From positions 58,097-122,096 of the forward strand of contig CAXXWX010000017.1 in assembly GCA_963675745.2 (NCBI GenBank): 64,000 nucleotides of DNA. Reading direction: 5' to 3'. The stretch is from Phycisphaerae bacterium (GTDB lineage Bacteria; Planctomycetota; Phycisphaerae; UBA1845; Fen-1342). How positions within the stretch are numbered: the stretch's first letter is position 1; the number at the start of each line of letters is the position of its first letter. The translations under genes and the position numbers were made by a program. This document shows positions 1 through 64,000 of this stretch, in pieces. The notes beneath the pieces were generated by a model. The model saw only the letters and a list, made by a program, of their open reading frames with translations. It had not been told where the DNA came from and searched no databases.

Positions 1-1
1 C

Positions 2-259
2 GATGGGAACTTCAACTGCATAGACCGGATCGCAACCCGCCACGGCCTCAGGATCGGTGCCGACGGGGTTTCCGAGGGGCGTTCGACCATGGCGTTTCTT
101 GACGGTCACGTCGAAGCCCGCGTGTACCCGTCCAAGACGATGGGGCGCGAGTTGTTCGCTGAAATCGGCCAGCCGCCGTTCTGGCGCGCGGAGGGATCAC
201 CCGACCAGGCCAACATGTCCGCATTCATCAAGAGACTCCATGGCCCCCGGCCCTGGTGA
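2..259 (+). CDS. 3' end of a prepilin-type / H-X9-DG-domain (DUF1559-like) protein, partial at window edge
   Basis: Frame 2 is open from the window start to TGA 257-259 and reads ...IATRHGLRIGADGVSEGRSTMAFLDGHVE..., the RH...AFxDGHV motif of planctomycete H-X9-DG proteins with a longer spacer. Not in the ORF track. Confidence 0.6.
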   Translation, partial: DGNFNCIDRIATRHGLRIGADGVSEGRSTMAFLDGHVEARVYPSKTMGRELFAEIGQPPFWRAEGSPDQANMSAFIKRLHGPRPW

Positions 260-533
260 TTTGCGTACCACCTCCTGCGCTGCTTGTCTGCCGCCGCCAC
301 CGCGCCAGTGATGCGGTGACAGGCCCGCGCGTTAATGGCTGGTTACTCCTCTGCCCGGCAGTAGTCATGGACGTTTCCGAACCGGTACGGCACAAACCGA
401 AGTTGGTGTGCCACGCGAATCGTCTGTAAGAAACCGGCGTGATGCTCCGTCATTCTCTGTGAGGGTGTGATTCGCCTCTGGCCACTCGGGATTCCCGGCT
501 GAATCGCCCCGGCTGCTGACTCAGGGTGTTTGC

Positions 534-1103
534 ATGCAGCAAACCCAGGCCCACTGGATCGCGGAACTCGTGGAGCGATACGGCAGGATGGTGTTCGCCA
601 CTGCGTATCGCATTCTCGGGAACGCTGAGGACGCCGACGATGTGCTTCAGGAGGTCTTTCTGCGCCTTCTGCGGCGAGGTCGCGGCGGTCGGGGAAACCA
701 AGGCGTGCAGGACTGGGGCGCCTACCTGAGGGTGGTGGCGACGCGCTGCGCCATCGACGCCTTGCGCAGCCACGCGAAGTGGCGGACGGAGAGCCTGCAA
801 GCGGCCGACCTCGCGGTCGCCGATGACAGTGACCCGTCCCGGCTGGCGAGTCGGCGGCAGAAGGCGGACATGTTACGAAAGGCGTTGGGCCTCGTGCCTG
901 AACGCGATGCCCAGGTCTTCGCGCTCCGCTGCTTCGATGATCTGAGCTACGAGACGATCGCAGCGCAGATGAATCTCAGTGTCAGCCAGGTCGGAGTGAT
1001 CCTGCATCGGACGCGGAATTGGCTCCGGCGGATGTTCGATCCCCAAATGGATGGTGTCATCCCACGCGTTGAAAGAAGAGAACGAGATGTCGGCACATCC
1101 TGA
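534..1103 (+). CDS. ECF-type RNA polymerase sigma-70 factor
   Basis: Region 2 (AYRILGNAEDADDVLQEVFL, YLRVVATRCAIDALR) and region 4 (LSYETIAAQMNLSVSQVGVILHRTR); overlaps the downstream FecR gene. Confidence 0.93.
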   Translation: MQQTQAHWIAELVERYGRMVFATAYRILGNAEDADDVLQEVFLRLLRRGRGGRGNQGVQDWGAYLRVVATRCAIDALRSHAKWRTESLQAADLAVADDSDPSRLASRRQKADMLRKALGLVPERDAQVFALRCFDDLSYETIAAQMNLSVSQVGVILHRTRNWLRRMFDPQMDGVIPRVERRERDVGTS

Positions 1104-3696
1104 CGACGACAAACTCCTCCAGGGCATGATTGATGCGGCTCGCGCCGCCGTGCCCAGCGAAGCGCAGTGGCGCACGGCGCGCCGCAGGTTGATGGAGCAT
1201 ATCAAGCTCGACGAATCCGAGCGTAAATCACCCGATGGAACCGGAGACCGGACAGGCAGCGGGGCGCAGAGCTCATCGCGCCGGCGCTGGCCTCGTCGGG
1301 TCATCTGGGGCGGCGTCGGACTTGCCGCCGCCGCATCGATCCTCGCCATGCTGATCATGCCGCGCATTGGACACGAGCGACCTGCTGGTGTGTCTTCGTT
1401 GTCCCAGCCGTTCGGCCATGTCGCCGTCGCGCGCGGGGAGTGCGTCAGGATCAATGCAAGTGGCGGTTCGCGCGGCCTGAGTGTTGGCGAAGTCGTCGTG
1501 TTCGGGGATCAGCTTCAGGTGGGGCCACAAGGCGGCCTCTGTCTGCATCTGGAAGACTCGACGACTCTGTGGCTGGATTCTGGGGCGGAGCTGTTCTGTG
1601 TGGCTCCGCGAGCGGCGGAAACGGCGACGGTGCGGCTTGTGCGTGGCGAAATCCGCGCCGATGTCGCTCCCTCGGACGAATCCGCGTTCTCCATCGAGAC
1701 ACCTACGGCCACGCTGCGTGTACTGGGAACTCAATTCCACTGCCGTGTCCTACCGGCACTGGCACAAGAGAAGGATGAAACGATGAAGCGCTTGCGAAAC
1801 GCATTACAGAGGGCCATCACGGTCGTAACGGTCTTGTCGGGGGCGATTGCCGTTGAGGCGGGTGGTTCCGAGCAGATTCTGAAGGAAGGTCAGCGAGCGG
1901 CGATCATCGCCGGGACCGCGCTAAGCGCCGCCGAAACGGTGGACCGGCTTGACTATACCCGCAAGTGGCTGGGTGAGCCCGGCGGGCCTCAATCGGCGGA
2001 AATACTGATGTTTGTGCCGATACGTGCGCACTTGCTTCACGCTCTATGGGCGGTAAACGTGGAGAGCGGCGCTGCTCGGCATGTTTCCGATTTCGTCGGC
2101 GCGAGTCCGAGCGTCGTCCAACAACTCGGCCCCGACCTGGCGCTTATCAATGCGGGTAGCGTGCTGTTCGCCCACTTCGGGTTGCAGCCGGTTGGTCATG
2201 CGGGCCGACCTTTCGTGAAGAACCAGATCGCGCTGGTACACCTGGTGTCGGGCGAAAAGCTGCCGATGATTCCGCTCGAAGACTGCAATCCGCTGTACAC
2301 AGAGGTCTCGCCAGACCGGCGCCGGCTCGCATTCGTCGGCAGTCGCGATATCGGTTCCGCCGGTGAGCGCGAGTTCGGGCTCTATGTCCTTGATCTGGAG
2401 ACGTTTGAACTGACGCGCTTACTCGAAGGCGGACTCGTCACCTGTCCCCATTGGGCACCAGATTCACGCTGGTTGGCGATTTCCAGGAGCGCGGGATACG
2501 TATACGACCATCAGATTGTCCTGGTGGACACGTTCACCGGCGAGGTTGTGGAAACCGCATTCCAGGGAGCGGGCGTCCACTTCCCGCCGGACGGGCAACA
2601 TCTGATCTTCTCGGGAGAATTCGCACGGACAGGTCGCTGGTGCGCGGGTGTGCCGAGTGGCGGGAACCTGTTCCGCGCGGAATTGCCGGACGGCCCGGCG
2701 GAGCCGATCACGTTTCTGCCGAATGGCGGCGCCGTGCTGCCTCTGATTTCGCCCGACGGCGCGCGCGTGTCGTATTGGGAGATGTCAGACGCGAATCGCC
2801 TGCACGTGCTGGAGCTCGATACGTTCGAGGATCGCGTTGTATGGATGGCCGATTCCCCTTCGTCGGTGCGCTGGATCGACGGCGGCGGCAGCCTGGCCGT
2901 GATTCCGCCGTTGCAAGGGCGGCCCCAAGGGTGGCAGGAAGCGCTCCGGGATTTCCTGGGTGGGGATAACGAAAAAAGCGTAACACTCATCAGCGCTACG
3001 GCTGATGTTGCTCCACGGAGCATTCAATTGCACGAGCCGGCGCTGCCCGCGGATCAGAAGAGATCCGCATCGGCCGTGGCCGACCGCCTTCTCTCAGTGT
3101 TCAGCCTCTACCGCGCCGGGATCGATGCGCTGGACTTGCACCGGATCGAGACGGGCCAGCGGAAACTCCGGGATGCGAGTGCCCGGCTTTCGGACTTCAG
3201 CGCGACGGTTTGCCTTGCCGGGGCGGACGAACGCCCGTCGCAAGGCGGTGCGGAGCGAGGCACGCTGCTGGCTCAGTCTGATCTGCGCGCCTATGAGGAC
3301 GTCCTGGCCAGGCAAGCCGAGATGCCAGCGGCCGAGCGGATTGCCGAGATCGTGCGTAAGAACCTCTACAGCATTTCGTCACTGCTATCCTCTTACCATC
3401 GTGAGAATGGGGGATTCCCACCGAGTATCGAGCAGTTGGCCGAGTGGGCCGCGGGGGCGCGTTGGCAGATCGATCATATCCGCTCGGGCAGCGAGCAAGC
3501 CCGCCGCCTGTTCCTGATTCCGGGAGATGACGCCGACGTGATCACGACTTCGTTCCGCCTGATCGAAACCGGGCCGGAAGAAGGCCGCTGGGTTGTCCAG
3601 ACTCCGGTGCTGCCGGACGGGCGGCAATACGTCGGCACCTACCGCTACATTGCTGCAGACAGCCGCGTGGAAGTGGTATTGGGCGAAGCCAGATGA
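1087..3696 (+). CDS. FecR-domain anti-sigma membrane protein with TolB/PD40-like beta-propeller and C-terminal pilin-head-like domain
   Basis: ATG 1087 overlaps the sigma gene. TM segment VIWGGVGLAAAASILAMLIM; FecR motifs (LHLEDSTTLWLDSG, VRLVRGEI, FSIETPTATLRVLGTQF); SPD/WAPD/FPPDG/ISPDG repeats; C-terminal NLYSISSLLSSYHRENGGFPPSIEQL. Confidence 0.85.
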   Translation: MSAHPDDDKLLQGMIDAARAAVPSEAQWRTARRRLMEHIKLDESERKSPDGTGDRTGSGAQSSSRRRWPRRVIWGGVGLAAAASILAMLIMPRIGHERPAGVSSLSQPFGHVAVARGECVRINASGGSRGLSVGEVVVFGDQLQVGPQGGLCLHLEDSTTLWLDSGAELFCVAPRAAETATVRLVRGEIRADVAPSDESAFSIETPTATLRVLGTQFHCRVLPALAQEKDETMKRLRNALQRAITVVTVLSGAIAVEAGGSEQILKEGQRAAIIAGTALSAAETVDRLDYTRKWLGEPGGPQSAEILMFVPIRAHLLHALWAVNVESGAARHVSDFVGASPSVVQQLGPDLALINAGSVLFAHFGLQPVGHAGRPFVKNQIALVHLVSGEKLPMIPLEDCNPLYTEVSPDRRRLAFVGSRDIGSAGEREFGLYVLDLETFELTRLLEGGLVTCPHWAPDSRWLAISRSAGYVYDHQIVLVDTFTGEVVETAFQGAGVHFPPDGQHLIFSGEFARTGRWCAGVPSGGNLFRAELPDGPAEPITFLPNGGAVLPLISPDGARVSYWEMSDANRLHVLELDTFEDRVVWMADSPSSVRWIDGGGSLAVIPPLQGRPQGWQEALRDFLGGDNEKSVTLISATADVAPRSIQLHEPALPADQKRSASAVADRLLSVFSLYRAGIDALDLHRIETGQRKLRDASARLSDFSATVCLAGADERPSQGGAERGTLLAQSDLRAYEDVLARQAEMPAAERIAEIVRKNLYSISSLLSSYHRENGGFPPSIEQLAEWAAGARWQIDHIRSGSEQARRLFLIPGDDADVITTSFRLIETGPEEGRWVVQTPVLPDGRQYVGTYRYIAADSRVEVVLGEAR

Positions 3697-4003
3697 CCGC
3701 GCCGAATCGAGACCGGGAGAGACGCCGGCTCCGTACCGGCGAATCTCCCGGATGTCTGGCCTACTGAAGTCGCTCGTAGACAAATCCACCGGCGCAATCC
3801 AGCGCTAGACGTGACCCCATTAGCTGCCGGCACTTGGCGCCGCGATGCTGATGACGGGCCCATAGACCCGCAATCCGACAGCGTGTCCGGGGGCCATCCG
3901 CCAGAGGCGCCGGATTTTCCTGTAACCAAGCGGCCGGATTCCGTCAGGAATGGGTGTGCGACGCCCTCTCCGTGAGGTTGTGTTGCAGGAAAGGCGCTTC
4001 ACC

Positions 4004-5704
4004 ATGCTCACGCCCGATGCACAACATGCCGCGGTCACACACGACCGAGTCCCCTGGCTGGACAATCTGCGCGTTTGCATGGTCTTTCTGGTTGTCCTGC
4101 TCCATGCGGGAGGGGTCTACGAAAGCAGCGGCAGGTGGTCCTTGTTCTGGATCGTGGACGATCCCTCCACCAGCGGTTTGCTAAATTTGCTGATCGCGCT
4201 CCTCGGCGTCTTTGTTATGCCGCTCCTGTTCTTCGTTTCCGGTTACGTCACACCTCAGTCGCTGGCGACGAAGAGCGCCGTGGCCTTTCTGAAAGCCAGA
4301 TCCCGACGGTTGCTCATCCCGTGGCTTATCGCCGTCTTGACTGTGATTCCGCTCTACAAGCACATATTCCTCTTATCGCGCAACATTCCTCAGGAACACT
4401 GGACTGCGTACTTCCACTGGAACGCGCTTTGGGGGCAGAACTGGCTCTGGTTTCTTCCGGTGCTGTTTCTGTTTGACGTGCTGTATGTTCTTGCCATCAT
4501 AGCACGAGTGGTGCCCGCGCGCATTCCGTTCAGGAGTGCCGTTGCCGTGATCTTCCTGGCCGGATGGGCCTACAGCACCTGTATGGATTTGTGCGGCCTC
4601 CGCGGCTGGACACACACGCTCATACTCGACTTCCAGAATGAGCGGCTGCTCATCTACTTCATGGTATTCATGCTGGGTGCGGCGTATTCCCGACGACAGG
4701 CGTACGCTGTCACGTCCCCGAGCAAGGCATGGTATGCCACGCTGGCGGTGGCGGCATGCGGGACCATGGCGCTCTACTACTTGTTGTACAGCCAGCCTGC
4801 GGCTACGACAGGCACTCACGCACTTCCGCCGGTTGCTGATGCGCTGCTGTTGTGGCTTGCGTTCCATGTATCACTATATTGCACGATGTACCTCATCGTG
4901 ACTACATTTCAGACTTGTCTGAACACACACGGCCCGCTCAGCAGGATATTGAGTGCCAATTCCTACCATGTGTACATCATCCACACGATAGTTCTGGGCG
5001 GCATTGCGACAACTCTTCTCGGTACAAAGGTGCCTGCATTGTGGAAATGCGCCATTGTCACATTAGCAACATATGTGACGTGTAATCTGATCGCAACTGG
5101 TTTGAGGGGGTTATTTCAGGTGCGGCCATTCGCAAACAGAACGGAGGTGCGGACAATGAAAGCTATTACATGGGCATCGTTGATGATCGCGGTGACTTGG
5201 GTTCACGGTTGCGGCAAGCCGCAGGAGACGCCGCAAACAACGGTCGCTCCGCTTGTGAACATTCACGTGGCGGCCCTTCAGGGGCACATTGACGCCGTCC
5301 GGCAGCACATTGATGCCGGGACGAACCTGGATGAGAAAGACGAATATGGTTCCACCCCTCTGATCATTGCGGCGACGTTTGGCAAGACTGACGTGGCAAG
5401 GGCACTCGTGGACGCCGGGGCCGACACGGGAATGACAAACAACGACGGCTCAACAGCGCTTCACATAAGCGCGTTCCTGTGTCGCACGGAGATCGTGGAG
5501 ATGTTGCTCGCCGACGGCGCCGCTAGCAGCGCGAGGAATGCCGCGGGGAAAACGGCGCTGGATATTGTTGCGGGTCCGTTCGAGGATGTCAGGGGCATAT
5601 ACGATCAATTGGGCAAGGGGCTCAAACCTCTGGGGCTCCGATTGGACTACGACCGGCTCAAGAGAACACGTCCCCGGATTGCCCGGATGTTGCGGGGCGC
5701 TTAG
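4004..5704 (+). CDS. Acyltransferase-3 (OpgC/MdoC-like) membrane protein fused to an ankyrin-repeat domain
   Basis: RVPWLDNLRV, FVMPLLFFVSGY, WLWFLPVLF, SANSYHVYIIH and about 10 TM helices; C-terminal ankyrin repeats (GSTPLIIAA, GSTALHISA, GKTALDIV); AGGAAAGG before ATG 4004. Confidence 0.88.
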   Translation: MLTPDAQHAAVTHDRVPWLDNLRVCMVFLVVLLHAGGVYESSGRWSLFWIVDDPSTSGLLNLLIALLGVFVMPLLFFVSGYVTPQSLATKSAVAFLKARSRRLLIPWLIAVLTVIPLYKHIFLLSRNIPQEHWTAYFHWNALWGQNWLWFLPVLFLFDVLYVLAIIARVVPARIPFRSAVAVIFLAGWAYSTCMDLCGLRGWTHTLILDFQNERLLIYFMVFMLGAAYSRRQAYAVTSPSKAWYATLAVAACGTMALYYLLYSQPAATTGTHALPPVADALLLWLAFHVSLYCTMYLIVTTFQTCLNTHGPLSRILSANSYHVYIIHTIVLGGIATTLLGTKVPALWKCAIVTLATYVTCNLIATGLRGLFQVRPFANRTEVRTMKAITWASLMIAVTWVHGCGKPQETPQTTVAPLVNIHVAALQGHIDAVRQHIDAGTNLDEKDEYGSTPLIIAATFGKTDVARALVDAGADTGMTNNDGSTALHISAFLCRTEIVEMLLADGAASSARNAAGKTALDIVAGPFEDVRGIYDQLGKGLKPLGLRLDYDRLKRTRPRIARMLRGA

Positions 5705-5867
5705 CAGCGTGGTCAAGGCAAACGCGCGGCGTCGACTCAAGGCAACGTCGGACGCCGCGCCGGGCTAAGCCGCCGGCGTCCTGCGCGGCCTGGTCTGTAA
5801 GTAATGGGCGCTGGACATCCGACGTCACCTTGCGCAGTTGCTCGGATATCCACTCCGGTAGCACCCA

Positions 5868-6818
5868 TCAGTAATAAACCGTCCGTGTCCGGTGATGCTC
5901 GACGGCGACATCAGCATCGTGCGAGTGTTGCCATAAATGGAAATCGATCTTCCACGCCGGCACGGTTCCGTCGTATGCGCGGCGAATCAGCTCGGCAGCC
6001 TGGATCGTGGCGGCGCGCAGCTCGACCTCTTCGGGCGAGCCGGCCACTATCTCGCTCCTGCGGTTGATTCGCTGCTCGAATTCAGACGCCAACTCCAAGA
6101 TCCCCACGTGGCGCAGGTACTGCGGCAGGCGATAGTCGGCAAACGCCGTCAGCTCGTTCATCCCGGTCAGACAGTCCATGCCGTTTCGCCGCCACGTTCG
6201 ATGGATGTCCGCAGCGCAGATTTGCGCGCGTTTCAGGAATGCCACCAGAGCGTCGTCGTGCATCGCCACATCGTGGAACGATGGAAAGTGCTCGGCCAAC
6301 AGGTAGGCGACCGCGCGGGCGCTTCCGCCTGCCTGCTCGACGACCTGTGCCATGCGCCCGCCGAACTGCGCCTGAAGTACCGCGCCGGTCTCGTTCAGAA
6401 CCTGTCGGCGCTCGCCGAGGAGGGGAATCCGGCCCTCACCTCGAAACACCTCCGTTACCTCGGATTCGCTGGCGTTCATCCAACGCTGCGACGACAGCCA
6501 TGAGTCATCTGCCTCGACGGCGCGCAGGATCGAGGCGAACATCGCGTAGGTGCGCGTCCACGTATGGCCGCGGAATTCCACACTCCACGGTTGCTCTGAC
6601 CAGAAACAGAAGTTGAGGCTGTTAAGCAGCAGGCAGAGATTGGCGCTGGCGTCACGATTCCCCTGGAACTCCAGCGCGGGCGGATGCGCGGGCGACGGGA
6701 AATCATCCGCCGTGCGACGTGCCGCCCACTTTCTCGCCGCATGCGTGTTGATTCGCACGTACCGGGCGCGCTCGAGCACGGCGGCGGTGGACTCCAGTAC
6801 ATCGGGGATCTTCTTCAT
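5868..6818 (-). CDS. Queuosine salvage protein (Q_salvage / DUF2419, Qng1-like queuosine-5'-phosphate N-glycosylase)
   Basis: LNFCFW, FPSFHD, FLKRAQI, LTAFADYRLPQYLR, EEVELRAA and C-terminal HHRTRTVYY are family hallmarks. Start could be up to 6872. Confidence 0.9.
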   Translation of the reverse strand: MKKIPDVLESTAAVLERARYVRINTHAARKWAARRTADDFPSPAHPPALEFQGNRDASANLCLLLNSLNFCFWSEQPWSVEFRGHTWTRTYAMFASILRAVEADDSWLSSQRWMNASESEVTEVFRGEGRIPLLGERRQVLNETGAVLQAQFGGRMAQVVEQAGGSARAVAYLLAEHFPSFHDVAMHDDALVAFLKRAQICAADIHRTWRRNGMDCLTGMNELTAFADYRLPQYLRHVGILELASEFEQRINRRSEIVAGSPEEVELRAATIQAAELIRRAYDGTVPAWKIDFHLWQHSHDADVAVEHHRTRTVYY

Positions 6819-6931
6819 GAGCAGGTCCACAGAGGCTGTGCGCCGCGGATTCAAAGCCGTGCTTCGAAGCACGCTGTCAGGCCATTTATCCCGTTAAGCG
6901 TGTTGTAGTGCAACATCCCGATACGCACCGC

Positions 6932-7717
6932 TCAAGAACGCTTGGCCCGTAGATGCGTCTCCAGCGACTCCGCGAGTATACGAATCGTGTCCTCGGACAG
7001 CTTGGGCGGTTCGCGACCGATGATCTTCAGGAACGCTTCGTCGTTGAGAACCCACACCTCGGGGTCACGGGCCGTCCGTTCGACCCACCAACCTGGGAAG
7101 ACCACGACAGCCCGTCCAGTTGGACGCTCTTTGAGGAACTTCGCCAGCACGCCGCAAACATGGTCACGGTTGGCCCGGGCTTGTGCGATAGGGTCGCGGT
7201 CCGGCGCGTGCCCATTCACAAACACTCGCCGTCCATCGTACGTGATCGTCGCCCGACCCCGAGCTGGCTTGCTGCGGGTCTTCGTCTCTATGACGAACAG
7301 GCCGGCGGGACCGATGAGCACGTGATCGACATTGAAACCGTTGCCGGGCAGGTCGTGGAACACGTGGTAGCCGAGGGCTCGCAGCGTCTCCAACTGCTGG
7401 CCCACCGCGCTCTCGCCACGTATGCCGAGTCTGAGATTGTTGGCCGTTCTCCGTGCCCCGGGCAACCGAATAGCCAGGATAATGGCGAGGATCGCCGCAA
7501 TGACCGTCGTGATGATGGGGTGGGGTGGCTTGGCTGAGAGGAACATGATCCACTGTCCGATTGCGATGGCCGCACACACCACACAGGCAAGCAGCCACCG
7601 TTCGACCTCTTGCTCGAACACGCCGCTGAGCTGATCATGCGTGGAATCGCCGGGTTGGGCCAGCGGCTGCCGCTTGAGGGGATCACGTTTCGCCGAGGGT
7701 TGCGGATTCACTTGCAT
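6932..7717 (-). CDS. NERD (nuclease-related domain) protein with two N-terminal TM helices
   Basis: GIRGESAVGQQL, VFHDLP, NVDHVLIGPAGLFVIETK, DPIAQARAN. Start taken at MQVNPQ. Confidence 0.85.
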   Translation of the reverse strand: MQVNPQPSAKRDPLKRQPLAQPGDSTHDQLSGVFEQEVERWLLACVVCAAIAIGQWIMFLSAKPPHPIITTVIAAILAIILAIRLPGARRTANNLRLGIRGESAVGQQLETLRALGYHVFHDLPGNGFNVDHVLIGPAGLFVIETKTRSKPARGRATITYDGRRVFVNGHAPDRDPIAQARANRDHVCGVLAKFLKERPTGRAVVVFPGWWVERTARDPEVWVLNDEAFLKIIGREPPKLSEDTIRILAESLETHLRAKRS

Positions 7718-7993
7718 TGATGATGCCCCGATTAGAGTCGTTGAGCCACCCGATTGGTTCGACAACAGTTGTGCCATAAGCCCCCTATCCGGGCGCCCGG
7801 CCAGATGAGCTGCCGCCAGGTAAATGCGCGCCGATAGCATATCTGACAAAACGGCGACTGGCCACTCGGCGAGTACGCCCGAGCGCGACGCCGTACGGTG
7901 CAGCGTCGCCGACTCGCGACGAGCGGCGTCATCCCCACGCTTGCCAATGGAAAGTGGAGCTACTCGAATGCCGGAGCGCGCGGCGCGTGACGC

Positions 7994-8023
7994 TTGCCAT
8001 CTCCAATGCCGGCAGATTAGCAT
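7994..8023 (+). promoter_or_regulatory. Putative sigma70 promoter; downstream oxidoreductase possibly leaderless
   Basis: TTGCCA (7994-7999), 18 nt, TAGCAT (8018-8023), 8 nt before ATG 8032, with no SD sequence. Confidence 0.4.
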
Positions 8024-8031
8024 CGGCTGGT

Positions 8032-9021
8032 ATGGACGCGGGCAGACCTGTTCAGTTTGGCATCATTGGCGCGGGGCGCATTGCCAGGAACGCCTTCGCG
8101 CCGGCACTTGCCGCGGCCGGCAACGCGGCGTTGTCGGCCGCCGCCAGTCGTGACCTCGATCGCGCGCAGGCCCTTTGCCCCGGCCGCGCCTACGACGATT
8201 ACGAATCCCTGCTCAACGAAGCCGCTGTCGAAGCCGTTTACATCGCTACGCACAACGGCCTGCACTGCCAGCTCGCCATCCGCGCTATGGAGCGCGGCAA
8301 ACACGTGCTCTGCGAAAAGCCCATGGCGTGTAACGCTACGGAATGCGCACGGATGATCGCCGCGGCGCGCACGCACCGCCGGCACCTGGTCGAGGCCTTC
8401 ATGTACCGCTACCACCCGTGCATGGCCCAGGCACGGTCGCTGCTGGAGAACGGTACGATTGGTGATCTCAAAACAATCCACGCCTCCTTTAGCTTTCTGC
8501 TCGACAATCCGGGCGACGTACGCCTCAAAGAATCGTGGGGCGGCGGCGCTGTGCTTGATGTGGGGTGCTACTGCGTCAATGCCTGCCGGTATCTCTTTGG
8601 GGCCATGCCCACCGCCGTGACCGCCATGGCGGCCTCTCACCCCGCGCATCATGTGGACATGGCGCTTCACGGCATCCTGGATTTCGACGGCGGTCGCTAT
8701 GGCATTGTCTCCTGCGGCTTCGACGGCGGCGTGCGCAACCAGATTGTCGCCTGCGGGACAAGCGGAACACTGACGTTTCCCTGCGGCTTCGACACCAACC
8801 AGAAACCCGTCAGGCTGCTCATCAGTTCTGCCGGCGTAGATCAGGAATTGGCGTTCGAGCCGGTGGATCTTTACAAGGCTGAGATCGAGGACTTCGCCCG
8901 AGCCGTGCGTGGCTCTGCGCCGCTGCTTGACGCTGAGGAGGGATTGCGGAATGCTCGCGTGATCGATGCACTGCTCGAATCGGCTCGCCAGAAAGGGGCG
9001 CGGGTCGCCGTGTCGCGATGA
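8032..9021 (+). CDS. Gfo/Idh/MocA family oxidoreductase
   Basis: FGIIGAGRIA, AVYIATHNGLH, GKHVLCEKP, EAFMYRYHP, GGGAVLDVGCY. Confidence 0.93.
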   Translation: MDAGRPVQFGIIGAGRIARNAFAPALAAAGNAALSAAASRDLDRAQALCPGRAYDDYESLLNEAAVEAVYIATHNGLHCQLAIRAMERGKHVLCEKPMACNATECARMIAAARTHRRHLVEAFMYRYHPCMAQARSLLENGTIGDLKTIHASFSFLLDNPGDVRLKESWGGGAVLDVGCYCVNACRYLFGAMPTAVTAMAASHPAHHVDMALHGILDFDGGRYGIVSCGFDGGVRNQIVACGTSGTLTFPCGFDTNQKPVRLLISSAGVDQELAFEPVDLYKAEIEDFARAVRGSAPLLDAEEGLRNARVIDALLESARQKGARVAVSR

Positions 9022-9448
9022 TCATCGCGGCGCAGCGTGAGATGCGGGGTCGATCGTCGCGTCTGTCGTCGACGTTGATCGAAGAGCCGCTCGGGCAGGT
9101 ATTGACGTCATGCCCAGGGACAGTGGTTGCCGACCGTGGCCACCGTTGTCGGTGGGGGCTGCCGCGGCGAGAGTCGGCTTTGCCACCCGCATGGCGAGTC
9201 CGGCTCGAGGATCTTCCCAGGTACTGATTCCTTGGCGTTTCCCGCCCGATCGGATAGTGTAGAACCAGCGCCGTGCGGTATTTGGGGGAATGCGCCGGTG
9301 ATCGTCTCGGCGGATTTGCCGTGTCCGTTGACCTGGACGCGACGTGGCGCCACGGTCAACGGCTCGCCCCGGTGCCACAGCTCTCGATGTGGGACGCGCG
9401 ACGGCACAGGGCGGAGTCAGTGGCACTGGTCAAGGCCGCGGCGTGTAT

Positions 9449-9535
9449 GGAGAGGTGTCCGAGCGGCTTAAGGAGCCGGTCTTGAAAACCGGTGATAGGG
9501 CAACCTATCCGCGGGTTCGAATCCCGCCCTCTCCG
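9449..9535 (+). tRNA. tRNA-Ser (anticodon TGA), CCA not encoded
   Basis: Acceptor GGAGAGG/CCTCTCC plus discriminator G; anticodon arm CCGGT-CTTGAAA-ACCGG; long variable arm GATAGG-GCAA-CCTATC; T arm GCGGG-TTCGAAT-CCCGC. Confidence 0.97.
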
Positions 9536-9915
9536 TACCGATCCGCTTCGATCTGTTCCGACAGCGAGTGCTGCTCGACGCTGCCCCGAGTCGCCCTGGG
9601 CGCGCTTCGGCCCGGCGGCGTTCTCGCGAATCCACTGTTCAAGGTCCTCGGCCACGTCTTGCTCCGTCGGCCGGGCGCTCCGGGAGGCGACGCCAATAGA
9701 AAACGCCGCGCGGGGGTACAGCCCTGCACGGCGTGTCACTTATGGCTTGTCGCACGGCGGTTGAAGGGGGCGCCAGATTGTGGACAAGGTGAGCGAGACT
9801 CGGAGCCGCATCTACCACGAGATTCGCAAGGCGATGGACCCCGCTCCGCGTACTCCTCTGCCCATCGTGGGCGGTCTCGGAACCAATCAAGATCCCGAGG
9901 GTACGCCGCCTTTTT

Positions 9916-11085
9916 TCATCCAGCCATCAACGAAATTCGGTTATAGCTCGCAATTGCCAGGTCATAGTCACTCACTCGGCCCTGGTCAAAAGCCTGACCT
10001 GTCCTGAAGCTCCTTCCCGTCACGGCGCTGCCGCGAAACGCCACTGTTGCATCCTTCGCGCCAACTTCCGTTAGCCCGTCGGTCAACGTCTGCGAAAAGT
10101 CGCTGAATTGCTCCGGGCCACGGAAACCGAAAGGAACTCGGCCTTCGGGCGCGCGTTGTACCGATCGATGGTGATCCACCCCCCGGGCGGCGGCGGCACA
10201 TGTTGCTATACCACCCACCAGACCAAGTTGCTAGACGGAACAGCGCCTGCCAGTACAACCCTTGGGAATACGACGTCGCCGCACCGACAAGCATGAGGCC
10301 CGCCTGAGGATGCCGCCAGGTGCAATCGCCACCCATCCCGGGCTGAGAGCCATGACGAGACCAACAACGAATCCGAACGCGGACCCGTGTTTGAAGCCGG
10401 ACGCGAAGCTCCCGCCGCTAGCAGGCTGTCGACTCCCCCAACATCACCCATAACTGTCGCCGTGACAGTAGCGGTGATCGCAGCACGGATCGCGACTGAA
10501 ATTGTCGTGCTAATGAGCAGGTTCGTGTAGGCTAGGAATTGCCCAGATGGATCCACGGCGTTGACGGGATCTAGATTCGCATATACGTAGGCGTGTCTGG
10601 TGAGCGGATCATAGTCTGTGCCACCGAATGGATCCCGCCCATTGAACCTTCCAACCAGCGGGTCATACTGCCGTGCTCGCAGGTGATACAGCCCACTCTC
10701 GGCGTCGAAGTGCTCGCCGGTGTAGCGGTGGCCGTGGCGAGCGATGATGGGCTAGCGACCGGCAGGCCGGTGTTGGCCAGGTCTTCGCCGAAGGCGTCGT
10801 AGCGGTAGTCCGTGTTGTCGACTGTGCCGGCGTCGTCGGTCAATTGCCGGGTCGAGAGTTGGCCGTCCGTGTGGAAGTAGTGCGTCGCCGGCTCGTCGGG
10901 CGCGACGGCGTCGAGGTTGGATTCCTGCGTGACCAGATCGTCGCCGTAGGTGAAACGCTTGGTCAGCGCATCGTCGGTGAGCGTCCGCGGTTGGCGGGTT
11001 CTGGCCGTCGCCGTCGTCTTCGAACTCGGCGATCACCTGGGCGAAGGGTTGTTGTTTATCCACCAGGAAACGCGTGATTTTCGCC
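9916..11085 (-). pseudogene. Orphan Rhs core plus toxin tip fragment (several frameshifts, truncated at both ends)
   Basis: Across frames: TRFLVDKQQPFAQVIAE / FTYGDDLV..YFHTDGQLSTRQLTD..YRYDAFGE / RYTGEHFDAESGLYHLRARQYDPLVGRF..DP..AYVYANLDPVNAVDPSG, then hydrophobic helices, then FRGSAVTG..SDYDLAI. Confidence 0.85.
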
Positions 11086-11147
11086 AGATCCTGACCCGTG
11101 ATTCCCCCTCGACAAACCTCACCCCCACTCGTATCCTCTCCCCATCA

Positions 11148-11198
11148 GCGCCGCACTTTTCACCCGCCAGGCGCTGCATTTTTCAACCGGCGTTTACA
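11148..11198 (-). mobile_element. Isolated IS21-family-like terminal sequence
   Basis: Minus strand reads TGTAAACGCCGGTTGAAAAATGCAGCGCCTGGCGGGTGAAAAGTGCGGCGC: a 5'-TG end with two tandem internal repeats. No transposase nearby. Confidence 0.55.
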
Positions 11199-11239
11199 CA
11201 GCGAGTTAGGTGCAAAGTGGTGAAAAAAGAGAGAACCGC

Positions 11240-11268
11240 TTGACCGGGCCCAGGTTTCGCATTATTTT
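11240..11268 (+). promoter_or_regulatory. Putative sigma70 promoter upstream of the araA region, followed by an AT-rich possible ROK operator
   Basis: TTGACC (11240-11245), 17 nt, TATTTT (11263-11268), in a locally AT-rich patch (about 11215-11300). Confidence 0.45.
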
Positions 11269-11388
11269 ATTGAAGTAAGTTTAAGAAGTGCCATGCTAAA
11301 TCAGGTTTCACGCCCCGCGTTGTCCGATGGGGCCTGGCAGTGTACTCAGGGTTAGGCACGCTTGGCCGGCACGCGCATCTTGCCTTCG

Positions 11389-11765
11389 GATGATGAAAGC
11401 TGTGGAACGCAGGGCCTGTCCATTCAAAGCGGGCCCCTTGGGGATTCGCGGCCGGCTCCGCGGCCGGTTCGATCGCGTCACTAATTGCGCTGACCTGTGC
11501 CTTGGCCGCCACGGCCAGCGCCGACGTGGTCAGTTGGAATTCGGACTGTTATCCAGCCAACTACTGGGACGGCGACACCGGCGCGCTGTGGAACGTGGCG
11601 GCCAACTGGACGAATGACACGCTGCCTACGTTCACCGGCTCGCGCGTGGCTGCGTTTCCGACGTCAGCGGCGGGACTAGTGTCCATGCCGGAACGTTTGA
11701 CCGTGCGAGACGGCCGGATGGGGCGGCAGGGATTGGATTGTGGCCTTACCGAAGGTGGGCAATGA
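11389..11765 (+). pseudogene. Remnant of a secreted beta-helix/autotransporter-passenger-like protein
   Basis: One frame gives a signal-like SIASLIALTCALAATASA|DVVSW then YWDGDTGALWNVAANWTNDTLP, resembling the N-terminus (FWDEPHGGTFDVATNWSPQSVP) of the protein at 30273-34208. Very short and out of frame with the upstream ATG. Confidence 0.45.
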
Positions 11766-11816
11766 CGGCTCAGTGATTTCCGTTTATTGCCGAGAGGTGT
11801 TGAGGAGTATCTAAAG

Positions 11817-13333
11817 ATGTCCACGCAAAGCGCGCTGGAGTTGTGGTTCGTCACCGGTAGCCAGCACTTGTATGGCGAGGAGACACTCGCCCAAGTGGCC
11901 GAGCATACCGAGGCGTTGGTGAAGGGGTTGTCCAGCGAAGCGCAGTTACCTGTGCGGCTCGTGCCCCAGCCGGTGCTGACTGACGCCGATGCGATTCGCG
12001 GGTTGTGCCACCGGGACGAACGCCGCCGAGCAGTGCGTCGGCCTGGTCTGCTGGATGCACACATTCTCGCCCGCGAAGATGTGGATCGGTGGACTCAGCG
12101 CTCTGCGCAAGCCGCTGGCCCACCTCCATACGCAGTTTCATCGTGACATCCCATGGTCGACGATCGACATGGACTACATGAACCTGCACCAGTCGGCGCA
12201 CGGCGGGCGTGAGTTCGGCCATGTCTGCGCCCGGCTCAATCTGCCGCGCAAGGTCATTGTCGGGCACTGGCAGGACCAGCGCGTCGTCCATGAGATCGAT
12301 GACTGGTCGCGTGTCGCCATCGCCTGGAACGAGATGCAGCATATGAAGATCGCGCGCCTCGGCGACAACATGCGCGATGTCGCGGTCACCGAAGGGGACA
12401 AGGTAGCGGCGCAGATGCAGTTCGGCATCAGCGTCAACGGCTACGGCCTTGGCGAACTTGTGGCGCACATGGAGGCCACCACCAAGCGCCAGATCAATGA
12501 GCTCGTGCAGCAATACGAGAGCCAATACGAAGTCGATGCGCGGCTGGGAGGCAACGGAGCCAAGCGCGGCGCGTTGGTCGAAGCGGCCCGCATCGAGCTG
12601 GGGGCTGCGCGCCTTCCTCGAGGAGGGCGGCTTCACCGCCTTCACCGATACGTTTGAGAACCTCGACGGGCTCGGCCAGCTTCCCGGAATCGCCGTCCAG
12701 CGTCTGATGGCCGAGGGTTACGGTTTCGGGGCTGAGGGCGACTGGAAGACCGCCGCCCTGGTGCGGGCGATGAAGGTGCTCGGCGCCGGGCGGTCCGGGC
12801 GGCGCGTCGTTTCATGGAGGATTACACTTATCACTTTGAGCCGGGCCGCGAGATGGTGCTCGGCGCGCACATGCTTGAAATTTGCCCCCTCGCTGGGCCA
12901 GCCCGCAAGCCGACGCTCGAGGTTCACCCGCTCGGCATCGGCGGGGCGCTCTGATCCAGTGCGACTGCGCTTCGACGCGGCCCCCGGCCGCGCGCTCAAC
13001 GCCGCCCTGATCGAGGTGGGCAACCGTTTCCGCATGCTGGTAAACGAAGTCGAGATCCTCGAGACACCAGAGCCACTGCCGAAGCTGCCGGTCGGCGCGG
13101 CGCTCTGGCAGCCGCAGCCTAATCTTGCGACTGCGGCCGGCGCATGGATTCTCGCGGGCGGCCCGCACCATACGTGTCTGAGTATGGCGGTCAGCACGGC
13201 GCAACTCGTAGACTTCGCCGAGATTGCCGGCGTGGAATTGCTGGTGATCGACGCTGAAACGCGGCTGCGTGACTTCCGTAACGCGCTGCGCTGGAACGAC
13301 GCGGCCTGGTTGACCACGCGCGGTCGCGGCTAG
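11817..13333 (+). CDS. araA: L-arabinose isomerase (several apparent frameshifts at about 12012, 12602 and 12810-12946)
   Basis: [75 protein letters not shown] split over frames; SD GAGGAG before ATG 11817. Confidence 0.93.
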
Positions 13334-13658
13334 CACCCGTTCGTTGCGGCCGGGCCCGCCTCGGCCGTCGACTGAGCGGCTTGCGTGAGTGAAGGTCTGG
13401 ATCGAGGGCCGGACGCAAAGGTGAGTTCTCAACGAGTGGAAGCGCGCCGGGTCAAGGTGACCCCGCGCATTGACATACGTCTGCGATCCGATCGCATTAG
13501 GAGTCGGCGCGGATGCAATTAGCGTTAGCGTCCATCGCGGGTTAGACTTTGCTGGTAAGGTCGGGCAGTCCGTCGCGTCCGCGGTGTCGGATGTGGCCGA
13601 GCAACCCAAGCCGCTGTTGCGGCCTGGCCGTGACCAGTCTGCCCGCTGGAAGAAGAAC

Positions 13659-14837
13659 ATGCACCCGTCCGGACTGCGTCGTGTTACCGAGCGCCGCGTG
13701 GCGCATCTGCTGATGCGCTCGCCCGGGCTGACGCGTCTCGAGGTTTCCCGCCAGACCAGCCTCTCGGTCACCGCCATCGGCAAGATCATCGACGCTTTGG
13801 TAATCGCCGGCGTCGTCGAGAAATTCGCCGCCAAGCCCACGAAGCCCGGCCCGACGCTCGGGCGCCCGGCGGAGTACTTCGCGCTGGCGCGGAGCCGGCC
13901 ACGGCACGTGGCTGTTCAGCTCAATGTCAAGAACACGCAGGTGGCGGCGCTGCCGATCGCCGGTCCGGTCGGCGATATTCAAACGGCCCAGTTCCGCACC
14001 TCGTCCGACTTTAAGGCGTTTGAACGGCGGCTGACCGCGGCTGTCGGCATGTTGGATATTGATGAGCCGCTGGCCGTGCTGGTCAGCGTTCCCGGTGTGG
14101 TTGACGAACAGACCAAACAGGTGCTGTACTCGCCCAACCTGCACTGGAGTGAGGGCACACAGCTTGTCGAGACCATTGAGCGCGCAATTCCGGGGCGCGT
14201 GGTCTTCGTCCAGGAAATTCGCGCGCTCGCGCTGGGCAACCTGGTCCGCTCTGATCCAAACGACAGCTTCCTGATGATCGATACCGGATTCGGTGTCGGC
14301 GGCGCTGTTGTCGTGGATGGTCAGTTGCAGTATGGGCCGCTGCCGCTCTCCGCCGAGATCGGACACACACCGATACACGGTAATCGACGCGTCTGTGGCT
14401 GCGGCGGCGTGGGTTGCCTCGAAACCATCCTTGGTCGCCGTGGTCTGCTCCGCACCGTTCGGGGCCACTTGAATCCGAACGTGCGCACGTGGGCGCAGTT
14501 GGTCAGCGAATTGGCCGGTAAACCGGTGCCCAAGTGTCTGCACGCGACGTTCACCGACACAGCCCGTGTGATTGCCGGGGCGCTCAATACGGCCGGTGTC
14601 GCGAAGATTGTGATTTCGGGCGATCTGGTCGAGCTCGGCGAGAGCGTGATCGAGTATTTGACCGACAAGATCAATTCGCATGCCCTGTGGGGACGGTTTG
14701 GGGCCGTAGGTGTCGAAGCGGTCCCGCGACAACGCTTGCTCGGGCTGGCTCGCGCCGGCCTCGATCGCGCCGTGCTGGAGCCGTCCGCGGCTGAAGAAGC
14801 GCTGGGCAGGCGCGCTCGCGAGATGGGCGCGCAGTAG
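13659..14837 (+). CDS. ROK family transcriptional regulator (start uncertain, possibly GTG 13584)
   Basis: N-terminal HTH (LTRLEVSRQTSLSVTAIGKIIDAL...GRP), VSVPGVVD, GVGGAVV, AEIGH, CGCGGVGCLET. Confidence 0.9.
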   Translation: MHPSGLRRVTERRVAHLLMRSPGLTRLEVSRQTSLSVTAIGKIIDALVIAGVVEKFAAKPTKPGPTLGRPAEYFALARSRPRHVAVQLNVKNTQVAALPIAGPVGDIQTAQFRTSSDFKAFERRLTAAVGMLDIDEPLAVLVSVPGVVDEQTKQVLYSPNLHWSEGTQLVETIERAIPGRVVFVQEIRALALGNLVRSDPNDSFLMIDTGFGVGGAVVVDGQLQYGPLPLSAEIGHTPIHGNRRVCGCGGVGCLETILGRRGLLRTVRGHLNPNVRTWAQLVSELAGKPVPKCLHATFTDTARVIAGALNTAGVAKIVISGDLVELGESVIEYLTDKINSHALWGRFGAVGVEAVPRQRLLGLARAGLDRAVLEPSAAEEALGRRAREMGAQ

Positions 14838-14931
14838 CCACTGACCTCTGCTCAAACGGCCGCGACGCGCGGAGCGGCCGCTTGGGCGACTTCCTGAATA
14901 TCAGACTGCCTGGCTACTTGGAGCACTTGAT

Positions 14932-17316
14932 ATGCGCATGTCCATCTCTGACATCGCCCTGCTAACCGGGGCCCTCCTGATCGCCGTCGGCGTCGCGGCG
15001 GCGTCGGCCGGAGAGAACCTCGTTTCGAATCCGGCGTTTGACGAGATCAACGGCGACCAGCCCCGCGGCTGGGAGACACATACCTGGTTCGGCGAGGGTG
15101 ATTGTGCGCTCGTGGCCGAAGGCCGCGACGGCTCGCACGCCGTCCGCATCTCCTCGACCGGCGGTGGAGACCTCGGCTGGCGGCAGACGGTTGCGGTCAA
15201 ACCCGGCGGTGTGTATCGGCTGAGCGGCTGGATTCGCACCGACAACCTCGAGCCCGGCAGCGGACGCGGCGCTTTGCTCAATGTTCACACGCTGGATGCT
15301 TCCATTACCCGCGCCGTAACCGGCACCAGCGACTGGACCTACGTCGAGAGCGTCTTCCGTAGCGGAACTCGCGACTCAATCACCGTGCATTGCCTGTTTG
15401 GCGGCTGGGGACAATCGACCGGGACCGCGACGTACGACGATATCCGATTGGAAGAGGTCGACTTGAGCAACATCAAGCCCGCAGCCACGATCCACGCCCG
15501 GCGCACGGGCGCGCCGATCGACCCGTTCATCTACGGCCAGTTCATTGAGCATCTGGGGCGCTGCATCTACGGCGGTATCTGGGCCGAGATGCTCGAAGAT
15601 CGCAAGTTCTACTTCCCGATCACCGCCGACTATCGCCCGTATCGCAGCCGGTCCGAGGACCGCGCCATGCGCTTCCCCGTCGTCGCGCGCTCGCCGTGGC
15701 AGATCATGGGCGAAATGGATGGCGTGACCATGGTGGCGGAAGACTCCTTCGTCGGGGAACACACGCCGCGCGTTCAGCCCGGCGCGGCCATTCAGCAAAA
15801 CGACCTTGGCATTGTCGCCGGCGAGAAATATGTCGGCCACGTCTGGCTAAAATCAACCGGCGCCGCCGAGGTGGCCGTGACGCTCAGCAGCGCGAGGGGC
15901 TCGACCCGCATTGTGGACGTCGGCCATGATTACACCCGACACGAGTTTGCGTTCACGGCCGAGGAGTCGACCGACGAAGCCTCGCTGAAGATCGCCGTTG
16001 CGGGCGCTCCGGTGTTCGTCGGCACGGTTTCGCTGATGCCGGCCAACAACGTCCACGGGATGCGGCCCGACACGCTCGCGCTGATCAAGGAGCTCGATTC
16101 GCCGATCTATCGCTGGCCGGGCGGCAACTTCGTCAGCGGCTACGACTGGCGCGACGGCATCGGTGACCGCGATCGCCGCCCGCCACGCAAGAACCCGGCC
16201 TGGACCGGCGTCGAGCACAACGACTTCGGCACCGATGAATTCCTGGTGTTCTGCAAGCTAGTCAACACCGAGCCGCTCATCTCGGTGAACACCGGTTTCG
16301 GCGACAGCTACTCCGCGGCGCAGTGGGTCGAATACTGCAATAGTGGTGCGGACACGATCGGCGGTGGTTGGCGGGTCAAGAACGGCCACGCCGAACCGTA
16401 CGCCGTCAAGTACTGGTGCGTCGGCAACGAGATGTTCGGCAACTGGCAGCTCGGCTACATGCAGCTCCACCACTACGTGGAGAAGCACAACGATGTCGCC
16501 GACAAGATGCACGCAGTTGATCCGGGGCTGGTGCTGATCGGCGTTGGAGCGGCTGGCGAATGGTCGCGCGGCATGCTGCGCTCCTGCGCCAATCACATGG
16601 ACATGATCAGCGAGCACTTCTACTGCGGCGCGGTCGATGACGTGGTGAACCACGTGCAGCAGATACCGAACAGCATCCGCCGCATCGCCGACGCCCATCG
16701 CGCCTACCGCCGTGAGCTGCCCGAGCTCAGCGGCAAGGACATCCGCATCGCGATGGACGAATGGAACTACTGGTATGACCACACGCGCTACGTCTACGGC
16801 GAACTCGGCGTCCGCTATCGCCACCGCGACGCGCTCGGCATCGCCGCCGGCCTGCATGAGTTCTTCCGTAACTCCGACATCATCCGCATGGCCAATTACG
16901 CCCAGACGGTTAACGTCATCGGCTGCATCAAGACCACCAAGACGCAGGCCTTCCTCGCCACAACCGCACCGCCGCTGATCCTGTATCGCACTTACTACGG
17001 TGTCACACCGGTGGAGGTCGAGGGCAACTTCGGCATGTTGGCGCTCGACGTGGCGGCGGCCTGGACGGACCAGCGCAACGCGCTGACGATCGGCGTCGTG
17101 AACCCCAACGACGCGCCGATGACGCTCGCTGTGGATATCGAAGACGCGAATCTCGCGGATAGCGGCACGTTCTGGAGCATCGTGGCCGATGACCCGGACG
17201 TCTACAACGACGAGAACAGCCAGCCGGTCGCCATCAACAAAGACACGTTCACATTCGACGGCAAGCTGCGCGTGCCGGCGTATGCGGTCATGCTCTACCG
17301 GCTGGATTCGAAGTAG
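14932..17316 (+). CDS. Secreted GH51 alpha-L-arabinofuranosidase with N-terminal CBM4/9-like domain
   Basis: Signal peptide; ENLVSNPAFD CBM-like start; IYGQFIEHLGRCIYGG, RWPGGNFVSGYDW, FGTDEF, YWCVGNE, IAMDEWN, MANYAQTVNV. Confidence 0.93.
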   Translation: MRMSISDIALLTGALLIAVGVAAASAGENLVSNPAFDEINGDQPRGWETHTWFGEGDCALVAEGRDGSHAVRISSTGGGDLGWRQTVAVKPGGVYRLSGWIRTDNLEPGSGRGALLNVHTLDASITRAVTGTSDWTYVESVFRSGTRDSITVHCLFGGWGQSTGTATYDDIRLEEVDLSNIKPAATIHARRTGAPIDPFIYGQFIEHLGRCIYGGIWAEMLEDRKFYFPITADYRPYRSRSEDRAMRFPVVARSPWQIMGEMDGVTMVAEDSFVGEHTPRVQPGAAIQQNDLGIVAGEKYVGHVWLKSTGAAEVAVTLSSARGSTRIVDVGHDYTRHEFAFTAEESTDEASLKIAVAGAPVFVGTVSLMPANNVHGMRPDTLALIKELDSPIYRWPGGNFVSGYDWRDGIGDRDRRPPRKNPAWTGVEHNDFGTDEFLVFCKLVNTEPLISVNTGFGDSYSAAQWVEYCNSGADTIGGGWRVKNGHAEPYAVKYWCVGNEMFGNWQLGYMQLHHYVEKHNDVADKMHAVDPGLVLIGVGAAGEWSRGMLRSCANHMDMISEHFYCGAVDDVVNHVQQIPNSIRRIADAHRAYRRELPELSGKDIRIAMDEWNYWYDHTRYVYGELGVRYRHRDALGIAAGLHEFFRNSDIIRMANYAQTVNVIGCIKTTKTQAFLATTAPPLILYRTYYGVTPVEVEGNFGMLALDVAAAWTDQRNALTIGVVNPNDAPMTLAVDIEDANLADSGTFWSIVADDPDVYNDENSQPVAINKDTFTFDGKLRVPAYAVMLYRLDSK

Positions 17317-17325
17317 CGCCAAGTG

Positions 17326-17507
17326 TGTGCCACTGCTCTTGAGCAGTGTTTTTGCCGCTGTTGTAGAGGTGCGGGAACGGATTCCCGCGGGAGTTGGTGC
17401 GAGAAGGGACTCTCGCACCAGCGCGTGCGAGAAGGGATTCTCGCACCAACGCTCCGTTTTCGCACCAGCGTTGGGTGCCATGCCGATGGCTGTTCGCGTC
17501 GGCATGC
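17326..17507. repeat. Cluster of REP-like hairpins (BIME-like); the first may act as a terminator
   Basis: CACTGCTC-TT-GAGCAGTG-TTTTT (17331-17353); GCGGGAA-CGGA-TTCCCGC; TGGTGCGAGA-AGGGAC-TCTCGCACCA (17395-17420); GTGCGAGAA-GGGA-TTCTCGCAC (17425-17446); CATGCCGA...TCGGCATG (17479-17506). Confidence 0.75.
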
Positions 17508-17579
17508 TTTGACGCCGACAGAGTGGCAACCCGCTTGAGTCACCGCAGGCTGTGGTACTCCTACCTCCTGGAGAGAGCG

Positions 17580-19925
17580 ATGCACCTTCAGAGAATCATC
17601 CGGCAGGTGACGCTGGCCACGTGTGTGAGCGGCGTCTTGGTGAGCGGCGTGTTGGCCGAGACACCGGCGTCGGTAACCATCGACCCAACCACCCGCGTCA
17701 CGGCCGCGCCGTTCGCCCTCGGCGATGTGGTCTTGCTCGACGGCCCGTTCCGCGCCGCGCGCGAGCGCGATGCCGCTTACCTGCTGAGCCTCGACCCGGA
17801 TCGTCTGTTCTCGCGCGTCCGCGAGTACGCCGGCCTCGAACCCAAGGCGCCGACCTATGGCGGCTGGGAAGCGATGGGGATATCGAGCCATTCGCTCGGA
17901 CACTACCTTTCGGCGTGCGCGCTGCACTACGCCGCCACCGGCGATGAGCGCTTCAAGCAGAGAGTCGCATACATCGTTGACGAGATGGCCGCCTGCCAAG
18001 CCGCGCACGGCGACGGCTACGTCACCGGCATCCCGCGCGGGCGCGAAATCTTCGCCGAGGTTGCCGCCGGCGAGATTCGCTCGCAGGGTTTCGACCTTAA
18101 CGGCGGCTGGGTGCCGTGGTACACGACGCACAAGCTGCTTGCCGGCCTGCGCGACGCGTATCTCTGCTGCGATCTGGAACCCGCCCGCGCGGTCCTGATC
18201 AAGCTGGCGGACTACTGCTGGTCGGTCATCGATGATCTCGACGATGACCAGATGCAGCGCATGCTGGCGTGTGAGCACGGCGGCATGAACGAAGTTGCCG
18301 CCGACCTGTACGCGCTGACCGGCGAGCAGCGCTACCTTCACATGGCCCGCAAGTTCTATCACAAGGCCGTACTCGAGCCGCTGGCCCGCGGTGAGGACAA
18401 ACTCGCGTTCCTGCACGCCAACACCCAGGTGCCCAAGCTGATCGGCCTCGCCCGGCTCTATGAAGTCACGGGCGAGCCGCGCGATGCCGCCACGGCCCGC
18501 TTTTTCTGGGACCGCGTCGTCCACCACTATTCTTACGTCAACGGCGGCAACAGCTACAACGAGCACTTCGGCGCGCCGGACAAACAGGTCGGCACGCTCC
18601 ACGACACGACGGAAACGTGCAACACGTACAACATGCTCAAGCTCACGCGGCACCTGTTCATGTGGGAGCCGCGCGCGGAACTGATGGACTTCTACGAACG
18701 CGCCCTGCTCAACCACATCCTCGCCCACCAACATCCCGAAACGGGCATGTTCGTCTACAAGGGCTTCCTCGACCCGCTGACGCAAAAGCACTTCAGCACG
18801 CCGTTTGATTCGTTCTGGTGCTGCGTCGGCACGGGTATGGAGAACCACGTCAAGTACGGCGAGAGCATCTACTTCCACACCGCTGACGCCTTATACGTCA
18901 ACCTCTTCATCAGCTCGCGGTTGAAATGGAAAGAGCAGGGACTCACGCTGACGCAGGAAACCGACTGGCCGTTCGGCGGCCGCGTCAAACTGGCCCTGGA
19001 GCTCGTCGAGCCGCGTGAGTTGACACTGAATCTGCGCATCCCTGCGTGGGGCACCGGCGACATCGTGCTCCGAATCAACGGCGATCGGGCCGAAGTTGAC
19101 GCGTTGCCAGGCGCATACGTCGCCCTCAAACGTCAATGGCGCAGCGGCGACGAGGTCACGCTCGAGCTCCCTATGAAGCTCCACGTTGAGGCGATGCCCG
19201 ACGACGAGAGCAAGCTCGCCGTGTTCTACGGGCCAACGCTACTGGCGGCGTTGCTCGATGCCGGGGCTGACGAGGTGCCCGCTTTGGTTGCCGAGCGCGA
19301 AGAACTGCTCGAGCACATCGAGCCGGTGAGCGGTAAACCGTTGCACTTCAGCACGCGTGACGTCGGCCGGCCGCGGGATGTCGAGTTGATCCCGCTGTTC
19401 CAGATCGCCGACCAGCGCTACAGCGTTTACTTCGACTGTCTCGGTGAGGCGCAGTGGGCGGAACTGGAGGCCGAGCGCGCCGCGGAACGCCGCCGGCTGG
19501 CCCAGCTCGAAGCCCGTACGACGGACTACTTCCTGCCCGGACAGATGCAGCCCGAGCGCGAGCACAATCTGACCGGCGAGAATATCCGCAACGGTCGCCA
19601 CAACGGCCGCACCTGGCGCGACGCCGCGGACGGCGGTTGGTTCAGCTTCGAGATGGGCGTCGCGCCCGAGCAGCCGATGACTCTGGTCTGCACCTACTGG
19701 GGTGACGACTCCGGACCGCGCACGTTCGACATTCTCATTGACGGCGAGAAGATCGCGTCGCAGACGCTCAACCGGCCCAAACCCGGCCAATTCACAGATA
19801 TCGAATACCCCGTTCCACCGGCGCTGACGCTGGGCAAACAACGCGTCACCGTGCGCATCCAAGCCCACCCGGGCAACATCGCCGGCGGTCTGTTCGGCTG
19901 CCGCATGCTGCGCCCGAGCGAGTGA
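17580..19925 (+). CDS. Secreted beta-L-arabinofuranosidase (GH127/GH146 type) with C-terminal beta-sandwich
   Basis: Signal peptide; YGGWE, GHYLSA, WVPWYTTHK, EHGGMNE, HANTQVPK, ETCNTYNMLKL, FWCCVGTGMENH. Confidence 0.92.
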   Translation: MHLQRIIRQVTLATCVSGVLVSGVLAETPASVTIDPTTRVTAAPFALGDVVLLDGPFRAARERDAAYLLSLDPDRLFSRVREYAGLEPKAPTYGGWEAMGISSHSLGHYLSACALHYAATGDERFKQRVAYIVDEMAACQAAHGDGYVTGIPRGREIFAEVAAGEIRSQGFDLNGGWVPWYTTHKLLAGLRDAYLCCDLEPARAVLIKLADYCWSVIDDLDDDQMQRMLACEHGGMNEVAADLYALTGEQRYLHMARKFYHKAVLEPLARGEDKLAFLHANTQVPKLIGLARLYEVTGEPRDAATARFFWDRVVHHYSYVNGGNSYNEHFGAPDKQVGTLHDTTETCNTYNMLKLTRHLFMWEPRAELMDFYERALLNHILAHQHPETGMFVYKGFLDPLTQKHFSTPFDSFWCCVGTGMENHVKYGESIYFHTADALYVNLFISSRLKWKEQGLTLTQETDWPFGGRVKLALELVEPRELTLNLRIPAWGTGDIVLRINGDRAEVDALPGAYVALKRQWRSGDEVTLELPMKLHVEAMPDDESKLAVFYGPTLLAALLDAGADEVPALVAEREELLEHIEPVSGKPLHFSTRDVGRPRDVELIPLFQIADQRYSVYFDCLGEAQWAELEAERAAERRRLAQLEARTTDYFLPGQMQPEREHNLTGENIRNGRHNGRTWRDAADGGWFSFEMGVAPEQPMTLVCTYWGDDSGPRTFDILIDGEKIASQTLNRPKPGQFTDIEYPVPPALTLGKQRVTVRIQAHPGNIAGGLFGCRMLRPSE

Positions 19926-19980
19926 GATTACGCTGATGTCGTTGGCGTATCGTTCGCGTAAGTCGGCTCATTCAACGGGC

Positions 19981-20709
19981 TTACTCGACATCATGCCCGC
20001 CCTGGCCGTAATACGCGTTCGGCCCGTGCTTGCGCTCGTGATGCACCTTCTGGATGTGCGTTTCGAGCGGTGAGATTGTCGGCGCCAGACGCCACGTCCC
20101 CAGCGCCATCTCCGCGACGGCTTCCAGGGCGATGGCGTTATCCAGCGCCTTGCCGACCGACGGTCCCCACGTGAACGGCGCGTGGCCGGCAACAAAAACC
20201 GCTGGCATGGCGTTCGGATCGAGCGCGGCGAAACGCTCGACAATGACCTTTCCCGTGTTGGTTTCGTACCCCGCCGCAACTTCGTCCGGCGTGAGTACGC
20301 GCGTCAGCGGGATTGCCCCGTGAAAGTGGTCAGCATGCGTCGTGCCCATACTCGGCAGTTCACGTCGGGCCTGGGCGAACATCGTGGCGTAACGGCTGTG
20401 CGTATGTACGATGCCGCCTATCCGGTCGAAGTGGCGGTAGAGGTACAGGTGGGTCGGCGTGTCGGAAGACGGACGGGCCGTGCCGGCGCGGACCCTTCCT
20501 TCAAGATCGACGACGACGGTCGATGCCGGCGTGAGCTCCGCGTAGGCGACGCCGCTCGGCTTGATCGCGACAAGTTCGCGGTTGGCGTCGATTGCGCTGG
20601 CATTGCCCCAGGTCAGTGTCACCAGCCCACTCGCGCCTAGGCGGCGATTCGCCTCGCAGACGGTTTCGCGGAGTTGTTGGATTGCATCGCCCATGTTGAC
20701 AGTTGCCAC
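19981..20709 (-). CDS. araD: L-ribulose-5-phosphate 4-epimerase
   Basis: LTWGNAS, IKPSGV, PSSDTPTH, GGIVHTHS, GTTHADHF, RKHGPNAYYGQ. Confidence 0.95.
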   Translation of the reverse strand: MATVNMGDAIQQLRETVCEANRRLGASGLVTLTWGNASAIDANRELVAIKPSGVAYAELTPASTVVVDLEGRVRAGTARPSSDTPTHLYLYRHFDRIGGIVHTHSRYATMFAQARRELPSMGTTHADHFHGAIPLTRVLTPDEVAAGYETNTGKVIVERFAALDPNAMPAVFVAGHAPFTWGPSVGKALDNAIALEAVAEMALGTWRLAPTISPLETHIQKVHHERKHGPNAYYGQGGHDVE

Positions 20710-20710
20710 A

Positions 20711-22404
20711 CTAGTTGCGCGATGCGCGCACTTTGTCGCGCACCGCCAGCAGATCCTTCATCACCATCTGCACACTGTCGCCACCCGCGGCGGAAAACGC
20801 GTCGTGCAGACGGCGATACAATGCGTAGAGTTCCTCATAAACCGCGGCACGTTGCGGGTTCGGCGTGAACACCTCGGGTTTGACGCCCGTCATACGGCGC
20901 TGGGCATCCTCCACCGTGTCATACGCGCCCCCAACCACGGCACCAAAGATCGCCGCGCCCAACGCACACGTTTGCGTGGAACGACTGATCCGCATCGGGC
21001 GATTGCAAACGTCGGCGTAAATCTGCATCACCAGCGGGTTCTTGTCGGCGATTCCGCCGCAGTTCACCACATCATTAATCTCGACGCCATACTCCTCGAT
21101 GCGCTTGATGATCGTCAGCGCGCCGAAGGCGGTCGCCTCGATCAGGGCGCGGTAGATTTCAGGAGCGGTCGTGTGCAGCGTCTGACCGATCAGGAGCCCG
21201 GTCAGCCGAGCGTCGACCAGGATCGTGCGATTGCCGTTGTTCCAATCCAGGGCGAGCAACCCGGACTGGCCGGGAGCGAGTTTGGCGGCCGCCTCGGTCA
21301 GCGCGATATGCGCGTCGCCGTCACGGCTGTACTCGGCTGGCGTGAGCTGCTTCACGCACCAGTTGAAGAGATCCCCGACCGCGGACTGGCCGGCCTCGAT
21401 GCCGTACATCCCGGGGAGAATCGACTCGGGCACGATGCCGCACACGCCCGGAATGTCGGGCAGCTCGCGCTCAAGCGGCGCGACAATGCAGTCGCAGGTG
21501 CTGGTGCCGACGATCTTGACGAGTGTGCCCGGATGGCAACCCCGCGCCCACCGCGCCCATGTGTGCGTCGAATGCCCCCGCCGCGACGGCAATCCCCGCC
21601 GGCAGACCGACAGACTCGGCGATCGCCGCGGTCAGGCGCCCGGCTTCGTGATTCGCGGGAACGGCGCGCGTCTCGTAGCGAAAGCGTGACAGGCCTGCGT
21701 GCAGACTGTCCAGGAACTCCGCCGGCGGCAAGCCGCCCCAGGCCTCGTTGTACATCGCCTTGTGGCCGGCGGCACAAATGCTGCGGGCCATCTGCTCCGG
21801 CCGAGTCGTGCCGGTCAACCAGGCCGGGACGAAGTCGGCGAGCTCGACCCAGGAGGCCGCGGCCTGCGCCACCGCCGGCGCGGTCCGCGCCAGGTGCAGC
21901 AGCTTCGACCAGTACCATTCGGATGAGTACGTGCCCCCACACTTGCCCAGATACGGCGCGCCCGACCGGCGAGCTTTCTCCGTGATTTCCTCGGCCTCCG
22001 CATGCGACGTGTGGTCTTTCCACAGCCACGCCTGGGCGGCGAGATTATCAGCAAACTCCGGCAGCGTGCCCAGCGCCCGACCGGACGCATCGACAGGCAG
22101 TGGTGTCGAACCGGTCGTGTCCACGCCGATGCCGACCACACGCTCCGGCGAAAACTGCGGCGTGGCGCGGGCGTCGCGCAACGCGGCCGCAACGGTCGCC
22201 TGAAACCCGGAGAGGTAGTCGCCGGCGTGCTGGCGGGCGAGATTGGGATCGCGCGGGTCGGTCAGCACACCTTCGTCGCCGCCGACGTAAGTCTGCGTGG
22301 CGCTCGCAATCTCGCTACCATCGCGTGTGTCGACAATGACTGATCGCACGCTATTAGTGCCGTAATCAACGCCGATGGCAAATTGCCGGCGAATGCTCGC
22401 TCAT
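20711..22404 (-). CDS. araB: Ribulokinase (apparent frameshifts at about 22388 and 21543)
   Basis: FAIGVDYGTNSVR, GIGVDTTGSTP, LWKDHT, YSSEWYWSK, CAAGHKA, AFDAHMGAVGAG / GTSTCD, GIEAGQSAVGD, LDWNNGNR, IEATAFG; GAGGT before ATG 22404. Confidence 0.92.
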
Positions 22405-22591
22405 ACGGACCTCATGGATTTCATGGTGACACGGCACCGCCAGCGGACCTCTGGCTCGGAACGGCCCTCCGGCTTATGTGCCTTTGTCTATCGCTATATC
22501 CATCCGAATTCAGCCGTGCGGGCTGGAAGACGATATTCCAGCGTCCTGGGCTCCGTGCCAACGAGCTGCCACCTGATGTCGCCCGCGGCAG

Positions 22592-24397
22592 TCAACGGAA
22601 GACCACGTATAGGGCGACGGTTACGGCGCAGATCAGACCACCGAGGACGTAAGACGACCTGGGCACGGTTACGTCGATCTTGGACGTCGGGTACGTGACC
22701 GGCTCGGGGCGCGGGGCCGCCAGCGTAATCAGCCACATGACCGCCGCCAAAATCAGGAACACGATCGCCATGTGGTGCAGGAAGGCCATCGCGCAGAACT
22801 GGTAGTACAGGGCGGCGAAGCCCTCGACCACCTGAGTCTGCCCTTCGGCGACCTTGGCGACCACGCGCTGGCCGCCTTCGGCGAGCTTCTCGATCTCAAA
22901 GCCGTACGCGCCTTCCATGACCCACTTGGGGATGCGCGAGGCCGCGTAGAGGATCGGCCCGAGGATCAGCGCCGTCTTTCCCGCCGCTGTCGGTGCGCGC
23001 TTCAGCCAGATCCCCATCAGGAACGCCGCCACGATGCCGGGCGAGATAAAGCCCCAGATTTCCTGGATGTAGTTGAACACGCCCTCGAACTGCCCGGGCA
23101 GCGGCGCGATCAGACAGGCGAACAGGGCGATGACCGCCGTCGCAATCCGACCGATGAAGACCTGCCGTTTGGCGTCGGCGCGGGGATTGATGTACTGCTT
23201 GTAGACATCGATCGTGTAGATTGTCGAGGCCGAGTTAATGCCCGAGTTGAACGTGCTCATAACGGCGCCGGCCAGCGCCGCCAACATCACGCCGCGCAGC
23301 ATCGGCGGCATGATTTCCTTGATCAGGAAGGGGTAGGCGATCTCGCCGGCCTTGGCTTCCTCACCACCGGCCTGGGCGAGGATCTGGTCGCCGAAAACCT
23401 GGAAGGCGATGATGCCGGGGATGACGATGATGAACGGAATCAGCAACTTGAACAGGCAGGCCAGGAAGATGCCGCGCTGCCCTTCGGCCAGGCTCTTGGC
23501 GCCGAGTGTCCGTTGCGTGATGAACTGGTTGAGGCCCCAGTAAAACAGGTTGGGGATCCATAGGCCGCCGACAAAGACCGCCAGCCAGGGCACCTCTGAA
23601 TCATTCCAGGGACGAATGACGCTGAGCCGGTTGATCCCGGTCTCCGGGTCAATGGCGCTGGCCCGCAGCGCGCGCCAGCCTTCGAGCAGGCTACCGCCGG
23701 CAACGCCGCCGCCATCCGCGAGATCGCCGCCGCCGAGCAGCTTGAGCCCCAGGAACAGGCAGATCGCCCCACCGATGAGCAACCCCGCGCCCTGGATCAG
23801 GTCGGACCAGACGACGGCCTTCAGCCCGCCATAAACGGTGTAGATCGCCGCGACGATGCCGATCATCCAGGCACCGGCGACGGTGGCCCAGAAGGTCGCG
23901 GTCTCGGGGTCCATGCCGTTTCTGTTGGCCAGGTAATCGGAGAAGCCGAAGACGCCGTCGAGACCGCGCGAGCCGCTGTAGAGCACGGTGGCCAGCAGCG
24001 CCACGACGTAGAGCGCCATCAGGTAGGTGGCCATGATCGTGCGCGTGGTGCGGTCATAGCGGTATTCGAGAAACTCGGGCATCGTGTAAATGCCCGACTT
24101 AAGAAACTTCGGCAGCAGCCACAGCGCCACGATCACCAGCGTGATCGCGGACATCCATTCGTAACTGGCGATCGCCAGGCCGACGTTGGTGAACGCGCGC
24201 CCGGCCATGCCGACGAAGTGCTCGGTCGAGATGTTGGAGGCGATCAGCGAAAAGCCGATCAGGCCCCAGGTCAGTCGGCGACCGGCGAGGAAGTAGTCCT
24301 CCTCCGAATCTTCTTTGCGCGACATGTACAGCGACACGCCAACAACCGCCGCCAGGAACGCGATGAACGTGATAATGTCGAATGGTGAAAGAGCCAA
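22592..24397 (-). CDS. Sodium:solute symporter (SSS) family sugar transporter
   Basis: DYFLAGRRL, SLIASNISTEHFVGMAG, YTMPEFLEYRY, YGGLKAVVWSD, YWGLNQFITQR; about 14 TM helices; GGGAGG before TTG start. Confidence 0.93.
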   Translation of the reverse strand: MALSPFDIITFIAFLAAVVGVSLYMSRKEDSEEDYFLAGRRLTWGLIGFSLIASNISTEHFVGMAGRAFTNVGLAIASYEWMSAITLVIVALWLLPKFLKSGIYTMPEFLEYRYDRTTRTIMATYLMALYVVALLATVLYSGSRGLDGVFGFSDYLANRNGMDPETATFWATVAGAWMIGIVAAIYTVYGGLKAVVWSDLIQGAGLLIGGAICLFLGLKLLGGGDLADGGGVAGGSLLEGWRALRASAIDPETGINRLSVIRPWNDSEVPWLAVFVGGLWIPNLFYWGLNQFITQRTLGAKSLAEGQRGIFLACLFKLLIPFIIVIPGIIAFQVFGDQILAQAGGEEAKAGEIAYPFLIKEIMPPMLRGVMLAALAGAVMSTFNSGINSASTIYTIDVYKQYINPRADAKRQVFIGRIATAVIALFACLIAPLPGQFEGVFNYIQEIWGFISPGIVAAFLMGIWLKRAPTAAGKTALILGPILYAASRIPKWVMEGAYGFEIEKLAEGGQRVVAKVAEGQTQVVEGFAALYYQFCAMAFLHHMAIVFLILAAVMWLITLAAPRPEPVTYPTSKIDVTVPRSSYVLGGLICAVTVALYVVFR

Positions 24398-24490
24398 GGC
24401 CGTGCCTCCCTACGCTCTCGAGTCGTGCGCCGATTCCGGCGCCATCCCATGCCGCCGGCGCGCCGTGTGCCACGGATATACTGAATCAGT

Positions 24491-25015
24491 CTACCGATTC
24501 TGCCACGGCAACGCCTGTTTGACCAGCGCTGCCGGCGAATCATGCGCCGGATCGGATGTCCGCAGGCAGAACTGATACCCGTACTTCGTCGGCGGCAGGC
24601 GGTACTCCTCGTGCGGCTGCGCGCCACAACTATCGTCGCCGCCGACGCCCATTTGCTTCAAATCCAGGGCAAGCGTGGTGAATTCGCGCGGCGTCAATTC
24701 GTACGAGTGCTTGGGGCCGTCCAGATCCGCGGTTGTGAACGGTAGCGCACTAACGCTCAAGTGCGGCAACCCGGCCGCCAGCAGGCCGACGGGGCCGTCG
24801 CCGCTCAGCGTCAGCCAGCGCACGTCCACCTTGTTGCCCGTCTCACCGGGCTCAGCGTAATGCACGTAGTATTGCTCGCTCACGGGGCCGAAGTATAGCC
24901 CAACGTGGGCATCGCGCCGATCACACTATGTCTCGTGCGGCCCGCGCCCGAACTACTCGAGATGATCCAAATCGCCGACGATTCCAATCTGCATGCCGAA
25001 GCGCGGCAATTCGCC
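24491..25015 (-). pseudogene. C-terminal remnant of a GH2 beta-galactosidase (LacZ small-chain domain)
   Basis: GELPRFGMQ...LE*FGRGPHET*CDRR...YAEPGETGNKVDVRW...KQMGVGGDDS. Two in-frame TAG codons (24953-24955, 24926-24928); the 5' part is replaced by Rhs sequence at about 25015. Confidence 0.85.
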
Positions 25016-26511
25016 TACCCGGACTGCGACTTCATGCACGGCGACATCAACGGCGACGGCTACGTGAACACCTTTGACACCTTGAGCGGCGTCAAAGGCA
25101 GGCCGGCGACATCGACGCATTTGTCAGACTGACGTCGGCGGTGGGCAGCTTCCGGGCGATGCGTTACGTCTATGACGGCGAGAACCGCCTGATCGAAGCC
25201 CGTGACGCCTACCCGGCGCTCGCGAGCCACACCAAGGCCGAGTACGAATACGACTATCTGGGCCGGCGGATCGCGAAGATCGTGTACAATTGGAACACTG
25301 GTACGTCGGCGTGGAACGCCACGGCGACGGTGCATCGCAAGTTCATCTACGACGGCTGGCGGCCGATCATGGAGCTTGACGCACTTGATGATGATGCGGT
25401 GATCCGCAGCTACACTTGGGGACTGGATCTGTCTGGTCTTGTGGGATCGATTTCCAACCGGTCAGGCCTCGACGGCGCCGGCGGCATCGGCAGCCTGCTC
25501 GCCATCAGCGACCCCAATGACCCCAACGACCCGCACGGCGACTTCGTCATCTTCCACGACGCCACCATTGACAGAACTACGTCCTGTCAAAGGCAGGCCG
25601 GCAACGTCGGCCACCTCTTCAACCTGAGCCTCTCCGACCCGAACGACCCGAACACGGCGTCGGACGCCATCGTCGCCCACTACGAATACGACCCCTACGG
25701 CAACGCAGTCACCACGACCGGCGACTACGCCGACGAAAACCCCATCCGCTTCAGCACGAAGTACTGGGATGACGAGACGGGCTTCGGGTATTGGGGCAAG
25801 CGCTACTATGATCCGCGGCTTGGTAGGTGGACGACGCATGATCCGATTGGGATGCGCGGAGGACGAAATCTCTATGCCTACGTTGGAAACTCCCCAATTC
25901 ACAAACGCGATCCGGACGGCAGAGAGATGGCCAAAGAACCACCGCGGTCTTCTGCTTGCGGGGAGTTTTGCAATGAGCATTACCCCGATGAGTCGCTGGC
26001 ACAAGCCTGTCTAGCGGGTTGTGAGAGGGGCTGGGCGGCGCCCACTTGGAAGGACTGCGCGAATCACTGTGAAGCGGAGCATGGTTCGGAAAGGGGTGAA
26101 GCATATAACGCATGCTACCAGGGCTGCATGTCGGGAGCGCCCGACCTATACACTCCCGTGGTGTGCGACCGTATTTACCATATCGTAGGCCATGGAACGA
26201 AGACTGGCAGTGTGGCCTTAGATGACGGCACTACGGTGGACGCGGCGTACATGGCGAAAGTGGTATGTCCCAAGCTGTGCTGGGGTGCCAGAGTTGTATT
26301 TTGGACGTGTTGGACCGGCGACAACACCACGGCGGTCGAAAACCTGTTGCGCGCATGCCCGAAGATCAAGAAAGCCGTGGCATGCACCAAGAACCTCACT
26401 ACATATGATTTCACTCCGTTCTATTGGTGTAGTGGGCAATGGAAGACCATACCCAATCCAGGCTATCGGCCGCCGGAGGACTTCGCCATTGCTGAAGGAG
26501 GTAGTCCATAG
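25013..26511 (+). CDS. Orphan Rhs cassette A: dockerin-like remnant, Rhs core and Cys-rich caspase-fold-like tip (5' truncated; ORF track 25141-26511)
   Basis: YVYDGENRL, YDYLGRRI, FIYDGW, YTWGLDLSG, YEYDPYG, RFSTKYWDDETG, RYYDPRLGRW, DPIG..GGRNLYAYVGNSP..DPDG; tip has HIVGHG...VVFWTC. Confidence 0.85.
25071..25103. mobile_element. 33-34 bp palindromic micro-insertion (copies at 25071-25103, 25565-25598, 27871-27904, 29844-29876, 29993-30025)
   Basis: Consensus CC(T/A/C)TTGAC-N12/13-GTCAA(A/G/T)GG-CAGGC, always between ..A and CGGC. Absent from the paralogous sites at about 27291-27308 and 27408-27425. Confidence 0.8.
25339..25851 (+). repeat. Rhs-core direct repeat (second copy at 27663-28157)
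   Basis: Near-identical DNA from AAGTTCATCTACGACGGCTGGCG to ACGACGCATGATCCGATTGGG in both cassettes. Confidence 0.9.
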
Positions 26512-26515
26512 AGAT

Positions 26516-27055
26516 ATGACATCACTCAAACCGAAGGCATCTTCTGGTAACCGCGCAGTTAACATCAAGGCGTCGGGGGAGGCCCAATGGGGCCGAGGCA
26601 GACTTCTGGTGACCCTGCTTGGAAGCGCAGGAGCTGTCGCGATCGCGTTGGTTGTCTATAATTGCTGGAACGACCGTCGCGATGACCGATGGCTCTATAG
26701 AAGCACCGTTGTGCTCAGAGGTGAGACGTCGGGTGAAGGTCTGACTCTCCATGCGCACAGGCCGGACCGGCAGATGGCACACATAATCGATGTATATCCC
26801 GAAGGATCCCCCGAAAAGGTCGCGGAGCTTCACACGGACACGAAGGAGTGGTCCTGGCTGGGTGCGTCCGAGTTTCATGCTCTGACGGAGGACAGCTTGC
26901 GCCGGTGGTTTTCTACCGGCCCGGCGGCGACGGACGCCAATGCGCTGGCGGAAGCGCTGATGCACATTGTGGCCGGGTTTGACGAAGAACGCGACTTGTG
27001 GAGCGCAAGCGAGGATGTGACGGGCGTAAGTGTGGCGCGTGTCGAGTGGGACTAG
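26516..27055 (+). CDS. Putative immunity protein A (single N-terminal TM)
   Basis: ATG 4 nt after the toxin stop; TM LLVTLLGSAGAVAIALVVY; position typical of a cognate immunity gene. Confidence 0.6.
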   Translation: MTSLKPKASSGNRAVNIKASGEAQWGRGRLLVTLLGSAGAVAIALVVYNCWNDRRDDRWLYRSTVVLRGETSGEGLTLHAHRPDRQMAHIIDVYPEGSPEKVAELHTDTKEWSWLGASEFHALTEDSLRRWFSTGPAATDANALAEALMHIVAGFDEERDLWSASEDVTGVSVARVEWD

Positions 27056-27056
27056 C

Positions 27057-28772
27057 ATGACCAGGCCTACGGCCGGCAGCTTGTTCGCGTATGCGTACGA
27101 CAACATCGGCAACCGGCTGACGCACGAGGACAATCGCGACTGGGAATACACCGCCAATGAGCTGAATCAGTACGATGCCGTCGAGACGGATGATGGCAAC
27201 ACGTTGGTGATCGCCGAGGGGTATCGGTTCGACGAGGATGGGAATCTCGAAGAGGCGTTCGTCACCGGCGACATGAACTGCGACGGGTTGGTGAACAATG
27301 GCGACACCGACGCGTTTGTGCTGGCCTTGATGTACGGCTGTGCGACGTACGCCACGTATTACCCATACTGCGATTGCCTGAACGGCGACTTCAACGGCGA
27401 TGGGCAGGTCAATAACGGCGACCTCGACCCGTTCGTGGCGGCCTCGGGCAACCAGAGCCGCGACTACATCGCCCGGCGGTACGTCTACGACGGCGAGAAT
27501 CGGCTGATCGCGGTTGAACCGACGGCCAATCGCGACGCCGCCACCGTGCGTTATACTTACGGGTATGATTACCTGGGTCGGCGGATCTGGAAGGCGACGG
27601 AGCCGTGGGATCCGAACGCCAGCGGCGGTGCCTGGGATCCGAACAACCCGACCGCGCTGACGAAGTTCATCTACGACGGCTGGCGACCGCTCATGGAGCT
27701 TGACGCACTTGATGATGATGCGGTGATCCGCAGCTACACCTGGGGCCTGGACCTGAGCCAGTCGCTGGATGGTGCTGGCGGCATCGGCGGCCTGCTCGCC
27801 ATCAGCGACCCTGACGACCCGAACGACCCCAACGACCCGCACGGCGATCTTCTGGTCTTCCACGACGCCACCATTGACAGAACTACGTCCTGTCAAAGGC
27901 AGGCCGGCAACGTCGGCCAGCTCTTCGACCTGAGCCTCTCCGACCCCAACGACCCGAACACGGCGTCAACGGCGATCGCCGCCCACTACGAATACGACCC
28001 CTACGGCAACGCCGTCACCACCACCGGCGACTACGCCGACGAAAACCCGATTCGTTTCAGTACGAAGTACTGGGATGATGAGACGGGGTTTGGGTATTGG
28101 GGTCATCGGTACTATGATCCACGCTTGGGGCGCTGGACGACGCATGATCCGATTGGGGAGCAGGGCTGGGCGAACTTGTATGCAGCTTTGCGCAACAACG
28201 CGTTCGCCTGGATTGACCCCGACGGTGCTGAGGAGCATCCGCCGACCAGCCAGCCTTCGAATCCACCGACCACGCAACCGTCGCCACCTATGAAGACCCC
28301 TGTAGAACCGACACCGGAGCCGCCGTGGCGCACGCCAGCGCCGCCCAAATGGCGACACCTAAAACCGCCGACTGTCAAGTACAGGATGTGCGGCTGCCAC
28401 ACCGGAGACAATGGCAACGACCCGGGCTCACCGATCATCGACTCAAAGTGTTGTAAAGTAGTGGACATCTATGGCCATGGCACCGAGGATCAGGGACCAA
28501 CATATGATGATAACAAGAACTACTTCAGCGGCCTGTATTTCGCGGGCATCTGTCACAGGCTATGCCCCGGAGCCACAGTGAATCTCAGGGTCTGCTACGG
28601 CGCGATGAATAAGCCCGAACGCGATGACGAGCTTCGGCGATACGCTCTTCCTTGCCCGAACATCAAGGAAATTTGTGCCAGCACTGGGAAATACTACGAT
28701 GCGCCGTTGTGGCCCGATTGGTACGATGGTGACTGGCGGTGCGTCAGCGTGAATGAACATGTGGCAAGATAG
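27057..28772 (+). CDS. Orphan Rhs cassette B with embedded dockerin-like domain and caspase-fold-like tip
   Basis: YAYDNIGNRL, YTANELNQY, FDEDGNL, [GDMNCDGLVNNGDTDAFVLAL...GDFNGDGQVNNGDLDPFV], YVYDGENRL, Rhs core, DPDG, Pro-rich linker, VDIYGHG...VNLRVC. Confidence 0.87.
   Translation: MTRPTAGSLFAYAYDNIGNRLTHEDNRDWEYTANELNQYDAVETDDGNTLVIAEGYRFDEDGNLEEAFVTGDMNCDGLVNNGDTDAFVLALMYGCATYATYYPYCDCLNGDFNGDGQVNNGDLDPFVAASGNQSRDYIARRYVYDGENRLIAVEPTANRDAATVRYTYGYDYLGRRIWKATEPWDPNASGGAWDPNNPTALTKFIYDGWRPLMELDALDDDAVIRSYTWGLDLSQSLDGAGGIGGLLAISDPDDPNDPNDPHGDLLVFHDATIDRTTSCQRQAGNVGQLFDLSLSDPNDPNTASTAIAAHYEYDPYGNAVTTTGDYADENPIRFSTKYWDDETGFGYWGHRYYDPRLGRWTTHDPIGEQGWANLYAALRNNAFAWIDPDGAEEHPPTSQPSNPPTTQPSPPMKTPVEPTPEPPWRTPAPPKWRHLKPPTVKYRMCGCHTGDNGNDPGSPIIDSKCCKVVDIYGHGTEDQGPTYDDNKNYFSGLYFAGICHRLCPGATVNLRVCYGAMNKPERDDELRRYALPCPNIKEICASTGKYYDAPLWPDWYDGDWRCVSVNEHVAR
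27090..27464 (+). repeat. Rhs/dockerin direct repeat (second copy at 29636-30074, carrying two micro-insertions)
   Basis: Near-identical DNA from TATGCGTACGAC to AACCAGAGCCGCGAC. Confidence 0.9.
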
Positions 28773-29556
28773 TGCTGATCACCATCATCGTACTGGCCCG
28801 TGGCAGCAGCTGGCGCCACTTCACGTGTTGCTATTCTGGTCGCTATTGTGTCTGTCTTGTGCATTCAGTACGTGCGAGTTTGCTGGTGGTCGTGTAGGCC
28901 AGAATGGCGACCCATGGGCAAAAGGATATTCCATGAGAATCGCCACGCAACCAAACATGCAGGGCCGTGCCCACTTTGCCACATCACAGCGTGATCCGGG
29001 CGCCACTGTCATGTACATAGAATACGGCCTCGACACGATGTTAGTCGAGTACGAGATTGATCGCACGGGGGCGGGATGCTATAGGGTGCGTGATACAGCA
29101 TCGCGTGCGCTATTAGAAGGAGAATTCGAGGAGCTCATTCCTAGAGCACAAACTGACATTGCTGCTGTGGTTCCGGACACACGACCGCCACGAGTTCGTA
29201 GTTGCGCTGAGGGACTCGCCAGCATTGTGGCGTTGATCTGGTCAGACTCGATTACTAATGGGTATGCCAGCGATCACGGTGTAACGGCGGTTCTGCTCCG
29301 CGGAGGTAAACGCCAACGGCCAGTGCTGTGGGCGCGTGTGTTCCTGGGTACACTATGGATGGTCGGCTGCTTGGTTGTTTGGAGGTGGCATTTGCGAAGG
29401 TACAGGCGTCGGGCAAATCTCTGCATGAATTGCGGGTACGATCTGCGCGCATCACCCACGCGATGTCCTGAGTGCGGCACTGAAATCGGCACGCTACGGA
29501 TGCCGTTGAGTTCGAACTCTGCGGCTGGCGAATCGCGTCAGCGAACCAGAGAATGA
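28753..29556 (+). CDS. Putative immunity protein B: two TM helices and C-terminal Zn ribbon
   Basis: Overlaps the toxin B stop; TMs LHVLLFWSLLCLSCAF and VFLGTLWMVGCLVVW; CMNCGYDLRASPTRCPECG. Confidence 0.65.
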   Translation: MNMWQDSADHHHRTGPWQQLAPLHVLLFWSLLCLSCAFSTCEFAGGRVGQNGDPWAKGYSMRIATQPNMQGRAHFATSQRDPGATVMYIEYGLDTMLVEYEIDRTGAGCYRVRDTASRALLEGEFEELIPRAQTDIAAVVPDTRPPRVRSCAEGLASIVALIWSDSITNGYASDHGVTAVLLRGGKRQRPVLWARVFLGTLWMVGCLVVWRWHLRRYRRRANLCMNCGYDLRASPTRCPECGTEIGTLRMPLSSNSAAGESRQRTRE

Positions 29557-29584
29557 CGGCCGAGAGGCGTGCTGCACCGGCACC

Positions 29585-30074
29585 GACCCGAACGACGCCG
29601 ATCCGAATGACGCCGTGGCTGGCGAGCAGTTCGATTATGCGTACGACAGCATCGGCAACCGCCTGACGCATGAAGATGACCGCGATTGGGAATACACCGC
29701 CAACGAGTTGAACCAGTACGACGCCGTCGAGACGGATGACGGCAACACGCCGGTGATCGCCGAGGGGTATCGGTTCGACGAGGATGGGAATCTCGAAGAG
29801 GCGTTCGTGAACGGCGACATGAACTGCGACGGGTTGGTGAATACCCTTGACACCTTGAGCGGCGTCAAGGGCAGGCCGGCGACACCGACGCGTTTGTAAT
29901 CGCCCTGATGTACGGCTGTGCGACGTACGCCACGTATTACCCGTACTGCGATTGCCTCAACGGCGACTTCAACCGCGATGTGCAGGTCAACACCTTTGAC
30001 GCCTTGAGCGGTGTCAATGGCAGGCCGGCGATCTCGACCCGTTCGTGGCGGCCTCGGGCAACCAGAGCCGCGAC
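29585..30074 (+). pseudogene. Rhs cassette C remnant, frameshifted by two micro-insertions and truncated before the core
   Basis: DPNDADPNDAVAGEQFDYAYDSIGNRL...GDMNCDGLVN, then insertions at 29844 and 29993; homology to cassette B stops at 30074. Confidence 0.85.
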
Positions 30075-30183
30075 GTCATCTCTGGCGGACGACGGCTTCT
30101 TGAAACGCCGCGATTGTTTGCCGGTGAGGCTGTAGCCAGGCCCGGTCAGGCTGTGATCGGCATGGTCCGTCCGGGCCAGGATT

Positions 30184-30243
30184 AAAAAAAGCAGGGGCCG
30201 ACGATCAGGGGGCATGTTCGCCCCGTGAACATCGGCCCCCTGC
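30184..30243 (-). terminator. Rho-independent terminator of the large secreted protein gene
   Basis: Minus strand GCAGGGGGCCGA...TCGGCCCCTGC followed by TTTTTTT, about 30 nt after the stop at 30273. Confidence 0.75.
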
Positions 30244-30272
30244 ACCTTCGGCTCCCCTCGTGTGATTCCCTA

Positions 30273-33200
30273 TCAGCGGGCCAATAGCTCGACGAACGCG
30301 TCGATATCTCCATTGTTGACAAAGGTATCCTGGTTGATATCGCCCAGGTTGATGTCGCAGCCGGGGTAATTCGCGGCGTAGGCGTCGGGGTCAGAGATTG
30401 CCATCACAAACGCGTCGATGTCGCCGTTGTTGACCCAGCCGTCGCAGTTAAGGTCACCCAACTCGTACTGCTGGTCGATCACCTCCAGGTTGACGCCGGT
30501 CGCCGCGTATGCCACGCGCCAATAGAGTCCCTCCGGCAGTGTTGGCAACTGGGTTTGATCGAACTCCCCCGAGCGGCTGCCGCATTCCACGACGGCGAAG
30601 CCGTCGCCGAGGCCGGGTACAAACCCGTCAACCAGGACGACGGCCAGCTCACCGCCGAGGATGGCACTGCCGGTCACGTCGAGGACACAATATTCGTCGC
30701 CGGCGGTCGTGCCGCCGAGCTCAATCCAGAGCGTGCCGTTGGCCTGTTGCTTGAAATCGCCCTGGACGTTCAGGGTGCCGGTGAGGATGTCGTCGTTGAT
30801 CGAGCCGCCGGGGTAAACCGCTCCGTCGCCGTTCACAACGGTGCCCGTGATGAGCCCCGTGCCTCCGAGGTGGGCGCCGGGGCCGAGGTGCAGCTCGCCC
30901 GCCGGCACGCTGTTGGGATCAACGCCCAGCGCAGCGCGGCCGTCGCCGACGTCGATACTCGCAGCGCCCGCGCGACCGACCATCAGAACCGGCGTTTCGA
31001 ACGTGGAACCCGTGCCGCTCAGCGTCACGTGTCCGCCGGAGCCTTCCTGCAAGCCGAGGAAGCAGGCGGAGTTGGCGTTGAAGTGGCCGCCGTTGGCGAT
31101 GCTCAGCGTGGCACTGCCGGCGTCGCCGAGCTTGCTTGGGTAGGCGCTGGCACTCTCGTATTTCGAGCCGAGGCCGTCCACGGTGATGTTGGCGACAGCG
31201 CCCGCTTGTGAACCGGCAAACAGCTCGCCGTTGGAGTATGCTTCCGACCCGCCGAGAATGCTCAGAGCGCCCTGCCCGCTGTTGCCGACGACTATCGGCG
31301 CGAGGTCCGCGCTCAGCAGGCTGCCGCCATCAACAGTCACTGTTCCATCCGAGCCGGCGATGTCGCCGACAATGATCCAGCCGGTGTAGTCGAGCGTGCT
31401 GACGGTGGCCCCGCCGCCGACTTCGAGCGCGCCGGTCCCCCAATAGCCGATCCGCAGGCCTTCGGTCGTCGTCAGCGTCGAACCGGCCCCATCGACAATC
31501 ACATCGCCGTGACCGGTGGTCGCCACGCCGGCCTCGAGCCAATGTGCCACGCCGGCGGCCTGCCCTTGAATCGTCAGGCTTCCAATACCCTGGTTGCCGA
31601 CCTGCATACCCTCGGTTGTGCTCAAGACGGTACCGGCGCCGCTGGCGGTGAGTTCACCGTCACCGGTGGTGTCCCAGCCGATGATCAACGACTGTGCCGC
31701 CACCGATGCGGTGCCGGCGACGTCGAGCGCAGCCTGGCCGGCCACGCCGACGGCGATTGTGTTGGTCGCCATGAGGGAAGTACTGTCGCCCGTCGCGCTG
31801 CCGTCTCCGGACCCTGTGCTGCCGCGTCCCAGGTAAATCCACGCCGCATTGACGCTGGCGCCCTCGGTGAGGGTGCAGGTACCCTGGCCATCCCAGCCAA
31901 CCGTCAGGCTGTCGCCGATGGTCGCCGTTGAGTCGTCCCCGCTGACGCTGAATTCAGCAACTCCGATCTGGTTACCGCCGACCACGATCTGGTTGGCGTC
32001 GATGGCGCCGCCATCGCTGGCGGTAAGCGCGCCGCTACCCTGATAGCCGACTTCGATCGAGTTAGTCACGTCAAGCCGGGAACCGCCGTTTGCCACCGAC
32101 GTCGTGCCGTCGGCCGTCTCGGCCAGGCCGATGTTCATCCAGTCGGCGGAAGCCGCGCCACCGCCGAGGATGCTGAGCGTGCCCTGGCCGCCGTCGCCGA
32201 CGTTGAGGTAGTTGTCAGTCGCCAGCGACGATCCGGCACCAGTGACGGTAACGTCGGCGGTGGCGGTGTCGAACCAGGCGATCCTGATCGTGTTGAGCAC
32301 ATCAACGTTGCCGCCGTCCGCGACCGTCAGTGTCGCGGTGCCGCTGAGCCCGAGGTTCAGCGTGTTTCCGACGTCCAGCAGGGAGTCGGCGCCGGTGATG
32401 GTCGCCTCGCCGTCGCCAGTCGCGCTGTAACCCAGATCGACGTTCTCGGCCTGCGCCGTCGAGCCGCCGCTGATGGTCATCGTGCCGGTCGCCTGATCGC
32501 CAATGCCCATCGCTGCTCCAATGGCCGAGATGGCGGCGCCGTTGCTGATGGTGGCGGTGCCCGGGCCGTACCGGCCAACGCGGATCAGCTCGTCGACCGT
32601 GAGCACAGAAGGTGCATCGGCCACGTTCAGCGTCCCCACGCCGGTCGTGGATGAACCGATATTCATCTCACGCACGTCCAGTGATCCGCCGTTCAGCACG
32701 TCGGCCCGACCTTGGCCGCCGTCACCGACATAGATGAGGTTGTCCGTTGCCAGTGATGACTCGGCATCGGTGACCGTCAGTTGTCCCGAGCTGCCCTCGA
32801 ACCAGGCGAGGCGGATCGTGTTCAGCACGTTGACCGCACCGCCTGTGGAAACGGTCAGTTCGGCACTGCCGTTCTGTCCGAGGTTCATCGCGTTGCCGAC
32901 GTCCAACATGGAATCAGTGCCGGTGACAGTAAGGTCACCGTCGCCGGTCGTGCCGCAGCCCAGATCGACGACCTCGGTTTGCACCGATGAGCCGCCGCTG
33001 ACGATCATCGTGCCGGTGGCCTGATCGCCGACAACGAGCCCCGCGCCGGAAGCGGAGACGGTTGCCCCGTTGCTGATGGTCGCGGTGCCGGGGCCGCCCT
33101 GGCCGACGCGCATCGTGTTTGCCACCACCAGCTCCGACGACGCATCATCGACGGTGAGTGTGCCCTCGCCCGTGGGGCTTACGCCGACATTCACCTCCTG

Positions 33201-34208
33201 GGCCTCGATCAAGCCGCCGTTCAATACGTCGGCTTGTCCTTGACCGCCGTCGCCGACCAGCAGTGAGCCGTTCAACAGGAAGATCGAGTTCGGGTCGGTG
33301 ACAGTGAGTTCGCCGGTGCTGTCGGCGAACCAGGCCACGCGGGCGATCGACTCGACGCTGGCGCTGCCGGCCCGCTCAATCGTCAGAGCGGCGGTCCCGG
33401 ACATCCCCACGTTCAACGAGCCCGAGAGATCGAACGAGGCCTCGGCGCCACGAACGGTCACTGCGCCGTCGCCCGTCGCGCCGTTTCCGATGTTTGAATG
33501 CACGCTGCTGATCGAACCGCCGTCCCGTACCAGAACGGTGGCCGTGCCTGCGTCTCCGACGGTGAAGTGGTCGGTCAGCGTCAGCGAGGCATCTGTCCCA
33601 TAGACTTCCACGGATCCCTGGTTCCCGAAGTTATGTCCACCGATGATGGACCGGAAGGCCGTAACGGAAGCGCCGTCATGGATGACGACGCTCCCGTCAC
33701 CGTCATTGGCCACACCCAGCGCGTCGGAGAGCGTGGCGGTGATCCCCGGGCCGAAGTCGAGCATTCCGTGCGCGCCCTCCCCCAAGCCGACGTCGGCCGT
33801 CTCCGCCTCAATCGTCCCATCCGTCAGCCACAAGCTGCCCACCTGCCCGGCGGATTCGCCTACTACGAGCCCGCGGCCGGCGAGGCTGAGCGTATACGTG
33901 ATGCCCTCCAGGTCCAGGGCAACCATGTCATCGCGCACCAGACACGCGCTGTTGGTGATGTTCATCCCCGGGCTGAACGTCACCGAGTACGCCGCCGTTT
34001 GCCCCAGGTCGAAGATTGCCGTGTCGTTGGGATCGGGCACGGACTGTGGGCTCCAGTTGGTGGCGACGTCGAACGTGCCGCCGTGCGGTTCGTCCCAGAA
34101 GATATCGGCCGCCATGGTGGTTTGGACGGTCAGTACCGCCACCACCAATGTCGCCAGGCGTACCCGCTTCGCCCACCTGCCGCGTGATTCGCTTGTGCTC
34201 TTTCGCAT
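30273..34208 (-). CDS. Large secreted protein with T5SS/PEP-CTERM-associated-type beta-helix repeats and C-terminal dockerin-like domain
   Basis: GGAGG before ATG 34208; signal peptide; many VG.GG.G.L.V..GG repeats; GDFKQ..GTLWIELGG..LDVTGSAILGGEL; GDLNCDGWVNNGDIDAFV...GDINQDTFVNNGDIDAFV. Confidence 0.87.
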   Translation of the reverse strand: MRKSTSESRGRWAKRVRLATLVVAVLTVQTTMAADIFWDEPHGGTFDVATNWSPQSVPDPNDTAIFDLGQTAAYSVTFSPGMNITNSACLVRDDMVALDLEGITYTLSLAGRGLVVGESAGQVGSLWLTDGTIEAETADVGLGEGAHGMLDFGPGITATLSDALGVANDGDGSVVIHDGASVTAFRSIIGGHNFGNQGSVEVYGTDASLTLTDHFTVGDAGTATVLVRDGGSISSVHSNIGNGATGDGAVTVRGAEASFDLSGSLNVGMSGTAALTIERAGSASVESIARVAWFADSTGELTVTDPNSIFLLNGSLLVGDGGQGQADVLNGGLIEAQEVNVGVSPTGEGTLTVDDASSELVVANTMRVGQGGPGTATISNGATVSASGAGLVVGDQATGTMIVSGGSSVQTEVVDLGCGTTGDGDLTVTGTDSMLDVGNAMNLGQNGSAELTVSTGGAVNVLNTIRLAWFEGSSGQLTVTDAESSLATDNLIYVGDGGQGRADVLNGGSLDVREMNIGSSTTGVGTLNVADAPSVLTVDELIRVGRYGPGTATISNGAAISAIGAAMGIGDQATGTMTISGGSTAQAENVDLGYSATGDGEATITGADSLLDVGNTLNLGLSGTATLTVADGGNVDVLNTIRIAWFDTATADVTVTGAGSSLATDNYLNVGDGGQGTLSILGGGAASADWMNIGLAETADGTTSVANGGSRLDVTNSIEVGYQGSGALTASDGGAIDANQIVVGGNQIGVAEFSVSGDDSTATIGDSLTVGWDGQGTCTLTEGASVNAAWIYLGRGSTGSGDGSATGDSTSLMATNTIAVGVAGQAALDVAGTASVAAQSLIIGWDTTGDGELTASGAGTVLSTTEGMQVGNQGIGSLTIQGQAAGVAHWLEAGVATTGHGDVIVDGAGSTLTTTEGLRIGYWGTGALEVGGGATVSTLDYTGWIIVGDIAGSDGTVTVDGGSLLSADLAPIVVGNSGQGALSILGGSEAYSNGELFAGSQAGAVANITVDGLGSKYESASAYPSKLGDAGSATLSIANGGHFNANSACFLGLQEGSGGHVTLSGTGSTFETPVLMVGRAGAASIDVGDGRAALGVDPNSVPAGELHLGPGAHLGGTGLITGTVVNGDGAVYPGGSINDDILTGTLNVQGDFKQQANGTLWIELGGTTAGDEYCVLDVTGSAILGGELAVVLVDGFVPGLGDGFAVVECGSRSGEFDQTQLPTLPEGLYWRVAYAATGVNLEVIDQQYELGDLNCDGWVNNGDIDAFVMAISDPDAYAANYPGCDINLGDINQDTFVNNGDIDAFVELLAR

Positions 34209-34497
34209 GATGATTCCTCCTACGGATGCGTCGCTCCTGCTTGGCATCACGGCGCCCTGGGGCTGGTTCCCTGCAAGTCGCGTGTGATGACCCTGCCCTA
34301 TGTCAACTCCCGCCAGTCCGGCCCGCGTCGAGCCGAGGTGACCGGGGGTGCCGGTGCCGGTCACCCCGCCGTTATCTCAAGCGGGTGTTGTTCGGATGCG
34401 TGACGCAGGTAGGGAGTGTTTTTTGCGTCGTCGTTCGGCGGCGTCAGTGGGACGTACCATGCATGGTGTTTATCGGATGTGCGCGAGCGGGCATGAT

Positions 34498-37146
34498 TCA
34501 CGGGTGGGGTTGATCGGATTCGCGCGCCGCGACCCAGTGCGGCCACAGCGGGGCGACCTGCACCCGGGCCATGAACACCTGGGCGAAGCGATAGTCGATG
34601 TAGATGAACACGCCGGTATCGAGGCAGGTTTGCAGGAATTCGCGGCCGGCGGCTTGGTTCCCGCGCGAGATTTCGCGCAGCGCGACGATAAACGCGGCCT
34701 CACAGCGCGCGCCCGGCCGTCCCTTCGTGCTGGCGAGGAACGCCGTTGCATCGATTTCCCCCAAGAAGTACGCCAGGCCGTTGGGCACGTCGGCTTCCAC
34801 CGCGACCGTTGGCCGCGCATCGCGTGCCGTGCGTGCTTGCAGCTCCCGAACGGCGGCGAGTGCCTCGGCCGGCGCGCCGAGCAGCTCCAGGAATATGGCG
34901 GAGGCAATCAGTCCGGTCGGATTCCCCGTCTGCGCAGCCACACACGTTCGGCACACAGCGCGCGCATCTTCCAGGCGCCCCAGTTCCGCCAGTAGCAGCG
35001 CCTTCTGCAACGGTAATGGGAAGAACCCGGGCAGATCCTCGCATGCCGGTGTCAGATGCTGCAAGGCCTCCTCCAACTCGCCCTGCGCGTGCAGCGAGAT
35101 CGCCAGTTGATGCACGATGCCCGGGTGGTTTTTGCCGGTGGATTGGCGGTCGATCTCCAACGCTTGCTTGAAGCACGCCGTTGCCTGTGCGTGTTCGCCG
35201 ACAAACCGCCGGTAGACGCCTTCGCGGTTCAATCCGCCGATTTCATGTGGGCGTTGCAGTTCGCGTGTGCGGACGAAGTCTCTTCGGCTGTTCTCGAGCC
35301 AGGTCGGCGCGAACTCGCTGAGATCGGGTTGAGTGGTCGCGTAGGCCGCGGCGAACAACCACCCCGTGGCCCGCGCCGCGTAGGCGCGCGACGTGTCCGC
35401 CGCGAAAACGACCCACGCATCGAAGTCATCGAGCATCGGCTGCAATTGCGTGCGATCCCCTTGCGCGAGCAACAGGTTGCCGCGATGGTGGGCGCGGGCA
35501 CTGATGGCCGGCGTGAAGTCAACGCGCATCGCGATGGCGCGGTTGTACGACTCGAGCGCCCCGGCGTCCTGGACCTTGGCCTGCGTCAGCCCGCGCAGCA
35601 GCCAGCCGAGAGCCGTGTCGATGCGGCGGCCCACGTTGGCTTCGAAGAAGCGCTCGCCGTTGCTGATGTCGGCGGTTGAGTAATAGGCGAACGACAGCGC
35701 GTAGCACACCTCGACGTGTTCCGGGTCTCGTTGATACGCCTTCAGCAGTGGCGGGATGGCGCGCTGAGGCTGACCGTTCAGCAGCGGCCCGAGTCCGCGG
35801 TACAGGTACAACCGCGGCGTACCCACGCCCAACGATTCCGCATTGTCCAGCAACTCGCCGGCGCGCTCCAGGTCGCTTTTGAACAGCACCGCGGTAAACG
35901 CCTCATCGAGATATTGTCGCGCCTTGGCCTCGCGGAGGCGCCCCGTGAGCATCGCGGTTGTCACGATCAGCGCCAACACCACCACGGCCGCCAACGTGTA
36001 CCATCGACGTTGCGCCACAAAGCGTGCGGCCTTTACAGCCAGCGGCGTGCGGCGCGCATGAATCGGCTCTCCCTCGACGAATCGCCGGCAATCCTCCGCC
36101 ACCGCCGCCGCGCGCGGATACCGCCTGTCAGGATCCTTCTCCATGCACTTGGAGACGATGGTCTCGAGGTCGCGCGGAATCGCCCGGTTTAACTGCCGGA
36201 TGGGCAGGGGGGTGCCGACGGCGATCTGGTTCAGTACGACGTCGCGCTCGCTGCCGTCAAACGCCGGTTCGAGCGTGAGCAGTTCGTACAGCGTCGCGCC
36301 CAGGGAGTAGATGTCGGTGCGCTCGTCGAGCTGTGTATTGCTGCCGCGTGCCTGCTCTGGCGACATGTAGCGCGCCGTGCCGACGACGTCGCCGGAGATT
36401 GTCAGCGAGCTCAAGGCGTCCCCGCGGGCCAGGCCGAAGTCGGTGATCCACACACTGCCGCGCGCATCTCGCAGCAGGTTCGACGGCTTCACGTCGCGGT
36501 GGATGACGCCGCGCTCGTGGGCGTGCGCCAGTGCGTCCGCAATCTGTCGCCCCCATCCCGCCACGCGTCTGAAGTGCTCGCGCCCCGGTTGGTTGCCGGA
36601 AGCTCTGAGTTCGGCCAGGTGCTCCGCCAGTGTGCAGCCCTCGACAAACTGCATGGCGTAGAAGTGGATACCGTGTTCCTGGCCGACCGCGTAGACGGGA
36701 ACGATGTTGGCGTGCTGAAGCCGACCCGCCATCGCCGCTTCTCGGGTGAAGCGCTCCAGCGCGGTATCTGACAGGAGTGTCCCCGCCGCGAGGACCTTCA
36801 GCGCCACCCGCCGGCCCATCGACGTCTGGATCGCCTCATAGACGACGCCCATACCCCCACGGCCCACCTCCCGCAAAATCCGGTATTCCCCCAGCATCTC
36901 ATGCCGGCGCAGGCCGGCGGCGTTGAGACTCCTGCTCGTCGCTTCCACGAAGTCGAGCGTCTTGAATACACCACGCAGGGCATCGGCCAACTCGGGATGC
37001 GCCGCCACGTAAGCCTGCTGATCGGGGATCTCGCCGGCGGCCAACTCCTCTAAGTAGCGATCCAGGATCTCTTCAAGCGTCGCGCCGGACTTGTGCGCGG
37101 GCGGCGGCTGAGGTGCGGCGTGGTCATCGGGTTTTTCAGAGGGCAT
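34498..37146 (-). CDS. Ser/Thr protein kinase with TM segment and TPR repeats
   Basis: GRGGMGVVY, VALKVL, IHRDVKPSN, ITDFGLA, GTARYMSPEQ, DIYSLG; TM YTLAAVVVLALIV; helical repeats. Confidence 0.93.
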   Translation of the reverse strand: MPSEKPDDHAAPQPPPAHKSGATLEEILDRYLEELAAGEIPDQQAYVAAHPELADALRGVFKTLDFVEATSRSLNAAGLRRHEMLGEYRILREVGRGGMGVVYEAIQTSMGRRVALKVLAAGTLLSDTALERFTREAAMAGRLQHANIVPVYAVGQEHGIHFYAMQFVEGCTLAEHLAELRASGNQPGREHFRRVAGWGRQIADALAHAHERGVIHRDVKPSNLLRDARGSVWITDFGLARGDALSSLTISGDVVGTARYMSPEQARGSNTQLDERTDIYSLGATLYELLTLEPAFDGSERDVVLNQIAVGTPLPIRQLNRAIPRDLETIVSKCMEKDPDRRYPRAAAVAEDCRRFVEGEPIHARRTPLAVKAARFVAQRRWYTLAAVVVLALIVTTAMLTGRLREAKARQYLDEAFTAVLFKSDLERAGELLDNAESLGVGTPRLYLYRGLGPLLNGQPQRAIPPLLKAYQRDPEHVEVCYALSFAYYSTADISNGERFFEANVGRRIDTALGWLLRGLTQAKVQDAGALESYNRAIAMRVDFTPAISARAHHRGNLLLAQGDRTQLQPMLDDFDAWVVFAADTSRAYAARATGWLFAAAYATTQPDLSEFAPTWLENSRRDFVRTRELQRPHEIGGLNREGVYRRFVGEHAQATACFKQALEIDRQSTGKNHPGIVHQLAISLHAQGELEEALQHLTPACEDLPGFFPLPLQKALLLAELGRLEDARAVCRTCVAAQTGNPTGLIASAIFLELLGAPAEALAAVRELQARTARDARPTVAVEADVPNGLAYFLGEIDATAFLASTKGRPGARCEAAFIVALREISRGNQAAGREFLQTCLDTGVFIYIDYRFAQVFMARVQVAPLWPHWVAARESDQPHP

Positions 37147-37750
37147 GTCCCAGGAGTTCTCGCAGCCGAATCAGCGCCCGTACACACAAGCTGCGTACGG
37201 CACGGTCTGATCGTCCCATCCGTTCCGCGGTCTCGGCGACATCCATTTGACTGAAGTAGCGCAACTGAATCACCTCACGCTGGTCAGCCGAAAGCTGCTC
37301 CAGCGCCTGGCGAAGAAGCTGAACGCGATCGGCGTGAGCAGCGACCTTCGATGGCGTCGCACCTGAGTCTGTGACGGCGTCCAAAAGTCGCCCCATCGAC
37401 GCATCGATGCCCAGGTCCGCCACACGCACCTCGCCACGTCGCTTCCGTGTTTGAAACGCCTGTCGGTCCACGTCGCAGATGCGATTGACGGCGATGCGGC
37501 GAAGCCACGCGAAGAAGCTGTCGTGCCCGCGATCAACAAACTGCTCGATGTTGTTCACCGCATCCAGGAAAACCTGCTGCATCACATCCTGCGACTCGAG
37601 CCGTTGGCGCAGACGGTCGCCCAACTCCGCCCGGACGGACTCCAACAGGCGCTGTGTGTGCATCCGCACCAGCTCTTCCAGCGCGGACTCGTCACGATCC
37701 TTGGCCCGCGCGATCAGATCCTGCAATTGGTTTGGCTCCACGCTGCGCAT
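37136..37750 (-). CDS. ECF sigma factor, planctomycete kinase-associated type
   Basis: LGDRLRQRLESQDVMQ, FFAWLRRIA, TPS motif, LSADQREVIQLRY...AERMGRS; overlaps the kinase start. Confidence 0.9.
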   Translation of the reverse strand: MRSVEPNQLQDLIARAKDRDESALEELVRMHTQRLLESVRAELGDRLRQRLESQDVMQQVFLDAVNNIEQFVDRGHDSFFAWLRRIAVNRICDVDRQAFQTRKRRGEVRVADLGIDASMGRLLDAVTDSGATPSKVAAHADRVQLLRQALEQLSADQREVIQLRYFSQMDVAETAERMGRSDRAVRSLCVRALIRLRELLGHAL

Positions 37751-38134
37751 AGCTCACCTCCCCGACTAAAAGCGGGCAAGCCGCGCCTGCGCCACTCTCC
37801 AAACTCGCGGCACATCGCATCCGTGGATGGACTATAGACGGCGATCGTGGCCGACGCCAAACTTCGCATCGGCCGATATCTCCCCCGAAAGCCGCCGCGG
37901 CGCGATTGTCGAACGCTTTACTCTCGCGGCCCGGGTTTGTGGCGGCGTTCGCAGATCGACGGCTAAACGCGTCAGGCCGGATGTCGTGGTTCCGGGAACC
38001 ACTGTCCAACGCGGAATCGAAGTGCTTGCCAGACCTAAGGTTATGAGCCCGAGGTTCTCTGCCCGGCGAACCGGATGGTGTAAACGCCGATTGTCCGCGT
38101 TCCGGCTGCTTAATGTTTCGTTCTCACCGCATGC

Positions 38135-38143
38135 TGCTAGAAT
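38135..38143 (+). promoter_or_regulatory. Possible extended -10 promoter for the kinase-ECF operon
   Basis: TG-C-TAGAAT about 55 nt upstream of GTG 38199. Confidence 0.35.
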
Positions 38144-38198
38144 GCAATCTGGGTGATATCGGAGCGCGGTAGGACAACAGCCATGGTGGGTTTGCTGC

Positions 38199-41033
38199 GT
38201 GGATGTCTGTCTGAAGACTGACGAGGTCGAGGCGTTCGTCTCCGGCGAATTGTCGGCCGAGGATCAGGCGCGGTGCGAGTCGCACGTCGCCTCATGCTCA
38301 AGTTGCAGTGAGGCCGTCAACCTCTGTAGGCAGCATCAATCGCTGGCACAGGGAATCCGCAGAGCCTTTGGCACGACCGAGCCCCGCGATTCCTCGGCGG
38401 CTCCGGACCCCGATGACAAATGGCCGAACATCCCCGGCGCCATCGACGGTTATGAGATCCTTCACGAGATCCATCGCGGTGGTCAGGGCATCGTGTACAA
38501 GGCCGTGCAATTGGCAACCAAACGGCCGGTCGCCCTGAAGGTGCTGTTGCACGGCCCCTACGCCACGAAACGGCAACAGCACCGCTTCGAGCGTGAGGTT
38601 GACCTCGTCGCCAGCCTGCAGCACCCAAACATCGTCACGGTGTTCGACAGCGGCAAGGCGCATGGGCGCTACTTTTTCGCCATGGAGTACATCCATGGAG
38701 ACTCGCTCACCGACTACCTGGCGGCCAAGTCGCTGAGCCTGGACGCAAGGCTGAGACTGTTCCAGAAGATCTGCTCCGCCGTCAACGCAGCGCACCAGCG
38801 GGGGATCATTCACCGCGATCTCAAACCCGGCAATATCCAGATAGACGAAAGCGGGGAGCCGCACGTTCTCGACTTCGGCCTGGCGAAGGCGGCTGGCCCT
38901 GATCTTCACGACGGCATGCCGGTGACGATCTCCGGCGAGTTCATGGGGACACTGGCCTACGCGTCGCCCGAGCAGGCCAGGGGCGACCCCGCGTCGGTCG
39001 ATATTCGCACGGACGTATACTCGCTGGGAGTGATTCTGTTCGAGATGCTGACCGGCACGTACCCGTATCAGATTGACGGGCGCATGGTCGATGTGCTCAG
39101 GAACATCACCGAAGCAGAACCGAAGCGGCCGTCGAGCTTCAATCGCCGAATTGGCAACGAAATCGAGACGATCGTCCTCCAGGCGCTCGCGAAGGAGAAG
39201 GAACGCCGATATCAGTCGGCCGAGGCGCTCGGCCGCGACGTTGCTCGCTACCTGGCGGGGGAGCCGATCGATGCCAAGCGCGACAGCACGTGGTATGTGA
39301 TCCGCAAGTCGCTGCGGCGTTATCGCGTGGCGACTGGTGTTGCCAGCGCCTTTGTGCTCGTGCTGGCCGCGTCCACGGTCGCGTTGCTGTTCATGTATCA
39401 GGGTCAGAGTCGCGCACGCCAGGACGCCGAGGTCGCCCGCACGGAAGCCCAGCAGCGCGCCGACGAGCTGGAGATTGTCACGCGATTCCAGCAATCCATG
39501 CTCAGCGAAGTCGACGCTGGGGCCATGGGGCAAGCGCTGTACGCTAATCTGCGCGCTCGCGTGTTGGAGTCGTTGGAGGCCGAGGGGCAGTCGGCCGCGG
39601 AAACAGGATCGGCCACGGCACGTTTGGATGGGATGTTCCACCGTGTGAATACGACCGACGTGGCGCTGGACTTACTGGACGAGCACGTGCTCCAGCGTGC
39701 CATAGAGACGATCGAATCTGACTTTGCTGAGCAGCCCCTGGTTCGCGCCGCACTACTGCAGACGGTCGCGAGCGTCTACCACGACATCGGTCGTTACCCG
39801 CCGGCCGTGCCCTTGCAGGAAGCTGCGCTGAAGACTCGCCGAAGTGAGCTGGGCGCGGACCACCCGGATACGCTGAGCTCGCTCAACGCCATGGCGCAGC
39901 TCCTTCAGTCCATGGGCAAATTCGAGGAGGCACATGCCTTCTACACGGAGGCGCTGGAGGGATACCGGCGAACACTGGGGGACGACGATCCCCTGACTCT
40001 CAGCGCCGTCAGCAACCTGGGGTTCGTGCTGGCCGACATGGGCGAGCTTGAAAAGTCGCTCGAATTGGCCGGGGAGGCGCTGGCGGGTCGCCGGCGGGTG
40101 TTGGGTGACGATCACCCCGATACGTTCACTTCCCTCAGCAACATGGGCTCGCTACTAAGCCGCATGGGCAGAAACGAAGAGGCGCTCGAATACTATCGTG
40201 AAAGTCTGGAGGGTAATCGCCGCGTTCTCGGCGATGACCACCCGGAAACGCTGAACTCAATAAACAACATGGGGAATCTGCTCCAGAACATGGACCGGCT
40301 GGACGAGGCGCTGGCGTATCACCGCGAGGCGCTGGAGGGATGCCGCCGCGTTTTTGGCGACGACCATCCGAGTACGCTGGCCTCGGTTACCAACATCGGT
40401 GTCCTGTTCATCCTGAAGGGCGATCGCGAAGCAGCGTTGGAGCAGTTTCGCAAAGCATTGGATGGCTGGCAACGCTCCGTGGGTGAAGACCATCCCAGCA
40501 CACTGCTGGCCGTCAGCTACGTCGGCGTCCTGCTCAACAACATGGGCCGGCTCGAAGAAGCCGAACCGTATTATCGGCGAGCCCTGGAGAGCAACCGCCG
40601 CGTCCTGGGTGAGGATCATCCCAGAACGATAACCGCGGTTTATAACATGGGCGGTTTGCTGCGGAATCTTGGTAAGCTGGAGGAGGCGGAGACGTACGGT
40701 GCCCAGGCGGTCGCCTGGGCGCGAAAGTCTCGGCCCGCGGGACATCCGGACATCGCGGCGTACCTGTACGGCTACGGCCTGACGCTGTCGAAGCTCGAGC
40801 GGTTTGCCGACGCCGACGCCGCCTTGCTTGAGGCCTACGAGATTCTCGGTGCGGCCCTCGGCGGGCAGCACCGGCGCGTGCTGCGGATCGTTAACGGCAT
40901 CATCAGCAACTATGACGCCTGGCATGCCGCTGAACCCGCCGGCGGCCACGATACCCAGGCCGACGCGTGGCGCGCCAAGCTGGCCGCGGCCGCGGAACCA
41001 CAAAAGGCGGAACCTCAGGCATCCGGCCCATGA
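38199..41033 (+). CDS. Ser/Thr kinase with N-terminal zinc anti-sigma (HxxxCxxC) domain, TM and 42-aa TPR repeats
   Basis: ESHVASCSSC; RGGQGIVY, IIHRDLKPGN, LDFGLAK, GTLAYASPEQ; repeated RRVLGDDHPxTL. Confidence 0.93.
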   Translation: MDVCLKTDEVEAFVSGELSAEDQARCESHVASCSSCSEAVNLCRQHQSLAQGIRRAFGTTEPRDSSAAPDPDDKWPNIPGAIDGYEILHEIHRGGQGIVYKAVQLATKRPVALKVLLHGPYATKRQQHRFEREVDLVASLQHPNIVTVFDSGKAHGRYFFAMEYIHGDSLTDYLAAKSLSLDARLRLFQKICSAVNAAHQRGIIHRDLKPGNIQIDESGEPHVLDFGLAKAAGPDLHDGMPVTISGEFMGTLAYASPEQARGDPASVDIRTDVYSLGVILFEMLTGTYPYQIDGRMVDVLRNITEAEPKRPSSFNRRIGNEIETIVLQALAKEKERRYQSAEALGRDVARYLAGEPIDAKRDSTWYVIRKSLRRYRVATGVASAFVLVLAASTVALLFMYQGQSRARQDAEVARTEAQQRADELEIVTRFQQSMLSEVDAGAMGQALYANLRARVLESLEAEGQSAAETGSATARLDGMFHRVNTTDVALDLLDEHVLQRAIETIESDFAEQPLVRAALLQTVASVYHDIGRYPPAVPLQEAALKTRRSELGADHPDTLSSLNAMAQLLQSMGKFEEAHAFYTEALEGYRRTLGDDDPLTLSAVSNLGFVLADMGELEKSLELAGEALAGRRRVLGDDHPDTFTSLSNMGSLLSRMGRNEEALEYYRESLEGNRRVLGDDHPETLNSINNMGNLLQNMDRLDEALAYHREALEGCRRVFGDDHPSTLASVTNIGVLFILKGDREAALEQFRKALDGWQRSVGEDHPSTLLAVSYVGVLLNNMGRLEEAEPYYRRALESNRRVLGEDHPRTITAVYNMGGLLRNLGKLEEAETYGAQAVAWARKSRPAGHPDIAAYLYGYGLTLSKLERFADADAALLEAYEILGAALGGQHRRVLRIVNGIISNYDAWHAAEPAGGHDTQADAWRAKLAAAAEPQKAEPQASGP

Positions 41034-41599
41034 ACACAACTCGCGCCAGCCTGCTCGTACGCATCAAAGACGCCGACGCCGGCGAGGCGTGGGCGGAGTT
41101 CCACGAACTGTACGCGCCACTCATCTACCGCTACGCCCGCAAGCGGGGGTTAAACCACGAAGACGCTGACGACATTCGCTCCGAGTGCTACAAGGCGATC
41201 GTCCAGCAGATCGCGGACTTCAAGTACGACTACACCAAGGGCCGGTTCAAGGCCTGGCTGCGGACCATTGTCGATCGCCGCACAATCGACCTGTTCCGCA
41301 AGAAACGCGAGCATCAGGCCAACTCCGCTGACTTCGCCCAGCTCGAAGCCGCCCATCAATCTCCCGAGGAAGTCTGGGACGCCGAGTGGCAAAGCCAACA
41401 TCTCAGGCACTGCGTGCAGCAACTTCGCGGCGAAGTCTCGCCGACCACCTTCAAGGTGTTTGACATCGTGGTGGTCCAGGACCGATCGGTTGCGGAGGCT
41501 TGCGCCGAGCTTGGCATGAACCCCAATCAGGTCTACAAGGCCAAGGCCCGCATGCTGGACCGGGTGCGCGAGAGAATGGCGGAGTTTGGGTGCCAGTGA
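41030..41599 (+). CDS. ECF sigma factor (kinase-associated)
   Basis: ATGA overlap with the kinase stop; TTRASLLVR, AWAEF..LYAPLI, DADDI, GRFKAWL, NQVYKAKAR. Confidence 0.92.
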   Translation: MNTTRASLLVRIKDADAGEAWAEFHELYAPLIYRYARKRGLNHEDADDIRSECYKAIVQQIADFKYDYTKGRFKAWLRTIVDRRTIDLFRKKREHQANSADFAQLEAAHQSPEEVWDAEWQSQHLRHCVQQLRGEVSPTTFKVFDIVVVQDRSVAEACAELGMNPNQVYKAKARMLDRVRERMAEFGCQ

Positions 41600-41862
41600 G
41601 CATCGAGCAGCGCGGGGGCGGATACGCCACTAACGCCGGGCACGGCTCGACGACAACCCCGTTAACTGTGCAAAACCGCGGCGTTTTCCAAGGGCCGGCC
41701 CCGGCCCGTCAATAATCGATCAAAAAAAACGCTATCGCGAGGCTGATCTCGGCGGCTCGGCCGAATCCTCTTGTGGAATCGGGCAGGAGTTCAAGTGCGG
41801 CGTTGATCAGACCCGGCCCGGGATTGCCGTGAAGCACGCCGCGCCCGACCTGTTTTTCGATC

Positions 41863-42639
41863 GTGCAGTCAAGGAAACCAGCAATGTCAACGGTAGCAGG
41901 CTACGCACTCCCCTCCACGCGGCTTTACGACAATCCGGCGACGTTGGAGCAGCTCGAAGAGCAGAAGGCCCAGTTCATTCGCGTGATCGTTCACGAGCTC
42001 AAAGCTCCGGTGGCCGGGGCGAAGATGCTGATCGACGCGCTGCGGTTCAGCGACGCCGCGGCCGATTCGGCGGTTGCCGGCGTGATCGAGAGAATCTCGA
42101 ATCGCATGGGGCGCATGTCTGAGCTGATCAGAGATCTGCTTGACATGGCGCGGCTGAAATCCGGGGACCTGTTCGGCGAAGTTCGCACGGTCAATCTCCG
42201 GGCGGAGACCGAACAAGGCTGCGAGGCCTATCGCGAACAGGCCGAGCAGAAGGGGCTGGCCCTGCACATCGATTTGCCGGACAGGCCGGTTTGCGCGCGG
42301 ATCAACACCCGTGGCTACCAGATTGTGCTTTCCAACCTGGTGTCGAATGCGATCAAGTACACGCCGTCGGGCTCGGTTACAGTATCGCTGCGTCGGGAGG
42401 GCGGTTGGGCGGTGCTGGAGGTGGCCGACACGGGGATGGGCATCCCTGAGGCCGACGTGCCCAAGCTGTTCGCCGAGTTCTTCAGGGCGTCAAACGCCAA
42501 GGCCAGCGGCATCGAGGGCAGCGGCGTCGGGCTGACGGGGGCGAAAAGCCTGGTGGAGCGGTTCGGCGGCGAATTGACGCTCCAGACCCGCGAGAACGAA
42601 GGGACAACACTGACAGTACGCTTGCCCGCTGACCGGTGA
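41863..42639 (+). CDS. Histidine kinase core (HisKA + HATPase) lacking a sensor domain, probably 5' truncated
   Basis: VHELKAP, NLVSNAIKYT, VADTGMGI, FAEFFR, GSGVGL; no convincing start or input domain. Confidence 0.8.
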   Translation: MQSRKPAMSTVAGYALPSTRLYDNPATLEQLEEQKAQFIRVIVHELKAPVAGAKMLIDALRFSDAAADSAVAGVIERISNRMGRMSELIRDLLDMARLKSGDLFGEVRTVNLRAETEQGCEAYREQAEQKGLALHIDLPDRPVCARINTRGYQIVLSNLVSNAIKYTPSGSVTVSLRREGGWAVLEVADTGMGIPEADVPKLFAEFFRASNAKASGIEGSGVGLTGAKSLVERFGGELTLQTRENEGTTLTVRLPADR

Positions 42640-42810
42640 ACCCCAAAACGCCGCCACCTTCCGGCCGTCGTCCACGTGTGCCACGGCTCTATGAGCCGTG
42701 CTCTTCGGCCAACAAGCACGTCAGAAAATCATCCTGACACCTTTGCTACCGTGCAACCCAATCAGCTACATCATTAGTCCCGGTGGCGTCGCGCGAGATG
42801 TGACAGCGCC

Positions 42811-43359
42811 TTAGCGCCACGAAGGGTTTTGTGGTACGTCACCGTCAATATGATACCTTCGCTCGAAATCCACGGACATCACCAGAGCGCGAAGTTCACT
42901 CAAACTAGTGAGATCGCGCTCATAAACCCCATGTGCAACGTCCTGAGGTAAATAGTGCCTATAGCCTAGTGCGAAATCGACGATCATACGACTCTCCGGA
43001 GGGTCACTCAATCCCGAGCGTTGGATGGCTGCCAACAGTTCGGATAGCTGCAACTCGTTGAGCATTCCGTCGTCGTAGGAAACACCGACAAGCTCTTCCG
43101 TGGCGGCGCGGACGATCTGGCCATCCGCCCAGACCGCGTACAGAAGGCCTGACGCGGTGTCAATTTCATATTCTCCCTCCCCAGGCGGCCTGGCATCCGC
43201 ACGATAAGCCCAGTAGATCGGCACTCCGGACCTGTCATTTGTCATGACGTCGTCCGGCGAAAGCATGTGGCACGCGCCTGTCGCCGCCGCTGCAACGAGT
43301 GCTAACACTAGTACTCGGAGTTGGCCACGACAATGCTGCTTTCCGATTCTCATGCGCAT
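42811..43359 (-). CDS. Hypothetical lipoprotein
   Basis: GGAG before ATG 43359; MRMRIGKQHCRGQLRVLVLALVAAAATGA|C lipobox. The longer ORF-track start runs through repeats. Confidence 0.65.
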   Translation of the reverse strand: MRMRIGKQHCRGQLRVLVLALVAAAATGACHMLSPDDVMTNDRSGVPIYWAYRADARPPGEGEYEIDTASGLLYAVWADGQIVRAATEELVGVSYDDGMLNELQLSELLAAIQRSGLSDPPESRMIVDFALGYRHYLPQDVAHGVYERDLTSLSELRALVMSVDFERRYHIDGDVPQNPSWR

Positions 43360-43395
43360 GACCATTCTCTCCGCATGCCCGCAGGCGTTCGGGAA

Positions 43396-43460
43396 CAGAA
43401 AAGGAACAGAAAAGGTGTCAGGGCGCAGAAAAGGTGTCAAGTCAGAAAAAGGTGTCAGGA
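43396..43460 (+). repeat. Tandem CAGAAAAGG(TGTCA) repeats
   Basis: cagaaaaggaa cagaaaaggtgtcagggcg cagaaaaggtgtcaagt cagaaaaaggtgtcagga. Confidence 0.8.
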
Positions 43461-43817
43461 AGATTTTTAAGCACTCTCCATCGCCGAAGCACGGCTCACA
43501 GAGCCGTGGCACACCGTCCGTTCCAAGCTCTCCACACCTTCGCGTTGGCATCATGTTCATCACGCCGGTGCGTTGAATGTTCATCACAAAGGCGCGTTGC
43601 CATTGTACCCGATCGCCAGGTCGCGCACGATGACGCCATTCGCCGGGTCGTGCCGGCGCGGCGCGTGTCTTCGGTAATCCAGGAATCGTGAGTCACGGCC
43701 TTCGTGGCGTCTCTGGACCAGGGGCGGATCGCAATCTGTGCGGAGTCAGGCACTACGCCGCACTGCCCAGAGTTGGCCGGGTTTGATGACTCATGCGATC
43801 GGTGTGACTTACGTCAA

Positions 43818-43859
43818 TGGGCGATACTGGATTCGAACCAGTGACCTCATGGATGTCGA
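43818..43859 (-). other. 3' half of tRNA-Val(GAC): att-like duplicated tRNA fragment
   Basis: Minus strand TCGACATCCATGAGGTCACTGGTTCGAATCCAGTATCGCCCA: anticodon loop, T arm (ACTGG-TTCGAAT-CCAGT) and 3' acceptor strand; no 5' half upstream. Confidence 0.8.
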
Positions 43860-44085
43860 TCGAGCCAGATCGCTAGGCCGAGAAACTCGGAAGCTCCTAC
43901 AAAGTCAAGAGTAACGCACATTCGCATTCTTCGCAAGTTGCCGCAAGTGACCGCATAAAAACGCGCCCCGTCGCGGTAGAACTGCGATGGCGATGGATAA
44001 TTCGGTAATTACCGGGTTACGAAAAAGGGCACATGGCTGGTAGCTTCTCAGGCTGGCACAACCGATTCCTCCGGGCTATTCAAGA

Positions 44086-44149
44086 GCGGCGTTGTCAACC
44101 GACAATCGGCAGTCCCCCAGGCGCTGCACTTTTCAACCGGCGTTCATAC
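44086..44149. repeat. Dispersed IS21-end-like repeat (related copies at 11148-11198, 62050-62080, 62279-62347)
   Basis: Shared CAGGCGCTGCACTTTTCAACCGGCGTT core; copies at 44 kb and 62.3 kb also share ACCGAC.ATCGGCA.TCCCC. Confidence 0.7.
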
Positions 44150-44404
44150 GCCGCGCCCATCAGCTGCCTTCCATCTCTCACAGTGTTGAACGCACAGCCG
44201 GTAGACTCGTTCGTTGAAAGCCCATGGGATCACAGCGAGAACAACTGCTATCGCGAGGGCCTCCAATCCTCCTCGTCTTGGTGACATGTAGGTAGCCACG
44301 CCACCATTCACGCCAGACCACCACCGAATCGCATCTCGCGATGCAGATCACCAGCCGCTAACCGGCCATGTCATCGCCATCGGACTCGCGGCTGCCAGCA
44401 ACGA

Positions 44405-45511
44405 TCAAGCGTCACCCGCCGGTTCCGGCCAGCGCGTCGGCTGCAGTTGAAACGACACCTCGTAGGACATGCACCGCACGTGTGGCAGGTCGGCGATCGC
44501 GTATCGCAGCTTCAGGTTTGCCTCGCGGCATACGATGAGACCCTCAACGCGCTCATTCGGCTTGGCCAGCTTCTCCCGCACCCAGGACATGTATCGCAAG
44601 ATCTGCCCGACGGTCGCGTCGCTGGTCTGATTGCGCTTCAACTCCACCACCAACCAGCGAGGTTCGCGTTTGTGGTGGGCCAGCAGGTCTATCTCGCCGA
44701 CGGCCTTGGTCTGGTAATGCGACCCGATGGACTGGCCGTCCTCTTCGAGCAGGTCCCATCCTTTGCCCAGTTCAGTATTGTCCCAGTTCTCCTCCAGGAA
44801 TTCGTGCAGGTGGGCTTCCAGTGCAAACACGCCCGGGCTGCCGGGAGCTGACGGTAGGCTGACCACCGTGTCCTCGTCCGGCGACTCAAAGGACTGGTCG
44901 TCATCCTCGCCCATGACCCGCCACCAGAGTATGTCCAGCGTCCACAGGTCGAGCTTCAGGGCCGATGCCACATCCAGAGCAATCGAGTTCATGGCGACGT
45001 AGGTCTCGCCGACCGTCGCCCCCTTCCGTTCAGGCCACAGCCCCAGTGCCTGCATGCCATCCTGTGACTTCCGGTTCCAGACGGCGTATCGGTCGGGATA
45101 CACGACCATCAGGATGGCGGTCACGATGGCCTTTCCGAGAAATGGCACCTTCCGGGAGCCCTCCAGCACGTCGTCGATTCGTTCTGTAATGGGCCGCGAC
45201 TCATCGACCAGTGCGCCGAGTGCGGCCCGCAACCGACCCAGGTCGGCGACGATGTCCGGCCCACGCCGATGCAGCCCCTCCCAGTGGCGGTTGTTCCTGA
45301 ATCTGAGGAAGCTGAGGAAGTCCTCACTGGTCAGCTTCGGAATGTTGTGCTCGGCGAAAAGCTGGCCGTAGCGCTCAACGACTGCGTGCTTCGCCTCCAG
45401 GATATCGCGCCCCTGGTTATCTAGCCGTTCGACTGGATTGCTCATCACGCGATTCAGTATGGCCCGCAACCGATTCAGCGCATTTGGAGGGACTTCGCTT
45501 TTGTTCATCAC
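44405..45511 (-). CDS. PD-(D/E)XK endonuclease (NucS/DUF91-like C-terminus) with N-terminal helical DNA-recognition-like domain; putative restriction/defence
   Basis: FALEAHLHEFLEENW, GEIDLLAHH, WLVVELKR, TVGQILRYM, VEGLIV; N-terminal GKAIVTAILMVVYPDRYAVWN. Confidence 0.85.
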   Translation of the reverse strand: MMNKSEVPPNALNRLRAILNRVMSNPVERLDNQGRDILEAKHAVVERYGQLFAEHNIPKLTSEDFLSFLRFRNNRHWEGLHRRGPDIVADLGRLRAALGALVDESRPITERIDDVLEGSRKVPFLGKAIVTAILMVVYPDRYAVWNRKSQDGMQALGLWPERKGATVGETYVAMNSIALDVASALKLDLWTLDILWWRVMGEDDDQSFESPDEDTVVSLPSAPGSPGVFALEAHLHEFLEENWDNTELGKGWDLLEEDGQSIGSHYQTKAVGEIDLLAHHKREPRWLVVELKRNQTSDATVGQILRYMSWVREKLAKPNERVEGLIVCREANLKLRYAIADLPHVRCMSYEVSFQLQPTRWPEPAGDA

Positions 45512-45598
45512 AGTACCTTCTCCGCGGCTCGTACTCGAATTTCACCCGATAGCAACTTTGGTAGTCGAGCGTCCCGAATATCGACGAGCGTATACGAT

Positions 45599-45814
45599 TC
45601 ACATTCGTTCTCTCGCTTCTTTTGGAACCGCGGCTCGGCGCCTTCCGCGAAAGATCGGGTCAACGCTTCTGGCGGGACATCCATCGGCACATCGTGGACG
45701 TGGTTTCCCCCGCAGCTTGTCGGCTGCTTGCCAGGGCTTCTCCTCGACGCCGAGGTTGGCCCCGCCGTTGGCCAGTTCTTTTGCGTTTTTCTTCGATCTT
45801 CGCTGACGTGCCAT
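45599..45814 (-). pseudogene. hsdM: N-terminal remnant of a type I restriction-modification methyltransferase (HsdM)
   Basis: MARQRRSKK...NGGANLGVEEKPWQAADKLRG matches the HsdM N-terminus (ANLGFEEKLWxAADKLRG), then homology is lost. Confidence 0.7.
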
Positions 45815-46656
45815 GCGACCCCCGCGAACTGGTGGCCTATGTGTTTGTGACCTCGACGCCGGTCCCCATGATAACCGGTCACCCGAGGGCGGCATAGCGC
45901 CATCGGCGTCGGCGGCTGCGGGCCTAGCGGCGATGGCTTAGCGAAGGCCCGGCATGTGCGTGGCGGTGCGGCGATGAACGAAGATTCCGCGCCATTCGCT
46001 GGCTGCGTGCACAGGTGGAAGTTTCATCCGCGCGTCACGCTTCGGAATTCCGTTCTTACGACCGTTGTACGGCTGCACAAAAGTCGCATTGTCATGCCAG
46101 CGCGAGGCCGTGCTCTCCCCACCACAGCAGCGCCCCAATCTCTGCGTGCGCCTTGCCGCCTTCGTGCAGGCTCGCGGCCAGCCACACCGGAACAACACAC
46201 GCCCATCCGCCGCAACCGCTTGCTAGCGGGTCCAGGGGTACTAGGGTGCCCGGCTGGACTAGAAAATCGCTCTGGCGCCGCGTACGTGCATGTATGGGTC
46301 ACGCTGGGGGCGCCGGTGGCTCGGTGTGAACCTGGTGGCGCGGCCAATTCGATCGGCGCCGGGGAAACTCGAACGGGTCCCACCACGCCGAAGTCGCCGC
46401 TGAGGGGGGCGAAACACTGCGGGTCGACGGCCGGGACGTGTCGGGGGGTGTCACGTGTACCAACACACCGACCCGCGCAATCATGTTAACACACGCTGTG
46501 TCCGCCTGCAAAAGTGTCTTCGAGGAATGCGCGAACGAGGCGGGTCGGCGGCCGGGATCTGGGCGAGAGCACTGCGGATGCGCCGGCCCTCCGACCCGCG
46601 CCCACATGGTACGCACCGGATTAGCGCCAACAACCTAGCAAAACTCTGCCGCGCGA

Positions 46657-47127
46657 ATGCGGTACACTTCCAGCATGCACCCGCGAAACCACCGGATATC
46701 GAACACGCTCACCGTCGCCGCCGTCGTGCTGGTCATGTTGGCGGCCGGGTCGTTGTTCGTCGGCGTCGATGTCGGTGGGCGCGTCGGTGTAGTCTGCGGT
46801 ATCGCCTATGTGTTCCGCGGACGCATTGACCTCGCGCAGTATGCCGTCTGGCTCATTAACCCACGCCGGACGATGCCGCAACGCCTGGGGGATGCTGTCG
46901 GCCCGCCGCGTGTGCTTCGCAAGAGCGGGCGTGCTATCTCTGGGGTGGAACTCCCGCTGGTCTGGCCGGCCGCGGTGTGTGGCCTTACCGCGTACGTTGT
47001 GAGGCGTCGCGGTCGCATACCGCCCGGTCACTGCCGCTGCGGTTACGATCTCACGGGGAACGTCAGCGGGACGTGCCCGGAGTGCGGCGCGGTGGTCGCA
47101 CCGCGCTGTCAGTTATCCGCCGAGTAG
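46657..47127 (+). CDS. Small membrane protein with C-terminal Zn ribbon (possibly degenerate)
   Basis: Hydrophobic segments, LPLVWPAAVCGLTAYVVRRRGRIPPGHCRCGYDLTGNVSGTCPECG. Confidence 0.6.
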   Translation: MRYTSSMHPRNHRISNTLTVAAVVLVMLAAGSLFVGVDVGGRVGVVCGIAYVFRGRIDLAQYAVWLINPRRTMPQRLGDAVGPPRVLRKSGRAISGVELPLVWPAAVCGLTAYVVRRRGRIPPGHCRCGYDLTGNVSGTCPECGAVVAPRCQLSAE

Positions 47128-48708
47128 CGCGACGAAGGCGTCGATGTCCGCGTTGTTCAGCGTCGTGTCGTAATTGAGATCACCGAGTATATGTCGACAG
47201 TGTGCGTACGCCGTCTCGTAAGCCGCCAAATCCGTCAACGCGAGCACAAACGGATCAATGTCGCCATTGTTAACCACCTCATCGCAGTTAAGATCGCCAT
47301 ACTCACGCGACAGTAGTTCATACGCCCCTATATCCATGCGATGTCCCCCGTGGCCATCGCCGTCCCACTCGCGGTACAGGCCGTCCAGGTCCTCACACGG
47401 ATACCAGGTGGGGCAAATTAGCCCGGGCAGCCCATGATCGACAGCCGGTGAACCCGGCTTCAGGTGATAGTCGTTGTCACTCCACGTCATTGGGTCGCCG
47501 TCCAGGCCGTTCGGATCGTGAAACAACGGATCTCCTTCAATGTTGGTCCCGAAGTCACAACCAGTGTCACACAGGCAGTAGTCCATGACGATATGTCGAT
47601 GGTCTTCCGGATGGTCCCACAGAACGCAGCTCAACATGTCGGGTTTAGGATCACCGCCGGCGAATCCCTCGCGATATAGCAAGTCCCAGAACCACAAGGC
47701 CCTATTCGTCGCAATTGTACAGCCATTGACGGTCAGCGCTGAGTACGCTGTATCTGCATCATATATCGCGAATGCGCCGCCATACTCGCGCGCAGTATTC
47801 GACACAATGAGGCAGTTGTACACATTCGCCTCGTCGAATGACGCCACAGCGATCCCACCGCCACAGCCGGCGAAATTGCCCGCCATGACGCAATTTATGA
47901 CCCATATGTTGCCGCTTGAATAGATGCCACCGCCTCGGGCATCGGCGCGGTTGTTCTCAAGGACGCACTGCCTTAATGCACCAGTAGCGCCCTGCACGAA
48001 GATCCCGCCGCCGTGTGAACTACTTCCGGCCCCTTCGCAGATGTTGTCTGCGATGTCGCAGGAATGCACGCTGAGATAAGTGTAAGCCATACATATGCCA
48101 CCGCCCCCCCAGCGCGCGGAGTTACCCTTCACGTTTGAGTAGAGGAGTTCCGCGTACCCATGACTGTTGGCGTATACACCGCCGCCGTACCAGAGCGCCT
48201 CGTTGTTGGTGATCGTCGAGTTGACAATGCGGGGGGCCGCATACGAGCTTCCAAAGCGGCCAATGAATATGCCGCCGCCATCATACGCATAGCAGTCACG
48301 AATGATGCAGTTATCGATGGTAGGGGCGCTATCATTGTCGACATAAATCCCACCGCCGTAAATGGCGTTGCCGTTCTGTATCGTGACGCCCTGGAGGACC
48401 GCCTCGCGGGTCTCGCCGTTTTCTAACAGAAAGCCGCGGCCAGCGCCTTCGCAATCAATCACGCACTGCTCCGGCGTCGAAACAGATCGGATCGTGATCT
48501 GTTTGCCACTGACGTCGATATCTCGGTTGCCAACTCCGACATACGTGCCTTCAGCAAGCGTCACCACATCACCGTCGATGCAAGCGTCTACCGCAGCCTG
48601 AATCGTCGGATACTCGCTCGGGACGTGCCTTTCCGTCGCGTGCAGGTGGACACCAAGCGCTACGACTGCAACCGCCGTCAGAATGCTCCGCGCAATTCGC
48701 GTGTACAT
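47113..48708 (-). CDS. Secreted parallel beta-helix protein with C-terminal dockerin-like domain
   Basis: Signal peptide; HVPSEYPTIQAAVD; N.A..GGGI repeats; YHLKPGSPAVDHG; DIGAYE; GDLNCDEVVNNGDIDPFV. Confidence 0.87.
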   Translation of the reverse strand: MYTRIARSILTAVAVVALGVHLHATERHVPSEYPTIQAAVDACIDGDVVTLAEGTYVGVGNRDIDVSGKQITIRSVSTPEQCVIDCEGAGRGFLLENGETREAVLQGVTIQNGNAIYGGGIYVDNDSAPTIDNCIIRDCYAYDGGGIFIGRFGSSYAAPRIVNSTITNNEALWYGGGVYANSHGYAELLYSNVKGNSARWGGGGICMAYTYLSVHSCDIADNICEGAGSSSHGGGIFVQGATGALRQCVLENNRADARGGGIYSSGNIWVINCVMAGNFAGCGGGIAVASFDEANVYNCLIVSNTAREYGGAFAIYDADTAYSALTVNGCTIATNRALWFWDLLYREGFAGGDPKPDMLSCVLWDHPEDHRHIVMDYCLCDTGCDFGTNIEGDPLFHDPNGLDGDPMTWSDNDYHLKPGSPAVDHGLPGLICPTWYPCEDLDGLYREWDGDGHGGHRMDIGAYELLSREYGDLNCDEVVNNGDIDPFVLALTDLAAYETAYAHCRHILGDLNYDTTLNNADIDAFVALLGG

Positions 48709-48755
48709 CGCTCTCCCCTTGTCACATGCACCGCCAGTTTCGTTGGCGGCTGAGT

Positions 48756-49906
48756 TCACCTGCTCCCTGTCAGCAGCGTCACGAAGGCGTCGATGTCCGC
48801 GTTATTGATCCACCCGTCGCTGTTACAGTCCGCGAGATACGGATTGCAGTCAGGGTACATCAAGATGTAAGTTGCCGTGTCTGTCAGCGCGAGCACGAAC
48901 GGGTCAATGTCACCGTTGTTCACCACGCCGTCGCAGTTCAGGTCTCCGGTAAACGCGACTATCGCGAGCCTGAACCCGAGCAAGACTGTTTGCACGCCGG
49001 GGATGATCTCGAACCGGTACGATGAACGCAGGAATTCGACCCCACCGTCGAACTGCCCGCCGCGAAAGCCTCTGCCGGTGGCGGTAACTGCGTCCTCGTT
49101 CCACTCCTGGACGTTGCCACCCATATCGAACGCCCCATACGGGCTTGGGCTGTTCTCGAATTCGCCCACGACGGTTCGCGCGTACGGGAGGCCGATCGAG
49201 TGGCCGCCGTCCCAGAAGTTCGCGTTGTTACCGGGATCGGGTTCGATCACCTGATTGCTGGGCGGAGCGTCATTGCCCGTCGGGTAAGTGAAGTAGTTGC
49301 CTGTGACGCCGTCGTTGGCGTGATACGCGGCCTTGTACCACTCGTCCTCAGACGGAATGACCCAGGTGGCGTACGGGGCGCGAGTGATCGTGATCAGGTC
49401 CTCGTGACTGGTCGCACCGTCAAGCAGGTATGAGCCGCCCTCAGTCGTGCTCAGGTTCTGCGGGCCAACAGGTTGACCGTTGTGCACCCAGTTCGCGAAT
49501 CGCGCGGCATCTCCCCACGATACGCGGTTGACTGGCTGATCCTCCCAGCCCGCCGCAACCCGATAGGTATAAGCGCCTGGCTCACCTAGTCGCTCGATCT
49601 TGCAGCCGTAGTCGTTGTCCCACATGACGGCGTCGTAGAGCTCGTGTGTATCCGTTGCTGCAACCGCATTCAGGAACTCGGCGTACTGGCCGGCAGTCAC
49701 TTCGTACATGCCGATCTCGTAGCGATAACCCACTGCGCCGCAGATTCGGTCAGGGCCTACGCCGCCGGCGCCCGCGCCCGATAGCTCCCCCGCGTTGGCC
49801 GGGTTTCCGATGGCGACGGTGTCGATGACTACCTCTGCTCGCACGATCTTTGCGCATCCCAATGCCACAACCCAACGACCCGGGCAAGTGCAGCAACTGC
49901 ACGCAT
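48756..49906 (-). CDS. Secreted FGE-sulfatase (SUMF1-like) domain protein with C-terminal dockerin-like domain; apparent frameshift in the signal region
   Basis: IGMYEVTAGQYAEFLN, PVNRVSWGDAARFANW, PSEDEWYKAAY, SPYGAFDMGGNVQEW, RGG, LGFRLA; GAGGAGG before ATG 49906, which is out of frame with the ORF from 49868. Confidence 0.85.
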
Positions 49907-49948
49907 ATCCCTTTCCTCCTCGACTCGCGATGTGGATGCCGCTGCCTG

Positions 49949-52281
49949 CTACCCGCCGAGCAGCACCACAAGATAATCAATGTCTCCGTTATTAATCAGC
50001 CCGTCTTCGTTCGTATCGCCGTGCATGTGGTCACAGTCCGGGAACAGTTGCACGTACGCGCTCGGATCGGTGAGAGCGAGCACAAACGCATCGATGTCCC
50101 CGTTGTTAGCCAAGCCGTCGCAATTCAGGTCCCCAGTGCATGGGCTAACTGGGTTGTTTGCATCCGCCCCGTACTCGTAGACCCCGATGTCAATCATCTC
50201 GAACCAGTAACTCGACAGTCCCGTGTTTGGCGTGCTGGCGTCGTCGTGAAACCGGTTGTTGCCATCCAGGTCCAGGGGCGCTCTCTCCGCGAAGCACCCA
50301 TCCCCATCCGCATCGGTGCCGTCACGGGCCGATAGCCAGACACTCCCGGCGTCGATGCAAGGCGAACCAGCCGTCAAGTGGTAATCCCCTGGCTGCCAGA
50401 AATCGTCGTTCGGGTCACCGGGCGTGCCGCCGTCATCCCAGCAGCCGAATGCCACAAATCGCGGCGAATCACTGAATACGCCCTCACCCGGAGCACCGCC
50501 CTCAACGCAACTAAACGCCACGCTTGGCACGTCACCAGTATTGGGATCAGCAAGTTGATCGGGAGGTTGTCCCACAGCACCGAGTTAGTGACTTGGACGG
50601 TCCCGGACACACCTCCACCGCCAGGGGCACTCTGATTTCCCACGACTACGCAGTTCGCCAACAGCCCAGTTCCGTCAACGGCCGCCCCCCGAACTGCGAT
50701 ACTCCCTTCCAATACAGAGTTAGTGATCACACCACCACCGTACACGGTCCCCCCTAAAGTGGGGCCAAGCAAGGCGTAGTTCTGCAGGCTCGCGCCATTA
50801 TTCCGAAAGATGCACGAGTCAATCGCGTTGCTCCCACATATCGCGCCACCAAGCCACGCGCTGTTCTCTGCGAATTCGCAATGACTGATCTGTGCCGAGT
50901 CAATCATCAAGGCCCCACCACGCCCGGGGACGACAATAGCTTCACAGTTGTCGTTGAGTGCGAAGTTGCCAAGAAAGTGACAGTCGTCAATCTGGACCTC
51001 CGCGTCACTGCCCATAATGGCTCCACCACGTGCATTGCATCCGTACGCGAAGTTGGCCACAAATGAGGAGTTACTGACCTTGGCAGTTCCCCCTTCCAGG
51101 CGAATCGCGCCGCCCCGCCCCGCTTGATTTTCTGTGAACGTGCAGTTTGATATCGTCGCATCGCAATCGATAAGGCGCAGTACGCCGCTACCGTAAAGAG
51201 GGATCGACCAAACGGAGGCGCCGCAGTTTTCAGTGAAGTCAGTATTGTCACAAGACACCACGGTATCGCTCGCCTCGATAACGCCAGCCCACCTGCCATC
51301 GTTGCGCTCGAACCGCGAGTTCACGCAAGTGAAACTACCGCCCGTCTGCGATATGAGGCTGTGCATGCTGTAATCACCATTATCGGCAAAATCGCAGTCC
51401 GCGACAAACACATCAGCAGGGGCTGCTATCGTAATCATGGGCCAGCTGTATGGCGGATAACAATCAGTTATTTCGCAGTTGAGTAGGTTCATGGAGCCGC
51501 TGAGACTTAGGCCTGTGCAGCCTGTGAATGTAGAATAAGAAACAGTGCCTGTTCCGCCGAGTCCCACCGCGTCATGGCCAAAACCACCGATGGTAGTAAA
51601 CTCACAGTTGCCAATGGTGAGCACTGGGCTCCATAAAAACACAGTCCAAGCGTCCATATTCCAGAGGCTAGTGAATGTACAGTCTTCGATGGTAAGAATC
51701 GGGCTCGACAGGTGTATCGCGGTTGTGTCTGGCGAGGACACGTCATGAAAACAACAATTGTAAATACTGATCATGCTGGCCTGCATGTGTATCACGGTAT
51801 CTGAAGACCATAGCGCTGAGCCCAGGGACATGTCACGCACCGATAGTGGCACGGTCGGTCCGGTGAAGGAAAAGAGGACGACGGAGTCGTGTTGGGCGTC
51901 GTTGGGATCAATGTCACCGGATAGCGATGTGGGATGGAGTGTGGAATCGACAGCATTGGGGTCACCCGCACCGATGCCCGCGTATGCGCCGGCTAGAACG
52001 AGTGCCGTGCTTGCACGAAAGGCAGCATTGGGGTCGAGGGGTGTGACCAAACCGGCTTCATCGAAGTCCGGCGTGTATGTGCCCCCGGCAATGCGTATCT
52101 CGGTGAGGTTCGGGTCCGCCTCCGCCGCGTACAGGGCGTCCTGGAGGTAGCGATACGCCGTGTTCCAGGTCTGACCATCTCCACCGAGTGGAGCGTCATC
52201 ATCGACATAGATGATCTCAGCGTTGAGCGATGGAACGAGAATCAAGCCCACTAGCCCCGCCAATACAAGGATCTTGCACAT
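49949..52281 (-). CDS. Secreted parallel beta-helix protein with dockerin-like C-terminus; one apparent frameshift at about 50562
   Basis: Signal peptide; IYVDDDAP..GDGQTWNTAY..LQDAL; GGAI repeats. Joining 50374..52311 to 49949..50575 restores LWDNLPDQL...YHLTAGSPCIDAG...IDIGVYE...GDLNCDG. Confidence 0.83.
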
Positions 52282-52320
52282 GTCCCATCCTCCTCGACTC
52301 GCGACGTGCACCCCTGCTGA

Positions 52321-54036
52321 CTACTCGCCGAGAAGCGCGACAAACACGTCAATGTCACCATTGTTTACGAGCCCATCCGCATTCATGTCCGCGTACCCAC
52401 GCACGCACTCGGGATGCTCGCCGCCGTACGCGGCCGGGTCGGTTATCGCCAAGACAAATGGGTCGATGTCTCCGTTGTTCAACACCTTATCGCAGTTCAG
52501 GTCGCCGAACGGAATCTCGTAGGGACCTAGATCGACTAGTCCGCGCATGACGCGCTGTGATGCGTCGAGGTCCCAAGGCACTTGTTCATCCAGGTCGCCG
52601 TCCTCATCAACGTCTGCGCGGTCGGGTGGTATCAGGTCGTTGCTGCCCATGTCAACGCACGGGGATGCGAACGACAATCGATAATCCTGCGGCGGATCGC
52701 GGAATGCCGGATCAGAATCGATCACCTGCGACCCCCAATCGACATAAGCGCCACCGCCGAACCAGAAGCGGAGGGGGTTTGTAATGCAGGAGTGCGAGAT
52801 TCGAAACACGCGCAGATAATCCACCGCAACGTCGTCTCCGATCGCTGCCGTATTGTTGAAGAGAATGCCGTTGTGAAAGCCGAACGTGTAATCGCCGAGC
52901 GCGTACACACCACCACCGTAGAAATCGCAGCTATTGTTGCTCAGATTGCATCCGATGAGTTCAATGTCCGATTCGGTTACAGAGACCCCGCCGCCGTAGT
53001 ATGTGGCGTGGTTACCGACGATCAGGCAGTTATGGATGGGATGCTCAACCTCTGTGGCGACATATAGTCCGCCACCCATCACATGCGCGACATTGTCGCG
53101 TATTTCACAATTGGCGATCCGCCCGCCGTCCACGGTAGTCGAGCCGGTATCACTCAGGGCCACTCCGCCGCCGCGCTCGGCCTCATTGTTGGCAATCACG
53201 CAAGAGGCGATGCAAGTGTCATCACCGAGAGTTATGATACCTCCACCAAGGCCCAGCCCATCGCTGCCATTGGCCAAGTTATGCTCGATCGTGCAGTGGC
53301 GAACAGTTGCCCGCTGTCCTACGAGAAGACCGCCTCCGCTTGGACTTTCATTATTCGTGATCGTACATCGTTCCATGATGGGGCGTTGATTGTAAAACCC
53401 CAGACGCGCCGCGCCGCCCCACTCTCCCGCCGAGTTATCGGTGAATGAGCACTCACTGATCTCCACGGCCCCAATGGCGTAAAGCGCGCCACCGCTGTTG
53501 TGCGTCGAGTGGTTGTTCCTGAAGCGACAGCGTACCACCTGGGAGCGACGGGGTTGCGTCGCATTGAATACGACGATGGACAGCGCCGCGCCTCCGCCGA
53601 ACTCGATGCAGTTTGCGAAGGTGAGACCATCGACGGATGCAACATGATCATCCTCGCCCGTGAAGGCGAATCCTGTTCGAAGTCCTTCGCCATCGATTGT
53701 GCAGGTGTTGGGGTCGCCGAGGAGCGACCGGATGGTGATTGCTAACGGTGGCACATAGACACCCGTGTTGCCATCTCCGGTGTACGTGCCAGGCGCGAGC
53801 GTCACGACATCGCCGTCCACGCAGGCGTCCACGGCGGCCTGAATCGTCGTATACTGACTCGGCACATGCCGCTCTTCGGCGTGAGCAGTGCATGCGATGG
53901 CCACGACAGCAACCAGCGCGGACATCCCATATGAACGCCTCTGTCCCCAGGTCGGATGCCGCCGTTTTCGACTCCGAGCTCTCTGTGGGCATCGGCGATC
54001 AGTGCACTTGGCAATTCCCCTCGAACTGAGGATCAA
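52321..54036 (-). CDS. Secreted parallel beta-helix protein with dockerin-like C-terminus (start uncertain, possibly 53925)
   Basis: ALVAVVAIACTAHA|EERHVPSQYTTIQAAVD; GGG repeats; YRLSFASPCVDMG; VDLGPYE; GDLNCD; paralog of 47113-48708. Confidence 0.85.
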   Translation of the reverse strand: MILSSRGIAKCTDRRCPQRARSRKRRHPTWGQRRSYGMSALVAVVAIACTAHAEERHVPSQYTTIQAAVDACVDGDVVTLAPGTYTGDGNTGVYVPPLAITIRSLLGDPNTCTIDGEGLRTGFAFTGEDDHVASVDGLTFANCIEFGGGAALSIVVFNATQPRRSQVVRCRFRNNHSTHNSGGALYAIGAVEISECSFTDNSAGEWGGAARLGFYNQRPIMERCTITNNESPSGGGLLVGQRATVRHCTIEHNLANGSDGLGLGGGIITLGDDTCIASCVIANNEAERGGGVALSDTGSTTVDGGRIANCEIRDNVAHVMGGGLYVATEVEHPIHNCLIVGNHATYYGGGVSVTESDIELIGCNLSNNSCDFYGGGVYALGDYTFGFHNGILFNNTAAIGDDVAVDYLRVFRISHSCITNPLRFWFGGGAYVDWGSQVIDSDPAFRDPPQDYRLSFASPCVDMGSNDLIPPDRADVDEDGDLDEQVPWDLDASQRVMRGLVDLGPYEIPFGDLNCDKVLNNGDIDPFVLAITDPAAYGGEHPECVRGYADMNADGLVNNGDIDVFVALLGE

Positions 54037-54187
54037 GAATTGCCAGCATGCTTGCAGTCATGTCATGGGCCGAGCAGCCAGCAGCTCAACGTCGAGCCAA
54101 GATCTGCATGACTCTCCACACAACTCGGCATCGGACGCGATTGGGGGTGACTCCCGACATCGGTGTCCGCTGGCTGCTGGGCATCGG

Positions 54188-56905
54188 CTAAGTTGGTCCG
54201 CAGCCACGATACCCGCCACGGCGTGACTGTATCAAACCAACAACAGCCGCTGTCAACATCAGGAAGCTTGATCCCGAGCACACCGGTAAGTCAAACGAGC
54301 AGCCGTCGAAATCCGCAGGTGTACCTGGCAGTGTGTCGCAGCACTGGTCATCGCAGTTGTTGACTCCGTCGCCGTCACCGTCCAGCTGGCTGCACAAGCA
54401 GCCGGTTCCATCCACAGCCGCGCCGGGCGGCGTGCCGGGACATTCGTCCTGGCTGTCACGTACCCCATCACCGTCCTCGTCATCGTCCGCTGGTTCAGGT
54501 AGGTAGAGCTGCTGTGTTTCCTGAGCGCTCACCAGCCCATCGCTCAGGTCATGTTGGCCCTGCAAACAACCGCTTCCGTCCACCACCGGGTCCAACGGCG
54601 TGTCGGGACACTGGTCATCGCAGTTGTCGATTCCGTCTCGATCAGCATCCATCTGGCTGCATGAGCAACCGCTTTCGTCCACCTCTTGACCCGGGAGCGT
54701 GTCGGCGCACTCGTCGACGCAGTTGTCGATTCCGTCCTGGTCGTCATCCACCTGGCTGCACGCGCAGCCGCTTTCATCCACAGCCGCGCCGCGCGGCGTC
54801 CCGAGACATTCGTCGAGGCTGTCGGGGACTCCGTCATCATCACCGTCCGCGTCTTCAGGGGGCACCATAATGATGCAGTCGGTCGCAGAGAAGGCCGTGC
54901 CGTCCAGGAGAGCCCCGGAGAGAGTAAGTCGCACGGCCTCGCCGACTTGGACGTCAGTGGGCATTAGACTGGCCACCACGTCCGCCGTGGAAAACTGCAT
55001 CGACAGGTCCATGATTCCGTCGCCACCAGCCGAATGGCAGTCGCATAACTGGCCTTCGAACGGCGTACCGATGTCCTCGTGTGAGAAACCGGGCTCCGGC
55101 GGTTCGCTCACCGGCTCGACGAAGCCGCCGACACCGTCAGCCCGCGCAAGCAAGAGAGTGGATAGGTCAACCTGCGACACGTCGAAATTCATCGCTCCAA
55201 GCAGGGCGACCGGCAACTTCCCCTGGCTCATGCTGTCCAGAGGATTGGGGCAGGAACCGGGCCTGATGTCGAGCGAAGGAGCTATTGAACTTCTCAGGAC
55301 TCTCCAAGTGCCAGTGTTGATGCTGTCGGCGCTGAACCGCAACGTGTCGGTCTGACTGGCCCAGTCCCAGACGTATAGCTCATCCGCGTCGGAAACGAAC
55401 AGGAACTTCGAGCCATCCGGAGAGACATCCATTAGTGACCGCAAACAAATACCGTTGGCGCACGCGGGCCGCACCTCGAAATCGTACGCGGCGCAAGGCC
55501 CGCCGGAAGCGAAGGCCTTACCAACGATCGCCCGTGGAGGACTGGTTCCTTCCGAGGTGCCATGGTGCCAGTAAACCGTTTGCCCATCTGCGCTCCAGTG
55601 GGGCTCGAAATCCTCATGGTTGTCATCGGTATCTTCGTACAGGCAGCGCCCACACTCGTCCCCCGCGGGTGGATCGTTGAGCGCACACGCCACATCCGCG
55701 ACGAAGATGTCCATCGTGGGCGTCCAGCAACCGCGCTGGGCAGCCAGCGCCATGTTCCGACCGTCAGATGAAATGTCGAAGGAGCGCATCTCCCGATGTC
55801 CCAAGAAACCGCTCGGGATGACAACTGTCTCGTTGAGGGGATTGTCCGGATCATCCACGTCGATCCGCCGGATCTCGCGATGGCAGGTCTGCAGATTCAC
55901 CGGATAGTATAGCGTCCGGTTGTCATACCACTGCAGCAGCCAGCAGTAGATGTCTGTTGCCTGACGCTTGCCACTGCCATCCAGATTCATGACCCACGTG
56001 GACACGCCGCCGACCGTGAATGCGATTCGGCTTCCGTCCGGCGAGATCTCTGGATCGCAGGCATCATCATCAACATCAGCGGTGAGGTTCGTCAGCTGCG
56101 TGCCATCAGGATTCATGATGTAGATGTCGTTGTGCCCGCCCGCCACCTGACGTGCCGAAAACACGATCTTCTCATCTGATTCTGATTCGGAGACGATTTG
56201 GAGATTGTCGGCAAAGGCAGGTCCGCCACCTTGCCATCCACGATAATAAAACCGGGCAACGCCATCATAGGCGGGATCGAGCGTGTTCGTCGTGGTCCAG
56301 AGGTGTTCCCAGTCAAACCCGCCGCCGCCGCCATCTCTGTCGATCCAATACTCCACACGGAGGTCCGGGCGAATCACGATGCGACCACGAACGCACTGTT
56401 CGCTCACGTACCCTCCTGGTATCACCAGTTGCTCCAGGCTGTTCGGGTCATGGTGGTTGATGAGCATTCGTATATTCCTGGCGTTGGACGCGCTCTTATT
56501 GAAGACCATGTCCACGAGACGGGACTTGCCCGGGTTGTCACTGAATGGTGACAAGCCGAAACCGACGTCCGTGTAGTGGCAACCACTACCTGAAAGCCAC
56601 GCGTCCGACTCGATCACGAGTGACGTGCCGACGTACTCGGCTCTGTACACCTTATGCCAGGCGAAACCAGCCTGCATGTGGCCACCGCCGCCCATGGCCA
56701 GGCTTGGCGGCGGACACCCGCCGTCCTTCGTGACATACGGCGCGTGGTGCCCACCGTCCTCCGACGTGAACAGCCATTCGTCGTAAGTCCCGGGGGCATC
56801 CCAGCTCTCGGACAGCAGCACGTCGGCGTTTGCCGTTGGAACACCGATCGCCAGCACAATGAAGCCCATCCAACCCATACCCATGGTCACGGTTTGTGCG
56901 TTCAT
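54188..56905 (-). CDS. Secreted multidomain protein: lectin-like N-terminus, TolB/PD40 propeller, DIRPGSCPNP domain, thrombospondin type-3-like Ca-binding repeats, C-terminal TM anchor
   Basis: DIYIMNPDGT, PEISPDGSRIAF, PHWSADG; six D.D.DG....D.C..T....VD..GC repeats; terminal CSGSSFLMLTAAVVGLIQSRR. Confidence 0.83.
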   Translation of the reverse strand: MNAQTVTMGMGWMGFIVLAIGVPTANADVLLSESWDAPGTYDEWLFTSEDGGHHAPYVTKDGGCPPPSLAMGGGGHMQAGFAWHKVYRAEYVGTSLVIESDAWLSGSGCHYTDVGFGLSPFSDNPGKSRLVDMVFNKSASNARNIRMLINHHDPNSLEQLVIPGGYVSEQCVRGRIVIRPDLRVEYWIDRDGGGGGFDWEHLWTTTNTLDPAYDGVARFYYRGWQGGGPAFADNLQIVSESESDEKIVFSARQVAGGHNDIYIMNPDGTQLTNLTADVDDDACDPEISPDGSRIAFTVGGVSTWVMNLDGSGKRQATDIYCWLLQWYDNRTLYYPVNLQTCHREIRRIDVDDPDNPLNETVVIPSGFLGHREMRSFDISSDGRNMALAAQRGCWTPTMDIFVADVACALNDPPAGDECGRCLYEDTDDNHEDFEPHWSADGQTVYWHHGTSEGTSPPRAIVGKAFASGGPCAAYDFEVRPACANGICLRSLMDVSPDGSKFLFVSDADELYVWDWASQTDTLRFSADSINTGTWRVLRSSIAPSLDIRPGSCPNPLDSMSQGKLPVALLGAMNFDVSQVDLSTLLLARADGVGGFVEPVSEPPEPGFSHEDIGTPFEGQLCDCHSAGGDGIMDLSMQFSTADVVASLMPTDVQVGEAVRLTLSGALLDGTAFSATDCIIMVPPEDADGDDDGVPDSLDECLGTPRGAAVDESGCACSQVDDDQDGIDNCVDECADTLPGQEVDESGCSCSQMDADRDGIDNCDDQCPDTPLDPVVDGSGCLQGQHDLSDGLVSAQETQQLYLPEPADDDEDGDGVRDSQDECPGTPPGAAVDGTGCLCSQLDGDGDGVNNCDDQCCDTLPGTPADFDGCSFDLPVCSGSSFLMLTAAVVGLIQSRRGGYRGCGPT

Positions 56906-57431
56906 AGCAGATTTCCCTTCATGCTTGCCGATGTCTCGGCGACGATCGGAATCGAGCCGTGCAAACAAGTCCACCGCGTCCCACGGCGCTGCACTCGCTC
57001 CACCTGTCTGTACGCACTGATCAGAAAGACCTTACTCGCGATATCCGGCTTTCTCAGAGGTAGCGGTTCGACCGCTGCCCTATGAGCTTTGCCCGGGGGA
57101 ACTCAACACCAGCACGGGCGCTCGGCAAGGCCTTCGCCGCTCCCGGATGAGGCTGACGAGAGAGGTGCGCGCAGACGCACCGGGTAGCCCGTGTCGCGGA
57201 CGGCGAGAGCTTGAACATCCAAGACTGGCCGGAGTTGCCAGCACCAAACCGCACCACTCTACTCCGGAAATCCGGGGCCATCGCTTCGAGCGCCGCCGGG
57301 CCCTTCCACCGCTGGTCGCATGAGCGTGGTTCCAGCGCACTTCCCGCCTCGCTATACTGCGGGAGTTGATCGTGCGATGCGCGCACCTGTCGTCGTCGAC
57401 AGTCCGGGGCTTGAAACTTGGGGAAGTCGCC

Positions 57432-60400
57432 ATGGGTCGACCGAATGAGGAGCAACTGGCCCGCTACGCAGCAGGTGACTGCGGCGAAGAAGAGGCTCAG
57501 GCGATCGAGGCGTACCTGGAGCAGTCGCCGGAAGCCCGGGAGTGGGTTGAGCGGGCCAGGGCAAACGCCGCCTGGCTTGATAGTATGCAGAAGGCTGTTG
57601 GGCAAACTGAGCCCGGCGCTGACGAAACGCAACAGGCGCTTGGCGCGACGGTGTCAGCCCCCGGCGACAAAGCCGCTGCCACCACGTCGCCGGGCTACAC
57701 GCCGCAGATCGAAGGTTATGAGATCGTCCGCGAGTTAAGCCGTGGTGGCCAGGGCGTCGTGTACCAGGCTCTGCAACGCTCCACCAAGCGTAAGGTCGCC
57801 ATCAAAGTCCTGCTTGAGGGGCCGTACGCCTCGAAATCGGCGCGCAAGCGCTTCGAGCGGGAGATCGAGCTGATCGCCCAGCTCAGGCACCCCAACATCA
57901 TCTCGATCTTCCACTCCGGCACGACGCCGGAAAATCGACAGTTCTACGTGATGGATTACGTGCGGGGGATGCCGCTGCACCGCTATGTGCGTGAAAAGAA
58001 ACTCGCGCTTGAAGACACACTCAAGCTGTTCGGGACAGTCAGCGAGGCGGTCCAGTTTGCCCATCAGAAGGGGATCATCCACCGCGACCTGAAGCCGACC
58101 AACATCCTGGTCGAGGCCGACGGGACGCCCAAGGTAATGGACTTCGGGCTGGCGAAGTTGCTGGCGGGCCCGGTTGAGACGCTGGTGTCGATCAGCCAGG
58201 AGGTTCTAGGTACGTTGCCGTACATGTCACCGGAGCAGGCGCGCGGGAATCCTGACGAGATCGATACGAGGACGGATATCTACGCGTTGGGCGTGATCCT
58301 GTACGAACTGCTGACCGGTCATTACCCGTACCCGGTGGTTGGGCAGGTTGTGGAGGTTCTGAGGCACATCACGGATACACCGCCAACGCCCCCGAGCCGC
58401 AGCTGGAAGCCGGACTCCGGGATTACTCAGCGAACTTCGAAGAAGGTCCGTGCTGGACAATGCCCGATCGATGATGAAGTACAGACGATCGTACTGCGGG
58501 CGCTGAGCAAGGAGCGGGAGCGACGGTATCAATCCGCCGGTGAGCTCGCCCGCGACGTTGGCCACTACCTGGCGGGCGAGCCAATCGAGGCCAAGCGCGA
58601 CAGTGGCTGGTACGTGATCAAGAAGACCGTACGGCGGTACAAGGTCGCCGTCAGCGTCGCATTGCTATTCGTGACCCTGCTGGTCGTCTTCGGCGCCCTC
58701 ATGTCTGTGCAGGCCGAGCGGAATCGACGGCTGGCCGACAGCGAGCGAGGGGCGAACGCCCTGGCCACGCGCAGGTCCCGCGAAGCCGAGGATGCGCTGC
58801 AGCTTGCAGAGGTCGCGCGAGCTCACGCGGAACAGCAGGCAGATCTGGCGCAGCGACAGCTTTATGCAATCCAGGTTGCTCAGGCTGATAACGCCTTTCG
58901 TAACGCGGAAGTGACCCGCATGAAGCGAGTGCTCGAAGAATGTTCCAGCCGCCTGCGCGGGTGGGAATGGTATTGGCTCAAGCGCATGTCCGATCGCAGT
59001 GAGAGGACCTTGCGCAGCGATGGGAAGCACGTTTATTGGTGTGTAGCGTTCAGCCCGAAAGGCGACTGGGTCGTTTTCGGCTGCTCAGACGGTACTCTCC
59101 GGTTTTGCAGCCCCGACAGTGCCAAGGAGTTTCGTCGTCTGGCAGCGCATAAAGCACTTATCAGCGATGTCGCGGTAACTCCGGGAGGGGACCATATCAT
59201 TTCTGCAAGCGGCGACCGATCCATTCGGATATGGAACGTCTCATCTGGTAGCGAAGTGCGAACCCTCTCCGAGGGCGAATCTCAGTGGACTAGCGTCGCC
59301 ATAAGCTCGAATGGTAAGTACATTGCCGCGGCGGGCCTCAACAACAACATTATCAAGGTATGGGATTGGGACATGGGCGAGGATCCGCTCGCGCTTGATG
59401 TTGCTGGCCACGGCGTGGAGTCCTTGGCTTTCCGCCCCGGCAGTACTCAGCTGTACGCTGTTGTTATGGATGTGTCGTATGCCACAGCGCATTTGCGCAG
59501 ATGGGATGCAGCTACTGGAGAGACATTGGCGCCACTCGCCATTGAACGAGTTGGTGCCAATGTCGCGTTTAGCCCGGATGGGCAGCGATTCGTTATGAAT
59601 GGCTCGCACACGACCGACCTCGCCGTTTTAGACGCAGAGACCGGTGCTGTAATAACATCCTTGGCGGGCAATAGTGGCTGGAGGAACGCCATCGCATATA
59701 GCGCGGATGGGTCTCTGATCGCCTCTTGCGCGGACGATCGGACACTCATGTTGTGGGACGCGACAACAGGCGAGTCGCTTGGGACAATGACTGGCCACGA
59801 TGATATTGTGATCCAGCTGGCTTTTGATCCAAGTGGCCAGTATTTACTGTCTACCAGTTGGGACAAAACGGTCAAGTGGTGGGCCACGGGCGCATGTCGC
59901 GAGGTCCAGACACTGCGCCACTTGACGTCGACAAGGTTTCGGCCTTCGTTGAGCCGCGGCGCGGATCTGGCAATGAGCCCGGATGGCAAGCACATCGTTG
60001 TGTGGGACAATGATGGGCCGGACACGACCTTGTGGGATGCTGTCAGCGGGCAGAGGCTGCAGGAATTACCTGGTGCATATCGCCCAGTGACATTCAACCC
60101 GAAGGGGGCGCAGTTTGCTGTGACGGACGAATACGGAAATCCCACAATTTGGGATGTGGCTCCGCCAGAAAGGTCCGCACAATGCTGCGGCGCGACCACC
60201 GACACAGTCGTTGTATCGCATTTGGGCCAGATGGACTCCGACTTCTTTCCGGCGATGCCGACGGACTTCTGACGATATGGAGCGTCGCCGACGGCCATGA
60301 GCTAATGACACTGCAGGGTCATGATGGGGGCGTGACCTGCGTGGCGTTCGACCCGATCGGGCAACGAATCATATCTGGCGGCGCGGACTCCACACTCAAG

Positions 60401-62031
60401 ATTTGGGACGCGAGCACTGGTGCGCAGATAAAGACGCTGGTCGGGCACAAAGTTGGGGTTTGCTGTGTTGTATTCAGCCCTGACGGCACACAGGTGGCAT
60501 CCTGCTCCGGTGGCTCGAGGTCGACACCCGGAGACATCAAAATATGGAATGCTGCTGAGGGGACGGAGCAGCTGGCCTTTGAGAGTGCAGAGGGTGGCGC
60601 ATGCGGCCTAGCTTTTAGCCCAGATGGGCAGCGAATCGTCGTGGCCAGCGTCGACGGAGTACTCAGATTCCACGATGCCGTTGGGGGCCATGAGCTTCTC
60701 GCGTTGCGCGGCTACCTCAAAGAGGCGACGTGCCTGGCACGGAGCGCCGATGGTAAACAGATCGCTGTGAGTGGTCGCCATAGTGGCAGCAATGTAGTGC
60801 AGATCTGGGGGATTACGGAACCTAGGGGCATCACCAGTAGGGCACGGCTGAAAAACGATCTTATCTCGCTAAAGCAGAGTAAGTATCTCGCGCTTTCAGG
60901 CGAGGCACAGAGCTTGTTGATGGCTGGGGATTTCGTGAAGGGTGCGGCGGGCATCCTGGAATTAGCTCAGTTCGTTCGCGACCACCTGGGGTTCGACGAC
61001 TCAGTGTTCAGACGAGACATCGCTGGCTTTTGGCGTGCCTGTAAGGAGTCTCCGTCTAAGTTAGAGCCGGTAGCCCGCATTGTTGTGCCGATCGCCGAGG
61101 CGGTAGCAGGACCCGATCATCCGATGACGCTTGAGACACTGCACAACTTCGCGGATCTACTCGCACGGCAAGGGAAGCTCGCCGAGGCAGGGACGTATTT
61201 GCTGAATCGCTGCGACGGAAGCGAGACGTTTTCGGCAACGAGAGCCCGGAAACAGCGGTGTCAGCCCTGGGCCTTGCTAAGGTGCTGCTGCAGCAGGCCA
61301 ACGACGCCGAGGCAGCGCCGTTGGTTCAGGAGCTTCTCGACCTAAAGGTGGAATCGATGATAGGGCGTCGATCGTACTTCGTTGAGTATTCTGCACAGCT
61401 GAGCGAGCAAATGACTGCGCGACAGCGGCTGGAAGAGGCGGAGATCTTCGCACGCAAAGCAGCACAACTAGGTCGGGAGCACCTATCCGCATCGGACCCC
61501 CTCCTCGCTATCGCCTACCTCAGTGGTGGGCTGTGCTTGCTTGAGTGCGGAAAGTATGATGAGGCAGAGACGGATTTGCTAGAAGCTCGGCGGATTTTCT
61601 GGGAAAGTGGCTCGCTGCGTGACAAGCAGCGGGAGCGCTGTGAACGTCAACTGGTCCGGCTCTATGAGGCATGGGAGAAGCCGAACAAGGCTGCCCTGTG
61701 GCGCGGCTGGCTTGAGCCTGCCGCAGGTAAAACACTCATGCTCATTCGGTCAGACGTCCGTGATGCGCTGGCGCGCTACCGCGGCAATACTGGCCATTAT
61801 CCGAGCACGGCGGAAGGTGGGCTGCGGGCGCTGCTGGAGAAGCCAAAGGATGAGAAGGTGGCGGAAGCATGGAGCGGCCCTTATCTTCATGAAACGACTG
61901 CTTTGAAGGACGCGTGGGGACATGATCTCATTTACGTTGCCCACGGCAAGCATCACGAATACAGCTACGACCTGTCAAGCCCGGGCAAGAACGGAATTCC
62001 CGGCGACGAAGACGATATCACCAACTGGTAG
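57432..62031 (+). CDS. Ser/Thr kinase with TM, WD40 repeats, TPRs and C-terminal GspG-like pseudopilin domain; apparent frameshifts at about 60160 and 61199
   Basis: Kinase motifs (RGGQGVVY, IIHRDLKPTN, MDFGLAK, GTLPYMSPEQ); LRGWEWYWL; GH...WD repeats continue across ORFs 57366-60272, 60032-61345 and 61258-62031; ends YPSTAEGGLRALL..WSGPYL..KDAWGH..YDLSSPGKNG...DDITNW. Confidence 0.85.
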
Positions 62032-62474
62032 AATGGTTTTTTTGACTCGCCAGGCGCTGCGATGCTTAACCGGCGTACATATCTGGTCTACTGCCGCAAA
62101 ATCGGCCTCGCCGTATTGGCGGTTGCGGTACCCGTCGTCTGATCTCGGTCCAGAGTTGCATGTCGGTGTATACCCTTGGGGACCTCGCCGCATGGCCGCT
62201 TCGAAGTGACCGTACCGGAGTATACCTGCGACTCCCTCAGAGCCCAACATCGTCGCCACCACCCGGCCGGTCAGCCAGGGCGCTGCACTTTTCCACCGAC
62301 CATCGGCATTCCCCCAGGCGCTGCACTTGTCAACCGGCATTCATACAAACCAGGATGTTGCGCGTGAGGCTATGCTGACCTGTGCGTACGGGTAGGTGGA
62401 GCGAGTGCAGCGCGAGGACAGGCGAAGCGCGCGCTTGACTGGCTTGGATTGAAGAAGCGCGAAAGGTACGCACG

Positions 62475-62812
62475 ATGATGAGAGTTCACTGGTTCTGGAG
62501 AGCGCTGTCCGCAGTCACGGCCGGATCCGCCGTGCTCGGAGCAACTGTACTAGGTGTCTTCATTCCAACCCAGAAGATGTCTGCCGGTGGGTGGAAGCGA
62601 CCGCGGGGCTCGACTTCTCACTCGCTTTCGCGCTGTCTGCGATGCTCCTGCTCATTTCTTGCCTGAGCATTCCAGCAACCATCTACGGCGTGCTGACCTT
62701 CCTCTATGGCTACGAATCGTCACGCGACAAAGAAACCCGTTGCCGAGAGTGCGGGTACATCCTGCGAGGAATCCTGGAACCGCGCTGTTCCGAGTGTGGC
62801 GAGCGAATATGA
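62475..62812 (+). pseudogene. Small membrane protein with C-terminal Zn ribbon, split by one frameshift (about 62580)
   Basis: MRVHWFWRALSAVTAG TM segment, then another frame FSLAFALSAMLLLISCL...ETRCRECGYILRGILEPRCSECGERI. Confidence 0.6.
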
Positions 62813-63124
62813 CAGGGCACACAGGCGCGTTGGCGACCTTCTTGATCAGCGTTTACGAGTGGGTGTAGGCGGACGGATTGCCAGGTCGGACGCAGGACGC
62901 GATGCCACTTGGCCCCGGAGGCCGTGATCACATATGGCTGCAGGTCGAGGAACTGGCGGAACAGGGAGTTGAAGCCGATCTGCTCGAACAGTCGCAACTC
63001 GCTGCGAACGCTGTACAGGGCCCGCGGCAGCAGAGCTTCCATGAGCGGCTTCGGCTGAGTGCTTGGCGCGCCGTGTTCAGTATATGCCGGGGGCGAGGCG
63101 CCACCCCAAAGCCCCCTTCTTCGT

Positions 63125-63700
63125 TCACTCAGCGTCGCCGATGAGCTCGGTCATCAGCTCCCTTAAGCGCGCAGTGAGACGAGACTTGATGACGTAGACG
63201 TGGTTGGCGGTGATATTGAAGGTTTGGCGAACCTTGTCAACACTCCAGCCGTCGAGCACGAGTCGCTGATACGCCTCGCAAGTCTGCGGCTCAACCTCGT
63301 TGCGCAGCTTCTTTAGGCAGAAGCGTAGATGCGCGCCGAGCCAGATCTTCTCGAATTCGCCTTCCGGCAAGGCCTCGCGCTTCTGCGGGCGCTTGAAAAC
63401 GGCGCTATCGACTTGGCACTCGCGCCGCCTTCGAAGCCGGTCGATCACGCGCCGCTTGACCATAACTTTCAGCCAACGTTTAAACGTGCCGCGGCGCTTG
63501 TCGTACTCGAATCGCTTGATGGACTGATTGACCTGAGCGAGGCACTCCTGGGCAATGTCCTCGGCGTCGTGGGTACTCAGACCGCACGTCCGGACGTAGC
63601 GCAGCAGGATGGGGCGGTAAATCGCCGTAAACTCCCGCCATGCCATAGAGTTGTCATCTGCTTTTAGGCGTAGGAGCAAGCTGACTCGGGTCGTTTCCAC
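63125..63700 (-). CDS. ECF sigma factor, paralog of 41030-41599
   Basis: GGAG before GTG 63700; ETTRVSLLLR, AWREF, DAEDIAQEC, GTFKRWL, NHVYVIKSR. Confidence 0.92.
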   Translation of the reverse strand: METTRVSLLLRLKADDNSMAWREFTAIYRPILLRYVRTCGLSTHDAEDIAQECLAQVNQSIKRFEYDKRRGTFKRWLKVMVKRRVIDRLRRRRECQVDSAVFKRPQKREALPEGEFEKIWLGAHLRFCLKKLRNEVEPQTCEAYQRLVLDGWSVDKVRQTFNITANHVYVIKSRLTARLRELMTELIGDAE

Positions 63701-63779
63701 TGTTAACTGCGCTCCGCCGAACCAGACATCATTGTAACCTGGAAGCGCCCTCAACACCCGAACCTGATCTGCGTGGATG

Positions 63780-63998
63780 TCATGTGTGCCCAGTCAATGA
63801 TCTGCGCCGCTGTTCCGTAAACCACTCCCGCATACACTCGCGGATCGCATTCGCCGTCTTCCCCGTCAACTGTTCGGGCAATTCAACCTCGGCCAACTCC
63901 ATCACTGATACCGCCCAATCAATGATTTGCTCTTCCCGTTTCTGAGCTTCAGCCCGAGCGATCAACATCCCCTGTTCCCGCTCTGCCGCGTGTTGCTC
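63780..63998 (-). CDS. 3' end of a hypothetical protein (partial at window edge)
   Basis: Frame is open from the window end (EQHAAEREQGMLIARAEAQ...) to a stop at 63780; helical, no recognised motif. Confidence 0.35.
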   Translation of the reverse strand, partial: EQHAAEREQGMLIARAEAQKREEQIIDWAVSVMELAEVELPEQLTGKTANAIRECMREWFTEQRRRSLTGHT

Positions 63999-64000
63999 AC

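Follow-up and report, generated by a model that had tools for sequence, protein, structure and literature searches.

In the 64,000-nucleotide stretch of Phycisphaerae bacterium contig CAXXWX010000017.1 analyzed here (the window), five short hairpins lie inside coding sequences for Rhs proteins and dockerin-like repeats, raising the question of what these inserts are and what moves them. The original prediction was that they represent a very small non-autonomous hairpin, moved in trans, which either lengthens genes with the frame kept or causes frameshifts in them, and the analyses reported here support this view. They do not support the HUH/Y1 enzyme or recombinase that had been suggested as the mover, as elements with matching ends were found to encode a GIY-YIG nuclease.

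Five hairpins in orphan Rhs cassettes

TTGAC-N10-15-GTCAA was matched five times in the window where 0.25 matches were expected, and none of 100 shuffles reached at least five, confirming that the hairpins are present where they had been reported. All five are on the forward strand. Copy 1 (25071..25102) consists of a 28-bp core (25071-25098) followed by a CAGG tail, adds a net 32 bp and shifts the frame of a dockerin-like repeat that precedes ORF 25141; just 3' of this copy, base 25103 is C and the empty alleles have A. Copy 2 (25565..25597), with a 29-bp core and CAGG tail (net +33 bp), is in frame within the Rhs DANGNV motif, where it adds 11 codons and changes Asn to Thr. Copy 3 (27871..27903; net +33 bp) has the same sequence and is located at the paralogous Rhs site; copies 2 and 3 probably represent a single insertion that was duplicated along with the cassette. 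In a broken third cassette, copy 4 (29844..29875; 28-bp core with perfect arms and CAGG tail, net +32 bp) lies in the first dockerin-like repeat and the second holds copy 5 (29993..30024; decayed 28-bp core and CAGG tail, net +32 bp). Core and CAGG together make up the net insert, which measures 32 bp in the dockerin copies (three sites) and 33 bp in the Rhs copies (two sites). While the hairpin itself was correctly described, the proposed unit of 33 or 34 nt was not, as the final C of CAGGC replaces an A; with a net insert of 32 nt, removal of 33 nt at 25071 leaves the dockerin out of frame with ORF 25141. The five window copies, which are slightly decayed, probably go back to between two and four events.

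Copy 1 is spanned by contigs from runs X1 and X2 (one sample) and copy 2 by a 151-nt contig from X3 (a second sample of the same study), in each case with 0 differences. As contigs from two samples span copies 1 and 2 unchanged, an assembly artefact is ruled out, and all five hairpins are genuine insertions. No Rfam covariance model matched 24500-30500 at E<=1.

The ORF of orphan Rhs cassette A (25141..26511, forward strand; 456 aa) encodes the Rhs-associated core TIGR03696 and a variable C-terminal tip and holds copy 2, and that of cassette B (27030..28772, forward strand; 580 aa) encodes an intact dockerin-like pair, the Rhs core and a C-terminal tip that differs from that of cassette A, and holds copy 3. 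The third cassette fragment (29570..30075, forward strand) is truncated and has two frameshifting copies inside. The empty paralogous sites that had been noted in cassette B were found, both on the forward strand, in dockerin-like repeat 1 (V-N-N-G-D; 27291..27305) and in repeat 2 (27408..27422).

This location could indicate that the copies serve as functional switches or recombination sites of the Rhs toxin cassettes, as had been suggested. Rhs cassettes hold 8 of the 10 copies in genome G000, Rhs motifs are near 5/6 filled dockerin sites as compared to 3/171 empty ones (these are paralogues, from a scan that missed some Rhs loci), and identical Rhs motifs are targeted in other genomes by copies with different loops. 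However, the contigs showed no excised allele of the five sites; where a joint bypasses the element, its sides are short and it stems from a paralogue. Moreover, family members outside G000 are mostly located outside Rhs genes, the Rhs sites match the target motif of the family (see below), and orphan cassettes tolerate damage. No evidence for a switch or recombination role in toxin cassettes was found, and we regard such a role as very improbable.

Family unit, targets and junctions

The micro-element unit is a 28-29-bp core, CCCTTGAC-N12/13-GTCAAGGG. In the suggested search of related genomes, this core was found in 44 of the 279 genomes from the order and a control pattern in 1; outside the order it was found in 4 of 400 genomes of a phylum sample, which is the control level. 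Sequence is conserved only in the 8-bp ends, while the stem reaches 11-13 bp, and of 139 distinct loops, 111 have a Watson-Crick inner pair 2 (40 in shuffles, maximum 56); in the inner stem, pairing is conserved, not sequence. Micro-elements of 28-32 bp are composed of the terminal stem and a short closing loop.

Two insertion modes were identified. In the first, the insertion is flanked by a clean 4-bp target duplication, which is exact in 27/30 copies in G082 and in 16/26 copies in G132, and duplications were found in both orientations. In the second, which accounts for 5/5 window copies, there is no duplication and a fixed CAGG tail is present. The reported absence of a target-site duplication thus applies to the window copies, while the family does have such duplications. 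The foot of the hairpin follows the target in duplication mode and is CCTG in tail mode. In tail mode, an A directly past the junction appears as C, whereas C and T are unchanged, and Asn codons are therefore broken. The CAGG tail is on the weaker-folding strand in 96 versus 13 clear cases, although the counts on tail strand and tail sequence derive in part from searches requiring CAGG and from related copies. DGR-type adenine mutagenesis was rejected as an explanation for the A-to-C change, which is always to C and occurs only at the junction.

The family target motif is R^YNNG, which the window Rhs sites fit. Other targets include REP loops, with many copies within class-3 REP loops, as well as tandem repeats, lepA and dead transposases; the Asn codon is therefore not the target as such, and one of the five codons hit is AAT, not AAC, in the genome's paralogous cassette (C15:32559). 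Net lengths that preserve the reading frame were observed among the inserts of the family. Among viral matches, which behave as chance, 0/54 of the chance type had an exact 4-bp duplication. One metagenome match (L154) was a chance coding match, showing that single matches can mislead. A CRISPR repeat, of which the sequence is reminiscent, was rejected as there is no array, and so was a promoter role, as no -10 box could be read from the sequence at the right spacing.

Larger members and their candidate mover

The ends CCCTTGAC...GTCAAGGG also bound gene-less branched hairpins of 52-86 nt and elements of approximately 330-337 bp, in which the sole gene encodes a 91-93-aa single-domain GIY-YIG nuclease, so that the family forms a series of sizes between 29 and 337 bp. 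Among 16 clean full-length copies, 7 had a 4-bp duplication, 3 a 3-bp duplication and 3 an exact CAGG tail, and both junction types occur in small and full-length members. The ends are shared across sizes, and target duplications in the family are 3-4 bp long. Both ends were found at 17 of 22 sites of close nuclease homologues in the order (of the 5 other sites, 3 are in N gaps and 1 is at a contig end) and at 0/29 distant GIY-YIG genes.

The nuclease was identified as GIY-YIG by PF01541 (E 2e-11 and 5e-13). This was the only Pfam domain in the full-length elements, in which no known transposase type (DDE, HUH, serine, DEDD) was found, and NCBIfam assigns the nuclease to no family. Residues Y18, G20, R28, H32 and E64 are invariant across 50 nuclease sequences, and the structure model (pLDDT 84) matches UPF0213 proteins (PDB 1ywl and 1zg2, E 5e-13) and Slx1 (TM about 0.6). 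Of 44 micro-positive genomes 8 had the nuclease element, and of 235 micro-negative ones 11 (odds ratio 4.5, p 0.004, with related genomes not independent). The nuclease gene was not found in the source assembly, which is 91% complete, nor in 35 other micro-positive genomes, including G082 and G132, which have the most copies. A Pfam scan of 111 ORFs adjoining 43 GTDB copies found no transposases alongside. Among matches to solo right ends, 30 of 68 were examined and none was real; a search for solo left ends with micro-element inner bases in G082, G031, G132 and relatives found only decayed copies and tRNA-related repeats; as the full-length elements have other inner bases, they escaped this search.

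The terminal inverted repeats and the 4-bp duplications in both orientations would also fit ordinary MITEs moved by a DDE transposase with a 4-bp stagger (IS1380/piggyBac-like, with donor flanks as overhangs), in which case the GIY-YIG gene would be a passenger. An IS1380 element in G000 begins with CCC and has 4-bp duplications, and asymmetric junctions occur at non-canonical piggyBac sites. Nevertheless, the multi-copy IS of G000 and 45 IS1380/IS4-like loci were rejected as movers because their ends do not match, and matching ends enclose no transposase gene in G000 or in the 45 transposase loci. In addition, G132 (26 copies) has no match to PF13701 or PF01609, sequence conservation is confined to 8 bp with a covarying inner stem, duplication length varies between 3 and 4 bp, and the same intact nuclease gene occupies nearly all full-length copies. 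Taken together, this makes movement by a DDE transposase unlikely. An IS110/IS1111 derivative was also rejected, as all that the three G000 IS110 loci have in common with the family is a TTGAC box close to the right end, and the family has duplications.

Movement as REP/REPIN-like hairpins by a RAYT/TIRYT (HUH, Y1) enzyme is suggested by the strand bias and a 5' tail akin to the REPIN intermediate described in part of PMC3116915, and by the many copies in class-3 REP loops, which may have been amplified later with the REPs; in G082, a Y1 gene has one degenerate match approximately 300 bp away. By comparison, no intact copy was found within about 1.5 kb of 36 Y1 loci, the GTAG/CGTC/CnGA foot is absent, and the HUH pathway, as presented in the relevant parts of PMC8266576 and PMC6006769, creates no true target duplications. 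A TIRYT with CTTGAC-containing repeats was present in only 3/44 positive genomes and was rejected as the mover. We therefore consider an HUH enzyme improbable.

The tail mode also resembles the outcome of strand-biased tyrosine recombinases of the SE/Tn554 or integron type, which would mark one end with a donor footprint: SEs and Tn554 retain the target spacer at one junction, and the footprint of the donor is found at the opposite one (PMC10214605, in part). According to the same account, however, this footprint is 6 bp long, comes from the left flank of the donor and is new at every hop, whereas the sequence found here is constant, CAGG-like and 4 nt long. In addition, no recombinase gene was found in or beside any family member, and this explanation has very little to recommend it.

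Known systems and proposed mechanism

Ssn nucleases with NTS/SRM hairpins are likewise single-domain GIY-YIG proteins (approximately 94 aa) linked to hairpin repeats, and SsnA, of the same size as the nuclease found here, is described as cutting single-stranded DNA on one strand only, a few nt 5' of its own hairpin; Chenal et al. (2025) raise an IS-like architecture as a hypothesis (PMC11893778, in part). However, the SRM motif was found in 0/272 micro cores, 0/17 full-length ends and 0/5 window copies, and both ends of the present element pair as one terminal stem, whereas in the Ssn description each end has its own hairpin. Target duplications and empty sites were observed here, while the word 'duplication' is absent from the main text of PMC11893778, and the best structural matches of our nuclease are UPF0213 proteins. 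UPF0213 (YhbQ-like) and Slx1/HIGLE GIY-YIG nucleases share its fold and sequence, with branched DNA being the substrate of Slx1, but the clade found here has its own C-terminal motif. We know of no description of UPF0213/Slx1-type nucleases as cargo of mobile elements with duplications.

Like MITEs, as characterized in parts of PMC10969869 and PMC3184786, the family has terminal inverted repeats, target duplications, gene-less members and ends in common with an autonomous element (17/22 sites). The duplication is seen in the family (27/30 in G082) but not in the five window copies, and the partner enzyme is a GIY-YIG nuclease, not a DDE transposase or any other known transposase type. In addition, the present elements are 28-32 bp, compared to 70-300 bp for MITEs (PMC3733652, in part), and have an extra, duplication-free junction type with the A-to-C change. 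REP/REPIN sequences with RAYT are alike in hairpin size, strand bias, a short 5' tail and occasional in-frame copies (parts of PMC3116915, PMC3733652, PMC6006769 and PMC8266576), but here there is no conserved guide tetranucleotide, no RAYT gene is flanked, duplications are true and REPs are targets. Rickettsia palindromic elements are also palindromic and translated in frame inside genes, but are about 150 bp long and unrelated in sequence (PMC10969869, in part).

The SDRs of Nostoc, attributed to Elhai and colleagues (2008), are reportedly structured mobile repeats of 21-27 nt, some of them in coding DNA. They are likewise very small and, by description, differ in sequence and phylum; we know of no mover for SDRs, whereas a candidate autonomous element was identified here.

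Based on these findings, we propose, with a probability of roughly two in three, that the window hairpins are the smallest gene-less members of the GIY-YIG element family and that the nuclease moves them in trans by cutting a single-strand hairpin 3-4 nt beyond the stem. The nuclease would recognize the folded single strand, or a cruciform, and nick outside the stem, and the moving piece would therefore take a short donor flank along. Host repair and ligation would attach it to a staggered R^YNNG site; replacement of the flank from the target would yield a duplication, and retention of the donor flank would yield a CAGG tail and no duplication, as would be the case for the window copies. The A-to-C change might reflect a mismatch against one further donor base, fixed towards C, but this part is speculative and rather doubtful. 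Copies would persist where they are neutral: in frame, or inside REP loops, dead transposases and orphan Rhs cassettes. Points against this proposal are the failure to find the nuclease gene in the source assembly and 35 other micro-positive genomes and that, to our knowledge, GIY-YIG nucleases form no covalent intermediate and have no known strand transfer that would account for the joining steps. We are evenly divided on a broader reading, in which the 92-residue GIY-YIG nuclease would by itself be the transposase of a separate class of bacterial insertion sequences (about 330 bp) that uses folded single-stranded DNA, with host repair performing the joining, accepts cargo down to 29 bp, prefers frame-preserving inserts and changes A to C at one target base in one of two junction pathways.

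An ultra-small in-frame hairpin is thus tied to a candidate mover, while SDRs, Rickettsia palindromic elements and similar repeats are orphans in this respect. As movers of bacterial insertion sequences, GIY-YIG enzymes have been proposed but not shown; empty and filled sites, duplications and the 29-337-bp series provide junction-level evidence for the hypothesis of the Ssn paper that small GIY-YIG nucleases mobilize IS-like DNA. The A-to-C rule and the existence of two junction types limit the chemistry and, with a 92-aa protein and a 33-mer substrate, spread of the hairpin is testable with oligonucleotides. For genome annotation, the finding means that such inserts lengthen proteins, for example that encoded by lepA, by 11-12 residues or break cassettes, with no transposase nearby.

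The window copies and their boundaries

The five hairpins of the original prediction were all found where it had placed them (25071-25103, 25565-25598, 27871-27904, 29844-29876 and 29993-30025), with five pattern matches in the window against 0.25 expected and 0/100 shuffles. Copies 1 and 2 were unchanged in contigs from two samples of one study, which argues against an assembly artefact; no excised allele of the window sites was seen in the contigs of these samples. While the hairpin insert was confirmed, its proposed extent of 33-34 bp had to be revised; the insert is a core of 28 or 29 bp followed by CAGG. The net insert is therefore 32 bp at three dockerin sites, causing a frameshift, and 33 bp, in frame, at two Rhs sites. 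All five junctions are tail-type, i.e., they carry the CAGG tail without a target duplication. The insertions lie in orphan Rhs cassettes (TIGR03696) that contain dockerin-like repeats. Outside the window, this genome has five further copies: a pair lies in a paralogous Rhs cassette, and single copies occur in a dockerin remnant, in a fragment of a different gene and, in decayed form, in a dead Rhs gene.

Sequence is fixed in the outer 8 bp alone, and the inner stem covaries; of 139 distinct loops, 111 have a Watson-Crick pair at inner position 2 (mean 40 and at most 56 in shuffles), while no such excess was found for inner pair 1 in these loops. Of the 4 window copies that were folded, 3 fold better on the strand carrying the 5' CCTG tail; overall this strand is the better one in 96 versus 13 clear cases, counts that include related copies and searches partly biased towards the tail. 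The reading frame stays open in 24 of 26 coding contexts, picked by codon bias among 202, and the summed length of element and duplication is divisible by three in 91/108 members shorter than 100 nt.

The same genome has 171 dockerin-like repeats, a set unusual in both size and uniformity whose N-N-G-D motif hardly varies, and a gene with a YhcG/NucS-like nuclease domain lies at 44405-45511 (minus strand) of the window. Other repeats of this genome include an IS4-like element of 1.5 kb, flanked by 7-bp duplications (C15:286734-288278 and three other copies), which has inserted repeatedly at the tip of a small hairpin repeat; an IS1380-family element with CCC ends, TTAA/TTAG duplications and a piggyBac-like look (C6:238836-240434, C12, C18); and a 650-bp repeat with terminal inverted repeats in four copies (C7:90900-91547, C19:395351, C27:220997 and 239924).

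Two junction types and the base that follows them

Using a search pattern without the CAGG requirement, exact 4-bp duplications were found at 27/30 copies in G082 and at 16/26 in G132, where 7 more have one mismatch; these duplications vary in sequence and occur in both orientations. In four other genomes (G167, G169, G254 and G121), 0/25 copies have a duplication and 18/25 have the CAGG tail, and duplications were absent from 54 viral chance-type matches. The duplicated target motif is R^CNNG(C). At tail-type sites, the best match to this motif begins directly after the tail (mean score 0.05 versus -3.0 in the next register), a score inflated because filled alleles were scored and an A-to-C change helps.

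This change was seen by comparing empty and filled alleles. C or T after the junction is retained upon filling (23/23, 10/10 and 6/6), as confirmed by an empty allele in G090 at another site, and A becomes C at three kinds of sites. Dockerin sites have C in 5/5 filled alleles (empties: 100 A, 1 G, 0 C), Rhs DANGN sites changed from A to C in 4/4 filled alleles, and hairpin-repeat sites have C in 7/7 filled alleles with 7 different loops (empties: 31 A, 28 T, 2 G, 0 C); in this repeat the pairing partner is T and the original base was therefore A. A follows the tail at a few other sites, beyond those compared with empty alleles, and some nested copies have A in place of the expected G.

Longer members and a candidate mover

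A long-gap search over 44 positive genomes showed that abundant branched hairpins of 52-86 nt, many with 3- or 4-bp duplications, carry the same ends, which also bound 330- and 333-bp elements encoding one GIY-YIG protein of 91-93 aa. These elements form one family with common ends, a size series and two kinds of junctions. Close homologues of the protein occur at 22 places in 19/279 genomes, and at 17 of these places the two ends lie no more than about 90 bp from the gene; of the other five, three lie in N gaps, one at a contig end and one lacks the 5' part. One more close homologue, in G373 outside the order, has both ends, and both ends were found at 0/29 distant GIY-YIG genes. Clean full-length copies number 16: a duplication of 4 bp is present in 7 (two at one site) and one of 3 bp in 3, the exact CAGG tail in 3, a tail resembling it in 2, and neither feature in 1. 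The CCATTGAC/GTCAATGG end variant of window copies 2, 3 and 5 was also found on one full-length copy, and micro-elements were found nested within full-length elements. Fifty homologues of the protein were found in a database search, with invariant catalytic-type residues, and its predicted structure resembles UPF0213 proteins and Slx1.

In G122 (L566, L587-L593), G055, G131, G163, G156 and G130, gene-less branched members of 62-72 nt number in the dozens in each genome, and most of them have 3-bp duplications (63+3, 69+3, 72+3). At L558:1522-1851 (G028:C9), an Rhs-like gene holds a full-length element that has a duplication of 3 bp and a net length of 333 bp; this element apparently sits within another short copy, and a micro-element lies about 220 bp away.

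The GIY-YIG protein is thus a candidate mover of the family, with a probability of roughly two in three. Against it, no close homologue was found in the genome of the window or in 35 other micro-positive genomes; the GIY-YIG element is present in 8/44 micro-positive versus 11/235 micro-negative genomes. Moreover, a GIY-YIG nuclease is not known to form a covalent intermediate through which ends could be joined. Searches for DDE, Y1 or IS110 partners at loci of this and other scanned genomes found no partner. If the GIY-YIG protein is the mover, it would nick the folded strand 3-4 nt beyond the stem, much as SsnA is described to cut near its hairpin (PMC11893778, section 8). The moving piece would take along a short donor flank, and repair could either copy the target, yielding a duplication, or keep the donor flank, yielding the tail.

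Relatives, distribution and targets

The family works in a manner like MITEs; its candidate enzyme is Ssn-like, but the elements tested negative for the SRM motif, as they did for REP features. No Rfam match was found, nor was a description of the family in the literature, mostly the freely accessible main texts. The observation is real, and the family is new; its kind has been proposed in print, not demonstrated.

The core plus tail pattern occurs in 19/279 genomes of the order and the bare core in 44/279 (control pattern: 1 genome); outside the order, the bare core was found in 4/400 genomes, the control level. Planctomycetota is the label of 40/43 GTDB loci, and at least 126 metagenome stretches have matches. 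The element has inserted, among other places, into the loops of class-3 REPs, into a further hairpin repeat, into tandem repeats and Rhs motifs, into dead genes of the IS1380 and IS1634-like kinds, and into its own loop. One target gene is presumably lepA, named from its motif; at L134, L194 and L236 a 33-bp in-frame insert in a lepA-like gene adds 11 residues to a conserved protein. In metagenome loci L137-L140, L149, L151, L157, L189 and L193, micro-elements are nested two to three deep in loops of copies within class-3 REPs.

A left-arm-containing repeat lies directly before the 3' half of a tRNA-Met-like sequence (L341 in G031:C25; L327, L328 and L330 in G082) and may mark the end of an intron or a site of integration. 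TIRYT-type Y1 genes (330 aa; L401 in G133, L412 in G132) have ends with iterated CTTGAC repeats and many solo copies.

The enrichment of copies in Rhs cassettes is real in the genome of the window, and the same Rhs motifs are occupied in other genomes by copies with different loops. This enrichment is explained by the target motif together with tolerance of damage.
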